Positions 1 to 64,000 of a stretch of DNA of 64,000 nt are shown piece after piece; position 1 is the stretch's first letter; the number at the start of each line of letters is the position of its first letter. Both the position numbers and the translations under genes were made by a program. Source of the DNA: Octopus vulgaris (lineage: Eukaryota); contig OX597821.1 of assembly GCA_951406725.2 (NCBI GenBank), positions 27,156,001-27,220,000 of the forward strand, written 5' to 3'. Below the pieces are notes generated by a model. That model searched no databases. It saw only the letters and a program-made list of their open reading frames with translations, and was not told where the DNA came from.

Positions 1-311
1 CAAGCATTTAAAATTATGACGCTTATAAACAAGAATGAGCATGGATCAATCTTAATCCATTTATACCATTTAATAGAAATCCTGAATCTTAAATTGTCTA
101 AAATATAATGGATTTATTCGTTCTGCGCAATTGTGAATTTTGCCGGCTGAAATAATGGTGTGGGATTTTAAACATATCTATACTCGATTCATAACCAATG
201 TCTCCCAATGTGGTTAAGCAATCTAAGTAAAATAGTCGGGGTCCACATTTTTGAGGAACGAGGCGATTTTATTAATTTTATTGCTATGATTCTTTCAAAC
301 AAATGCAACAT

Positions 312-716
312 GCGCAGGAATGGCTGTGTGGTAAGTAGCTTGCTAACCAACCACATGGTTGCGGGTTCAGTCCCACTGCGTCGCATCTTGGGCAAGTGTC
401 TTCTGCTATAGCCCCGGGCCGACCAATGCCTTGTGAGTGGATTTGGTAGACGGAAACTGAAAGTAGCCTGTCGTATATATGTATATATATATATATGTGT
501 GTGTGTTTGTGTGTCTGTGTTTGTCCCCCTAGCATTGCTTGACAACCGATGCTGGTGTGTCTACGTCCCCGCCACTTAGCGGTTCGGCAAAAGAGACCGA
601 TAGAATAAGTACTGGGCTTACAAAAAATAAGTTCCGGGGTCGATTTGATCGACTAAAGGCGGTGCTCCAGCATGGCCGCAGTCAAATGACTGAAACAAGT
701 AAAAAAAGAGTAAGAG
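312..716 (+). mobile_element. tRNA-derived SINE, family A (head, central (TA)/(TG) tract, LINE-like tail)
   Basis: A-box-like tggctgtgtggtaag and B-box-like ggttcagtccc. Tail is aaggcggtgctccagcatggccgcagtcaaatgactgaaacaagtaaaa. Related copies at 2760-3150, 28110-30400 (split) and 60203-60611. Confidence 0.85.
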
Positions 717-1275
717 GTAATATCGACATTGAAAGACTATAGCGAAAAAGAAGGCACTTTTGTTTTTCCAAACAGAGACAGAATGACTTTGGAAATTGTG
801 ATGTCAGTAAAAATCAAAATCAAGAACAGTAAGAACAACAATCGAACAACACCTCAAGCTTTATGGCTTCTTACTTAAGTCAAGTCCATTTACCTTTAGT
901 GTATCTATTCTATCACATGATACCCTGTAACATACACAATACTCTACCACCAAGGTTTGAACGTTAAAGAATTTCATCGGATAAGAAGAATAACGTAACA
1001 CTTGTATATATGTCGTATCACTGACAGGGGTATACACAAAAAAAAATTGATAAATACATACACACGTACTCGTGCACACGTGTACTTAGAAATATGCATA
1101 CACACAGACACACACATGCATAAATATGCCCACACATACATATACATCTGTTTTTAACGGAAGGTGTTTAATTTCTCAATTCTATTTGAAATACAACGAA
1201 ATCATTAATATATATTTTTCTCTTATTTTCTTTCAGATCTTGTAATTTTTATAATTAAAGTTGTTGTATTGGCCC

Positions 1276-1398
1276 ATGTTAAATCTAAGTAAAGAACTTG
1301 TTAGTCAAATCATTCACCATGAATTTGAAAACGGTAATAGTGCAAGTGAATCAGCAAAATCACTAGAAAACAGTCATGGTGATGATGTAGGTGACTGA
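1276..1398 (+). pseudogene. Mariner transposase N-terminal HTH remnant
   Basis: Manual translation MLNLSKELVSQIIHHEFENGNSASESAKSLENSHGDDVGD* resembles the mariner N-terminal pattern (I..EF..G.SA.EAA..L...YG.D.V). Confidence 0.5.
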
Positions 1399-2759
1399 AA
1401 AATCATGAAGAACATCACACATACCATATCCCGAACACCCACTAGGGTATCTCAAGCAACTTTATTAGCTTTATCATTGATAACGTTTTAAATTTTGTTA
1501 GCTCTCCAATCTTATTTATCAATTATTTAATGATAAATATTTGGACATGTATACATTTATGTATGTGTATGGATGTTTGTATGTATATATGCATGGATAT
1601 GTAAGTATGTATATATGTGTATGCGTCTACAAGTACGCATATGTTTGCGCTATATATATATGTGCGTATGTGTGTCTGTGTGTGAGCGCATGCGTTCATG
1701 CGTGCGTTTGTTTGTGTGTGATTGTATGCGTATGTATTCAATTGTAGTTTTCACATTCATTTTTTACATCCGAATTCTGCTTGCTACACATAGATATTTA
1801 CAGCGGGCATCTATGTATGCATTCAATTACAGGTAAGTGTATACGTCACATTTTCGTAGCATATAGCATATTTATTTAGCAACTCCCGTTACTTTTTACC
1901 AGAGTTGAACTTATCAGAGATGTACAACTCTTCACCCACGATGATCAGCGCTTTATGAGGGCATTCCTGGCATACTACCAACAATACAGAGTCGAGGCCT
2001 TCTTTTATCAGAAAATTTATCTGATATGAATGTATTAATGAGTTGGTAATAGTTGTAATGGACACTCATGTAGCTGCCAGTAAACGAAAGTACTTTAGTC
2101 AAATTACTTTATTAGTAGAGTCCAGAATCGATAAAACAATGCAGTTTTTTTCTGTGGAATATACACTACTTAGCAACATTTGAAATACAGAGATTCAGTT
2201 ATGAAAACTTTCCTCAAATGAATTGATTTGGGAAATGAGCTCGTAGTCCAGACGAATTTTGGATAGACGACCGGGTGCTGTATAATGTCTAAAAATGCCC
2301 AGATATTTAATGCGATTTTTATGAAAAATTTAATAGAATATAATTCGGTGTTAAATAGAAATACACTTATTCAATTATTGATATTTTTGTTATCCTTTCC
2401 TTGTGCACGGAGAGAACTGTACTACAAGCTTATATAATTATAGATTACACCATAATTACTAAGCTAATGATTAGAATCCCAGTAAAATTGTTAGTGAAAA
2501 TTAGCATGTTTAGAAAACTGAAGGAGAAAACGTTAGTGATGCGGTGCATATTACTTTCAAATATATTCTCATATATGATAGTAGTTTCGACGTTGATAAA
2601 GAACCCATATAACAAAGCGCAAACAAGATAAAGAACGAAAGAAACGAAAACGAAATCTGTCCATGATGTACTGAACTGTCGCTGGTTACGTTGTCAGCGA
2701 TATCTTCATGATGGAAGGGTTTCACCATTCGAAGTTAAATTCCATTATCATTTATAAGC

Positions 2760-3150
2760 GTATGCATGGCAGTATGGCAAGAAGATGGATCCAAAAACAT
2801 GTGGTTTCAGCTTCAGTTCTACTGAGCGTCAATTTGGCCAACAGTTTTTTTACTATAGCCCCCAACCCATCGGAGTTGGCCAATGCATTGTGCGAGAGTT
2901 TGGTAGACGGAAACTTTGTAGAGCTCCATTGTATGAATATATATGTTTGTGTATATGTGTGTGTGTGTGTGTGCGTTCGAGGGGGCACTTGCCTTTCTAT
3001 CTATACTGGTAAATTCACCGCTTCACAACCAGGGTTGCTTCTTTACAATCTCTAACTTATCTGTTCGGCTAAGAGACCAATGGAATAATTACCAGATTAA
3101 TCTTACAAGGCAGAGCTCCAGTTTGAGTAGAATCCAGTGATAAAAACAAG
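2760..3150 (+). mobile_element. Degenerate SINE with family A head
   Basis: Shares tactatagcccc...ccaatgcattgtgcgagagtttggtagacggaaact with 312-716; tail is more diverged. Confidence 0.65.
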
Positions 3151-4097
3151 AAAAGAAAGCAAGATATTAATAGTATCATCGACTCACTATGTAGCACTCA
3201 CGTTTAGCTGGTAACATTTCACTGTATTAATTCAAGTAACTACAAGTCTCACTTGATATACATATAGAACTTTACATAGTTGTAAATGAAAATTGTAATA
3301 TTATTGACACTTGATTTCACTAATCATGCTTCTTCTCATTATTCTTAATGGTTAAGTATAATGGTAAATCATATCTAATGTTGAACATTTTGAATTTTGT
3401 CATGAAGTGGGGATGATATTTTTAAAATCGTAAATATGATTTTTAGATCTTCGTATTAAGATATTAATACTGGCAGACAAAATAAAAATAACCCTTCCCT
3501 AAGCCCTATAGAGCAAGAAATTTCTAGTTTCTTGGTATGAATAAGTTGAAAATTAAACCCCTTTAGAAAAGATTCAAGTATATCGAAGAATGACTTTCTT
3601 AATTATTTGCACTCTGAGAAGAATTTTTCCCTAGATAAGACAACAATCTATCGAAAATTAATTGCCTTAATTATATGGACTCTATTCCTGAGTTGCCAAA
3701 AAACAAAGAAATGCGCGTAGCAAGTTAATTAAAACAGTTGAAAAATAATTGTGGAAAATTAGAGGGATTTAAACGTCGTTCATATATCAACATATGAAAA
3801 ACGTTGGCAAAATTAAATCTTAAACTATTATCTTTGATGCTGAAGTGAATTTTGTTCAAGGTGTGTACGTACTTTTAGAAGAGTGGTATAAATATGATTG
3901 TCCATAGCTATTTGTCAACATCCTGATACGAGAAGCAAAACCATTATGTTCCCCTCTAGCTGTGTATCTCGTTCTTTCTTTCTTTCTTTCTTTCTTTTTT
4001 GTTTCTGTCTGTTTTCTTTTATGTTTGTCATTTTGTTTCTTTCTCTCTTTTGCTTCTTTCTGTATATATATATATATATACATATATGTGTATATAT

Positions 4098-4146
<49 letters not shown>

Positions 4147-4318
4147 TGTGTATATATATATACATATATATACACACACACACATATATATATATATATG
4201 CATATACACACAGACAGAGAAAAAGAGAGACAAGTGTAGAGAGAGTGATAGTTAAAACGCAAGTATGAGTGTACAATCTAGTTCATATAAGAAAACAAAT
4301 AAAGATATCATGTTTTTG

Positions 4319-4321
<3 letters not shown>

Positions 4322-4374
<53 letters not shown>
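4322..4374. repeat. (ATT)n microsatellite
   Basis: Direct reading. Confidence 0.95.
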
Positions 4375-5206
4375 CTTTCCTTTCCAAATGCATTAGATTC
4401 GTAATTGGCATCCAATGACAGCTTGAAAATATATAACTACAGGATATCAATTTGATATCCTCATTAAAATGAATACCCTCAAAACACCATAGCTAACCAC
4501 CTTTGTATAAAAAAAAAAAATATTATTTTCTCCATTTATTTATTATGACGTAGAAAAGTGTTGCTCATATCACTTTCAAGAAGATTAACTCTATACGTGC
4601 CTTTATGTAGGTAAAAATGAAACCTAACATCCTCGTCCCCTTATATCTTTTAACAGATCACAATCTCTTCAAATTTTTAAGGGTTTCATTTGATTCAGTA
4701 TAAAATATTCTCTATAGAATTTACCTCATTAATCTATTTATTGGTCTTTGGAAAACAAACCAGAGACAAATGAGCCAAACAAAGTAGTAGTTGAGTCTGT
4801 TGGAGAGTGTCCTAGCTGCGTCTATGTGGTCATGACACTATATAGCATATCTACACCAATTTACACGCTAATGCCTTAAAATATATAGTGTTCAGTAAGT
4901 AATATTCTTCTAAGTACGCAAGCTGAATAAACTCAAATGGGGGGTTGCGCCTTCTATTGTATTTCCTCATGATCGTCGCTAACCTGCAACTGAATAACGT
5001 AACAATAACACAGAAAAAAGCTTACAAAATAGAGACTTTTCATACGCCGATGCACACTTTATATGCCAGATAACAAATCACTGTATATTGAAGTGTGAAG
5101 TGCAGGCTTCAACTAAAGGGTAGCGAAGCATATCTGGGACACTGGATCCGTGCATTATGATTTACCATTCAGTTAGCTTCATATAAATAAATACGAACAA
5201 CATTAC

Positions 5207-5272
<66 letters not shown>

Positions 5273-5507
5273 GTCTGAGGAGAGTAATTTTCCTTTTTGT
5301 GCCTTATAATTTAACACATTCACCGGTAAAATTTCCACTTATTTCTTATTTTTATTTTCCGTAAATTTTCGTTGCGTCTTGCAACCTTTTCAATAGTCTT
5401 GACTCTGTCCGATATTTACACTGCTTTCCTTTTTGTTTGTTTGTGCTCATGATTGTGGGTTAGTGTGTGTGTTTGTGTGCTTATGCATGCATTCATGTAC
5501 GCATTTA

Positions 5508-5543
<36 letters not shown>

Positions 5544-5685
5544 TGTATGTATGTATGTATGTATGTATGTATGTATGTATGCATGTGTGGGTATGTATAT
5601 ATTTGTGTGTATGCATATATACATATGTATATATGTATGTATGTATGTGTGTGCATCTGTATGTATGTATTCTGCATAGTCATGT

Positions 5686-5907
5686 AGGAACATTGCGGAA
5701 CGACTAAATGAACATCTGAGATAATATGACGACAAAAAACAGTTTTCCATAATCTACCAACAGGCCAAAGACCCCCATGGAGGCAACATGGGTCAACTTG
5801 ACATCCGCATCTTATCCAAGCACCCAAAAGACCCAACACTCAGACAAATACAAGAGTACGTCCTTATAAATGAAACCTCTCCAATACTAAATAGGAAAGA
5901 TACATAG
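5686..5907 (+). pseudogene. PLE GIY-YIG endonuclease C-terminal remnant (not in the ORF track)
   Basis: Manual translation RNIAERLNEHLR*YDDKKQFSIIYQQAKDPHGGNMGQLDIRILSKHPKDPTLRQIQEYVLINETSPILNRKDT* matches the PLE pattern ER..EH...H..HGG...RQI.E...LN.K. Confidence 0.75.
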
Positions 5908-6651
5908 TAGATATCATATCTCCATACTTCCAGTTTACACTGGTAGAGTAGAATTGTTAGTGAACTCTTATGCAGATAGAGGTATGTATGTATGTATGTA
6001 TGTATGTATGTATGTATGTATGTATGTATGTATGTTTGTATGTGTGGGTGTGAGTGTGTGTATATACACGTGTAATTTTTTTGTTTGCATGTAAGCATAG
6101 GGATATGAAAATAAACAGATCAACATACAGACGGACATGTACATAGGTTATAAAAACAGAGAAGCACATATACGCAAATGGAGACTGAAACACATGACCT
6201 TATACATACACACACACACACTTTACTCCACACAAGGACACATATGGAGACACGGGTCTACACATATAGTGATGCACAACCATACATACAAATATGGCAC
6301 ATAGTTGCAAAACACATACACACACAGAAGGAGACAGAAGAGCATACAAATACAAACACACGTTCACACTCCCCTTCCCCCCCACACACACAGGAAATAC
6401 ACAAAAACGGACATGCAAGCACATGAATATGCAGAATACATACATATATACATAAGCATACACACATGTATATAAAACACTCACATGCATACATACATAC
6501 ATACATACATACATACATACATACATACATACATACATACACATATACATACATACGTACATGCCTGCATAGGCACACACACATACTGACCCACACACAT
6601 GCGCACAAGCAAACAAAAAGGAACGCAGTGTAAATATCGGACAGAGTCAAG

Positions 6652-6690
6652 CTTATTGAAAAGGTGGCAAGACGCAACGAAAATTTTAGG
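6652..6690 (+). ncRNA. Hammerhead-ribozyme-like motif, U3-A8 variant
   Basis: CUUA-UUGAAAA-G-GUGGC(AAGAC)GCAAC-GAA-AAUU-U-UAGG. Other copies at 5359-5397(-) and 54165-54199(+) have a perfect GUUGC/GCAAC helix II. Confidence 0.6.
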
Positions 6691-7769
6691 AAAATAAAAA
6701 TAAGAAAGAAAGTGGAAATTTTACCGGTGAGTGTGTTAGATTATAAGGCAAAAAAAGAGAATGACACAACCGAATATGCTTCAACACATGAACCCATATA
6801 AAGAATCTTGCAAACCAAATCCAAAAACGAAACACACACACATATAGATTCATACATAAATACATATATATATGACCGTATGTATATATGTGAGGCTAAT
6901 ATGTCTGTGTGTGTATGTCTGTATGCCTGTGTGCGTTCATGCGCAAACACTTGTGTTTAGCAGTTGATTAGTGCTTGTGCTTGCGGTATGTTCACGTGTG
7001 TATGATTGTGTGTGTGTCCATGACCCTATACTGTACCTGTGTATCGTTCAAATATATAGTTCAAATTTTTCAGAAAATAAAAGACGAAGACAGATGAAGG
7101 AACAAGCATGTATATTAGTTTAATGCTCGGGAAGAATGAAAATTTCTGCGACAGAAAGGATTAAGAGGAAAAAAACAATCGCAAAAAGAACACCATCCCC
7201 TCCAAAAAACAAACAACGGAAGGAGTACGACAGGAAACAACGAGAAAGTATGTGTAGTGATTAGAGATTCAAATTGATGAAATGGCCAAAAGGAAAAAGC
7301 TGGATGAAAGGGAGATAATAACTTAGGCACAAAAGCTCACTTTAGTGTGTCTGTGTGAATGGGGCAGGTGCTTGAGTGTGTATGTGTGTTCGAGCTTAAA
7401 ATTATGTGGGCCTGTGTGTGTGTTTATGTATAAGTAACCTACTGCGTACATTTTGTTGAGCAGTGTACTGGTGTGATTTTGTGTGTGCATATGGAGGTGT
7501 GTACATATGCGTGGGGTAATCATGTGTGTGCCTAAACGAACGGGCCTAAGAATATGGAATACAAACAGGAGGATGCAATACAACAACAACAAACATGAGA
7601 AACGGAAAGGCAAAGCATGGAACGTGTAAAGAGAATATGAATACAAAGATATAAGCAAAATGTTCAACTCGATTAGGTAAAGTTCGAAGGAATACTTTGC
7701 TTTGAAGGACAAAACTGCGTCGCTGGTGATACGTGTTGAAAAGTCTTTGGTAAGTTTACAAATAGTTCA

Positions 7770-9120
7770 TTATAGTTCAGATGTATATAGATTTACACAG
7801 CCTGGTGGGCCAATGTACCCGGCAACCACTACGAATCGTAGTGGCGTATGTAGATGAAGGAGTAGTTGGTGTGTGTGATGTTGTTGCTGGTGATTGCAGT
7901 GGTGTAGTGTTTGTTTTATGTTGTCCTTTTGATATGGGGGTGTGTTTATGAGGTGGTGTTGTATCACTGTCTGTGTATGCCTGCTTAAGCCTTTCTGTTG
8001 GGACAGTTTCCTTTTTATCATTAATGTCTACCGTGTATAGTTCGTCTGTGTGCGCCAGGACGCAATAGGGTCCCATATATGGAGGTGAGAGAGGGGTTTT
8101 CATAGTGTCGTTTCGTAGAAACACATGGGTCAAATTGGTGTCATGTTGACAACGGTGGCAGTTCTTGCATGAATTTTCGAAGTCTGTGTATGGCCACGAA
8201 AGTGGAGTGACATAAACGAGTTCTGCTGGGGAATACCGAGGTACTCCTTTATCGAAGCTCGACAGCCAAGGAGAACTATTGGAAGATATTCGCTCCAAAG
8301 CAGCCGATCAGTGTACGCACGCAGAGCAGCTTTCATTTGACAGTGGAATCGTTCCACAAAATCGTTGGATAGTGGATGGTAAATGGTGGTTCGAATACGA
8401 CGTGAACCTATGGTCTTCGTGAGCAGGTGGAAGAGTTGCGATTCAAACTGTTTTCCACGGTCAGGTGTGATGGTGATAAAGACACCGTACCGTGATGTCC
8501 ATCCTTTGAAAAAAGCTTTGTCAACAGATTCTGCAGTGATATCTACTAAATAAATAGCTTCCGACTAACGTGTGAAACGATCGATGTAGATGAGCAGGTA
8601 GGTATATCCCTGGCTGACTGGCCAAGGTCCGTCGAGGTCCGACAAGGTCGATGCGTACATGGCTGAAGCGCATATCTAGTGTTAAATGTGTCTAGGCGTG
8701 AAAGGATGTGCTTATGCACCTTTGAATTCTGACAGAAAAGGCAGGAAGCTGACCAGGCAGTGATATCTCGTCTCATATTTGCCCCAAAGAATCTAGCCGA
8801 AATGAGTTTCACTGTGGCGTTATGCAGTGCTGAAGACTGTTTACTTGTGGGTCTCCGGAAGACAAGGACGAGGAGAATTCGTGGAAATATCGCACAAAGT
8901 CTTTGCGTCAGCTGTAGGTACGAGAAGTACTTGACGTTGCATGTGGCAAAGGCGGGTGAGGTTATATCAATTGTCTCTGAGGTTGATCTTTAGCCAGGAG
9001 ATGTAGGTCAGTGTATGTGGGTGACTACAACAAATTAAGTGGTAGGCACGATAAGGCGTCTGCTGCAGTGTTATGTATATCAGAGATATTGTGGATGTCT
9101 GGTACAAACTAAAGGGTTCG
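7770..9120 (-). mobile_element. Gypsy-type LTR retrotransposon pol remnant (RNase H end + integrase), frameshifted
   Basis: Minus-strand motifs in Gypsy order: NTAADALS, MRRDITAWSASCLFCQ (zinc-finger part), YHPLSNDFVERFH..MKAALR, WSEYLPIVLLGCR, PPYMGPYCV (GPY/F). No LTRs identified. Confidence 0.88.
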
Positions 9121-9409
9121 ACTAAAAAAGAAATTTAGGATGCAATTCTGGGAGAGAGATCTACTACGAGGAGGCTGTTTTACGTCATTCTACCGGCGAA
9201 GATAAGGGATGCATTGTATAATGTGGCTCTACAACTGCTGCTGTGAGAAAATATATTGAATGGCCGTTCGAAACCGACATAGGGATAAGCAATGCAGTAT
9301 TCTTTGTATTAATTTGCATATTTCCTCTTTTGTTAAGACAGTTTTGAAAGGAATAAACATGAGCATTTATGTTTACACAAAATTAAATATCTTTCAAGAA
9401 TTTACGCAT

Positions 9410-9797
9410 GGCCTGGAGTTTCGAGGCGAGTGAGAAGTTGATTACATCAAACTTGCTACTTAACTAGTACTTCATTTCATCGATCGGAAAGGATGAAATA
9501 CTTAAAAGTGACCTCGATCGAATTTGATCTCAGAACGTAAAGAGTCGAAAGAAATGCAGTTAAGTATTTTGCCAGACACACGAACGATTCTAACTGCTCG
9601 CCGCATTATGCTACCCACTAAATAGGTGGGTGGATAGCCAACTACATTGACTCCAACGCACGACTGGTATTCATTTCATTGACACGGAAGAGATGAATGA
9701 CAAGTTCAAGCCCGGCATAATTTGAAATCAGAACGTAAAAAACAAACGAAATGTTGCATTTTATCAGACATGGTGACGATTCTGACAGCTCGCTGCC
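9410..9797 (-). mobile_element. Two tandem degenerate SINE family B copies
   Basis: Each contains the gaatttga.ctcagaacgtaa ... gattct..cagctcgc.gc core seen in clearer copies at 15790-15990 and 28201-28393. Confidence 0.65.
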
Positions 9798-9909
9798 TGC
9801 TGCTGTACTAAATAACAAAACGTTGAAGCTGCTAAAATTTAAAAAAGAACTTATGCTGAAACGGTAAATGACAGGAGAATAAGAATACGTATATTGGACC
9901 AGTTATATT

Positions 9910-10208
9910 GGAGGTGCAATGGCCTAGTGGTTAGGGCAGCGGAGTCGCGGTCGTAGGATCGCGGTTTCGATTCCTAGACCGGGCGTTGTGAGTGTTTATT
10001 AAGCAAAAACACCTAAAAAAAGCTCCACGAGGCCCCGGCAGGGGTGGTGATCCCTGCTGTACTCTTTCACCACAACTTTCTCTCACTCTTTCTTCTGTTG
10101 GCCTGCTCGCTTAGCCAGCGGGGTGGCGTCATTTGAAGGCTAAAACAATGCGAACGCATTGTGACCAGCGATGTGTAACTACATCTCATAGCCTGGTCGG
10201 TCACGGTG
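9910..10208 (+). mobile_element. tRNA-derived SINE family C with perfect 19-bp TSD
   Basis: A box tggcctagtggttagg and B box ggtttcgattcc. TSD atattggaccagttatatt at 9891-9909 and 10209-10227. Confidence 0.92.
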
Positions 10209-10811
10209 ATATTGGACCAGTTATATTAAATCAGATTTAAATATTGTATTATTAATACTCGCTATTTCAGGAAGATAATCTATTATGCTTAATCTATTTT
10301 GAACAGTGTGCATAACTATTCTTCATTAAGCTGTAATCGATGCATCTCTCTCATCCAGGTGGTGACACGTCTTTTCCTAATATTTATTGACTGTTTGTGG
10401 CACTTTTACATCGTAAGGTATTCATGTGCCAAGCAACATAATAAATAAATAAAAAAAGAAAGGATTCACTTTCTCGTTTAACCTGTCGTTAAGCCATAAA
10501 ATATTTGTACAATTCTTTCTATAGTTTTTTTTTTTTATACACCTGAAAAGAAAAGAATCCAGAAGTACTGGCTTTGGAATCGTCTAATAATAGAGATGTG
10601 TATGATTAGAGTTAAAGGTAAATAATGCATTTGCTGTAAATAACATAAATGGACGAATATATTTCGGTAACATTGTCGATGTGAAGCGGTATTATAACAC
10701 GTTTTTCGAGATTCAACATAGCTGAAAGGTTTATTATGCTAACCCGCGTCAACGATACATGCACAGACATAGAGATAGATACATGCATGCATACACATTA
10801 AATAGCTATTT

Positions 10812-10867
<56 letters not shown>

Positions 10868-10895
10868 ACACGCGTGTATGTGTATTTAATGATAT

Positions 10896-10961
<66 letters not shown>

Positions 10962-12585
10962 GTACCTATCAATCTCTCTATATATCCTTATATATATATA
11001 TATAGACACGTACATTTATATGCATACATAATATATATTTATATTTACACGCTCACTCATTCATTCATACACACACAGACACACACAGACACACACATAC
11101 ACACACACACAGACACACACACATACACACACGTTTGCGCGTGTATTTATCTTTCTCTGTTTTTCTTATTTACCTATGTACTTGAGTTGACGTGACTGTG
11201 ATAAAGTGTGTATGGTATGTTTTCTTTTCGAAATATATACCTATTCAGAAAATTTTGGTTTGAAGGGAAGAATTTTCCGGGACTATCAATATACTTGCCG
11301 AAATTACTATAGTATCCAAAATAATGGTATTTCGTAACGAAAGGCGTAGAATGACGTCGATATTATGTTCAATTGTGAATATAATGCAAGTTAAAAAGTA
11401 TTCAAAAACACAGTATTTAACGTCTTTGAATAAGTATTGACGCATATTGCTAACTGCATTTATTGAGTAGTAAATATATTTATATATTTTGTGGTTTCTT
11501 ACTCACTTACTAGATTTTAAATATCTTTCGAATTCAGAAGGGAAAACTATAGAATGCAAGTAATAGATCTTCGGGTACAAAAATTTGGCAGTTTATAAAG
11601 CCGACAGACAATTCAATAGATATGAATATTAAGAATAACGGTGGACATTTTGCAGTACAATGTAGATATCTTACAATGCTAAGCGATTGCTATAAGCAGG
11701 CGGGAAATATTCTGTCTAGCGATAAGGAATAAAACTCTAACTGTAATAGCCGAACTGAAATGAAAGTATTTATGATCAAAATGGCATACCTGTTGTTTGC
11801 ATGTCAGAATATAATACAAAACAAACTACCATAATGGGGCTATGGGACTTTTAGCCTACACTGTATAAAGACAGTAGGAGAACACTGTATCAACAGAAGT
11901 AACGGATATTAAAGCGTCAATGGTTTATATCACGTTTATATTTCTACACAATATCGCCAGCAACATGTACATATTTCTCGCTAGTCTTTGCTCCAGCAAT
12001 TAAAATATTTCCGTGAATCAGGTGAAAAGCAGTAAAAAGCAATACCGGCGAATTATTGATAGAAATTCGATATCCACTTCTGAAATTATTATGACGAATA
12101 ACTTATCGAAATATATATTTGATTTCCTAGCTTCACGCCTTTCAGTCTTTTCCGGAGACATGCTCAAAATAAATAATAATGTGACATCATTTTGTGTTAA
12201 AGTGGTGAATTGTGTACCTTTTTAAATTCCGATAATATTCAGGTCAATATTTGTACAGCCATAATTGTTTCTGGTTCTATCAAAATTAGACAAATCAGAT
12301 ATTCTCTCCTGTTATGTAAAATCTACCTTTGTTTGTTTCTGATAAAGCTGTGTAATAAAGCGCCTATGAGTCGATATCAATACCTAAAAAAAAATTCGAA
12401 GTGTGTAATTAAGCGACCCCGGCGTTGTCAAATAACTATGCCTTGTAACTAAGGCGTCTTTGTCCATTCGAGAATATTCTCCGATGGAAACGTCAACGGA
12501 CGAAAACGGTTAATAAGTGAATGTGTTTGAAAACCTTCTTATTTTAGACTGCTGGGCGAGATTTAACAGGAATTTGCTAGCAATC

Positions 12586-12798
12586 TATTTGAAACAAAAA
12601 CCAAAGTTCACATTGATGTTTTTTTTCATTAACATTAGAAGAGCGAATACGATGCTGATAATGATGGTGTTGGTGATGGCGACGATGATGTTGGTGAAGA
12701 TATAATGATGACGTTGTTCGTACTAGAAATTTATTTTCATATCAACACAAAGAAACAATTCTCAAGGTAAATGGATTTTATACGTTCGTCATTTATAA
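12586..12798. repeat. ~213-bp segment duplicated in inverted orientation at 17424-17636
   Basis: Reverse-complement match by eye, about 10 differences. Confidence 0.9.
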
Positions 12799-13877
12799 AC
12801 ATAATTCATGTAATCAAATTCGGACACACGGAAGGAAAATTAAACTGTTACAAATTAAACTCATATGCCACGATTATTATATAATGAAAATAGAAGATGG
12901 ATCTAGGAAGTAGAATGCGGAGCATTTCATCTATGTCCCTTGTATTACGATAAGCTTTTATGAAATCGATGTTACAATCCTTTTTGTAAACAATGTTGAA
13001 CAAAAAGATGATCAGAACAGAAGATTTGAATTCATTACAGGCTTCTTCATAGTCACTATGAGAGATGTAGAATAAAGCACATAGAAGCATTAAATGTGTA
13101 GAGGAAATTTGAAGAAAGGGATAATAGGACGAATGCTGATATCTACAAAAGATCAAAATTTCAGTGTGAAATCTGCTTGGAGAGAATCATTATGGAAACC
13201 TTGTTAGTAGCAGACATTCTTAATTAGAGAATCTTGAGGAAAATGCTAATTCGAAACAAGTTAAAATACAGGCGGTACACAAAGAAATTCCCAACGTTAA
13301 ACGAATTGCAGTCTGTGATATAATACAAATGTGTAGATTTATATTTAAGAAAAGGAACAATAAATACTATATGATTTCAGAATCTACAAAAAAAAAAGGA
13401 AAAAAAAAACGCAGTGCAAAATACCAAAAACCTAATATTCTAGGAATCGAAAACAGCAATGTTTAATAACCAGCATTCTTCTGATATGAAAGCAAAATAT
13501 TTATTATGAAGAGATGAGAAAATAGACAACTATTCAGAAATATCAGAAATACAGTTAGAGTTTGGAATAATATAAGAAAGTAGAATATGCATAACAGTCG
13601 TAATTGAAGAACAAATTGCAATCTACACAACACTTCGCAATCCCATTGTAACTCGAACATTGCAAACAATGAAGCCGCTACAACATGAGAAATATTTGAA
13701 TTGCTTCGAAAAGACAATAGAATGAGGAAAGTGCTTTCTATCCAAAGACTGTAAATAGTCCTAAATTAAACGATGATTTGAATCTAAAATAGTTAAGCAC
13801 TTATTCCAATATTAAATAACTACAAGACACACACACGCACCCTACACCTTATATGTATCGATGTGTTTGTGTGTATG

Positions 13878-13919
<42 letters not shown>

Positions 13920-15789
13920 GCATACATACATATACTTATACATATATATGTGAGTGTGTGCGTAAAGATTTCTTCCATTCGTGCATTTGTTTTCGAAGAA
14001 ATAGCAGAGCCGATATTTAACTAACATAATATGTGGTGGGTAATTATATTATTGATCTTGGAGAGATAAATTCAAAGACAAGTTGAGTGAGATTTGAATT
14101 CGTGACAAAGGGAAGAATAAACAATAACGAAAAGCATTTACTGAGGTCTTCAACATTTTATTCATTCGCATCGGCTTATTAATAATAATGATTTCTAAAA
14201 TTAGCAAAAAAGTGCGAAATTCGTGTGGTGATTCTGTAAATTAAATCTACTGTAATATTCGACTGCTTTACTGATTTTCTTCTTTCTTAAATCGATAAAA
14301 ATAATTACCAAAGTCAACCTTAGTAGAATATAAACATAGATGCTGAAAGAATGTGACTAAAACCTAGAACTTCATCTGAACTAATATTTCTGTCATTCAC
14401 CATACCCTATATCTCTAATAAATATTACTTCTTCCTAAAGACAAAATGCTATAACGCAGGCAATGATAATGATAATATAGGGACAGTGTCACGTATTTCT
14501 TGAGTAACGTGTGTTGAAACACGAAATAACAGTACCTGTTTGGCAAGTTATTGCTCAATCTTTGAAGTATATCAAGTATCTGGTGTGAGTTGTATACAGA
14601 AAGTAATGTGAGTTAACTAAAAGCTACGCTTTAACTATTCTATCAATCTATTGCTAGTGCACTAATAAACACCAATCATTCCCAACATATGAATTAGTCC
14701 AGACCTTTATAGAGAACGGGGGGTAGTCCATTAACTGGCAGTATATTAATGATATTACTTTTATTGAAAATTGAGTTTGTGTTGATGAATTTATTTATTG
14801 TAACTTAGGCAGAAAACAGTTCATAAATAATTTTAGGATCGTCGAGACTGGTAGAAAAAAGACCGAGCGGAATAACCTTAGACTGGAAACCTGTTGATCC
14901 TGCAGTAGAGTCTGTTCTACTGTCAGTCAACAGTTTTAAGTTAGTGCTCAATCTGATGATTGATTATGCTCGGCTTCCAATTCTTTTTGTTACCATTTGA
15001 CAAATCGTAATGATTCAAGCATTTACAGTAACCGTAATCTTGTCATGGTGGCTGCTGAGGCCACATGGTTTCCCTTGTGTGACGTTTCCTGATATCAGTT
15101 TTAAATATTTTCTTGTCCAGGTCATATGCCAAGCGTACTCTACATCTTCGTCTTTCCACCTTATTTAGAAATAATTAGATATATTATTCCAATTTCTCGG
15201 TACTATAGAAAGAAATATATATACTATTCCAATATATACTCTTCCAACTAAGGCAGAATAATTTCTTGTTAATGCAAACAAGGTGGGGAGATCATAAACG
15301 CACCCGATATGACTGTGAAGATTCTGGACTGATCAAAATATTTCATATCAACTGGCCAATGTGTTTCTACTCATCTGTAAAGATGCAAGTTATGGACAAT
15401 ATACAGATGCATAATAACTTTAAAAGATATGAACATTTAGCGTGCACTGGCGATACCCTTTGCGTTATGGAGAGATAGTATTAAATATCGAGAAGTCCTC
15501 CATTTATGCAGCAACAACTTTATTGAATCCTAGGTGTAGAGAAAAAAGTATATACTTCGGGATTGAAGTACACACAATTGTCTTACATTATTCCCAACAG
15601 ATCCCTTACAGTAAACTACACTATATTTATTACCTGGCAAAGAAGCGATATAGTGATCAACTGAAGAACATTTTAAAGCGAAATAGAGGCAATTCTTCAA
15701 TATCTTTTGGCTTAAAAGTATGCGAGAAATGTGCTCAGCATTAGCAAGAGAAATATGAACAGGCATGCATTCTGATTAATACTTTTTAC

Positions 15790-15990
15790 TAAAGGCACAA
15801 AGCCTGAAATTTCGGGGAAGTGTACGAGTCAATTACATCGATCCCAGTGTTTCATTGGTATTTACTTAACCGACCCCGAAGGATGACAGGCAAAGTCGTC
15901 CTCGGCTGAATTTGAACTCAGAACATAAAGATGGACGAAACGCCTCTAATCATTTTGCCCGAGGTACTAACAATACAGCCAGCTCTCCGC
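15790..15990 (-). mobile_element. SINE family B
   Basis: cgaccccgaaggatgacaggcaaagtcgtcctcggctgaatttgaactcagaac is the reverse complement of the body at 59164-59385. Confidence 0.8.
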
Positions 15991-16113
15991 ATTATACATA
16001 CTGATTAATAACTAGGTTCTTTAGTCATGCATTCATATGCCATGTCAGCAAGCACATCAAGAAAAGTAGGGTACAGTCGTAAACGCATAGTTAACAAGAG
16101 AGAAGCATATGCA

Positions 16114-16114
<1 letters not shown>

Positions 16115-16202
<88 letters not shown>

Positions 16203-16236
16203 GTCTGTCTATCTGTCTGTCTGTCTGTCTGTCTGT
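16115..16236. repeat. (CTAT)n(CTGT)n microsatellite
   Basis: Direct reading. Confidence 0.95.
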
Positions 16237-16699
16237 CAATCTGTTAGTTATGTAAATATTTATAACTCTTATCTGTTCCTGTCATTCTATCTGTTTGTCT
16301 GCCTCTGTGCATATATATATATAGTACAAAGTAATATACGGGTTATGGGTGTAACCCACTATGAGATATCATTTATCCAATATACTGTTGGTAAATTACC
16401 CAAATTCTTAATACATAAATGTTTTTAATTGCAATGCAATTAAGTCAGTTATTGTATTAAACGGGTGAAGGTAAAGAAATATTTTTACCGTAAATTTATA
16501 ATACAAGTAAGAATATGGAGAAACAAATTTGGTTTGTTCATCAACTTACGGATATTATAATGTTGGATTATTTATTCATATTACAAATGAGAACATTAAA
16601 AGCATACAAAAATATTATATAAGCCAATAGATAAGATAATAATACAAATACATATTTTAAACGTCATAGTATAAATTAATGAAATCCTAAAAATTACTT

Positions 16700-18348
16700 C
16701 TTACAGCTGTTTCAGCCCTGTTTTGGTCACATGTCCAATAGAAACAATTCAACATCAACGTGAGATCTCTCTCACTGATTGGTCAGCCTACAACCCAGTT
16801 TTCGAAAATGATCCTTAAAATCGGCAATGGATTAATTACATCCGATGTCAACGGATACGTTGACACTACCACCATTGGCCACACTGAATCCAGCCCTGAT
16901 GACTTATGTTCTGCTGTTTACCCAAATCTTACAACGGAATACATAAAACCAGATTGGCTTCACGACAGGGCTGTTCTTGACCCTACAAATACAACTGTCA
17001 ATACTCTTAACTACGATTTATTCAGTCAGTTACGTTCTCAAGATTGTTGTAGCAGATCACTTGTCCTCGATTAGTTTACACACTTTCCAACAGAATTTCG
17101 TAACTCTCAAGATCCTCCAGGACTCCCTCCCCATGAACTTCACTTAAAAGTAGGTTGTCCTGTCATCCTCCTACGCAATCTAAACGCATCCACACTATTC
17201 AATGGAATTCGCCTTTTGGTCAAACAAATGACAGACCACGTCATTGAAGCCCAAATTATCACGAGATACGGCAAAAACGATACCATTTTCATTCAGAAAA
17301 TTCTGCTAACCCCAACAGACAGCTGCTAACCTATGCAGAGCCTTCAGTTCCCTCTGAAACTCAGTTTTGCCATGACAAATTAACAAAGCACAAGGTCAGT
17401 CGCTGAAAGTTGTCGGATTGCGCTTATAAATGACGAACGTATAAAATCCATTTACCTTGAGAATTGTTTCTTTGTGTTGATATGAAAATAAAATTTCTAG
17501 TACGAACAACGTCATCATTATATCTTCACCAGCATCATGGTCGTCATCACCATCACCATCATTATCAGCATCGTATTCGCTCTTCCAATGTAAGGAAAAA
17601 AAACATCAATGTGAACTTTGTTTTTTGTTTCAAATAAAGTTGTCGAACATCCTGCTTTTCACATTGAGAGTTGTACGTCGGGTTTTCCAGAGTTGGCCAT
17701 CTAGACAACATATTCATCTATGCCCCTGAACGAAAAACTAAGAATGTCGTTTACAAAGCAGCACTACAGTAGTTATTCCCCTACTGCATTCTTCCCCTCT
17801 ATGCCTAACTGTAGACGTTTGCAATCAAACTCCCTGCAAATATTCATTGACGTTTTGCTTAATTACCCTGATTGCTGTTACCTGTACATTACCTTCAATG
17901 ACCCTTCTTACTTCACGCACGCTCTTCGCTCATAAGCATGCTCTAACATTTATTTTTGTACAGGCTATTATTCTATTTGCGTGTTTGCTATAAATGCTTG
18001 CTTCCCTTTATCATTTCTGACTTAGAGAAATATGCTTTGGTATTACGAGAAAATAAGTACATCAGACAAAACACTTCAAGTAAGGTAGAGGACCCCTAAT
18101 ACCAACTGCAATTGCGATCCCATTTTATGGACTTTCATTTATCACTAACTGCCAAATTTGTATTCAAAAATATTTATTAATTACCTAAGTATCTTAATAC
18201 CATATCATAAACGGCTAATTATAAATTATAAATTTTACGCTTATCAACTTGAAACAACTTCGAACTGCACACTAATTCAACTTAAACCGTCCACAGCAGT
18301 GCACCATTATAGTAATTACACCGCCCAAAGGACGGGTGCATTTGCTAG
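16700..18348 (+). mobile_element. Helitron remnant: PIF1-like helicase C-terminus and 3' terminus
   Basis: Disrupted frames give FSKMILKIGNG, WLHDRAVL.PTN, GLPPHELHLKVGCPVILLRNL, LQFPLKLSFAMT, KAQGQSLKVVG, CFSH*ELYVGFSRV, KTKNVVYK. Ends with a GC-rich imperfect hairpin then CTAG|T at 18345-18349. Confidence 0.9.
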
Positions 18349-18365
18349 TATATATATATATATAT

Positions 18366-18676
18366 AAAATTAAATTAAGGGTAAAAATTGATATTTATCA
18401 ATTAGAACCAGTGGTCTAGCATATTAAAGAAAGAATCCGAAGATTAAAATATTTATATATACCAATTAAGGACTGAACACGAAAAGTGGACAGTCAACAT
18501 GCTAGATATAGACGTCAAATCGCCATTCTCCACAAAAAGTCTATGTTCTCAGATCAAACTCAACACCAAAATGGTGTTGAGTTTGATCTGAGAACATAGA
18601 CTTTTTGTGGAGAATGGCGATTTGACGTCTATATCTAGCATGTTGACTGTCCACTTTTCGTGTTCAGTCCTTAATT

Positions 18677-18686
<10 letters not shown>
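18366..18686. repeat. (TA)n-embedded repeat with a perfect 115-bp-arm palindrome
   Basis: Arms 18454-18568 and 18572-18686 with a 3-nt AAA loop. 18366-18450 recurs inverted at about 22675-22760. Confidence 0.92.
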
Positions 18687-18746
<60 letters not shown>

Positions 18747-20227
18747 AATATATATATATATATGTGTGTGTGTGTGTACAGATAGATAAATATGTGTGTT
18801 TGTATAATTACGTGTATATATATATATACATATACATACATATATATATCGACTTTATCGGTTTGTACTTATATGTCTGCGTGTGCTTTTGTTATTCCTT
18901 TCACTCGTTTGTCAATGCACGTCAAATGATTTGTGCTCGGCAGTAAAATACAAATCTGAGTAAATAAATAACAAGTTAGTTTGGTGTGTGAGATATTGAG
19001 GTTTTAAATATAACGAAAACGCGAAATTACTAATTCCTACAAGATATATACATGCCGTGTTACTGCGCCGATGGATCACATTGAATTAATAGCCACATCG
19101 TTTCGTCTGATTCGTAATTACCACTTTAATTAGTAGTTTTAGGAACATATCTCATATAATTAAGTCATCGATATGTCACTGCTTACGCTCCGTTGCATAT
19201 GCTAGCCAATAACACATATTTCATATAACATCTTATTTACTTCCTCTTTCTACATTTAGCATAGGCGAACTACCTTTCTTTTCAGATGACCTGACCTGCA
19301 GGAGATTGTATTGCGATTACGCTCGGTTTCATAGGTTTTGCCAGATTGTTCACTCTTATCTTCATATTCTACCTTCCGGATGTTAGTATACGTCAAAGAC
19401 ATCAAAATGTAATTACGTTGATATTTAGAATTTGATATATTTCACCGGTTTTGTGGCATGAACATGACGTTTTCTTAAACATTGAGTAATATATTCTCAG
19501 CATTGGCGTGAATAAATTTCGAAACCCAACATGTAACTAACATTGAAAAACACATATTAATTTTCTTTCCTTTCTCAGGCTACTACAGTGACCTTTTTCG
19601 TGTAGTTTGTTCATCTCCACATTTTTTATTATATTCATTTATTGTGGCAAAAACATCTGAATTCAATTCCTTTCAAGATTTAATTACGTTTCACCGGGTT
19701 CCAGCTCAAACTGCAAGATATTGCGGGTATTACATACTTCTTTGCATAGATATTAGAAATAATTTCCCGCATATTTTCATTACAAATGTACAGGCACTTG
19801 ACAAATTATGAAATCTATCTATGTTCTACAGAAATTTCTATAAAATTTTACCCGGAGTTGCTATAGAGATATCATCTGGGTGCAGAAAATAATCATAGAG
19901 CAATAATATAAATTAGACAATAATAGAGCAATAATATAAATTAGGCAAATAAAATTGTTTTAAAGTTCTTGAAGTGAATGAGTATACAGCTTAAGTAATA
20001 TATGATAGAATGCCTTCACGAAGAAGCGGATGACTAATGTAGCCACATGATTAGTTTTCGGACGGGAGGAATTGATGACTTAACAGAAGGAAAACTGCAA
20101 TACGATGTTGTAAGGATATATATATGTATAGATATACATGTGTGTGTATGTATGTATCTGTGTGTGTATTTATGTATACATATGCATACATGTATATATA
20201 TGTATATATATATAGATAGATAGATAG

Positions 20228-20258
<31 letters not shown>

Positions 20259-20283
20259 TGTATGTATATATATATATATATAT

Positions 20284-20942
20284 GATGGCTGCCCCCTCGT
20301 TATAGAATATGGCCATTGCACGAAGCTTAACTGTTATTGGTGTTGTGATCGAATGTGACTTTTATTTGCTTTTTAAGGCTACAGCCAGCTATTCAGTTGA
20401 GACTCACAGCACTATTAACAATCACGAACAATGTTGCTATCGTGCAATGCCTGTGCAAGAAGATTTTTTTAAAGTGAGAAAAGGCTGTGCACTGAGTCAA
20501 TCCCACTCACTAAGCAACATCAGCCATAATCCGAAAAGAAGAACAAGTCAACATCATCGGTAACCACTGAGCTGCAGGTTTTATGTCGGAGCTATCCCAG
20601 TTACCTGAGTTACCTTCTCCTAGAAGGATGCCCTAACAAAGGCTAGGAGTCCTTCACTCCCAATGGTTTAACCGCGCGATCGGGTCTTCAGTCCGATTAT
20701 TTCTATGTCCCCGCCAATGATATAGCCTTAAGCGTTTAAAAAACATATACATTTATTGGATGACCGTTGACTCTCAAGAGTTCCTCCGCCCTTTGACAGC
20801 ATTTGTTTTTCATCGCGCAGGGTGTCCAATAAACACCCTCCTCACCAAGCAAGCTTGCTGGGCTTGCCGGTTTAGACGCCGACGGCCCGACCATGCAGCA
20901 TGTACTGGGTTAAATGTTACCAGTAGCAATCGAAAGTGACCT

Positions 20943-20946
<4 letters not shown>
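20284..20946 (-). mobile_element. Putative non-autonomous RTE-derived short element
   Basis: GC-richer block between (TA) tracts. It contains gagttaccttctcctag...aaggctaggagtcc, which resembles the reverse complement of RTE 5' regions (recognised from memory). Confidence 0.35.
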
Positions 20947-20984
<38 letters not shown>

Positions 20985-20987
<3 letters not shown>

Positions 20988-21169
20988 TTAGCCACTACAC
21001 ACATTTTTGTTCTCCTTTTTTCCTCTCCTTGTTTTTTCTGTGTTCCTTTCTGTAGAAGAGCGTAGGCTCGAAACGTAAACAACTTTTTCTATTCCTGAGC
21101 GTTATACAAAAATACATCTGTTTGTTTTGTACACCATCTGTCTTCGTCTTTTGTTTTTTCGTAAAATCT

Positions 21170-21172
<3 letters not shown>
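20985..21172 (+). mobile_element. ~200-bp PLE-type short repeat (family H) with hammerhead-like motif at 21046-21080
   Basis: CUUU-CUGUAGA-A-GAGC(GUAG)GCUC-GAA-ACGU-A. Copies at 25006-25207(+), 36541-36735(-), 44378-44511(+) and 61075-61185(-). Confidence 0.75.
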
Positions 21173-21228
<56 letters not shown>

Positions 21229-21232
<4 letters not shown>

Positions 21233-22632
21233 TGGCATCCGTTAGTCTCAGAAGTCTATGAATCTGCGCCTTAGATTGGATTGGTGTTGCAGCAACGCTT
21301 GTGGCCGACAAGGCCAATGCGTGAGTAACAGATACGGCTGCAACTGTTGCAAATGTGTTGGTCGGTCGGTCGTTTGACGGTGGTTCGTCGTCTCCGTCTG
21401 TCCTCTGCTGTCTGACATATGTGATCTTCAGAGCGGTATTCAGAGTCTGTCTCCAGCAGGAACGGTCTTTTCCATGTTCCCCCATGTTTTGGTATTCAAA
21501 CTCATGGCCTTCATGTCACGCTTGCCATCATTCCCGAAACGGAGATGTGGTCGTCCGTGAGCACGTCTGCCGAGGCTAGCTCCCCATACTGTATATATTT
21601 CAGTAACGTCCCACCAGGCATTCGGTGCACGTGTCACAGCCAGCGTAGATTACGTTGCTGAAGTAGTGTAAATGTCGTTAATAGCTGGGAACGGGTAATT
21701 ATCCCGTTGTTCGTGATGTGGTCTTTGATCCCAAGAATACTCTGAAGATTGCGCAGATCGAAAGCATTATGGCGGCGCTCCTGTCTGGCGTAAAGGCACT
21801 AATTCTCACCGCCGTATAGCAAGGTGGCGCGAACACATCCATTATAGACTAAATTTGGTAGATCTCGTCAGCTTGCCGTTTAACCACACTTTTTGAGCTA
21901 GTTTGGCGAAAGTCGAAGCTGCTAACCCTGTTCAGCTCCTGGTCGAGTGTGAGGCCATTCGGACCTCATCGAGTGAGTGGTTGTCGATAGTAATAATAGG
22001 GGAATCCGAGACGACTTGGCCCATTAACTTGGACTTCTGTTGGCTAGTTGTTAAGCTGAAGGCACAGCACGTACAGTTCAGATTGTACATCACTATTTGC
22101 AGTTTAGTTCTGAATGAGCTACAAGAGCTGCGTCGTTGACAAACGGCATTCTCCGGACGTAAACCCTGCGGATTTTGCTCTACGCATTGAGCCTTGACAG
22201 ATTGAATAGTTTGCCGTCCGACCTTGTGTGGGGGCAAACGCCGTCGTTTTGCATACCAAATGCATACTTCAGCATGGCACCGAAGTAGCGTGACACCGAA
22301 GCAAGCACGCAACCCTATTTAAACCTCAAGTCGAATATCAAAGATCTGAGGTGTTTCTGTTGAAATGTACTGTGGTTTCTATGTGCATATGGAAAGAATC
22401 CTGGATGCGGAGACGTCGAGGAGAACATCCAATTTTCCAAACAACTTGGAACAACCCATTTCTACTCATCGTTTTGAACACCTTCGTCAAGTCAACGAAT
22501 GCAATGTAGAGAGGTTGGTTTTATTACCTTCACCTCTTATGTAAATGTCTAAGGGAGAAAATCATATCCCTTCTGGATCGTACGAATCTGAAACCACTAC
22601 GAAATTCTGAGGAGATCCTTTCTGCAAGTTTT
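21229..22632 (-). mobile_element. RTE-clade LINE remnant (RT and 3' end), degraded
   Basis: Minus-strand fragments MIFSLRHL..NQPLYIAFVDLTK, TRSDGKLFNLSRL, DAALVAHSE, ATLLYGGE, LRWL*HVHRM, DRSCWRQ. Confidence 0.88.
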
Positions 22633-23523
22633 CTAATACACACACACACATATATATATATGTATATACATATATAATTTTTAAACTTCGGATTTTTTAA
22701 AAATATGCTAGGCCACTGGTTTTAATTGATTAATATCATTTTATACTCTTATTAAATTCATATATATATATATATATATACGTATGCATGTAAATAAATA
22801 TAGACATATAAATATATAGATAGACACTCACATACACAGGAGCACACTAGAGACACACACACGCACATAGAATTTCTAGAGTAGCGATTGACATTAACTT
22901 CGATGGTTGTGTTTACTGACCGACACTATTCTCTCCAGCCGAAGCCTGGTTCTTTTTTTTTTTTTCGTTCGTACCTCAAATAATATCATACTTTCAATAT
23001 ACAGCAGGTGAAGATTGCCAGTTCTCCGACTCCCTTCTGCATCCCTTTTGGTCCTTTGGCTATAGATTAAGGAAACAAAACAAGGAAAGACAACAAATAA
23101 ATCGCACGATAAATGAATATCCTCATGGAATATCACCATCATCGTCATCACCAGAAGCAACTTTATGGAGTCAATAAACAGACTCCGCTTTCAGCTGATA
23201 GTAGAACACGTATACCAAAGAATATATAACTTTTAAGCGCTGTGGTCTGGTAATATATTCGAAGTGAAGGTTGATTAAGAAAAGCCTCGGTTCCCTGGAA
23301 TCTTTTAGAGCTAATCGCTAGCGAAACAAGAGAAGACAAATTAAAAGAGAAGGATTGGGGTTAGGTGAGGAAAAGAGAGTGATGTCTAACATCTGATGGG
23401 TAACGAAATAGAAACTAGCAGCAACAAACCTCAAAACAGCAAACAACAAAACACGATGTCTTGTGAAAAGTCACTGATATATCCGTCACTAAAAGCGACC
23501 ACGCGGATAGAATAAAAATACCC

Positions 23524-23746
23524 TTTCTTCTTCTTCTTCTTCTTCTTCTTCTTCTTCTTCTTCTTCTTCTACTTCTTCTTCTTCTACTTCTTCTTCTACT
23601 ATTTTCTTCTACTTCTTCTACCTCTTCTTCTTCTTCTTCTTCTTCTTCTTCTTCTTCTTCTTCTTCTTCTTCTTCTTCTTCTTCTTCTTCTTCTTCTTCT
23701 TCTTCTTCTTCTTCTTCTTCTTCTTCTTCTTCTTCTTCTTCCTTCT
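23524..23746. repeat. Long (CTT)n microsatellite with CTA variants
   Basis: Direct reading. Confidence 0.95.
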
Positions 23747-25005
23747 TGTTTCGTTACATGTCGCTCTTTGTATGTTACGCATCAATTTCTATGTTATGGT
23801 CAATTTCCTTTTTCTACTGCTGAATGACTAACTTCCGAAACATCAAGCACGCACTTTTGTTTTAAACTAAACCCATTAATGTCCGTGTTTGTTGTTCTTA
23901 CTGGTTTGCATCATATGAACACCCACATATGCACGTGCACACACACACACATACATACACTTAACGCATATATATGAACACATAGTTATAAATGATATTG
24001 TGCAAAACTAAATACGGTATCCCTACCAGCAATTAATTTTCCTTTAGTCTATTTCGATTCGCTCGCACAAAGAGCAGAACGTAGGTATAATCCAGAAACA
24101 TATATCTTGAATAATCTACTATGTAATAATTTTTTTCATTTGAGGATTTTTTGGAAATGGTATTCTGCAATTATCTAGTGAAAAATAATATCCAAATTAT
24201 ATCTTTTGTAGATTATGGTTTCTCATTTTAGATTTTTTGGTTGATAAATTACATAAATCGAACAGCTATATGTAATATAACTGGTAACATAATTATGGCT
24301 ATGTATATAAGATCGAGAATATTTTTCACTGCAGGTTCGTGTACCCGTATATTGTACCTTACATAAATACAGTATATTTATGTAAGTATACATGCCTGTG
24401 TATCCGTATGTATCTTTTTATAAATGTATAAATTAAGGCATGTATGTATGAATGTATTTATATAATGATGTATGAATGTACGTACGTATCTATTTATGTA
24501 TGTATGAATGTAAACATACAGACCACATACGCATGCATATATGTATGTATGTGTTCGTGTGTGCATATGTGTGGGCGTGCATGTAAGTTCATCTAATTAT
24601 CAAATATTTCCCCATTTTTCAGTTGTAGACAAAGTAGCGATCTCTATCCACAAGGAAAACTTTTCTTGGTGTTTAGTCAAGTTAAAGGAAGTAGTCACTT
24701 ATGCATGTACGCATGTATATACGTATCTCGTCACGATGTATGTATTTATGTACATACTGGCCTTTGCACTTGTATAATCGTAGATGTCATTGCTTATGTG
24801 ATTCTGTATGTTTTTGCTTCCAAATATGTACATATGTATTTGTATATTTTCACAGGAACGTTTTACATTGTATCGCAGTTCTATTTAGGCTTGTAACTCT
24901 ATTCGTTTAATGAATCAGTTCACTTCAGGTGTTGTGAATCCCAGCATTCTACAAAATGGGTGCTGAAGCAGCTGCTTACGTATCCCAATGCTTAAATAAT
25001 TACAG

Positions 25006-25207
25006 TCACCATCATAGATCGTTAACCACGACACACATTTTTTCTCTCCTTGTTTCTCTCCCTGTTTTTTTCTGTCTCCCTTTCTGTAGAAGAGCGTAGG
25101 CTCGAAACGAAAAAGATTTTTTTCTATTCCTGAGCGTTATACTAATACATCTGTTTGTTTTGTACACCACCTGTCTTCGTCTTTTGTTTTTTTTTCGTAA
25201 ACTCTCT
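25006..25207 (+). mobile_element. Family H short element with perfect 15-bp TSD
   Basis: TSD cttaaataattacag at 24991-25005 and 25208-25222. Hammerhead-like motif at 25080-25116. Confidence 0.85.
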
Positions 25208-26259
25208 CTTAAATAATTACAGGTATATTTCTAAACCGTGTGGAGCATTTCCAGAGATTTCTTATTAGTTTGATTTACATGTCTTCTTTTTCACGTATCT
25301 TTAATATTATTGGAAACTCTGCTGAGTAGTTTCTTTCTCTTTTGTTCACACATCTTTTCTATATGCCAGAAAATTACATCTTGAATGTTATGACGAGATT
25401 TACTGAGAGTTTGGTAGAAAATCTCACCAGTATTCTTATATTTTTTACTTTTGCTATTTTCTTATATTTTATCTGCAGGGACATCTTGTCTACTTCCTTG
25501 AATTTTACAATGCACTAAAAAAATTATGAAACAGGATTGAAAAATATCACTATGCTCTAACAGATACGTCATTGTTATTTCCTACATACCTGAAATTATA
25601 AAGGTTGTCGTTCGAATATGAATTGCTTGGTTATTTATTTTGCTCCCATCTTAAAGCTGTGTATGACTTCTGTTTTAATTTGATAAACCATTATGCTACG
25701 GAGGTAGAACATTCTGGTCTCTGTAACCCTGGATATCAGTCTGAGAATACTTTCCCTGGAATTCCTTTACAACTGACAATAAGTTATTCGATTAATGTAA
25801 TTTTTAACCGAACTTCTATAATGAATATATAAATGCTATAAGACACCCAAACGGATGATCATACAGTTCTATCGATTAACACCATATTGAGGCAAGCTAA
25901 ATTGGACCTCGACAGTATTTGAGCTCAGAGCACATATAGTACGAACAAATGTTGTGAGCTGCTCATCACACTGAAAATACTTTAATCAAAAGAAGTTCAC
26001 ATTATCGTGAGATCCCATGTTGACTCATTAGAGATTTGATTGAAATGAGCGGATTACATCTCATTTGGATAATTACTACTTCCGAGGTTCTGCTAGCTAT
26101 GGAACATATATAGCCTGGATTTTATCTACTCCATTCCGGATACAGGAACACTCTACAAGCATTTACGTCAATAAATCCCAATTGTTGGTGAAAGTTGCTT
26201 TTTCTAACTTCCCCGGACGCCTCGAAGGTTACTATCTTCCTACATCTTGATCCTTGCCT

Positions 26260-26315
<56 letters not shown>

Positions 26316-26875
26316 CGTTTGTTAATTCTTTTCGCAAGATTCCTGATACATACATACATACATACAGACATACAATATCATTTTGGTGACAGAAGCTTCT
26401 GAAGTTAGTATAGGCTAAGACAGGCACAAATTCATATTAAATGTACAGAAATCAAGACAAATTTTACCTGACTGGAAAAGACAACGGTTATTTAATTAAA
26501 TAGTAAATACTATTTATTCGTATTTTGTGGTGTTCACTGTTCATGTATTGCGTTTTAGGTTCGTGCATAGGTGTTTTTCTTTTGCATATCGTAATAGTCA
26601 CTAAGAATTTACTTTTTTGACTTTGAAAAAAATTTAATACAAAATATATGAATTAATAAAGATTCCAATAACTGTTTTTTTCTCAGGAGTGGGAAGCAGG
26701 TTTGCATATAATTCATAAAACGCTATATAAGTAATATTTAATCAATACAAAATTAAAAGCATTAAAACAAGTTTACAGTTCCGTAAATTTCATGTGCTTT
26801 TCAATTTATATTTTCATGCAGATTGCAGTGTGTGCATTTAAATTTACGTCTCCATGGAGATTATAATACATATAC

Positions 26876-26907
<32 letters not shown>

Positions 26908-26927
26908 TAAATAATATGTAAATATTA

Positions 26928-26976
<49 letters not shown>

Positions 26977-27054
26977 TATACATATATATATATACATATA
27001 TGTACATAACTACATATATATATATATATAGATATATATATATACATGCATATA

Positions 27055-27670
27055 TTGGTAGAGGGTATCAGAAAAACGTTGACAAAATGAGAAACGAGAA
27101 CATAAAAAACAAAAACATAGAAAACGATTTTTTTTCGAATAACGAAAGAAACAAACAAATACCGAAACGAGACAGGCAACATGAAAAACATCCCCTTCGT
27201 CAGCTATCCCCTCTTTTATCTACTCCGCGTTCGAAGGTAGGGACAAGTCGCGACTTCGTTAAAACAGTCCTTCCCGCAAAGCAAACTAAATAACATTTGA
27301 GGTTTTGGAGGAGGGTAAATGTGATACCAAAGGCAGTACATTGAGAACAAAACAGCAAAAACAAACGGTGAGGGCTGTTAAGGCAAGACGATGTGCATTG
27401 GCGAACGCTGGAAAAGCGAGCTTTGAGAAGAGACAGGAAAAGCACGTATTATCTTTAGGATGGGAGTGGAAGAAAGAAAGATGAATAGCCGTTGGTCACG
27501 TGTGAGCAACGAGAGATTCAAGGAAGAATAGTGTGAGAGAGAAAGAGGGAATGGGAAAGAGGAGAGGAGAAGAAAAAGAGAAAGGAAGAACTAGATAGGG
27601 AGATAGAATGAATAGAGATAAAATAAAAGTTACTCGGAAATGGATGCGTGTCGTTCGATCATAGTATGAT
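27055..27670 (-). mobile_element. Probable PLE 3' fragment
   Basis: Bounded by (TA)n. Minus-strand LLTRDQRLFIFLSS weakly resembles the PLE endonuclease tail (REQ..IF.L); carries an eroded hammerhead-like stretch. Confidence 0.35.
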
Positions 27671-27673
27671 ATA

Positions 27674-27712
<39 letters not shown>

Positions 27713-27713
27713 C

Positions 27714-27815
<102 letters not shown>

Positions 27816-28109
27816 ATATATGTTTATGTGGGTACAGGACATAAAAAAACGTAGACAAAATAAGAATCTGCATGAAGATATAAATTGAAAGACAGTATAG
27901 ACCAAACAGAGCAATATGAGACACATAAGATAGACAGTCACTGAAGAAGTCCCAGGTGGGTAACAGAATATTTTCAAACAATAGACGTAAAATAAAAACT
28001 GCTATAAACAAATGAAAAACAGATACATGATGCGTATTTTATTTGGCAAGAAGAAATGACCATCCCGAAATATAACAATACATGATCCGATGCACGGTGT
28101 TACATCAGG

Positions 28110-28490
28110 AAGGCGTGGCTGTGTGTCAAGAAGCTTTGCTTACCAACTACATGATTCCGGGTCCAGTCCCACTGCGTGGCGCCTTCGGTAGGTGTTTTCT
28201 TTTCTACTCAAGGCACAAGACTCGAACTTCTGGGAAGGGGGCCAGTCGAAAAGATCGAACCCCCAGTACGCAGCTAGTACTTAATTTATCGACCTCGAAA
28301 GGAGGAAAGGCAAAGTCGATCTCGGCGGAATTTGAACTCAGAACGTAACAGCATTTCGCCCGGCGTGCTAACGTTTCTGCCAGCTCTCCGCCTTTCGGCA
28401 AGTTTTTTCTACTATAGCCTCGGACCGACCAAAACCTTGTGACTGAATTTGGAAGACGGAAACTGAAAGAAATCCGTCGTGTATATATAT
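28110..28490 (+). mobile_element. SINE family A 5' half, interrupted by a family B SINE
   Basis: Matches 312-475 on both sides of the insert. Confidence 0.8.
28201..28393 (-). mobile_element. SINE family B nested in SINE A
   Basis: Flanked by a degenerate ~16-bp duplication, tcggtaggtgttttct / tcggcaagttttttct. Confidence 0.8.
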
Positions 28491-28499
28491 ATATATAAT

Positions 28500-30179
28500 G
28501 TATTGTCATTAGCGAAGATGTCCTACTAGCCATAGATTAAGTGGACACAAACTCAACTGCTGGTCCAGATGATTTGCCAGCAATCCTCCTCAAAGCATGT
28601 AAGCATGCCCTGGCAAAACCCCTCAAGATTCTCTCCCCGAGCTTTCTTGCGAATGGCCAACTGCCAATCAGGCTAAAGGAGGGAATAATATGCCCAATGC
28701 ATAAAGGGGAAAGTAGAGCAGATGCCCCAAACTATAGGCCTATCTCTCTGACTTCACACATCAGCAAAGTCATGGAACGGATAGTCAGAAAGAAACTAAT
28801 CGCATTCCTTGAGGAAAATAACTTGCTGAGTGATACCCAGCATGGTTTTCGACCAGGTAGGAGCTGCTTGACCCAGCTCTTACAGCATTATGACTGGGTT
28901 TTGAGGCAGTTACTCAACAAATTAAATGTGGACGTAATCTACCTTGATTTTGCAAAAGCTTTTGACAAGGTGGATCATGGTATGATATGCCACAAACTAC
29001 GTGACCTCGGCATAGCTGGAAAACTTAGAGTGTGGTTGCATGACTTCCTGAAAGATAGGAGTCAGGCAGTAGTGGTTATGAACACACAAATTGTGAGCGG
29101 TGTTCCACAGGGCACTGTCTTGGGACCACTGCTTTTTATAGTGGCCCTCTCAGATATGCCCTCAAATGCCCGGATAGCCACTCTGGCCAGCTATGCAGAC
29201 GATACGAAAGTCTCGCAGAAAATACAGAACCTCAGCGATGTTGCAGAACCTGCAGCAGGAGTTGGACTCTATCTACAAATGGGCTGAGGATAATAATATG
29301 CAGTTTAATCCTGAAAAATTCCAGGCCCTGCGCTACCAGCACCCAAAACTGAATATTAAACTTACAGGATACACCGGTCCACAGGGAATTTCAATCCCAG
29401 AGCCTAAGTCTGTGAGGGACCTGGGTATCGACATGAGTGATGATACCTCTTTCCAAGTGCACATTACCAGGATGGCGACAAAGTGCAGACGACTGGCTGG
29501 GTGAATCCTAAGAACATTCAGAACCAGAGATAAGGAAACCATGATGGTCCTCTGGCGGACATTCGTCCTCAGTCGCCTGGATTACTGCTCACAGCTATGG
29601 TCACCCACCAGTGTAAAATTAACAGCAGACCTTGAAGCAATCCAGAGAAGATTCACAAAGCAGATAATCTCTTTGCAACAGCTCAGCTACTGGGAAAGGT
29701 TGACACAGCTAAGACTCTACTCCATGGAGAGAAGACGGGATAGGTATGCAGTAATATATGTCTGGAAGATCCTGGAAAGAAATGTGCCAAATTTTGGCAT
29801 TGTAAGCTACACCAATGTTAGAACGGGACGACACTGCATAGTGCCGAAGATCCCAGCAATGCCATCACACTTCAGGACCAGCTTCTGCAACAGCCTGGGT
29901 TTCAAGGGCCCACAGCTTTTTAATATTCTCCCAAAGAGTCTGAGGAACTTGCACAAAGTAGATGTAGCAGTTTTTAAATCAAACCTGGACATCTTCCTGT
30001 CAAGTGTCCCAGATGAACCTACCTCACGGCAAGAGGTGCAAATGAGAGTAGCTATATCAAACTCCATTCTTCTCCAAGTGCCACATATTAGATGAGGTTC
30101 GTCGTAATAACAGTGTAGCACAAAACGGCGGTGCATCAGCATGGCCGCAGCTCTGAGCTGAAACTAGAAAAAAAAAAAA
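28500..30179 (+). mobile_element. 5'-truncated CR1/L2-group LINE ORF2 (RT) with frameshift and stop, 3' UTR and poly-A
   Basis: GPDDLP, NYRPISLTS, QHGFRPGRSC, YLDFAKAFDKVDH, GVPQGTVLGPLLF, SYADDTK, VRDLGI, RLDYCSQLWSP, LEAIQRRFTK. Ends gctgaaactag(A)n. Confidence 0.93.
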
Positions 30180-30400
30180 TATATGTATATGTTTGTGCGT
30201 CTGTGTTTGTCCCCCTATCATAGCTTGATAACCGATGTTGGTGTATTTACGTCCCTATCACTTAGCGGTTCGGAAAGATACACCGATAGAACACGTACTA
30301 GGCTTACGACAAATAGGTCCTGAGGTCGATTCTTTCGACGAGAGGCGTTGCTCCAGCAGGAAGCAGTTAAATGACTGAAACAAGTAAAAGAATAAAAGAA
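30180..30400 (+). mobile_element. SINE family A 3' half (continuation of 28110-28490)
   Basis: Matches 495-716. Confidence 0.8.
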
Positions 30401-31065
30401 TGTATGTATGTATGTATACGGAATGTGGTAGGACACTAAAATCCTGTTTCCTTCTATGTTAAGCATTTAGGCCTGTGTTTCAATTTTTAGTAGAAGTTGC
30501 CGATACTACTATCGATGCGAGCTTTTTTCTGCACTGGTAATTTGTGTTCGGTTTAGAACATTAATCTTCTGCTTCTATTTTATCTTGCGATCATCTTGAG
30601 ACTGCGCATTACCACTAAATCTGATGTAAAATGATATGATACTAATCTCGGAGAAAGAAAAAACTTGTTCGATGATATCATTCATCGCAAATTATTGTAA
30701 AGAAATTATACCTGGCCCCATCAAATTAAAATGGGTCCTCATGTCAGATATTAATTCCATCATTAAGCAGACGAAATTTACAAACCTGAAAGATGATAAT
30801 TTTTCATGTGAAGAAACCCATTAAAATATATTTGATATTCGACATTAAAAAGGAAAAGGACTTTTGTCAACTTCGCCGATAAATACTACATATTTGCGAT
30901 CCCTATATATATACCTTTGTTACAAGTATTTTCCCCGCATCACAGAGTATAAAGGAACTTGCTGACTGAATTACAGGAGAAGTGGATCACACGTAAAATT
31001 ACTGTTTCTGTTTAGCGAAATATACTCACAAGTATGTTGTCTACACGCAAATATTTTAAATTCTA

Positions 31066-31540
31066 CTAGCACTATGACCCGGCGTTGCCGGGTCGCATTA
31101 AAAATTTCTCACTAAATCAAGAGCTAAGTTTTTATCACATTTCAGCCCGGGCCAGTTTATGAGCTAGTTGTAGCTTTTTGTGAGAGTTATTGATATTCAT
31201 TGGATTTCGGTTTTCACACCTGGAACGGCATAATCATGGAAAATTAGCGGGAGTGTGCACATGCCATTAGTCGGACAAAAAAGGAGGCAGAAGAAAGCGA
31301 AAGACTCGAATTTGGCCGCAATATGACTAATGGGCATAAGAGGTCGGTTTATCGATATTTTTAATGTCTTTCTGAGATGACTTGGGAAATGAAAAGATCT
31401 TCACGACCATCCTGAGACAGTTTTGGAAGCCCATAGAAAATGCGAGCCTTTTACATGAAAAACTGTGGATTTCTATAAAGGACACACAGACACACGGATA
31501 CACAGATACACAGACATTTTGCTGTTTATAGATATAGAGA
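31066..31540 (-). mobile_element. Complete non-autonomous Helitron
   Basis: Minus strand reads A|TCTCTATATCTATAAAC...CTAG|T with no TSD, and has the subterminal hairpin gacccggc-gtt-gccgggtc at 31076-31094. Confidence 0.85.
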
Positions 31541-32487
31541 TTAATCCTAGAAGACACGAAGCAGAATTGAACCTGTGATTATTGCAACATGAACTAATTT
31601 ACAAATCAGTTATGTGGAGTCAATACTGGACTACAATCCTAAACATATATGAGCACAAAAATATACATAAACACATATACATACTCTCTACATGCATATC
31701 TATATACACGCACAAAGACATGCATAACTATTCACATATAGACACAAACACACACGCACATATCATCTCGGTGAGGCAGGTTGCAGGAGAAGTAAAAAAC
31801 CCCGCTAAATGGTACAAAATGAGTCCCACGAATTAATTTTCCCCCACCTCATTGTTATGGAATTGCTATTATAACTTCTTATATACAATACTGAATATTC
31901 TACGTATATAACTCATAGAAAGGTTGTAATATTCTAAGTACTCTTATGAATACCTCCAAGTTGCGCAATTTTCTGATGATTTGTTTAATCATTAATGTGT
32001 TGCCAACCGTACATCAGATCAAACTTTTCTTGTACAAGTGCACAATTGCGCTACACGTCAGATAAGCAAATGATTGCGAAGCATTACTACACCTCTGGCT
32101 CCCATCTCCAGGGTGGAGAGACTCCTGTGGTTTACAGCAACGTTTATATGTATCCTAGTTGCATCTAGTTGCATATTATTGATATTTTGCACACTTCCGG
32201 GCTCCCAGAAACAACTATCGTACCTGAAATACTATGCTCTCTTCCATTAGTTTTCTGTATCTGTTGAACTGCATGTAAATATGTTAGGCAAATATATAAA
32301 AATCCTTGTGCTCATACATGAATGTTGATCTGCATATTTTCAGTTTTTGGTTCTCTCTGTCTTTATATATCCCTATATATGTATATTTACATGTATACAT
32401 GTATGTATATTTCATATATCAAGACCAAGCGTGTTAATTTGTTTAATTGCATCAATATTTTCCTCTTCCCTTTTCTCTCTCTCACTC

Positions 32488-32518
<31 letters not shown>

Positions 32519-32519
32519 C

Positions 32520-32873
32520 GTCCAATGGACAGTGCTGGGTTGTGAAACATTTAAGCCAAATCGTCTCAAAACAACTTGTCTGCCCGTCCCATAGGTCTCC
32601 CCTTTGAGAAACACTGATTTAACCTAAATTTGAGACACCAGCAAAAGAAGAAATAAAGATATACTTTTTTCTATTCCAAAGAAAAGCGATTTCCCACGGC
32701 TTTATCGTTGGCATTCTCATCTGGAATCGATTTTTGTAATTTTTTCAAGACGTATACACACCCTGATACCGTCGGTATCTATGTATCAAATTTGAGCGCA
32801 ATCGGATGGAGAATGCTCGAGAACCTAGAAGCCACAGACGCACACAGACAGACAGAACGGATTTTATATAAGA
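32520..32873 (-). mobile_element. Helitron-type non-autonomous element, 5' part
   Basis: Minus strand starts A|TCTTATATAAAATCCGTTCTGTCTGTCTG, the same architecture as the 31540 end. No 3' CTAG found. Confidence 0.55.
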
Positions 32874-33370
32874 TCTCTCTCTCTATATATATATACATAT
32901 ACGTACGAATGCACACATGAATAAACGTATCTATATATGCATCCGCCCGCGCATGCGTATCTGTGTTCGTGTGTGTGTCAGAGTCAGATATCTGAAACGA
33001 AATGTTCTACAGTTCAACTTCCAAATCATAATCAGCAAGCGCCAAATCAATATATAGGCACATATGTCTTTATGTGTATAATTATAATTATGCTAACCGC
33101 ACACACACATGATACACACATACGCACGCATACACATACAAGCATCTACGAACACATACGCACACCCAAGCACGTACACGCTCAAATACACACACACATA
33201 CGCAAACATATATTGAAAGCATGAACGGGACAAATATATTACTTCAAAGGCATAAACATTTGTATAACCGTTAGTGAAGAATCTGAAATATTACACGTAA
33301 ATGCTTGAGGACATACGCACACACGCGTTCGCACGCGCGAAGATTTGCACCTATGTAGCTTTCTCTCAAC

Positions 33371-33434
<64 letters not shown>

Positions 33435-33507
33435 TGGGAGAGAGATAGTTATATATATATATACATATATATACATACATGTATACATGTACATATGCAT
33501 ACATATG

Positions 33508-33553
<46 letters not shown>

Positions 33554-33561
33554 CACGCGCG

Positions 33562-33606
<45 letters not shown>

Positions 33607-34687
33607 CAGTGTATTTATATATATATATATATATATATCAGTGTATATATGTATATATATACACACATTTATATACACGTACACACACATATATCTATAT
33701 ATGCACAAACGTGCTTACATTTACCGATACATACTTAGTATGTATACACAAATATACGAATGAACGCATACATGCATATATACAAACACAAGACACACAT
33801 ACATATACACACACGCACACCACACATTCATGCACACATAGATACACTCACACATAACTGTTGGAATATATATATCACAATTACAGTTATTGTACGTCAG
33901 ATCATATATTTAGAATATCTTCTTTTATACTTATATCTCGGCTGATGTATTTCGGTTTTCTTTTGAACATATACATTTTTTCTAACCACACTCAACGTTT
34001 TATATTTTTCTCGCCTTGTCTTGTAGAAATCTCCTTTAACCTGTGCTTTTATTCATCTCTATATTTATTACACCTTTCTCTAACATACTTTTCATCATTA
34101 TTTTTTCACACTTATCTTTCCTTTCTCTTTCCTGATAGTTTTTGTAATATCTTATACTTCTTCTTCTCTATCATTATCTCGTATATCTTCAGGGCATTGC
34201 AGCTAAGTATGCGCAGGCTATATCAGTTTATCAAAACTTTATCTCCCATTTTCTTTCTTACATATCTAATGTTTAGTGTAAGTGGTACGTGATGCATGTG
34301 CTTATATCTATATAATACAACCAGTGCGGATATGCAGCCGAACGCATGCAGGGCTGTATGATTATCGACATGTCAAATACACAAGGATATGCACAATACA
34401 TCTCAGAATATAAACATACACACATACGTGTATACATACACATATATACATATATGCATGTAAATATATGTATATATATATATATACATATATGCATAAA
34501 AGAAGTGTATGTCTGTGTATATATCTATATATACTTACATATATACATACACATACGTATATATGTACATATATATGCATATATATATACATATGTATGT
34601 GTGTATATATATATATATATGTATGCATACATTAGTGTATGCCTCATGTATGTATATATATATATATATACATATATCTATAGATAT

Positions 34688-34788
<101 letters not shown>

Positions 34789-35235
34789 CATACATACATA
34801 TATGTTCATATTATTATGCATACCTAGATATTTTCAACTTTCATTGTCAGATACAAGTCTTGTAGAATTTAACATTTTATCTAATTACTTTCGGTTGGTA
34901 TATTCCATTATTTAATTACTCGCAAGTTATTCACAAGAAACTCTCCTTTATAGCATATTGGATTCTTGTGTAGTGTCTTATATTTATTTCGTAACATTCC
35001 CGAACACCTGCGTACACAGACACCCATACACACATACTTACATGCAAATACACATTATGTATGCACGGATACATACATACATTCATACATACATGCATAC
35101 ATAGATCTATATATAAGTATATACATCTCTACATATCCATGTAAAAATGTCTATATTTGCGTGCATGTTTATATATACTCACTGTATGACAGTGTATATG
35201 TCTGTCTCTATCATATATATATATATACAGATATC

Positions 35236-35310
<75 letters not shown>

Positions 35311-35429
35311 CATATATATGTATATATATATATATACATATATATATAGAGAGAGAGAGGTAGGTACGTACATATATGTTTATATATATGCATATGTTTT
35401 ATTTCATTTATTAACATATATATATATAT

Positions 35430-35495
<66 letters not shown>

Positions 35496-36540
35496 GAGAT
35501 AGAATGTCGACAGTTATCCAGTTTTTCACGCAATTTTCATTACATATAGAGACTGGTTCATCTCTCTTTCTCTTTGCTCGTCTTTAGCTATATTGGTACA
35601 TACGAGTCTCTGGAGTGATAAAGTTGCTTTGGAACTGTGTAGTTTTTGGATTCAATCACAAAAGGTGGAACCTTGGGCATTTGTCTGTTACTGTCTCCGT
35701 ATTTAGAAAACTCTTGTAATTTACTTGGAGGATACAGTGCAGAATCCCTGACACTCACACATCCACACACACAACATAATAGACATGCATGTATATGTGA
35801 GTGTGCATGTATGCGCATATATTTAATTATATGTATGTATGTGCGAGTGTGTGTGTGTGTGTTTGTGCTGCATATGGCAAATAAGAGATTAGAAGAGATT
35901 GGACTAATTAAGTAAATCAGAAAAAAAAAAAACGGTGCTTCAACTTGGCCGCAGCGCAATAATTTAAACGGTTACTAATTTAGGTACAAGTCTATCAATT
36001 GCAATCCGACGAGTTAAGACAACTAGTTAAGACAACTAGATCGACCATATTACTAAACTTGCTTTATATTTTATCGACCACTTCCTAGAGTTTCCCCTTT
36101 GTTAGATTTCATTTGAGAATATCGAGCCTGTACAAAATTCCACCAAGGTCGACTTTGCTTTTAATCCTTTCGGGATCGATAAATTAAGTACCAGTTGCGA
36201 ACTGGGGGCGGTAAAATAGACTGGTCCCCCACCCCAACCCCAACATTTCGGCTCTTGTGCCTAGAGTAGAAAAGAATATAGAGTTTGAACAAACTTAATG
36301 TAATCTTTTCAACGCCCTAACAATTATCTTTTTTAATTAAACAATATTAAAATCCAAGACATATTCTAAATGTGTGCACTTATACAAACTTATTTACATC
36401 AGGCTAATACACGGATATTTCCATATATATTTATGCAGTCATACACGCACACACACATACTTACACACATATTCATACAATACACACTTACATACTGATC
36501 TCTATCATTCTCCCCTCTATATCTCTGTATATATATATAT

Positions 36541-36735
36541 AGGGAGAGTTTACGAAAAAAAACTAAAGACGAAGTCAGGTGGTGTACAAAACAAACAGAT
36601 GTATTAGTATAACGCTCAGGAATAGAAAATGTCTTTTACGTTTCGAGTCTACGCTCTTCTATAGAAAGGGACACAGAAAAAAAAAACAAAGAGAGAAAAA
36701 ATGTGTGTTGTGGCTAACGATGTATCATGGTGACA
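36541..36735 (-). mobile_element. Family H short element
   Basis: Reverse complement of 20985-21172. Motif at 36633-36668 retains GAA-ACGU-A-AAAG. Confidence 0.8.
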
Positions 36736-37368
36736 TATATATACATGCATATATTATATATTTGTGTTCACATAGGTTTATATACAGCCATATAATAGAT
36801 GCATATATTTATAAATAGAGAAATGAAAGAAAATGGAATGTACGAGATTCTTTTATCTAAAATCACTACGATAATCTCAACACATTTTTACAGCTGTAGT
36901 GCATTGGTGAGGTTTCGTGTCACCATTTATCGCCCATCCAATGTTTAAAATAACCCTCCTCTGGTGACTGTTTAAATAAGTACTTCGTTAGATGCTACCG
37001 CCGTTTCATTCAGAGTAACAACAGCAGTCTAAAGGCAAACCTTAGCCCCTAGACATAACGACGGACAATAAATAAATAAATAAATAAATAAAGTATAAAA
37101 TACAGGAATAAAGAAATAGACAAAAAAAGTTCAGGCTGGCTTTAAATTACAATTCTAACTTCATGGTCAATTTAGAAGATTATGTTAAACAGAATGAAAA
37201 ATAAAATGAATAATAGAATTGAGCATTTAGACCTAGTATATTGATATGCATAGGAAGGAGAAAATGAGAAAAGGAAGTAGGGGTAAACGAATAGACGAAG
37301 GTTTAAAACAAGTAGAAGGAAGGGAAGAGAACCAAGGTGTGTATGAACATGTATATGTATCCATCTAT

Positions 37369-37659
37369 TATTGTTATATTTCGGAATGGTCATATTGCCA
37401 GTTTAGCCAATAAAAACACACGCACTATATATATAAATACAAAATGGCTGACGGTTAGTAAGGAGAGACACAAATAAGTGAGAAGAAAACAAAGAACCAC
37501 TGATGCGGTCACAGGAGTGTGACGAAAGAACTTTGGCCGAAATAAGATTAAGATTAATGTAAAAAATAAATATCACTGAAGCAAAATAACACCAAATATA
37601 TAGTGCGTGTGTTTTTATTGGCTAAACTGGCAAAATGACCATTCCGAAATATAACAATA
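37369..37659 (+). mobile_element. PLE-type fragment with 64-bp terminal inverted duplication and internal hammerhead-like motif
   Basis: Arms 37369-37432 and 37596-37659 with 1 mismatch. A diverged homologue at about 27830-28080 shares the 3' end aatgaccat.ccgaaatataacaata. Confidence 0.75.
37497..37536 (+). ncRNA. Hammerhead-ribozyme-like motif
   Basis: CCA-CUGAUGC-G-GUCACA(GGAG)UGUGAC-GAA-AGAACU-U-UGG. The homologous position at 27941 reads CUGAAGA. Confidence 0.65.
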
Positions 37660-37851
37660 TCTGTTTCAACACATGACTTCACATAAAAAATCTTGCACGA
37701 CAAATATGTATCCATCATTTTATGTAAATATGAATGTATTTGTGAATGTATGTATATATGTATGTACGTAAATATTTGTGTGCATGTATGTATGTATCTA
37801 TATACATATCTATGTATGTGTGTATTTCTATGTTTTTATGCATGTACGTGC

Positions 37852-38185
37852 GAAGGTGCATGGCTCAGTGGCTAATTCATAGAGTTTACGATCGTGAGGC
37901 TGTGAGTTCGATTCTTGGACCGGGCTACGTGCTGTGTTCTTGAGCAAAACACTTTATTTCACATTGTTCCTGTTAATTCAGCTGTTGGAATGGGTTGCGA
38001 CATCAATAGTGCCTAGTTGTATCGGCCTTTGTTCTTCCCTTGGATAACATCAGTGGTGTGGAGATGGGAGGCTTTTATGCATGGGCGACTACTGGCCTTC
38101 CACAAAGAATATTGCCCGGACTTGTGACTGGGAGGGTAATTTTTTAGGTGCTTTCCCATGGTCATTCATGACAGAAGTTGGTCTC
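37852..38185 (+). mobile_element. tRNA-derived SINE family D
   Basis: A box tggctcagtggcta, B box gagttcgattc, followed by a cttgagcaaaacactttatttcac core-like domain. Confidence 0.75.
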
Positions 38186-38335
38186 ATCCTCCTCTTCATC
38201 ATGCATGTACGTATGTACGTGTCTATGAGGATGTACTGATATACTTATACCATCCTGATGGTGTCTGTGTGATTGTGGTGTATAGATTTGTATATATATA
38301 TATGTGTGTGTATACATGTATAAATGTATACACGC

Positions 38336-38378
<43 letters not shown>

Positions 38379-40484
38379 AATATACATGTGTGGGTTTGTG
38401 TATGTGTCTGCGTATGTGTGTGTGTCTCTGTCTGTGTGTACTCCAGTGTATGTGTGGGTCTGCGTCCCCATGAGTATATATATGTATCTATGTATCTATG
38501 TGCACACTTCTTGTGTATATATGTTCGTCTTCTACTATTCCTAATTGTATCTCATTCTCAGTGCCGAAACACACTAAGATCGTAAATTAGGTCTCCCCAA
38601 AACATATCTCATTGCCATCCTCATTCTTTGAGTGCGGGCTATTGTCTTATCTATTTAATATATCTTTTCACCGTAAGTTGTCGTAGAATTTTGGTTACAA
38701 TTGTTCTGCCTGCACTGGCTGACACTTCGCCACCATTTCACTGGATCAACATTTTTGCTATTTGCAGCACGGCCCTCTTCCCTTCTTCTCCTCCTCCTTC
38801 TCCTTCTTCTTCTTCTTCTTCCTCCTCTTCCTTTCCTTCTCCAGCTTCTTCTCATTCTCCCTCTTCGTTCTCTTCTCCTCCTTTTACTTGTCTTACGCCT
38901 TCGTCTATTCATCTCCCTCTCCTTCCCTTTCTCCTTCCCATTATTATGCCTATCTATCCTCTTGATTGCATCCCCCCACACATAATATCTTCTCCATGGA
39001 CTCATCCCGCATACACACTTTTAAATTTCTCTTTCGGATTTGCTCCCGGTACTTTCCGAACAAGGTCTGATACATGCACAATGAATTAGCAAGTCCGAGG
39101 AATCACCTAAACAGCAATAAAGGAAAATGGAGACCAACTATTCTGGGTCACTTTTGTTGGAACCTGCCTGAAGCGTGACATACCTGAGGCGTCTTACAAA
39201 GAAGTAAATACTAAAATGTAGATTAATACATTATGTAATACTTACAAACATGCCAATTCACAATATATTTATGAATTAATTACAATGGACATATTCAATC
39301 TGACTTTGGGAGCAAAATAAATTTATGGTAACGTGGAAAGTGACATAAATTACATAGTTATTAAGTCGGTAATTTACGAGAAAATGTGACGTGATGGGAA
39401 GTTTTTGTTATAAAATTCGAATTTAGTGTGATCCACTTCATAATAAATTGTACCTGAGAACTATCTTTTTTACTTGACCCTGAAATTTGTTGTAAAGTGA
39501 TATTAGTACAATATTCATAAATTAAGAAAAAAGGGCCAGAATATAGAAAAATATGTTGGTACTGTTTATAGTTTAATCTATTGCATTTAATCAAACTTCA
39601 TCAAAGAGTTTTGAATGTATATTCTATATTTAGCTAGGAGCCTTATTCAGTAAGATATAAATTATTTAATAAAGTAGGGCCAACTTAAACATATTGATTT
39701 AGTATGTTACATCCTTTAGTAGGATTTTATCCATTCCATCGAACCCCAATACTTGATGGATTGTTTATTTTACAGGCTTCGAATGATTAAGAACAAAATC
39801 AACATCAGCAAGATTTGAAATCAAAGCGTAAAGAGCTGGAACAAATGCTGCAAAACATTTCTTTCCGATGCTCTAAGGTTACTGCCAGCTCGCCCCCTTA
39901 GATTATGTGTATATCACAAATTCGCATAGAGAAAAAAGTTATGATATTTATATCCTCACTCTCTATAATCGCTGTGTTGTGATATCAATCACTAACAATG
40001 AGTGCTGAAGAACATCAGCCCTGGTGTCCCGATGGAGTTTATTTCGTCAGCTTCACCTGTGTCCAACTTTAGAATCTACAGGAATAAATTCGAAGGAAGG
40101 GAAATTCCACTATTCCCACAGATCTATCTAAAGGTTCATCCCTTTATGTCAGATTAAGTAGTATGGTCCGAGAATATGGGCCTCTCAGTGAACTCCCACA
40201 GATCCAGAGTTACCCTGATCACGAAGGCACAAAACCTACCTTTCTCTTGTTTTCCACTCTAAAAATGCATGTATAAAATAGAACCATGTTTGCCATAATC
40301 ACTCTCCCTTTTACAAATTTGTGCGTGGTTAACACTAGCGTATTCACCGTCACCTTGCATGTAGAACTGGAAACTGTGGATAAGAGATCAATTGAAGTGG
40401 AAGTTTTCTCTTTCCAATCCTTTCAGCTACTTTCACCACAAAACCTATTTTTGCCAGAGCCACTATACAAAGGAGCATATCTTG

Positions 40485-40566
40485 CCTCAACAACAGAAGC
40501 AAAAACAACAACAGCAACAAAAACAACAACAACAACAACAACAACAGAAACAGCAGCAGCAGCAGT

Positions 40567-40600
<34 letters not shown>
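40485..40600. repeat. (AAC)n/(AGC)n microsatellite
   Basis: Direct reading. Confidence 0.9.
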
Positions 40601-41789
40601 GTGACAATAGTTGACATTAAAAAGTGAATAATTTCACAACACTTTTTACGCATTTCGTTAAAAACAATTATATGCTAAGTAAATATATTCAATTTTTCGT
40701 TGAACAACACACAATTGATTAGAGTAAGTCATTTAGGTAATAACTGCTTCTTTTCACTGATAATTAATTATTTCTCAGCTCACCTCATTATGCATGCTAA
40801 TACCTACTTCACTAATTGTTACCCATACAGCAGGTGTTTCTGGGAATTTTCATCTTTTGAGCTACAGAGCGCCTCTGTGTTTATCTAGAAACAATTCTAG
40901 TTATTTAATATCATTAGTAAAAGCTAGTCTTTACTTCACTGATGACTTATATTAAGGCTGCATCATATCCCGAACTTTACCATACTGAGAAATATAATTT
41001 CTTTTTCCACTTATAATTAATTTAAACTCTGCGTGTCATCTCTCCTAACTTTGTGACCAGAGTTAGATAATTAAGGAGTTCTCACAAAATGTGCAATTTT
41101 GTTAATTATAATATCTTTGTTTACTACATTATATATGTTAGTTTCAACTTTACTAATAAGAAGGTTTGTTTTAGTATGTACATGCTTTCAATAAGTGTCT
41201 TATTGTGCTCATCAATACATTCACACCTCAGTTTAGTGGCAAATATAGCTGTAAATGTAATGCTTCACCTTTAGCTTTCCTATATCAGTATCTTTTACGG
41301 CAAGGGCGCTGTGTTCATTTGAGACAGGGTGTGACATCAATTACTTCAGAATTACAATATCGCTGATAGGGAAGTTAATATTTATATGAATAGCATAATG
41401 GAGTACGAAATAACATAAAAGCAACGAGCAAAATATATTTTACATAATTTCTTTAACTGCCTTTTCACTTGAACTTTTCGTGAATTTTAATTTTACATCT
41501 CTGAGGTCCATAAAGTACATACCCGTAATTAATACACTAAAAGGAGATGTTTCCGATTGTATCAAACAAACTAAATTATTTTATTAATAAAGTCCCCAGT
41601 AATTAAATGGATAAGATATATGAAGATAGCCATAGCTACAGGATATAATTTGATGCCTGACATCGCTCCTCTACCAAATTCCCAGCATTGTGCGAAAAGT
41701 AGAAATTGTACAGCGGGTGAGGAGGCAGAATCGACTAACCCCTCCCCTTGGCATTTCAGACCTCATGCTATTATTATTTGGAAATTTTG

Positions 41790-41978
41790 GCGCAAAGCCA
41801 GTGATTTCGAGGAAGGGGTCTGTCGATTACATCAACCCCAGTGCTCAACTGTTACTTTATCGAACCCGAAATGATGGAAGACCAAGTCGACCTCGGCAGA
41901 ATTTGAGCTCAGTACAGACGGACAAAATGCCGCTATGCATTTTGCTCTTTGTAGTAACGATTCCGCCATCTCACCGCC
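41790..41978 (-). mobile_element. SINE family B
   Basis: caagtcgacctcggcagaatttgagctcag...ccgccatctcaccgcctt. Confidence 0.75.
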
Positions 41979-42753
41979 TTGTCTCATTCTCATATTTAAA
42001 AAAAATCCTTTATTTGCGGAGGCGCGTAACTTAGACATTAGGGTGCTTGCTTTATGAGCGTTAGTTTATGGGTTCAGATATCGGATACAGCATTTCGTTT
42101 CCCGTTGCTGTATTACTCAGCTGAAATCGAATTTCTCGGGTTCACAAACCCTGGTGCCAATTTAATCAAATAATTACATATCTTCAAAATTATTGGCGTT
42201 ATGCTTACATCGAAAACAACTACGATACAAACTGGCAGAACCTTTAGAACGTCGAATAAAACGCATTGTGTCATTTGTTCTGGTGTCTTAGGTTCAAACC
42301 TTGCAAGTTCTATGCTATTCTCAATCCTTCCGGAGTCTATAGATCACGCGTCACATACTTGCTCCTCTGCTCAAAATGGCAGGTTTTGTCCTTAAATTTC
42401 AAACATTATTGTTGTCTTTGAAATGAATAATACAATAATGAAGAAATCGCTTAGCGGAACATCAGTCCTGACTGTCAATATCTAAATTAAATGCGATTGA
42501 AGCATAACGTTCCTCTTATTTTAAACATAATTCATCACAAATTCTATGAACAAAATATTTTCTTCCACTTTTGTTGCGAGCAGCGAGGTCTCGTTTAAGA
42601 AAAAAATCGCTTTGCTGATCAAACAGTATGGCCACATAGGCATCAAAATATATTGCGCCCTCAGTATCATGATGATGATGCCGTGCAAGTGTATAGAATA
42701 TTGTTTTATTCAATAGCTAAAAGGAAACACTATGGTGCTATAAAATCGAATTA

Positions 42754-43159
42754 GGATCTTTTCGGTTTCAACGGCAGTATTTTAAAATAATTTCTAGGTA
42801 ACTAAAAATTTTAAACTTCGTATACTGGTAGAATGTGTTTATAAAACATCTTTTTCTCTTGGCTTTATTGAGAAAGTTCTATAGTTTGTAATATATATGT
42901 AGTTTTTTCTTCAATTTCTGCAATTTCAACCAACCAATGACGTCTGTTGAGCTGAAAACATTCTGTGCCGTATGAATATGTCCCTCGTTTAAGAAACAGA
43001 TTGGGTTTATTTACATTTGTGAAGAAAATAAAATACCCTTCCCCCACCCCTAACCCTAACTCTAAAACAGATTGAAATGCAATAGATCGATACTAGGGTC
43101 ATAATTATGGATTAAAATTTCATCGCTAGAAAAAACTGCCGTTCAAACCGAAAAGATCC
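42754..43159 (+). mobile_element. MITE (family M), copy 1
   Basis: TIR ggatcttttcggttt.aacggcag. TSD tcgaatta at 42746-42753 and 43160-43167. Confidence 0.92.
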
Positions 43160-44377
43160 TCGAATTAAAATGATTCCACTGTGAAATCTTTTTATCTTTT
43201 ACTTGCTCCAGCCATACTTCGGCCATACTGGAGCACCACCTTTAATTGTTTAGTCTAATAAATTGACCCCAGTGGTTATTCGTAGTTGCTTTTTCTAGGC
43301 CTGGTACTTATGCCACTTTCGTTTGGGGATGAAGTAACATAAAATGTACAACTACCGATCCGGAATCTCCTGTACTACATCATAGCTTATGGTAGCCTAT
43401 TCCTTCACCTTGATCTTATATTTGAGTGTAACATCATATTCTGCACATCAAAGTTGCTTCACGTAAGAAATCTGAAGAAATAAAAGCCCACAAACTGTTT
43501 GGAAATTTCTTCAAAGTACAAAATCAGCAAATATACTCAGTTAGAAACAAATGATGCAATTTCATTCGAATTCCCTGACTGCTTAAATGCTCTTACTTAT
43601 GTTAGCAGGCCAAACATTTTCAGTTGGAAAGTTTCATATAACATTGGTACTTATGCACTTTGGAATTCCGCTTAACACCTGAAAACTTAGACCATTAGAC
43701 ATTGGTGATTTATACGTGGTAGATTAGCTTCTAGAACCTCGCAGGATAATTTTCATTTAAATATATTTTTTCTAAACACAATTATCGGTAACATTCGCTG
43801 TGAAATATACTGATTCAACACTCGTAAATATGTAATTCATGACCCAATATATTATAATTGATGACCTTACGAAGTATCGCTTTTATAAAATATAAATTAG
43901 AATTTCTTCATTTCTTGCATCTGTCATCATTTTAAAGTTGCATTCCACTTGAATGTTTCTCCATCATTGTCTGTATCCTATTGCATTATATATCTTACCA
44001 TTGCTTGATTTGTAGATAGAGATAATCATCTCATAACGTTACATCCACATACATTCTATATTATTACAGCAAATTTATCGAAGGATTTTAGCTACATTAT
44101 ATTTCCTTCCTTTATTTACCGAGGTGTATACTGTGGTTCAATTTCCTCACGATACTTATTCGCGTTTTCGATATGATATACGGAAGTGAGTTTGTCGTGT
44201 GTATACTTGATACTATCCATAATGTTTCTATCTTAGCAGCTGTTTATAATGGATAAGTTCTATTCATTTCTGATAACATCACATACACTTTATACACGAG
44301 AAAATATTTCACTGTTTGCATACTGTTATCTAAAAGTTAAGAACTCTTTAGACTAAATTTATAATTATCCGTAATAT

Positions 44378-44511
44378 TTCCCTTTGTGTAGAAGAGCGTA
44401 GGCACTAAACGTAAAATACTTTTTCTATTCTTGAGCGTTATACTAATACATCCGTTTGTTTTGTACACCACTGGTCTTCGTCTTTTGTTTTTTTTTTTCG
44501 TAAACTCTCCT
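44378..44511 (+). mobile_element. Family H short element, 5'-truncated at the hammerhead-like motif
   Basis: Matches 21045-21172. Confidence 0.75.
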
Positions 44512-44574
44512 ATATATATATATATTTGGCTGTTATATATTTATATATTTATATATATATAGTTGACTGTTATA

Positions 44575-44609
<35 letters not shown>

Positions 44610-44611
<2 letters not shown>

Positions 44612-45097
44612 CTAATACTGAATTATTTTTAAGGCTTAAAAAGTATTGATGAATTTAATACAGAACTTTGTCCACCATTCGTAGTTATCAAAATATATAG
44701 TAACTGTAGTGCAGTTGCAATTTAAACTTTGGGAACTCTCAACGATGCTTTAGCGTGCGCGACTTTGCTTGTCTATATGTGTCTAAAACATAAAATTAGA
44801 AAGTGCATGCGGTTTTATGATATAGTTGACAGTTATATATTTATATATATATATAGTTGACTGTTATATATATATATATATATATATAACTAATACTGAA
44901 TTATTTTTAAGGCTTAAAAAGTATTGATGAATTTAATACAGAACTTTGTCCACCATTCGTAGTTATCAAAATATATAGTAACTGTAGTGCAGTTGCAATT
45001 TAAACTTTGGGAACTCTCAACGATGCTTTAGCGTGCGCGACTTTGCTTGTCTATATGTGTCTAAAACATAAAATTAGAAAGTGCATGCGGTTTTATG
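44610..45097. repeat. Tandem direct duplication, 278-bp offset
   Basis: 44610-44819 appears identical to 44888-45097, and both are preceded by tatagttgactgttatata(ta)n. Confidence 0.92.
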
Positions 45098-45764
45098 TTT
45101 CCTGCTCGCTAATTGGTAAAAAGAGCGCTCTTTTCAGCCGTAAACACAAAACGATGTTGTTAACTGCTTTTGCGTTTTCCATAGCTATAGCCAAATGAAA
45201 TTGCTCTCCTTAAAGTCCACCAGCCTTTTCAAAGGATTAATATAGATTCTGCTGACATTTGCCGGCATCGCCAGTCCTTTTGTCTATAATAGCAAGGATA
45301 CAAATATATTTGCGGTACACTGTAGATAGGATTGTTGAACTGTTTTATCTTGTTATTTAAATTAACCCTTTCTTTGTCTTACACTCACGTAAATTACTAA
45401 ATTTTCCAAGAATCAAACAATTAATTGGGTAAAAATAATTCGATGTATCTATTATTTGGTAAGATTAAAATAAACACAATTAGAAATTTAGCTATTTTTG
45501 CTCAGCTTCCTGCACCTGTCGTCTCAATGATGATACAAATACTACATATGAGAATAGTTTCTCTCCGAAGCCTGATATTTTGGGACTTATCAATATAATC
45601 AATGTATTCGACATCATTACTTGACTAGTGCTCTGTTTTCTTAATTCCAGAAAGATACATTACAAAGTAAACTTCGTGAGTGGATCTCGAATCATTATCA
45701 TGCATTATTAGGTACAATAACGATTTTCCCTTAAGTTTTTATAAAACCAATTATTGCTTAATCT

Positions 45765-46201
45765 GGATCTTTTCGGTTTGAATGGCAGTTTTTAACATAA
45801 TTTCTAGATAACTAAAAAATTTTAAACTTCGTATACTGGTAGAATGTGTTTATAAAACATCTTTTTCTCTTGGCTTTATTGAGAAAATTCTATAGCTTGT
45901 AAGATATTTGTGCTTCCTTTCTTCAATTTCTACAATTTCAACCAATCAAATACGTCCATTGAGTTAAAAAACATTCTGTGTCGTATGAATATGTCCCTCA
46001 TTTAAGAAACAGATTGGGTTTATTTACATTTCTGAAGAAAAAAATATACCCTCCCCCCCTCCCTAACCCTAACCCTAACCCTAACTGACCCTAACCCTAA
46101 AACAGATTGAAATGCAATAGATCGATACTAGGGTCATAATTATGGGTGACAATTTCATATGACACCGCTAGAAAAAATTGCCGTTCAAACCGAAGAGATC
46201 C
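45765..46201 (+). mobile_element. MITE (family M), copy 2
   Basis: Same TIRs. TSD cttaatct at 45757-45764 and 46202-46209. Internal (CCCTAA)n at about 46061-46100. Confidence 0.92.
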
Positions 46202-46650
46202 CTTAATCTCATGTAATAACGATTTATTATCTAGATGATTTATTCTTTAAATACATATGATTAAAATTTATTACATAATGTCTATATGAATAAGACATTT
46301 ACATATCTCTACTGCTAAATACGACTTTGCTTTTAGTATTAACAGAAATGACATGCTATTGGTATAACGTCATGCAAAACCTTGTGTTATTTGAACCCGC
46401 AGAGGAGAAAGTTAAACATATATAATATTCTAAGACTTTAATGCGAACATTTCTCAACCCTCTTCTCTCTGGATTGAATTTATACATCAATCAGTCCTTA
46501 TACTAATATCGAATAGTGTATTAATTTTCTATGAGAAGAGATTATTAGTCCCCTCAATTAAGCCTTTCTCATTTCTGGAGAGAGGGACGCTGTATGTGAA
46601 GCTCTATGACTTTCTTACAGAACAACACAGGTATTGTGGAGAATGCGTGC

Positions 46651-46683
<33 letters not shown>

Positions 46684-46756
46684 TTAGAGAGAAAAGGAGA
46701 GAGAAACGAGAGAAGAGAGAAAGGGATAGGGAGACAGAAAGATAAAGTGTGTGTGT

Positions 46757-46787
<31 letters not shown>

Positions 46788-48278
46788 TCGATCTTGGAAT
46801 TTATCTGGTATCAGCCACGAAAAATAGAAAGAAGATGTTGGTCTAACTAAATATGAACTCAGAGTTTAGAAAGCCTTATCATGTATTTACTTGTAAGTAC
46901 ATGATCAGACGTGAACAAATGTGTAAAAGAGCTGGAAAAATGTGGCGGAGTGTCATCGTTATTACTTGAGTGGCACTATATTTTATCGAAAGTGACATGA
47001 TGAAAAACTAAGTTGGCTTCGGTGATATTTAAACACAAATCATAATAGCCATATACATACGGGAAATTTTTTTGCCTCATTCTCGAAATATTTGCTTATG
47101 AGTTAGGTACAAGGCCAACGATATTAATGGGAGGAGTTAGTCTATACTATCAAGTGCGGATATTTGAGGAAAGAATTAATGGGAAAGTTTGCCTTGGCAA
47201 GAACTGAACCCAGGATCTTAGGAACGAGAAGGAATATTGCAAGTTATTTTACCCAATGTTTTAACAAGTTCACCAAACCACTGCTCTTAATAATTTGTCT
47301 GACGCAATCACAAAATCTAACATTTAGTGAAGCGAAATAATCGACTATATTTGACAGGTACTTTCTTTTAGCGACCTCGCAGATAGAGAAGGTAAATTCT
47401 ATCACAGCATGATCTGAACTCAGGTGACAAAGGCTCGAAGGTAATGATACAAAATATATTATCCTATACTATCCGACTTTCTGAGGATTCTATCAATTGG
47501 ACGCCTCTTCATTCAGCAGAAAAAAATAAACAGTGGTAGCTATACATTCTAGTGATACTCATCATGAATATCAAAACAATATAAAGGGGTGGATCTAAGT
47601 ACACCGGCAACCGAACCAACTCAGTCATCTGGATTTGTTTCTCTACTTGAATATTCTTTCATAAGCGGTTATAGATATTTGAATTAACTGCTTTGCACGT
47701 TTAGAACTTATCCAATCAATACCATATCACGAACAGACAAAATGGTTCCAGAGATTTTGAAAGAGGTAGGAAAGGTACTGGATATTGTAAAGTATTGAGT
47801 ACAACACTCTATTTCTTTTTTTCAGCCAACATACCTTAAAAATTATTAATGACAACATCACCATCAGCTGCATGAGCAGAAGTAATTTAAATAATGTACG
47901 TATATAGCAATAAAATATATATTTTAAAGTCTGGCGAACGATTGGCAACAAATAAGAGCAAAACGATTCTTTAAACCATATAATTACGTTATTCGACAAG
48001 GAATAAAATTACTTCGTTACAAAGTATGAGTTCAAGCTTAATGGAAATTTTTCATTAAGCGCCTATTAGGAGTGAAATTATCTGAAATTGTAAAGCACTT
48101 CCAAATACTACATACACATCTATAAACTGTAATACGATATCTTCATACATATACTCGTACACATACACACGAACACATGAAAATAAAATAGCACATAAAC
48201 ATGTACATATAGACGTACATTTGTATGGGTTTATACAAACACACGCACACACATATACATGTCTGTGCAAATATACAT

Positions 48279-48312
<34 letters not shown>

Positions 48313-48313
48313 C

Positions 48314-48345
<32 letters not shown>

Positions 48346-48358
48346 CGTATATATACAC

Positions 48359-48408
<50 letters not shown>

Positions 48409-48589
48409 TTATATATGCAAGTGTATGTATATATACACATCCGAATTAGCATGTAACTCTTTACTTTCTGATTGAAACAAGTTATTTGAAAAAGCCTTTA
48501 TATGGTATGTATGTATGTATGTATGAATGTATGAATATATGTGTATGTTTTTATGTATGTATGAATATATGTATATGTTTGTGTGTGTC

Positions 48590-48644
<55 letters not shown>

Positions 48645-48659
48645 GTCTATCTATCTATC

Positions 48660-48711
<52 letters not shown>

Positions 48712-49323
48712 TATATGCATTCATACATATACTTCATATATTCATATATGCATTCATACTTATGCTTCATATACTTCAGCATATATGCACACGCACGTAC
48801 ATATGTGTATCAAAGAGAATGAGCTGGAAGAGAGACTTAACATTATTAAATGTAGTCGTTGCAATATACGAGACTTATATGGCACATATTTACGGGAAAT
48901 TGTTTTTGGCCCCTCATTCTGGATTGTTGACATTAGTATCATTGAGTTTGTAAGATCTGATATCCTGCGGTAATAGCGAAAAATCTCGTTCTTGCAGTAG
49001 CTTAAGCACTTCTGCAGTAGGCCCTGCAGCACAAACGTAGAAGACATTCTGGAAAGGTTTTGAAATACGACATCAACTGGGAAACATATGCTTTCGATCA
49101 ACGCAAAGAGAGAATGGTTTAAGCCCACCGCAAATACATATGCTAAAACTGCAACGTGTCATTTACTGTATGCATTACTCTTTCGCAATAAATATTGTTC
49201 CGTTCTGTAATGTAAAGCATGGTGTTCGAGACATCTTTAGAAAGCGCAGGAGTTGGTTCTACACATTTTGGTCCATTTCTAACCTTATGAATAAACAAAT
49301 ATATTGTAGATATATATAATTCT

Positions 49324-49379
<56 letters not shown>

Positions 49380-49559
49380 CCAATAGTATACCAACAAACA
49401 GAAATTTACTGCACGAAATTAGCCCCAAACTAGCTACTTTTCGCTACAGATTTCTGGATGTAATGGGACTTGAAGAAAGGAAAAGATTACAGTCATTGAA
49501 GTCATACAATAAAGAAAATATTATAGCAGAACGCACAATATCGAATGATGTTGTTATGG

Positions 49560-49596
49560 AAATAATAATAATAATAATAGTAATAATAATAATAAC

Positions 49597-49646
<50 letters not shown>

Positions 49647-49985
49647 TAATAATAATAATAATTTCTTTTATTTGCCACCACGGCGAAGGATGAAGGGGCA
49701 CAATAGATAGACAGACATAAAGTGTGGGGCTTTATATATCATGGAATGATAAAATGAAAAGTACGCACGGTATACATTAGAAGAAAGGAAGTATACATAG
49801 TATGGCACTACAAAACAGTGGGAGTGGGGAAGCGATTGTGATGGAATCCCCTAATACAGAAGGACCTCTAGGGATAATCAAGGAATCCCGCCATCCAAGA
49901 GCACCCAGAATACCAACAGGTGAGCCCTCTCCAACTTCTGTCATCCCAGTTACAGGTCAACACTGAGAGTGGGGTCATCCACTAG
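49560..49985 (-). mobile_element. Probable LINE 3' end with (TTA)n tail
   Basis: Minus strand ends ...gtggtggcaaataaaagaaatt(att)n. Family not determined. Confidence 0.4.
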
Positions 49986-49989
49986 TGCC

Positions 49990-50910
49990 AATTATAGTAA
50001 TAATCATATCTGAACCTTGATGCAGATTCTGCGTCACATTTGATGAAAAAATAGACCATCTCGTCTCGGGATGTCCTGTGCTGACACAAAACGAATATAA
50101 AAAATCGCCACGATAAGTTAGGACAGTATTTATACTGGAAAATATGTAAACAATACAAAATCAGCATCCCTACTGACTGATACCAACACTATCCTGAGCC
50201 AGTCGTTGAAGGTAAAAAGTCAATATCCTCTGTGATTTTCCATTCAGTGAACAGGTCGCGGTCTTAAAGCGACGAAAATATTTAGACAAATTAAACTTAA
50301 ATGTTGAAGTGGATCGAACAGCTTTTGTGTGTTTCTTAAATGGCTTACAAACACCTTCCACGCTGCAATTGTTTTCGTTTCAGCACACGATCTCAGATCA
50401 AATCACTTGCTATGCAAGTACATTTCCGTAAAACTGACAGAATGTATCTGGTTAATCGACCCGACATAATAATTAAAGACAGGGAAGAAAATAATTGTAC
50501 ACTAATAGATGGGTTTCCATTGATAAAAACATATCTGTCAAGGAATTTAACAAACTAAGAAACTATAAAGACCTAGAAAATGAAATACAAAACATGTGGC
50601 ATCTTAAAACGAGAACTGTTCCTGTTATTGTTGGTGCCCTTGGTATGATAAAAGAGAGATGTCAGATACATCGAAATAAGATCCCAGCAAACAGTTTCTC
50701 AGAGAAATCCAAAAGATTGAACTGACAAGTACTGCCCACATCCTTAGAAAAACCCTGTCCAGTTAAATGTTTCAGTTGTGTTACATAAAGATATTTCACC
50801 ACCTCCGCTCCCCAAACTTTCAGTCATATTGTAACATCTCTTATACTTAACTCGCCCCAGGACGTTGGGTGTGTCTCGGCAAAGGACTGTAACAAAGATG
50901 CGGATTAAAA
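49990..50910 (+). mobile_element. Restriction-like-endonuclease non-LTR retrotransposon 3' part (R4/Dong-like), interrupted at about 50246-50425
   Basis: CRFC...EKIDHLVSGC (CCHC), YKNRHDK, NRPDIIIKD, KEFNKLRNYKDL, VPVIVGALG, TAHILRK; stop at 50764-50766; followed by (TAG)n(TAA)n. Confidence 0.85.
50247..50287 (+). ncRNA. Hammerhead-ribozyme-like motif, G3-C8 variant, at the start of a ~180-bp insert
   Basis: GUGAACA-G-GUCGC(GGUCUUAAA)GCGAC-GAA-AAUAUU-U-AGAC. The 5' strand of helix I appears lost at the junction. Confidence 0.55.
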
Positions 50911-51028
<118 letters not shown>

Positions 51029-53963
51029 AAGTTTCATACTGACCCTTACAATCCAAAAGTTTTATTTCCTCGGGTAATATAAAGAGGAATGATTTTAAAG
51101 GGAGTTTCTCTTGTCAGTTTGAATTAGGATTACTGTAATAGTTTATTGCATAAAACGAACGAAATTTTATCAGCACACAAATCGACTTCTTAGTTCTTGG
51201 CAGATAAATGATTCCCTTGTGATACCTAACATCATACTAGTGCTTGATTATGTATCTTCCGACGTGCTTTAATTTTATAAAACCGTATATTTTGTCGAGT
51301 AAATCTCAACGGTGAACTTGAACTAAAGACCTGTATACATAACAAAAGTTTAGCGAACTTCTCATTGAATATACGCTCCTTAATTTTGTCACGTTTATCA
51401 TTTAAATTAATTTATGTTATCCGCAAAGAAAGCTTTTGGCGTTCCATGAAAATCTGCCTAATTTGAATGTCAGGAAAACAATTAAATTAGAATATCAACG
51501 TTTGTAAGATAGAAACAGACTGTAATTTACAATCTCTTACTGCAGACCTCATACTAAGGTGACATCAGCATTTCGTTTCCTTCCAATTACGAGGCGTCCG
51601 ATCTATATGTAATTACCGTGGTGTCTATAAAAGATGGCAGTATTATTTATTTCAAACTAATTTCAGTTAAGATAACAGTGGGTCCGAAATCACCGCAGGA
51701 AATTTTGAAGAAAAAATAGTATAGATAATAAAATATAAAACAACAGAGTAGAAAAAAAGTAGTTTAATATTGGTTGAGCTCTTAACTAGTATTTGAAAAT
51801 TCTATTGCCCTGGATGAGAGCTTTCGTTTTAGGAAATAAATCATTATTCTTTCTCAGCTGAATAGAGGCTGTTAAGTATTTAAGGTAATGCTCATTTTTA
51901 TTAATGGAGGAAGCAAATTAAATAAGGCATTTGGTTCAAAGCTGAAGCATTCAGGTAATTGCATATATCCTATGTAGAAAAATATGTTGTAACCACGATA
52001 GAAAATCAACAGCACATGCAAATAAAAGTGTTATTTATAAAAAAAACAAAAACATTTAGAACTATACGAAGAATTCAAACGTCAAGGCACCCAGATATAC
52101 ACGGGCAAATGCATGAAATCCCTCCATACACTTTGTCGGTATTAGGAATCTTTTGCGAATAAGGAGCTTCCTGACCCCTCGCCACCGCAGGGCATGTGTG
52201 ATTGTTCCGGATACGGGTTGGGTGATTCTTGCGGAGCTTTTTGCTTTTCATTTGATGAAGTTGTTGTTGCTTCGGGAGGTTCTGATATCCTTGCTTTTGC
52301 AGCTGTTGATGTTGCTGATTCTTTGTTGTGTGTGATGTTGTTGCTTCCAATGTTGTTGTTGTTGCTATTGCCGCTACTACTATTGGTGACAACTTTGCTT
52401 CCTGCTCTCAATAACCACGTTAAGATTTGTGCAACCTAGTAAACTTATATGTTCTGCGATGACCTCAATGCTTGTCTGGTCAGGTTGTATTAGTAGCTGT
52501 TCTAGCCAGTTCCGTTTAGTAGCTGTCTTAACCACTTCTGCGTCTGTCTACATTATCCGTATTCGCAGAATGGTGGATTTCTCTTTTATGTCAAAGACAA
52601 TCCCAGCTACTAATCAGTAGATGTTTATCTCTTGTGGGATGTTGAATATTCTAACATTAAATACTCTTCGACCAAAGTAGATGGCAATAAGTTTGAGCTG
52701 ATCACTCTCTAGGGTAGTTAACAATCAGCATTGTTTCAAATTTATGTGCTTACTACGGTATATATATATATATATAGATGATGAATAGCAAATAAATAAT
52801 ATAAATGTCTTTTATTCCACGGTTATGAAATAAGGTATTATCGAAATGACATTAGACTTCGGCGCATGTTTTTAATTGCAGATGTACGCAAAATAGCTTC
52901 GACTAAACTAAACCAGCAAATTGGTTATAATAATACGTTATATATGTGATATAATTTAGTCACATATCTCATGACTGTATTTTTGAGAAAAAAATCCCGA
53001 GAGCATTAATAAATCACTGTCAGAAATAGTGAAATACTCGAATACATATTAATTTTCAACATATCATAAAAAAGATTCTCTTTCTTTTAAAGTTAATGTG
53101 GAATACACGTTCTTTAGTTGTGCATGATATTCATAGGGAATACTTGTGATCATTCGATGAAATTATCTTATAAAAAAAAATGCAGTTCCGACATTGAATA
53201 GAAAGAAATACATCTTTTGACCGGATAGAAACAACAGTTATACGGAAATCGACATTAACGAACGAAAATGAAAGTTAAGAGAAGGGGTTGGTCACGGCTG
53301 GAATGATTTTGATAACCCTACTTTTTTAGGGGTGGATTCGAGTGAAGCATCACTACTAAGGCGGTGCCCAAGCGTGGCCTTAGCATTTGGCTGAAACTAG
53401 AAGGCAAAAGATAATCACGAAAGTATAAACCTACTATGATATATACATTAAAATGAAAAAAATTCTTGCGGACATTGAATATTATCTCTTGAAAATAAGC
53501 GAAATATTCTAAGGAATTTTAAGAAATATCAAGAAAAGTATTCTTAATCACACACACATGCACAAACGGAAATGAGTGAAATAATTCATAGTGGACAGTG
53601 GCCTGTATTTCAACACAATAGACATATACAGGTTTGTGCACCATTCTTGATTCATCAACAGCACCTCGTCCTCTAGCTGATGTATAGTAATTAATAAATA
53701 AGAAATAATATTAACTCCACTTGAGAAGAGGAGGAGATAATCTGAAGTTTTAATGAGAAATATTGGCATATTATCTATAGGAAAGAGGACACAAGTGAAC
53801 AATCGTGTCTGGCCAAATAATTGTTGCCAGAACGACAATTATCCGACCTTATTTCCAGTAGCCAGAAAACAACAATATGTATATATATATATGTAGATAT
53901 ATAGATGGATATCGTATATAAATATATATACATATGTATGTATAAACACACACACACAGGCGC

Positions 53964-54025
<62 letters not shown>

Positions 54026-54027
54026 TC

Positions 54028-54229
54028 TGTTGTGTCTGGGGAGAGGCATTTCCTTTTTGTGTCTTATAATGTAACGCACTCACCGGTAAAATTTCCACTT
54101 TTTCTTATTTTTGTTTTCCTAAAATGTTCGTTGAATCTTGCAACCTTTTCAATAGTCTTGACTCTTGAAAAGGTTGCAAGACGCAACGAAAATTTTAGGA
54201 AAACAAAGATAAGAAAAAAGTAGAAATTT
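54028..54229. mobile_element. Fold-back fragment of the 5268-6768 PLE family
   Basis: 54028-54164 matches 5268-5405. Arms 54088-54152 and 54165-54229 fold back beside the U3-A8 core. Confidence 0.85.
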
Positions 54230-54529
54230 ATTTTATGTGCGTCTATATGTAGGTTTGTGCAATTCTGTTAGCAAGGGTCTTAGTAGGAGATAGTAGACTT
54301 TCATATAATTTAAAGATTATTTGTTTAGTGTAAAAGTGCAAAGTTGTATGAGTGTTTTATTTTATTTTCTGTTCAGGATTCGGTCCATGGTTGCTAGAAC
54401 GTTATCGGATTCATTTGTACAGAGTCGGTTATGAATGCGATTTTGTCTTAACAATCTCAGAATGATATCTACATATCATGTGATTACGTGATTACATGCA
54501 GGACCAATGCAAAGTGAACACCTCAGTAC

Positions 54530-54572
<43 letters not shown>

Positions 54573-54717
54573 GTAAAAGCAATTAAGATTCAAGTGAGTT
54601 CTGTTGAATTCACATGAATGCGGTACTTAACTTAGATGCACCAGAAATCTATATGATATTAACCATAAGATAATGCGGGGTGATCATAAACAAGAAAAAA
54701 GCAACAAAAATGGATTA

Positions 54718-54813
54718 GTATTTCTGTACAATTGTTTCATACGAAGACCAGCTTTATTAAAGCTACAAATATTGCATCAAATACAAGTGACCCGTACTCA
54801 TCAGCCAAAATAC
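54718..54813 (-). ncRNA. Type I hammerhead ribozyme with canonical core
   Basis: GUAUUUUGG-CUGAUGA-GUACG(49 nt)CGUAU-GAA-ACAAUUGU-A-CAGAAAUAC. Helix I pairs 8 of 9 positions, helix III is a perfect palindrome, and the cleavage triplet is GUA. Confidence 0.8.
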
Positions 54814-56189
54814 ATCTGAGTTCTCCAAACATCTTAGGGGGTGAGGCTACACTCATGAAGGATCAAGGATAGTTCTATAAAAATCAGATTTAGATAATAA
54901 GCAGACTTCCAAAGTTCTCTTATGTTGCACAGTCTTATAACAGGTCTTAAAAAAGTTTTTTTGAAAAACCTGTTAGTTTCACAGAAAATGTAAATCCATC
55001 CATAATAATGTAGGTTTGAATTCTGGAGATAAGAGGAGATATTTCATACTCACAGACGATGAATCTATCCATAATTAATCCGTAATAAAGTGGGTATAGT
55101 TTCCTGAAGTATGATGAGATACTGGTTACACTTCTGTTCATTTCTCAAAACTGCTATGTTAGAATTATATTAGCTGAAGGAAATTTAGTGGAGCGTAGAA
55201 AAAATCACTCACATACGGTATTATGGGGTAACTGAGAGGAAAAGGTGTTGTAAATACCCAACTACACAGAATAGTCTATTTCAGTGGAGAGAGACAGTCT
55301 GGCTTAGAATTTGCAGGAATCTTAGAGTTATAAAGAGGAACGTTATTCTTGACCAGTATACAGCTGTTAATTGCCAATCCGACAGAGCAAAAACAGATAT
55401 AAGAATATAAAGAGAACACGGGAAAATAATGAAGGGTCAAAGGTTATCACTATAGGAAAAAACATTAAGAGATTTAAGTGCAATACTAGAAAGGAGGTCA
55501 AATAATTTATTTCTTTATTTATTAATACTCTTTATACAAGAACAGACTTTGGGTCTATACTTAGAGGTCAATTGAAAGAAGTGAGAGTATTGATTATCAT
55601 AATGAAAAATCGTCACATTATTTTTATGGGAGTAGCATTATTTACTTATAATTTATAATAGAATTACGAAGTCTTATTAACTTATTTGCTTTAAGTTGGT
55701 TTACCTGAATTAGATTAAAATTAGATTAAATTAAATTAACTATAAAGTCTATTAGAATTAAAATTTTTTAGCAACTAATTTATTTCTTTATGTTCCAAAT
55801 CAGGTACAGTTAGAAAGAAATAACCACAGTTTAAGAGCTCGCAGCTATCTATTTAAAATATTAGAGTTTTGTTTTATTAGTATCAGCAAGATAGACAAAT
55901 CGCAATATGATTTTTCTATATGATTATCATTTAAAATATTTTAGAGCCTTAATTCTTGCGTGAATACAAGATCGACCCAATTCTATACGGTTATTTAACA
56001 AGTCACTATTTTTTCTATGCATTAGAATTTCAAATGTCTCCATAGAGCAGGGTTGGCAACCAACCCTGTTATTTCTATAAGGCATCGCTCTTCTAACTAA
56101 TTCCCAATTAAGGTTATATTTAATATTATTATTTTTGAGTTCCCAGATCTTACTTTTTTAAAATTTATAGTACAATTTTAAAAAAACGT

Positions 56190-56489
56190 TTTAAAAAACG
56201 AGTTAGCAATCATCTCTCCTCTTTTAAATTACGTCATAAAGCTGATAGCACCACACTTTCAAGTAAGATCTGGGAACTCAAAAATAATAATATTAAATAT
56301 AACCTTAATTGGCAATTAGTTAGAAGAGCGATGCCTTATAGAAATAACAGGGTTGGTTGCCAACTCTGCTCTATGGAGATATTTGAAATTCTAATGCATA
56401 GAAAAAATAGTGACTTGTTAAATAACCGTATAGAATTGGGTACTTCTTATATTCACACAAGAATTAAGGCTCTAAAATATTTTAAATGA
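56190..56489 (+). pseudogene. PLE GIY-YIG endonuclease C-terminal fragment, open for 99 codons (not in the ORF track)
   Basis: FKKRVSNHLSSFKLRHKADSTTLSSKIWELKNNNIKYNLNWQLVRRAMPYRNNRVGCQLCSMEIFEILMHRKNSDLLNNRIELGTSYIHTRIKALKYFK* matches the PLE pattern FK.R..NH..SF, T.LS..IW.LK, W......PY, C.LC..E, LLN.R.E. Confidence 0.85.
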
Positions 56490-58066
56490 TAATCGTATAG
56501 AAAAATCATATTGAGATTTGTCTATCTTGCTTATACTAATGGGGTCGAGACTCAGTGGAATCCTTGCCACCCTTACCTTGGATGACAAGAACGCAAGTTC
56601 CTCTATGCTGGACGGCACATAGCAGTTCACCGTAGACACGCCGATGACACCTTTATATGTAGTAGAATCGCGACGTAATATACTGAGTTCAAAACTTGCA
56701 TTATTTGCTTTAAGCTTATCCTTTGCACTGATCTATCTATACTTTTCTTGAAATCTACTCCTATAATTCATATTGTTTGCGAAAAAAGACTATTAGTTGT
56801 GAATAGATTTGCATATTATGCTTGAATAATAAATCTGTTTTTACCTGTTAACTTCTATTAATGTTTTCAATCTTCATTATAAATAACTATTTATATTTCC
56901 TTTACATGAAAGGTGTATATTGTTTTCAATAGAAACCGATGTTTAATTGACAACAATATTCTGCAGCTATTTATTTTACCGATCTCGGAGAAGAGAAAAC
57001 AAAAGAATTTACTGGAGAATTATTTGAACTCAGAGCATTAAATATTGGACTTGATTTACAGTGTATCTATCTCTTTGTTATATATTAACATCCAGAGCTC
57101 CATTCCAGGAAATAAAATAAAATTCTGTGCAATAATAACAAATATAATAATAATAAAAAAAATAAATATTTGCTCGTATTTATGCAAAATTTGTCGAGAA
57201 ATATGTTGGTGGAAATAAATATACATCTGTATAACATTTTCATATATTTATTAAGGTCTCCCCAAGCAGATTTCTGAAAAAAGTTTACAGGTATGAAACT
57301 ATCAAACTTTTGATATATATCTAATTATCACCGTTCCTGACGTCTTAATTCTCAATTCAAACTTTCGTTTTGCGTTTATTTGGAGTCCAAAACTTAAATA
57401 TCATCTTATAATTTATGAAATTAAAATGCTTCTTAGATCTTGTATAGCTAACTTGTTATTATTATCGATCAAATTCTAGACAATTGGTCGGCAAATGCTC
57501 ATATCATCTTTGATCTATGCTTAATTTTTACCTTTCTAATGTTAGGGTTATTTCAATATTTTATCCCCATCTATTAGATTTTAAATAAATGATAATATAT
57601 GAGCTCCAAAAATTTAAAAAATGGATTATGTATGTGTTTAAACTTTCTTGAAAACTAGATGTAGCATTATATAAAAGAACAAAAATATTAATGAAAAGCA
57701 ATATATTACAGCTTTACAAAAGGAGAAAAAAATTATTAAAACACCTACGCGCGTATAAAATTATTTCTCGGCGCGATACACCGAAGACATTTTCGGTTTT
57801 GATGTAGCTAGAAGAGATCTAATCCACATTAATATATCATTCGTTCTTATTTTACGAGCATGAAGTGTAGCAAGAAAATCGATCCTACATGTATGTGAAG
57901 GCAACTATCATAACGGTCGCGATGTTATATAATTTAAGGACGAGTATTGAATTAATTTATGTTAATATATGATCGGTCTATATTTTGTTGAAACTATAAG
58001 GATAAAAGCAACACAAAGGAGATTGAAATTTAAACCCAAAGCCAAAACACACGTTATCCAAATCAC

Positions 58067-58455
58067 GGTTCTTTTCGGTTTGAACGGCAGTTTTTTCTAG
58101 CGGTGTCATATGAAATTGTCACCCATAATTATGACCTTAGTATCGATCTATTGCATTTCAATCTCTTTAAGGGTTAGGGTTAGGGCTAGGGGTGGGGGAA
58201 GGTTATTTTTTTATTCACAAATGTAAATAAACCCAATACGGCACAGAATGTTTTACCTCAATAGACGTCACTGATTGGTTGAAATTGCAGAAATTGAAGA
58301 AAAAAACAACAAATATCTTACAAACTATAGAATTTTCTCATTAAAGCCAAGAGAAAAAGATGTTTTATAAACACATTCTACCAGTATACGAAGTTTAAAA
58401 TTTTTTAGTTACCTAGAAATTATGTTAAAAGCTGCCGTTCAAACCGAAAAGATCC
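58067..58455 (-). mobile_element. MITE (family M), copy 3
   Basis: Reverse orientation. TSD caaatcac/caactcac (7 of 8). Internal (TTAGGG)n. Confidence 0.9.
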
Positions 58456-58797
58456 CAACTCACTAAGGCCTTTCGTATAGCATTCTACTGATTTTTATGT
58501 TCATTACTTTCATAATAATAATTGTTTCTTATTTTTCACTCATAATTATAACAGTATTATGAGGTAGTGGAAAATGTTATTTCCCGGGGAGAATGAACAT
58601 GGCAGTGTAGTTGATTGATAAATATAATATTCATTATTTTAATTCAAGATGAAAAACTATTATTGATTCATAAAGATGTGTAGATTTAATTATTCGCTTT
58701 TACGCCAATCATTTGACATTCACACAACGAATTGGTGAGATGTCAATCATAATTAAAGAATCTCACGCACGTGTTCCAACCTGCATGTAAATCTCTG

Positions 58798-58829
<32 letters not shown>

Positions 58830-58887
58830 AAAAACAAGCACGTGCACGTGCACACCCCCACACCCCCATACACCCCACACACACACT

Positions 58888-58922
<35 letters not shown>

Positions 58923-58959
58923 TGTGTTAAGGTATTTGTAAAATATTCATGTTGCATGT

Positions 58960-59525
58960 GGAAGCGCAATGGCACAGTTGTTAGGCTAGCGGACTCGCAG
59001 TTGTAGGATCGCGGTTTCGATTCCCAGACCGGGCATTGTGAGTGTATATTGAGCGAAAACACCTAAAGCTCCGCGAAGCTCCGGCAGGGGATGGTGGCGA
59101 ACCCTGCTGTACTCTTTCACCACAACTTTCTTTCACTCTATCTTCCTTTTTCTGTTGTACCTGAGCTGGCAGAAACGCTAGCACGCTGGGCGAAATGCGT
59201 GGCCGTATTTCGTCTGCCGCTACGTTCTGAGTTCAAATTCCGCCGAGGTCGACTTTGCCTTTCATCCTTTCGGGGTCGATAAATTAAGTACCAGTTACGC
59301 ACTGGGGTCAATGTAATCGACTCAATTCGTTTGCCCGTCCTTTTTTGTCCCCTCTGTGTGTAGCCCCTTGTGGGTAATAACGAAACATATATTTCAAAGG
59401 ACCAATCTTGTCACATTCTGTGTCACTTAGAATCTCCTCCGAGAACTACGTGTCTGTGGAGTGCTCAGCCACTTGCACGTTAATTTCACGAGCAGGAAGT
59501 TCCGTTGATCGGATCAACTGGAACC
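58960..59525 (+). mobile_element. SINE with family C head and a different tail, interrupted by a family B SINE at 59164-59385
   Basis: 58960-59140 matches 9910-10090. After the insert the sequence continues with a tail unlike 10100-10208. Confidence 0.8.
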
Positions 59526-60202
59526 TTTCATGTTGCGTATAAAAATGAAGAACACCAGTAGCTCTAATATTTTGCGTCGGGAAACCTATCAAAAATGATA
59601 TAAAAACCTCAGTCATACTCAGAATACTGATGAAATGCCGAGCGTTTCGATCTATTTTAGCCTCCTCAATGACGAGTGCCTGTAACCTTCTGAACCAAGC
59701 TAAAAATTATTCTTCTCGTAGGGAAATCCATAAACAAGCCATTTACTGAAGTCTGTGAATGCAAGCCAGGCAAGAATTCAATTAGTGTACGCTCTTGAAG
59801 CAACATTAGATAAAAATACACGTGCATATAGCATGCATACAAATGTAAAACAGCACAGGCTATAATTTTTTCTTGCTGGCACCGATCCTATGAAAAACTA
59901 AAGCAATAAAAACTCACAAGATTTCAAAGAGTAATATCTAGGGAAACTTCAACATGTTCATTATGGACACCATAAAGTCAATTTTGCCTTCTACTACAGT
60001 CATTTAAATTGCATATAAATATATTCTCTCATTCGAAAAATTAACGTGTATGTATGAATCTTGTTTGAAGCTTACAAATACCTAGAAACGTAGAATTCTG
60101 TGTTTCTTTCTGTACATTTTCACACCCACACCCTCACAAACGCTCACACACACACGTACACACATGTATATGCATATGTATATATTCGTCTCTAATATGT
60201 GT

Positions 60203-60255
60203 AGGCGCAGGAGTGGTTGTGCAGTAAGCAGCTTGCTTACCAACCACATGCACGT

Positions 60256-60288
<33 letters not shown>

Positions 60289-60608
60289 ATATATTCTCTC
60301 TTTTACTCTTTTACTTGTTTCGGTCATTTGACTGTGGCCATGCTAGAGCACCAGGACTTATTCATTGTAAGCCTAGTACTTATTCTATCAGTCTCTCTTG
60401 CCGAACCGCTCGGTTACGAGGACATAAACACAACAGCATCGATTGTCAAGCGATGTTGGGGTACAAACGCAGACACACAAACATATACACACACGCACAT
60501 ATGTGTGTATATATATATATATTATATGCATATATATACATATATACGACGGGCTTCTTTCAGTTTCCTTCTACCAAATCCATTCACAAGGCTTTGGTCT
60601 GCCCGAGG

Positions 60609-60611
<3 letters not shown>
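60203..60611. mobile_element. SINE family A pieces: plus-strand head and minus-strand body/tail
   Basis: 60203-60250 matches 312-357. 60295-60611 is the reverse complement of about 407-716. Confidence 0.8.
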
Positions 60612-60649
<38 letters not shown>

Positions 60650-60909
60650 GTAAGTGTAAATACCAGCTTTTTATTTCAAGCACATCTGCTTGTTCCAATA
60701 TTATTATTAGAATTGAATGTGCAGTGTTAGTTGGTGTTGCAAGTTGAGATAAGTCTTAAATTTGAGAATTTTGGAAATATTATTTACAGATATATTTCTA
60801 TCATTTAGTAACCATTACAGGTGTTTCGTTTCATAATAGGAATTACAAAGTTTTACATTTTACATAGATATGTTAAGAATTTCCTATTGAACTAACTATA
60901 TATATATAT

Positions 60910-61185
60910 ACCGGAGTAAGCACATAAATGTGAAATAAGGTGGAAAAAAGAGTACTCAGATACCAGGGGTAGAGTAATATATTTATTTAAAAGCAGTAGA
61001 AATATAACGAAAGCTCTTACTCAGAGTGTCACGTTCCCGTACGTCGGACTGTTTTGTTAAAATAGAACAGAAATAACGCTCGTTTCGAGCCTTTGCTCTT
61101 CAACAGAAAGGAATACGAGGAAATAAACACGAGAAAATGAATAAAAAACTTGTGGATTTAGCGGTCAATAATGGCGACTGATCGT
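60910..61185 (-). mobile_element. Two adjacent PLE-type fragments, each with an eroded hammerhead-like motif
   Basis: 61014-61052(-): CCGACGU-ACG(GGAA)CGU-GAC-ACUCUGAGU-A. 61081-61110(-): CUUU-CUGUUGA-A-GAGC(AAAG)GCUC-GAAACG. Confidence 0.55.
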
Positions 61186-62004
61186 TATATATATAACGAT
61201 TTTGATGATGCTGATGATGAGTATGCACACACATTTTACATGCAATTCACTTACTCGGGATTTCGCGAACTGGGCTGGAGTAGAAGCCAGTTACAAAAGT
61301 TGCCAATCAAGAAGATGAACCCGAAACCATGTAGTTGTATGAAAAATTTCTAAACGCAGAGACATTCCAGTACCTATAAACCCGTATGTACTTCTGCTTG
61401 CGGGAGAAGCTTACGAATGTGTCAAATTATTTCTTACTTTTTCTAGTTGGATTTAAAATAGTTTTCGTTGTAAATTAATGTGTCGTATAAAGCAGTTTCT
61501 ACTTAAATGTTGAAGCACCTTTATTTACCTTTGCTAATATATACGAGTCCTTACGAATGTACACATCTTGGTTATGTTCGTTCGTACACTTGTATGCGTT
61601 GTTGGCTCCAGTCGTCATTCCATTTTATACAGATTACATAATGTTTGTATATATTTTTAATTACTCTATTGGACTGTGTACATCTCTTACCACCAATTAT
61701 ACATGAAATTTCAACCCCACAAACATATATAGAGCAATATTTCAAAATAGATTTTAGATATAATTATATTTCAATTTCCACTTCAATCAATGGAAATATA
61801 AATTAACGTCAAGCAAAAATACTTACCAAATTGGATATGTAATTATGTATGTATGTATATATGTATGTATATATACTTACATTCACGCATACAAATACAT
61901 GTGAGTGTGTCTGTGATTGTGTGTGCGAGTATGTATGTACATATATTCTTTTATTTTTGTTAGCCATTTGACTGCAGCCATGCGGGATCATCACCTCTTA
62001 GTCG

Positions 62005-62069
<65 letters not shown>

Positions 62070-62696
62070 ACATACACGCGCATATATATATACATATAGA
62101 TTCGTGGATCTGTTGTTGATGACTTTCATTTCTATTTCTTTCCAGAAAGTTTGCATAATTCCTGAAGTAAGAGAAACATACAAATAGATTATTTTAATGC
62201 ATGAATCTGTGAACAGGCGAACACTCATTTAATTTTCTTCAGTTTCTAAATGTAAAACGTTAAATGTATTGCTTGAAACATAGATGGGAATAGGTTTTGC
62301 CGTTCCGCTTAAACGCATCCTGTCAAGTTAATATATGAAGAAGTGGAAAAAAGATCCTTCTTTTCTAATCAGTACAACTGCATTACTCAACACGTCACAT
62401 TGTTTATGCTATATCTTTTGAACTTGCTGGAGGCCAAGTTATACATTAGTAGAAATGACTTACTTAACGCATGAAATCACACTTCAAATAATGTCTAGCT
62501 GATGATATTGGTAACCTTGAAAATCTGAGTTCCGCCACCTCCCAAAATTGTAATTAAATAAAGAGAATCTCGGTACAATTGAATTTTGCATTAAGGGTAT
62601 ATGCCATACACAGCATACGTTTCACACATCTCTTTCTCTCTCAGTTCATCTGTATGTGTATGTGTGTGTGTTTGTGTGTGTGCACATCGATGTATA

Positions 62697-63870
62697 CCCC
62701 GGGGTTGGACAAAATAATGGAAACATAAAATTTCAAACAAATTTATTTTAATATCGGGTAGGACCGCCTTTGGCAGTAATTACACCTTGAATTCTACGAG
62801 GTATGGACTCGTACAAAGTTTGAATTGTTTTCAGCTAAAACAGTCTCCAGTCTTTGTAGTGATGATAGCGGAGGATATCGACTCCTTATTTGTTTTTCCA
62901 AAATGCGCAATAAATTTTCAATAATACTGAGATCTGAGGACTGTGGCAGCCAGATAAGATGTTCAACTTCACTAGAATGTTCCTTGTGCCATTTAGTAAC
63001 AACCTTAGTTGTGTGAATTGGTGCATTATCATCCTAAAAGATTGCATTTCCCTCCAGAAACAGTTCCGCAACCATAAGATGAATTTGATCAGATAAAATG
63101 CTTAAATAGTCTTGACTATTAATTCTGCCGTGAAGGGAAACCATTGGGCCGGCAGATTTCCAAGATATATCTTGGGAATCATCTCACCCCAGATCATCAT
63201 AGATCCTCCTCCATGTTTAACATTTGGAAGAAAGCAGTCTCGGTCAGATGATACTTTTGGCTGTCTCCACATGAATACTCAGCCGGTGGTCCGAAATAAG
63301 TTACAGAATGACTCGTCCGAGAAAATAACATTTTACCACTGCTCTAGGGACCAATTGTGTAGGTTTTTATCCCACTCTAAACACTTTGCAACGTTTGTTC
63401 TTGAAATTAGTGGGTTTTTTTTTATTGCAGCCAACCTCAGTAAAATCCGGCAGCTCCCGGGGAATAGTTTTTGTGGAAACTAGGTTCTCGAGGTGGCCAT
63501 CAAGCTCGGCAGTAATTTTGGGAGTTGTACTTTTGTGTTCCTTTCTAAAAATTCCCGCAAGAGTCCGACCGTCCCTCTCTGAAAGTTTTGTCTTCTTCCG
63601 AAGTTTTGTTTCGATGAGGAGGCTTTTTCCTCTTTCTCAAAGGTTGTCATTATTTTCGAGACAGTACTTCTTGATACAACAAATATTTCGTCAGTTTTCG
63701 TTACGCTAGTGCCTATAATACGAGGAACAATTTGATATCTTTGAAAGTCCAATAGATCTGTCATTTTAATAAATTTTAATTACCTTTTTCTGATGATATC
63801 TGAAAGAAACTGCAATTTTAGCAAAACATATTAAGCAACACCAATAATAAATCAAAAAACAAAAATAAAA
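62697..63870 (-). mobile_element. Tc1-family transposon remnant (DDE transposase pseudogene, ATG at 63764)
   Basis: MTDLLDFQRYQIV...VSRSTVSKI (HTH), VIFSDES, DDNAPIH, WLPQSSDLSIIENL. One TIR-like end, TA|ccccggggttggacaaaataatggaaac; the other end was not found. Confidence 0.88.
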
Positions 63871-64000
63871 AAGCTTTTAAGGGTCGGTGGGATAAATTTT
63901 ATTTTAATAAAAATGTTTACTGTTATTAAAATACCCCCTCTATCAAAAATAAGACGTCCCTACTCATTTTTCAAGGATATACATATATATATATATATAT

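Follow-up and report, generated by a model that had tools for sequence, protein, structure and literature searches.

A stretch of 64,000 nucleotides of Octopus vulgaris DNA (GenBank assembly GCA_951406725.2, contig OX597821.1, positions 27,156,001 to 27,220,000 of the forward strand; hereafter the window) very probably harbours the remnant of a 5'-truncated Penelope-like element (PLE) that retains the C-terminal part of its endonuclease, carries its own 3' end a second time in inverted orientation, is likely inert, likely arose by one target-primed insertion and bears damaged U3-A8 hammerheads (Table 1). The evidence comprises the endonuclease fragment, the inverted arms, the hammerhead motif, its constancy within the family, covariation in related elements and the damage to both copies of the motif. 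An earlier note, made from the letters of the window, had drawn attention to this region. The window is AT-rich and packed with microsatellites.

Table 1. Positions of the PLE remnant, its hammerhead motifs and a second insertion of the same family in the window.
Feature	Position	Strand	Basis or details
Flanking (TA)29	5210..5267	.	TRF
Left arm, inverted copy of the 3' region (about 6421-6777): tail, hammerhead, (TATG)n	5268..5685	-	blastn, alignments, junction
Left minimal hammerhead	5360..5396	-	U3 5393, A8 5388, helix II 5/5 pairs, AAUU 5367-5364, U17 5363
PLE GIY-YIG endonuclease, C-terminal half	5686..5907	+	profile, phmmer
3' untranslated region (likely), enlarged by microsatellites	5908..6420	+	TRF
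Right arm: 3' pseudo-LTR and tail	6421..6777 (ends approximate)	+	blastn, alignments
Right minimal hammerhead	6652..6690	+	U3 6656, A8 6661, extra G 6663, AAUU 6682-6685, 4-bp helix I
Two back-to-back stubs, second family insertion	54030..54229	.	Hammerhead U3 at 54152 (-) and 54165 (+)

The endonuclease fragment (RNIAERLNEH...LRQIQE...PILN) spans 73 codons, with an in-frame TAA at 5722-5724 and a stop at 5905-5907. It starts at a conserved R directly after the absent GIY-YIG motif and retains the conserved R, E, H, RQ, E and N columns, with a Q at one conserved H position; H10 and H31 are kept, and the cysteines of the CCHH set fall in the deleted part. The Pfam GIY-YIG model matched the peptide at E 0.14, which is weak by itself. 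On the other hand, phmmer with the peptide returned 50 matches at E<=1e-3, and a profile built from 20 of these relatives, with the window peptide left out, matched 5668-5901 at E 4e-26, the sole significant match within the window. Pfam GIY-YIG cut-offs were passed by 7 of the 28 phmmer relatives scanned. By sequence resemblance, then, the fragment at 5686-5907 represents the C-terminal half of a GIY-YIG endonuclease of the PLE type. This bears out the earlier note, which had read it as such in a PLE remnant and had named a lack of match to PLE endonucleases as the outcome that would speak against it.

The profile match covers model positions 592-669 of 692 and is followed by the stop, which places the endonuclease at the end of the ORF, as in the relatives P0044 and L009; assignment to the Naiad clade, with its N-terminal endonuclease, was rejected on this ground. 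A tblastn search with P0044 matched 5668-5892 only, and RT is absent from the truncated copy. RT-type motifs (YVDD, Q..GG.IG) lie ahead of the endonuclease in P0044, L009 and L012; the Pfam RVT_1 model gave a weak match for L009 (E 0.077) and none for P0044 or L012. The relatives display a C..CxxC linker, CC within the GIY-YIG region, two histidines and an RQ..EA..I....P.LN end, and the C and H columns (CCHH) are invariant or nearly so among 15 of them. One relative at 50% identity, P0006, is named as an Octopus bimaculoides protein. A PDB sequence search with P0044 gave no matches, and a word-indexed protein search for longer relatives gave six candidates, none of them significant.

The linker, the CC, the histidines and the R...EA..I....P.LN end of the relatives look alike, by eye, to those of Nematis-like PLEs (CX2-5CxxC linker) in Fig. 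S2 of Craig et al. 2021 (PMC8557442), and the inverted 5' copy, the tail and the (TA)n preference described in the part of that paper considered here are shared with the octopus element. The RT motif differs, being GG.IG in the relatives and AMG in the Nematis and Neptune rows compared. Judged by eye from its endonuclease, the element may resemble the Nematis-like lineage. Hydra-clade PLEs lack CCHH and have CxxC and CxH motifs around the conserved E and N. Membership in that clade was rejected, as cysteines are missing from the surroundings of E and N in the peptide and CCHH is kept in its relatives; in addition, the hammerhead row of Hydra-1_oBim differs in its helices and has a C3-G8 core.

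The fragment is flanked by two arms in opposite orientation. blastn aligned 5293-5671 with 6757-6396 (83% over 384 columns, E 8e-110), with 153 of the 167 aligned bases of the non-repetitive portion identical (91.6%), and the arm alignment scored 254 against a maximum of 32 among 200 dinucleotide shuffles. The (TATG)n tract at 5495-5670 in the left arm is the complement of (CATA)n at 6436-6562. These data confirm that the 3' region of the element is present a second time in inverted orientation, the (TATG)n tract included; of the span 5268..6768 previously given, the inverted arms stand, and the right end has to be moved to about 6777. The left arm meets the endonuclease fragment at 5685/5686 with zero spacer. 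The left end likely inserted into the adjoining (TA)29, and AT-rich sequence was also reached by the loose-end consensus of the family, obtained from contigs compared with 5255-5480. Behind the right arm, neither (TA)n nor a target-site duplication was visible, and the right-arm tail has an 11-base deletion relative to the copy at 54 kb. A reading as a DNA transposon with terminal inverted repeats was discarded, as the peptide between the arms belongs to a PLE endonuclease and the 3' end of the element makes up one of the arms. In the 3' region we also observed a block at 5982-6090, consisting of (GTAT)n, with (GTAT)15 at 5982-6043, and a TG-rich part. It is oriented as the tract of the left arm, opposite to the AC-rich remainder of the 3' region, is 78% identical to the reverse complement of the right-arm repeat, and is possibly an additional small inversion.

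Both arms contain the minimal type I hammerhead motif UUGAAAA-G-GUUGC-AAGAC-GCAAC-GAA-AAUU-U, that is, a UUGAAAA core with U3-A8, an extra G, a 5-bp helix II, GAA, an AAUU helix III and U17. The copy in the right arm lies on the sense strand relative to the ORF, and its cut site is predicted after U17 at 6686, following the numbering and architecture in the part of PMC4209133 considered here. At <=3 mismatches, the 30-nt motif occurs four times in the window and in none of 100 shuffles. None of these four copies passes a strict hammerhead descriptor. The left hammerhead has lost helix I through private changes at 5362 and 5361, positions at which 96.5-99.5% of the family depth shows other letters in all four sequencing runs described below, and the right one has a G-A mismatch in helix II (6666/6676). 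With none of the four passing the descriptor, activity of the window copies is not supported. The damage to both arm motifs was absent from the earlier note, as were the two further copies at 54152 (-) and 54165 (+). The latter belong to an insertion that adjoins (TA)n, begin just 12 bases apart, and are both damaged, with a change in the core and loss of a closing pair. The arms are 88-90.5% identical to these copies. A relaxed scan also returned a UUGAAAA...GAAA match at 3546 (+) with a 4-bp A-U-rich stem; it fails the strict descriptor and is likely due to chance. An Rfam search of 4000-8500 at E<=1 gave 45 matches, none to a hammerhead and nearly all to microRNA models on simple repeats, and a search of 19 related metagenome loci gave two irrelevant matches, indicating that Rfam misses such minimal motifs.

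The family was surveyed in sequencing contigs of four runs from four organisms, compared with 5255-5480. Contigs aligned in numbers of 11,655, 13,081, 7,447 and 3,118 per run, and the family is very abundant in all four organisms. Neither U3 nor A8 has a variant at >=5% in any of the four runs. Within the motif, changes of CpG type reach 4-17%, and one run also has changes at G10.1 (13%) and 15.2 (11%). In the family majority, helix I (3 bp) and helix II (5 bp) are both intact. The earlier proposal of a compensatory U3-A8 core therefore holds across the family, and neither of the findings said to count against it, a non-complementary 3-8 pair or an unconserved helix II, was encountered there. 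Helix II shows zero compensatory change within the family, and the constancy of helix II and of the motif may reflect simple descent; that the motif has few non-CpG variants is no more than suggestive (p 0.06). A dip in depth at 5359-5366 is consistent with the private mismatches of the reference.

A core of about 110 bases (5294-5406) has a depth 13-25 times that just upstream, an excess that does not give a copy number and stems in part from the alignment. The fall in depth upstream of 5406 blends true 5' ends with subfamily indels, inseparably. Loose ends accumulate at 5406 in all four runs, and joints from 5404 to 5294, seen in a few contigs of two of the runs, suggest head-to-tail units. 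Among the 24 loose-end rows listed of 687, there was no copy starting at the cut site. Several opposite-strand joints in the family contigs correspond to other fold-back copies.

We then turned to 19 metagenome loci that carry a related endonuclease and screened them with the strict hammerhead descriptor. Four loci passed, on the sense strand behind the ORF, as compared with 0.15 hits per shuffled set. L001, whose endonuclease match is the best of the 19 (46%, E 2e-18), has a sense-strand hammerhead with an identical UUGAAAA core and differing helices approximately 110 nt past the endonuclease match; an endonuclease and a hammerhead are thus seen in one element in both the window copy and L001. 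L004 and L012 have C3-G8, also on the sense strand. L008 contains a candidate A3-U8 hammerhead at approximately 1707-1745 (+), with a 3-bp helix I, a 4-bp helix II and a CCAGG insert, approximately 390 nt behind a related endonuclease; it is a single example. Across related PLEs, the 3-8 pair is U-A, C-G or, with some probability in L008, A-U. A literature search for A3-U8 hammerheads found no mention of them, and one on 3-8 mutagenesis was likewise fruitless. The hammerhead lies approximately 750 nt from the stop at the octopus locus, as compared with about 110-130 nt in L001, L004 and L012. A credible hammerhead is absent from 14 of the 19 loci, five of which have less than 200 nt downstream. 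Relaxed matches in L005, L006, L010, L016 and L017 and two in L008 were discarded as chance. We also observed a hammerhead-like sequence in L013 at approximately 1219-1265 (+), with a possible 6-bp helix I; its first core box seems to have gained an A, which may reflect decay or a sequencing error and makes the assignment of its 3-8 pair ambiguous.

How the motif could fold was examined by structure prediction. The AAUU of helix III is predicted to pair only between two same-strand copies, and weakly. The earlier statement that this helix needs two copies was thus upheld: AAUU is present in both arms, and there is no monomeric helix III. Lying on opposite strands, the two arms are antisense copies that are unable to be each other's dimer partners, and a reading in which they make up the dimer had to be abandoned. 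In a read-through RNA, the arms are instead predicted to pair along their length in a single duplex, with the motif buried inside it, with a pairing probability of 0.96 between the right motif and the left arm and a fold of -651 kcal/mol for the whole plus strand. The AAUU duplex was calculated at +2.2 kcal/mol and the active-like dimer of the right copy at -0.8 kcal/mol, against -8.6 kcal/mol for the minimum-energy dimer.

The layout of the locus is likely to stem from one target-primed insertion. Reverse transcription would have started in the tail at (TA)n or an AT-rich nick and halted inside the endonuclease, after which another cDNA of this 3' end, shorter than the first, would have been joined in inverted orientation on the 5' side. 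Alternatively, two independent insertions might have occurred, a family stub landing inverted beside an older truncated element through an endonuclease directed at microsatellites or at its own sequence. In favour of this are the great abundance of the family and the presence of (TA)n at the left end only, and the lack of a visible target-site duplication also speaks against one event. Moreover, the identity between the arms (91.6%) is near that with the unlinked copies (88-90.5%), so that the case for a single event rests mainly on a shared rare state and the exact junction. Both arms have A at 5412, where T is found in more than 99% of the family depth; since A accounts for less than 1%, one insertion event is favoured. 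The lack of any spacer between left arm and endonuclease fragment also argues against separate insertions, as does the agreement of the layout with a described PLE pattern, the part of PMC8557442 considered here reporting that PLEs frequently have a 5'-truncated copy in inverted orientation at their 5' end. Taking these points into account, we regard two insertions as improbable. It is still less conceivable, and in our judgement hardly credible, that the host has kept the locus as a source of fold-back RNA that silences the family by way of double-stranded or small RNAs, the hammerheads having no role. The very stable predicted duplex of the arms would suit such a role, but the same folding is expected of any inverted PLE insertion, and the arms are approximately 8% diverged, with the differences left unpaired.

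As for the hammerhead itself, under the single-insertion explanation that of an intact parent, located in the pseudo-LTR, would likely cleave after U17 only as a protein-assisted same-strand dimer, because its helix III is just the self-complementary AAUU, and U3-A8 would take the place of the C3-G8 core pair. The assistance by protein is assumed by analogy with the Anolis PLE (PAc, of the Poseidon clade), whose hammerhead cleavage is described in the part of PMC11167929 considered here as protein-assisted and as dispensable for insertion in vitro. A PLE hammerhead and an optional tail are common to PAc and the octopus element, and the model of the mechanism given there includes internal RT starts; PAc differs in its C3-G8 core, its clade and its intact ORF. 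We also considered the possibility that, even in intact members, the hammerhead-shaped structure no longer cuts and serves as a protein-binding or RT-positioning signal. Helix I of the family has just three pairs and helix III A-U pairs only, and the active-like dimer of the right copy lies approximately 8 kcal/mol above the minimum. In addition, the Anolis PLE inserts in vitro without cleavage, with no RNA-seq ends at the cut site in the part of PMC11167929 considered here, and none of the loose ends listed for the family starts there. Nevertheless, the 3-8 pair changes identity between families yet stays complementary, and in vitro activity of U3-A8 ribozymes is reported in the part of PMC3088659 considered here. 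A non-cutting signal, which is compatible with the structural part of the single-insertion explanation, is thus possible, though we consider it doubtful.

Many features of the locus have counterparts in the literature. The parts of Cervera and de la Pena 2014 (PMC4209133) considered here describe the U3-A8 variant, for which S. mansoni gave about 1,300 hits, as well as an extra base, a palindrome, opposite-strand pairs 100-700 bp apart and low dimer activity in vitro. In its Fig. S3, the S. mansoni Cercyon PLE has the exact UUGAAAA core with a 3-bp helix I, the S. japonicum relative of this PLE has C3-G8, and the PLE of the oyster C. gigas has the AAUU palindrome; according to the legend of Fig. 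S4A, the 5' end of a 5'-truncated PLE bears a further hammerhead in opposite-strand orientation. Compared with these minimal hammerheads, the octopus locus shares UUGAAAA (the S. mansoni (4) row), the extra base at 9/10.1, G10.1-C11.1, the palindromic 15.2-16.2, the short helix I, the pseudo-LTR location and the opposite-strand copy. It differs in its helix sequences, with a 5-bp helix II, in its host, in the damage to both copies and probably in PLE clade, and there is no cephalopod among the alignment rows compared. Several natural U3-A8 hammerheads are also given in the part of Perreault et al. 2011 (PMC3088659) considered here, which cites Przybilski and Hammann 2007 for the in vitro activity of such ribozymes; the core-pair compensation is the same, and the passage is not on PLE minimal motifs. 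The novelty implied by the earlier note is thus lost: U3-A8 appears in both of these papers, and the AAUU palindrome and the inverted second hammerhead appear in PMC4209133. Metazoan non-LTR retrozymes (bioRxiv 10.64898/2026.07.22.740005, in the part considered here) share a type I hammerhead derived from PLE pseudo-LTRs. They are same-strand tandem repeats, whereas the octopus locus is inverted and has an endonuclease fragment, and a retrozyme of this kind was rejected for the locus because its copies are inverted. The motif string is absent from the supplement of Craig et al. (PMC8557442), and no paper on the family was found in a search that covers few subscription journals and excludes Repbase and Dfam.

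Other features of the window were recorded along the way. A broken LINE-type reverse transcriptase lies at 28541-30095 (+), with a Pfam RVT_1 match at E 2.7e-24 for 28541-29284. A frameshifted peptide at 7777-8989 (-) is, we presume from its appearance by eye, a remnant of a Gypsy-type integrase; the two pieces of it that were scanned gave no Pfam match at E<=0.01. A perfect 278-base tandem duplication (1.8 copies, 100%) at 44587-45097, between (TA)-rich tracts, is either a young duplication or an assembly artefact.

In itself, the locus is likely inert transposon debris, a decayed member of a new PLE family of a kind already known, and its notable features (U3-A8, AAUU and the inverted second hammerhead) were published in 2011 and 2014. 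Its value, which is modest, lies in connecting one specific PLE lineage, which bears an endonuclease, with a very abundant repeat that has a U3-A8 hammerhead, and in adding natural covariation of the 3-8 pair for that lineage. A further proposal is speculative, and we think it rather unlikely to prove right as a whole. According to it, the locus would reveal which autonomous element is the partner of a cephalopod repeat that is hyper-abundant. A Nematis-like lineage would switch its 3-8 pair among C-G, U-A and A-U and would have spawned a stub of approximately 112 bases, little more than a hammerhead. This stub would also form head-to-tail retrozyme units, far shorter than the full pseudo-LTR region, in which two same-strand U3-A8 motifs dimerise in cis. 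The proposal is drawn from the 13-25-fold core depth, the loose ends at 5406 in all four runs, the 5404-5294 joints in two of them and the A3-U8 candidate of L008. If it were true and the units cleaved, the short head-to-tail unit would offer a natural system of small size in which to test the dimer model of PLE hammerheads.
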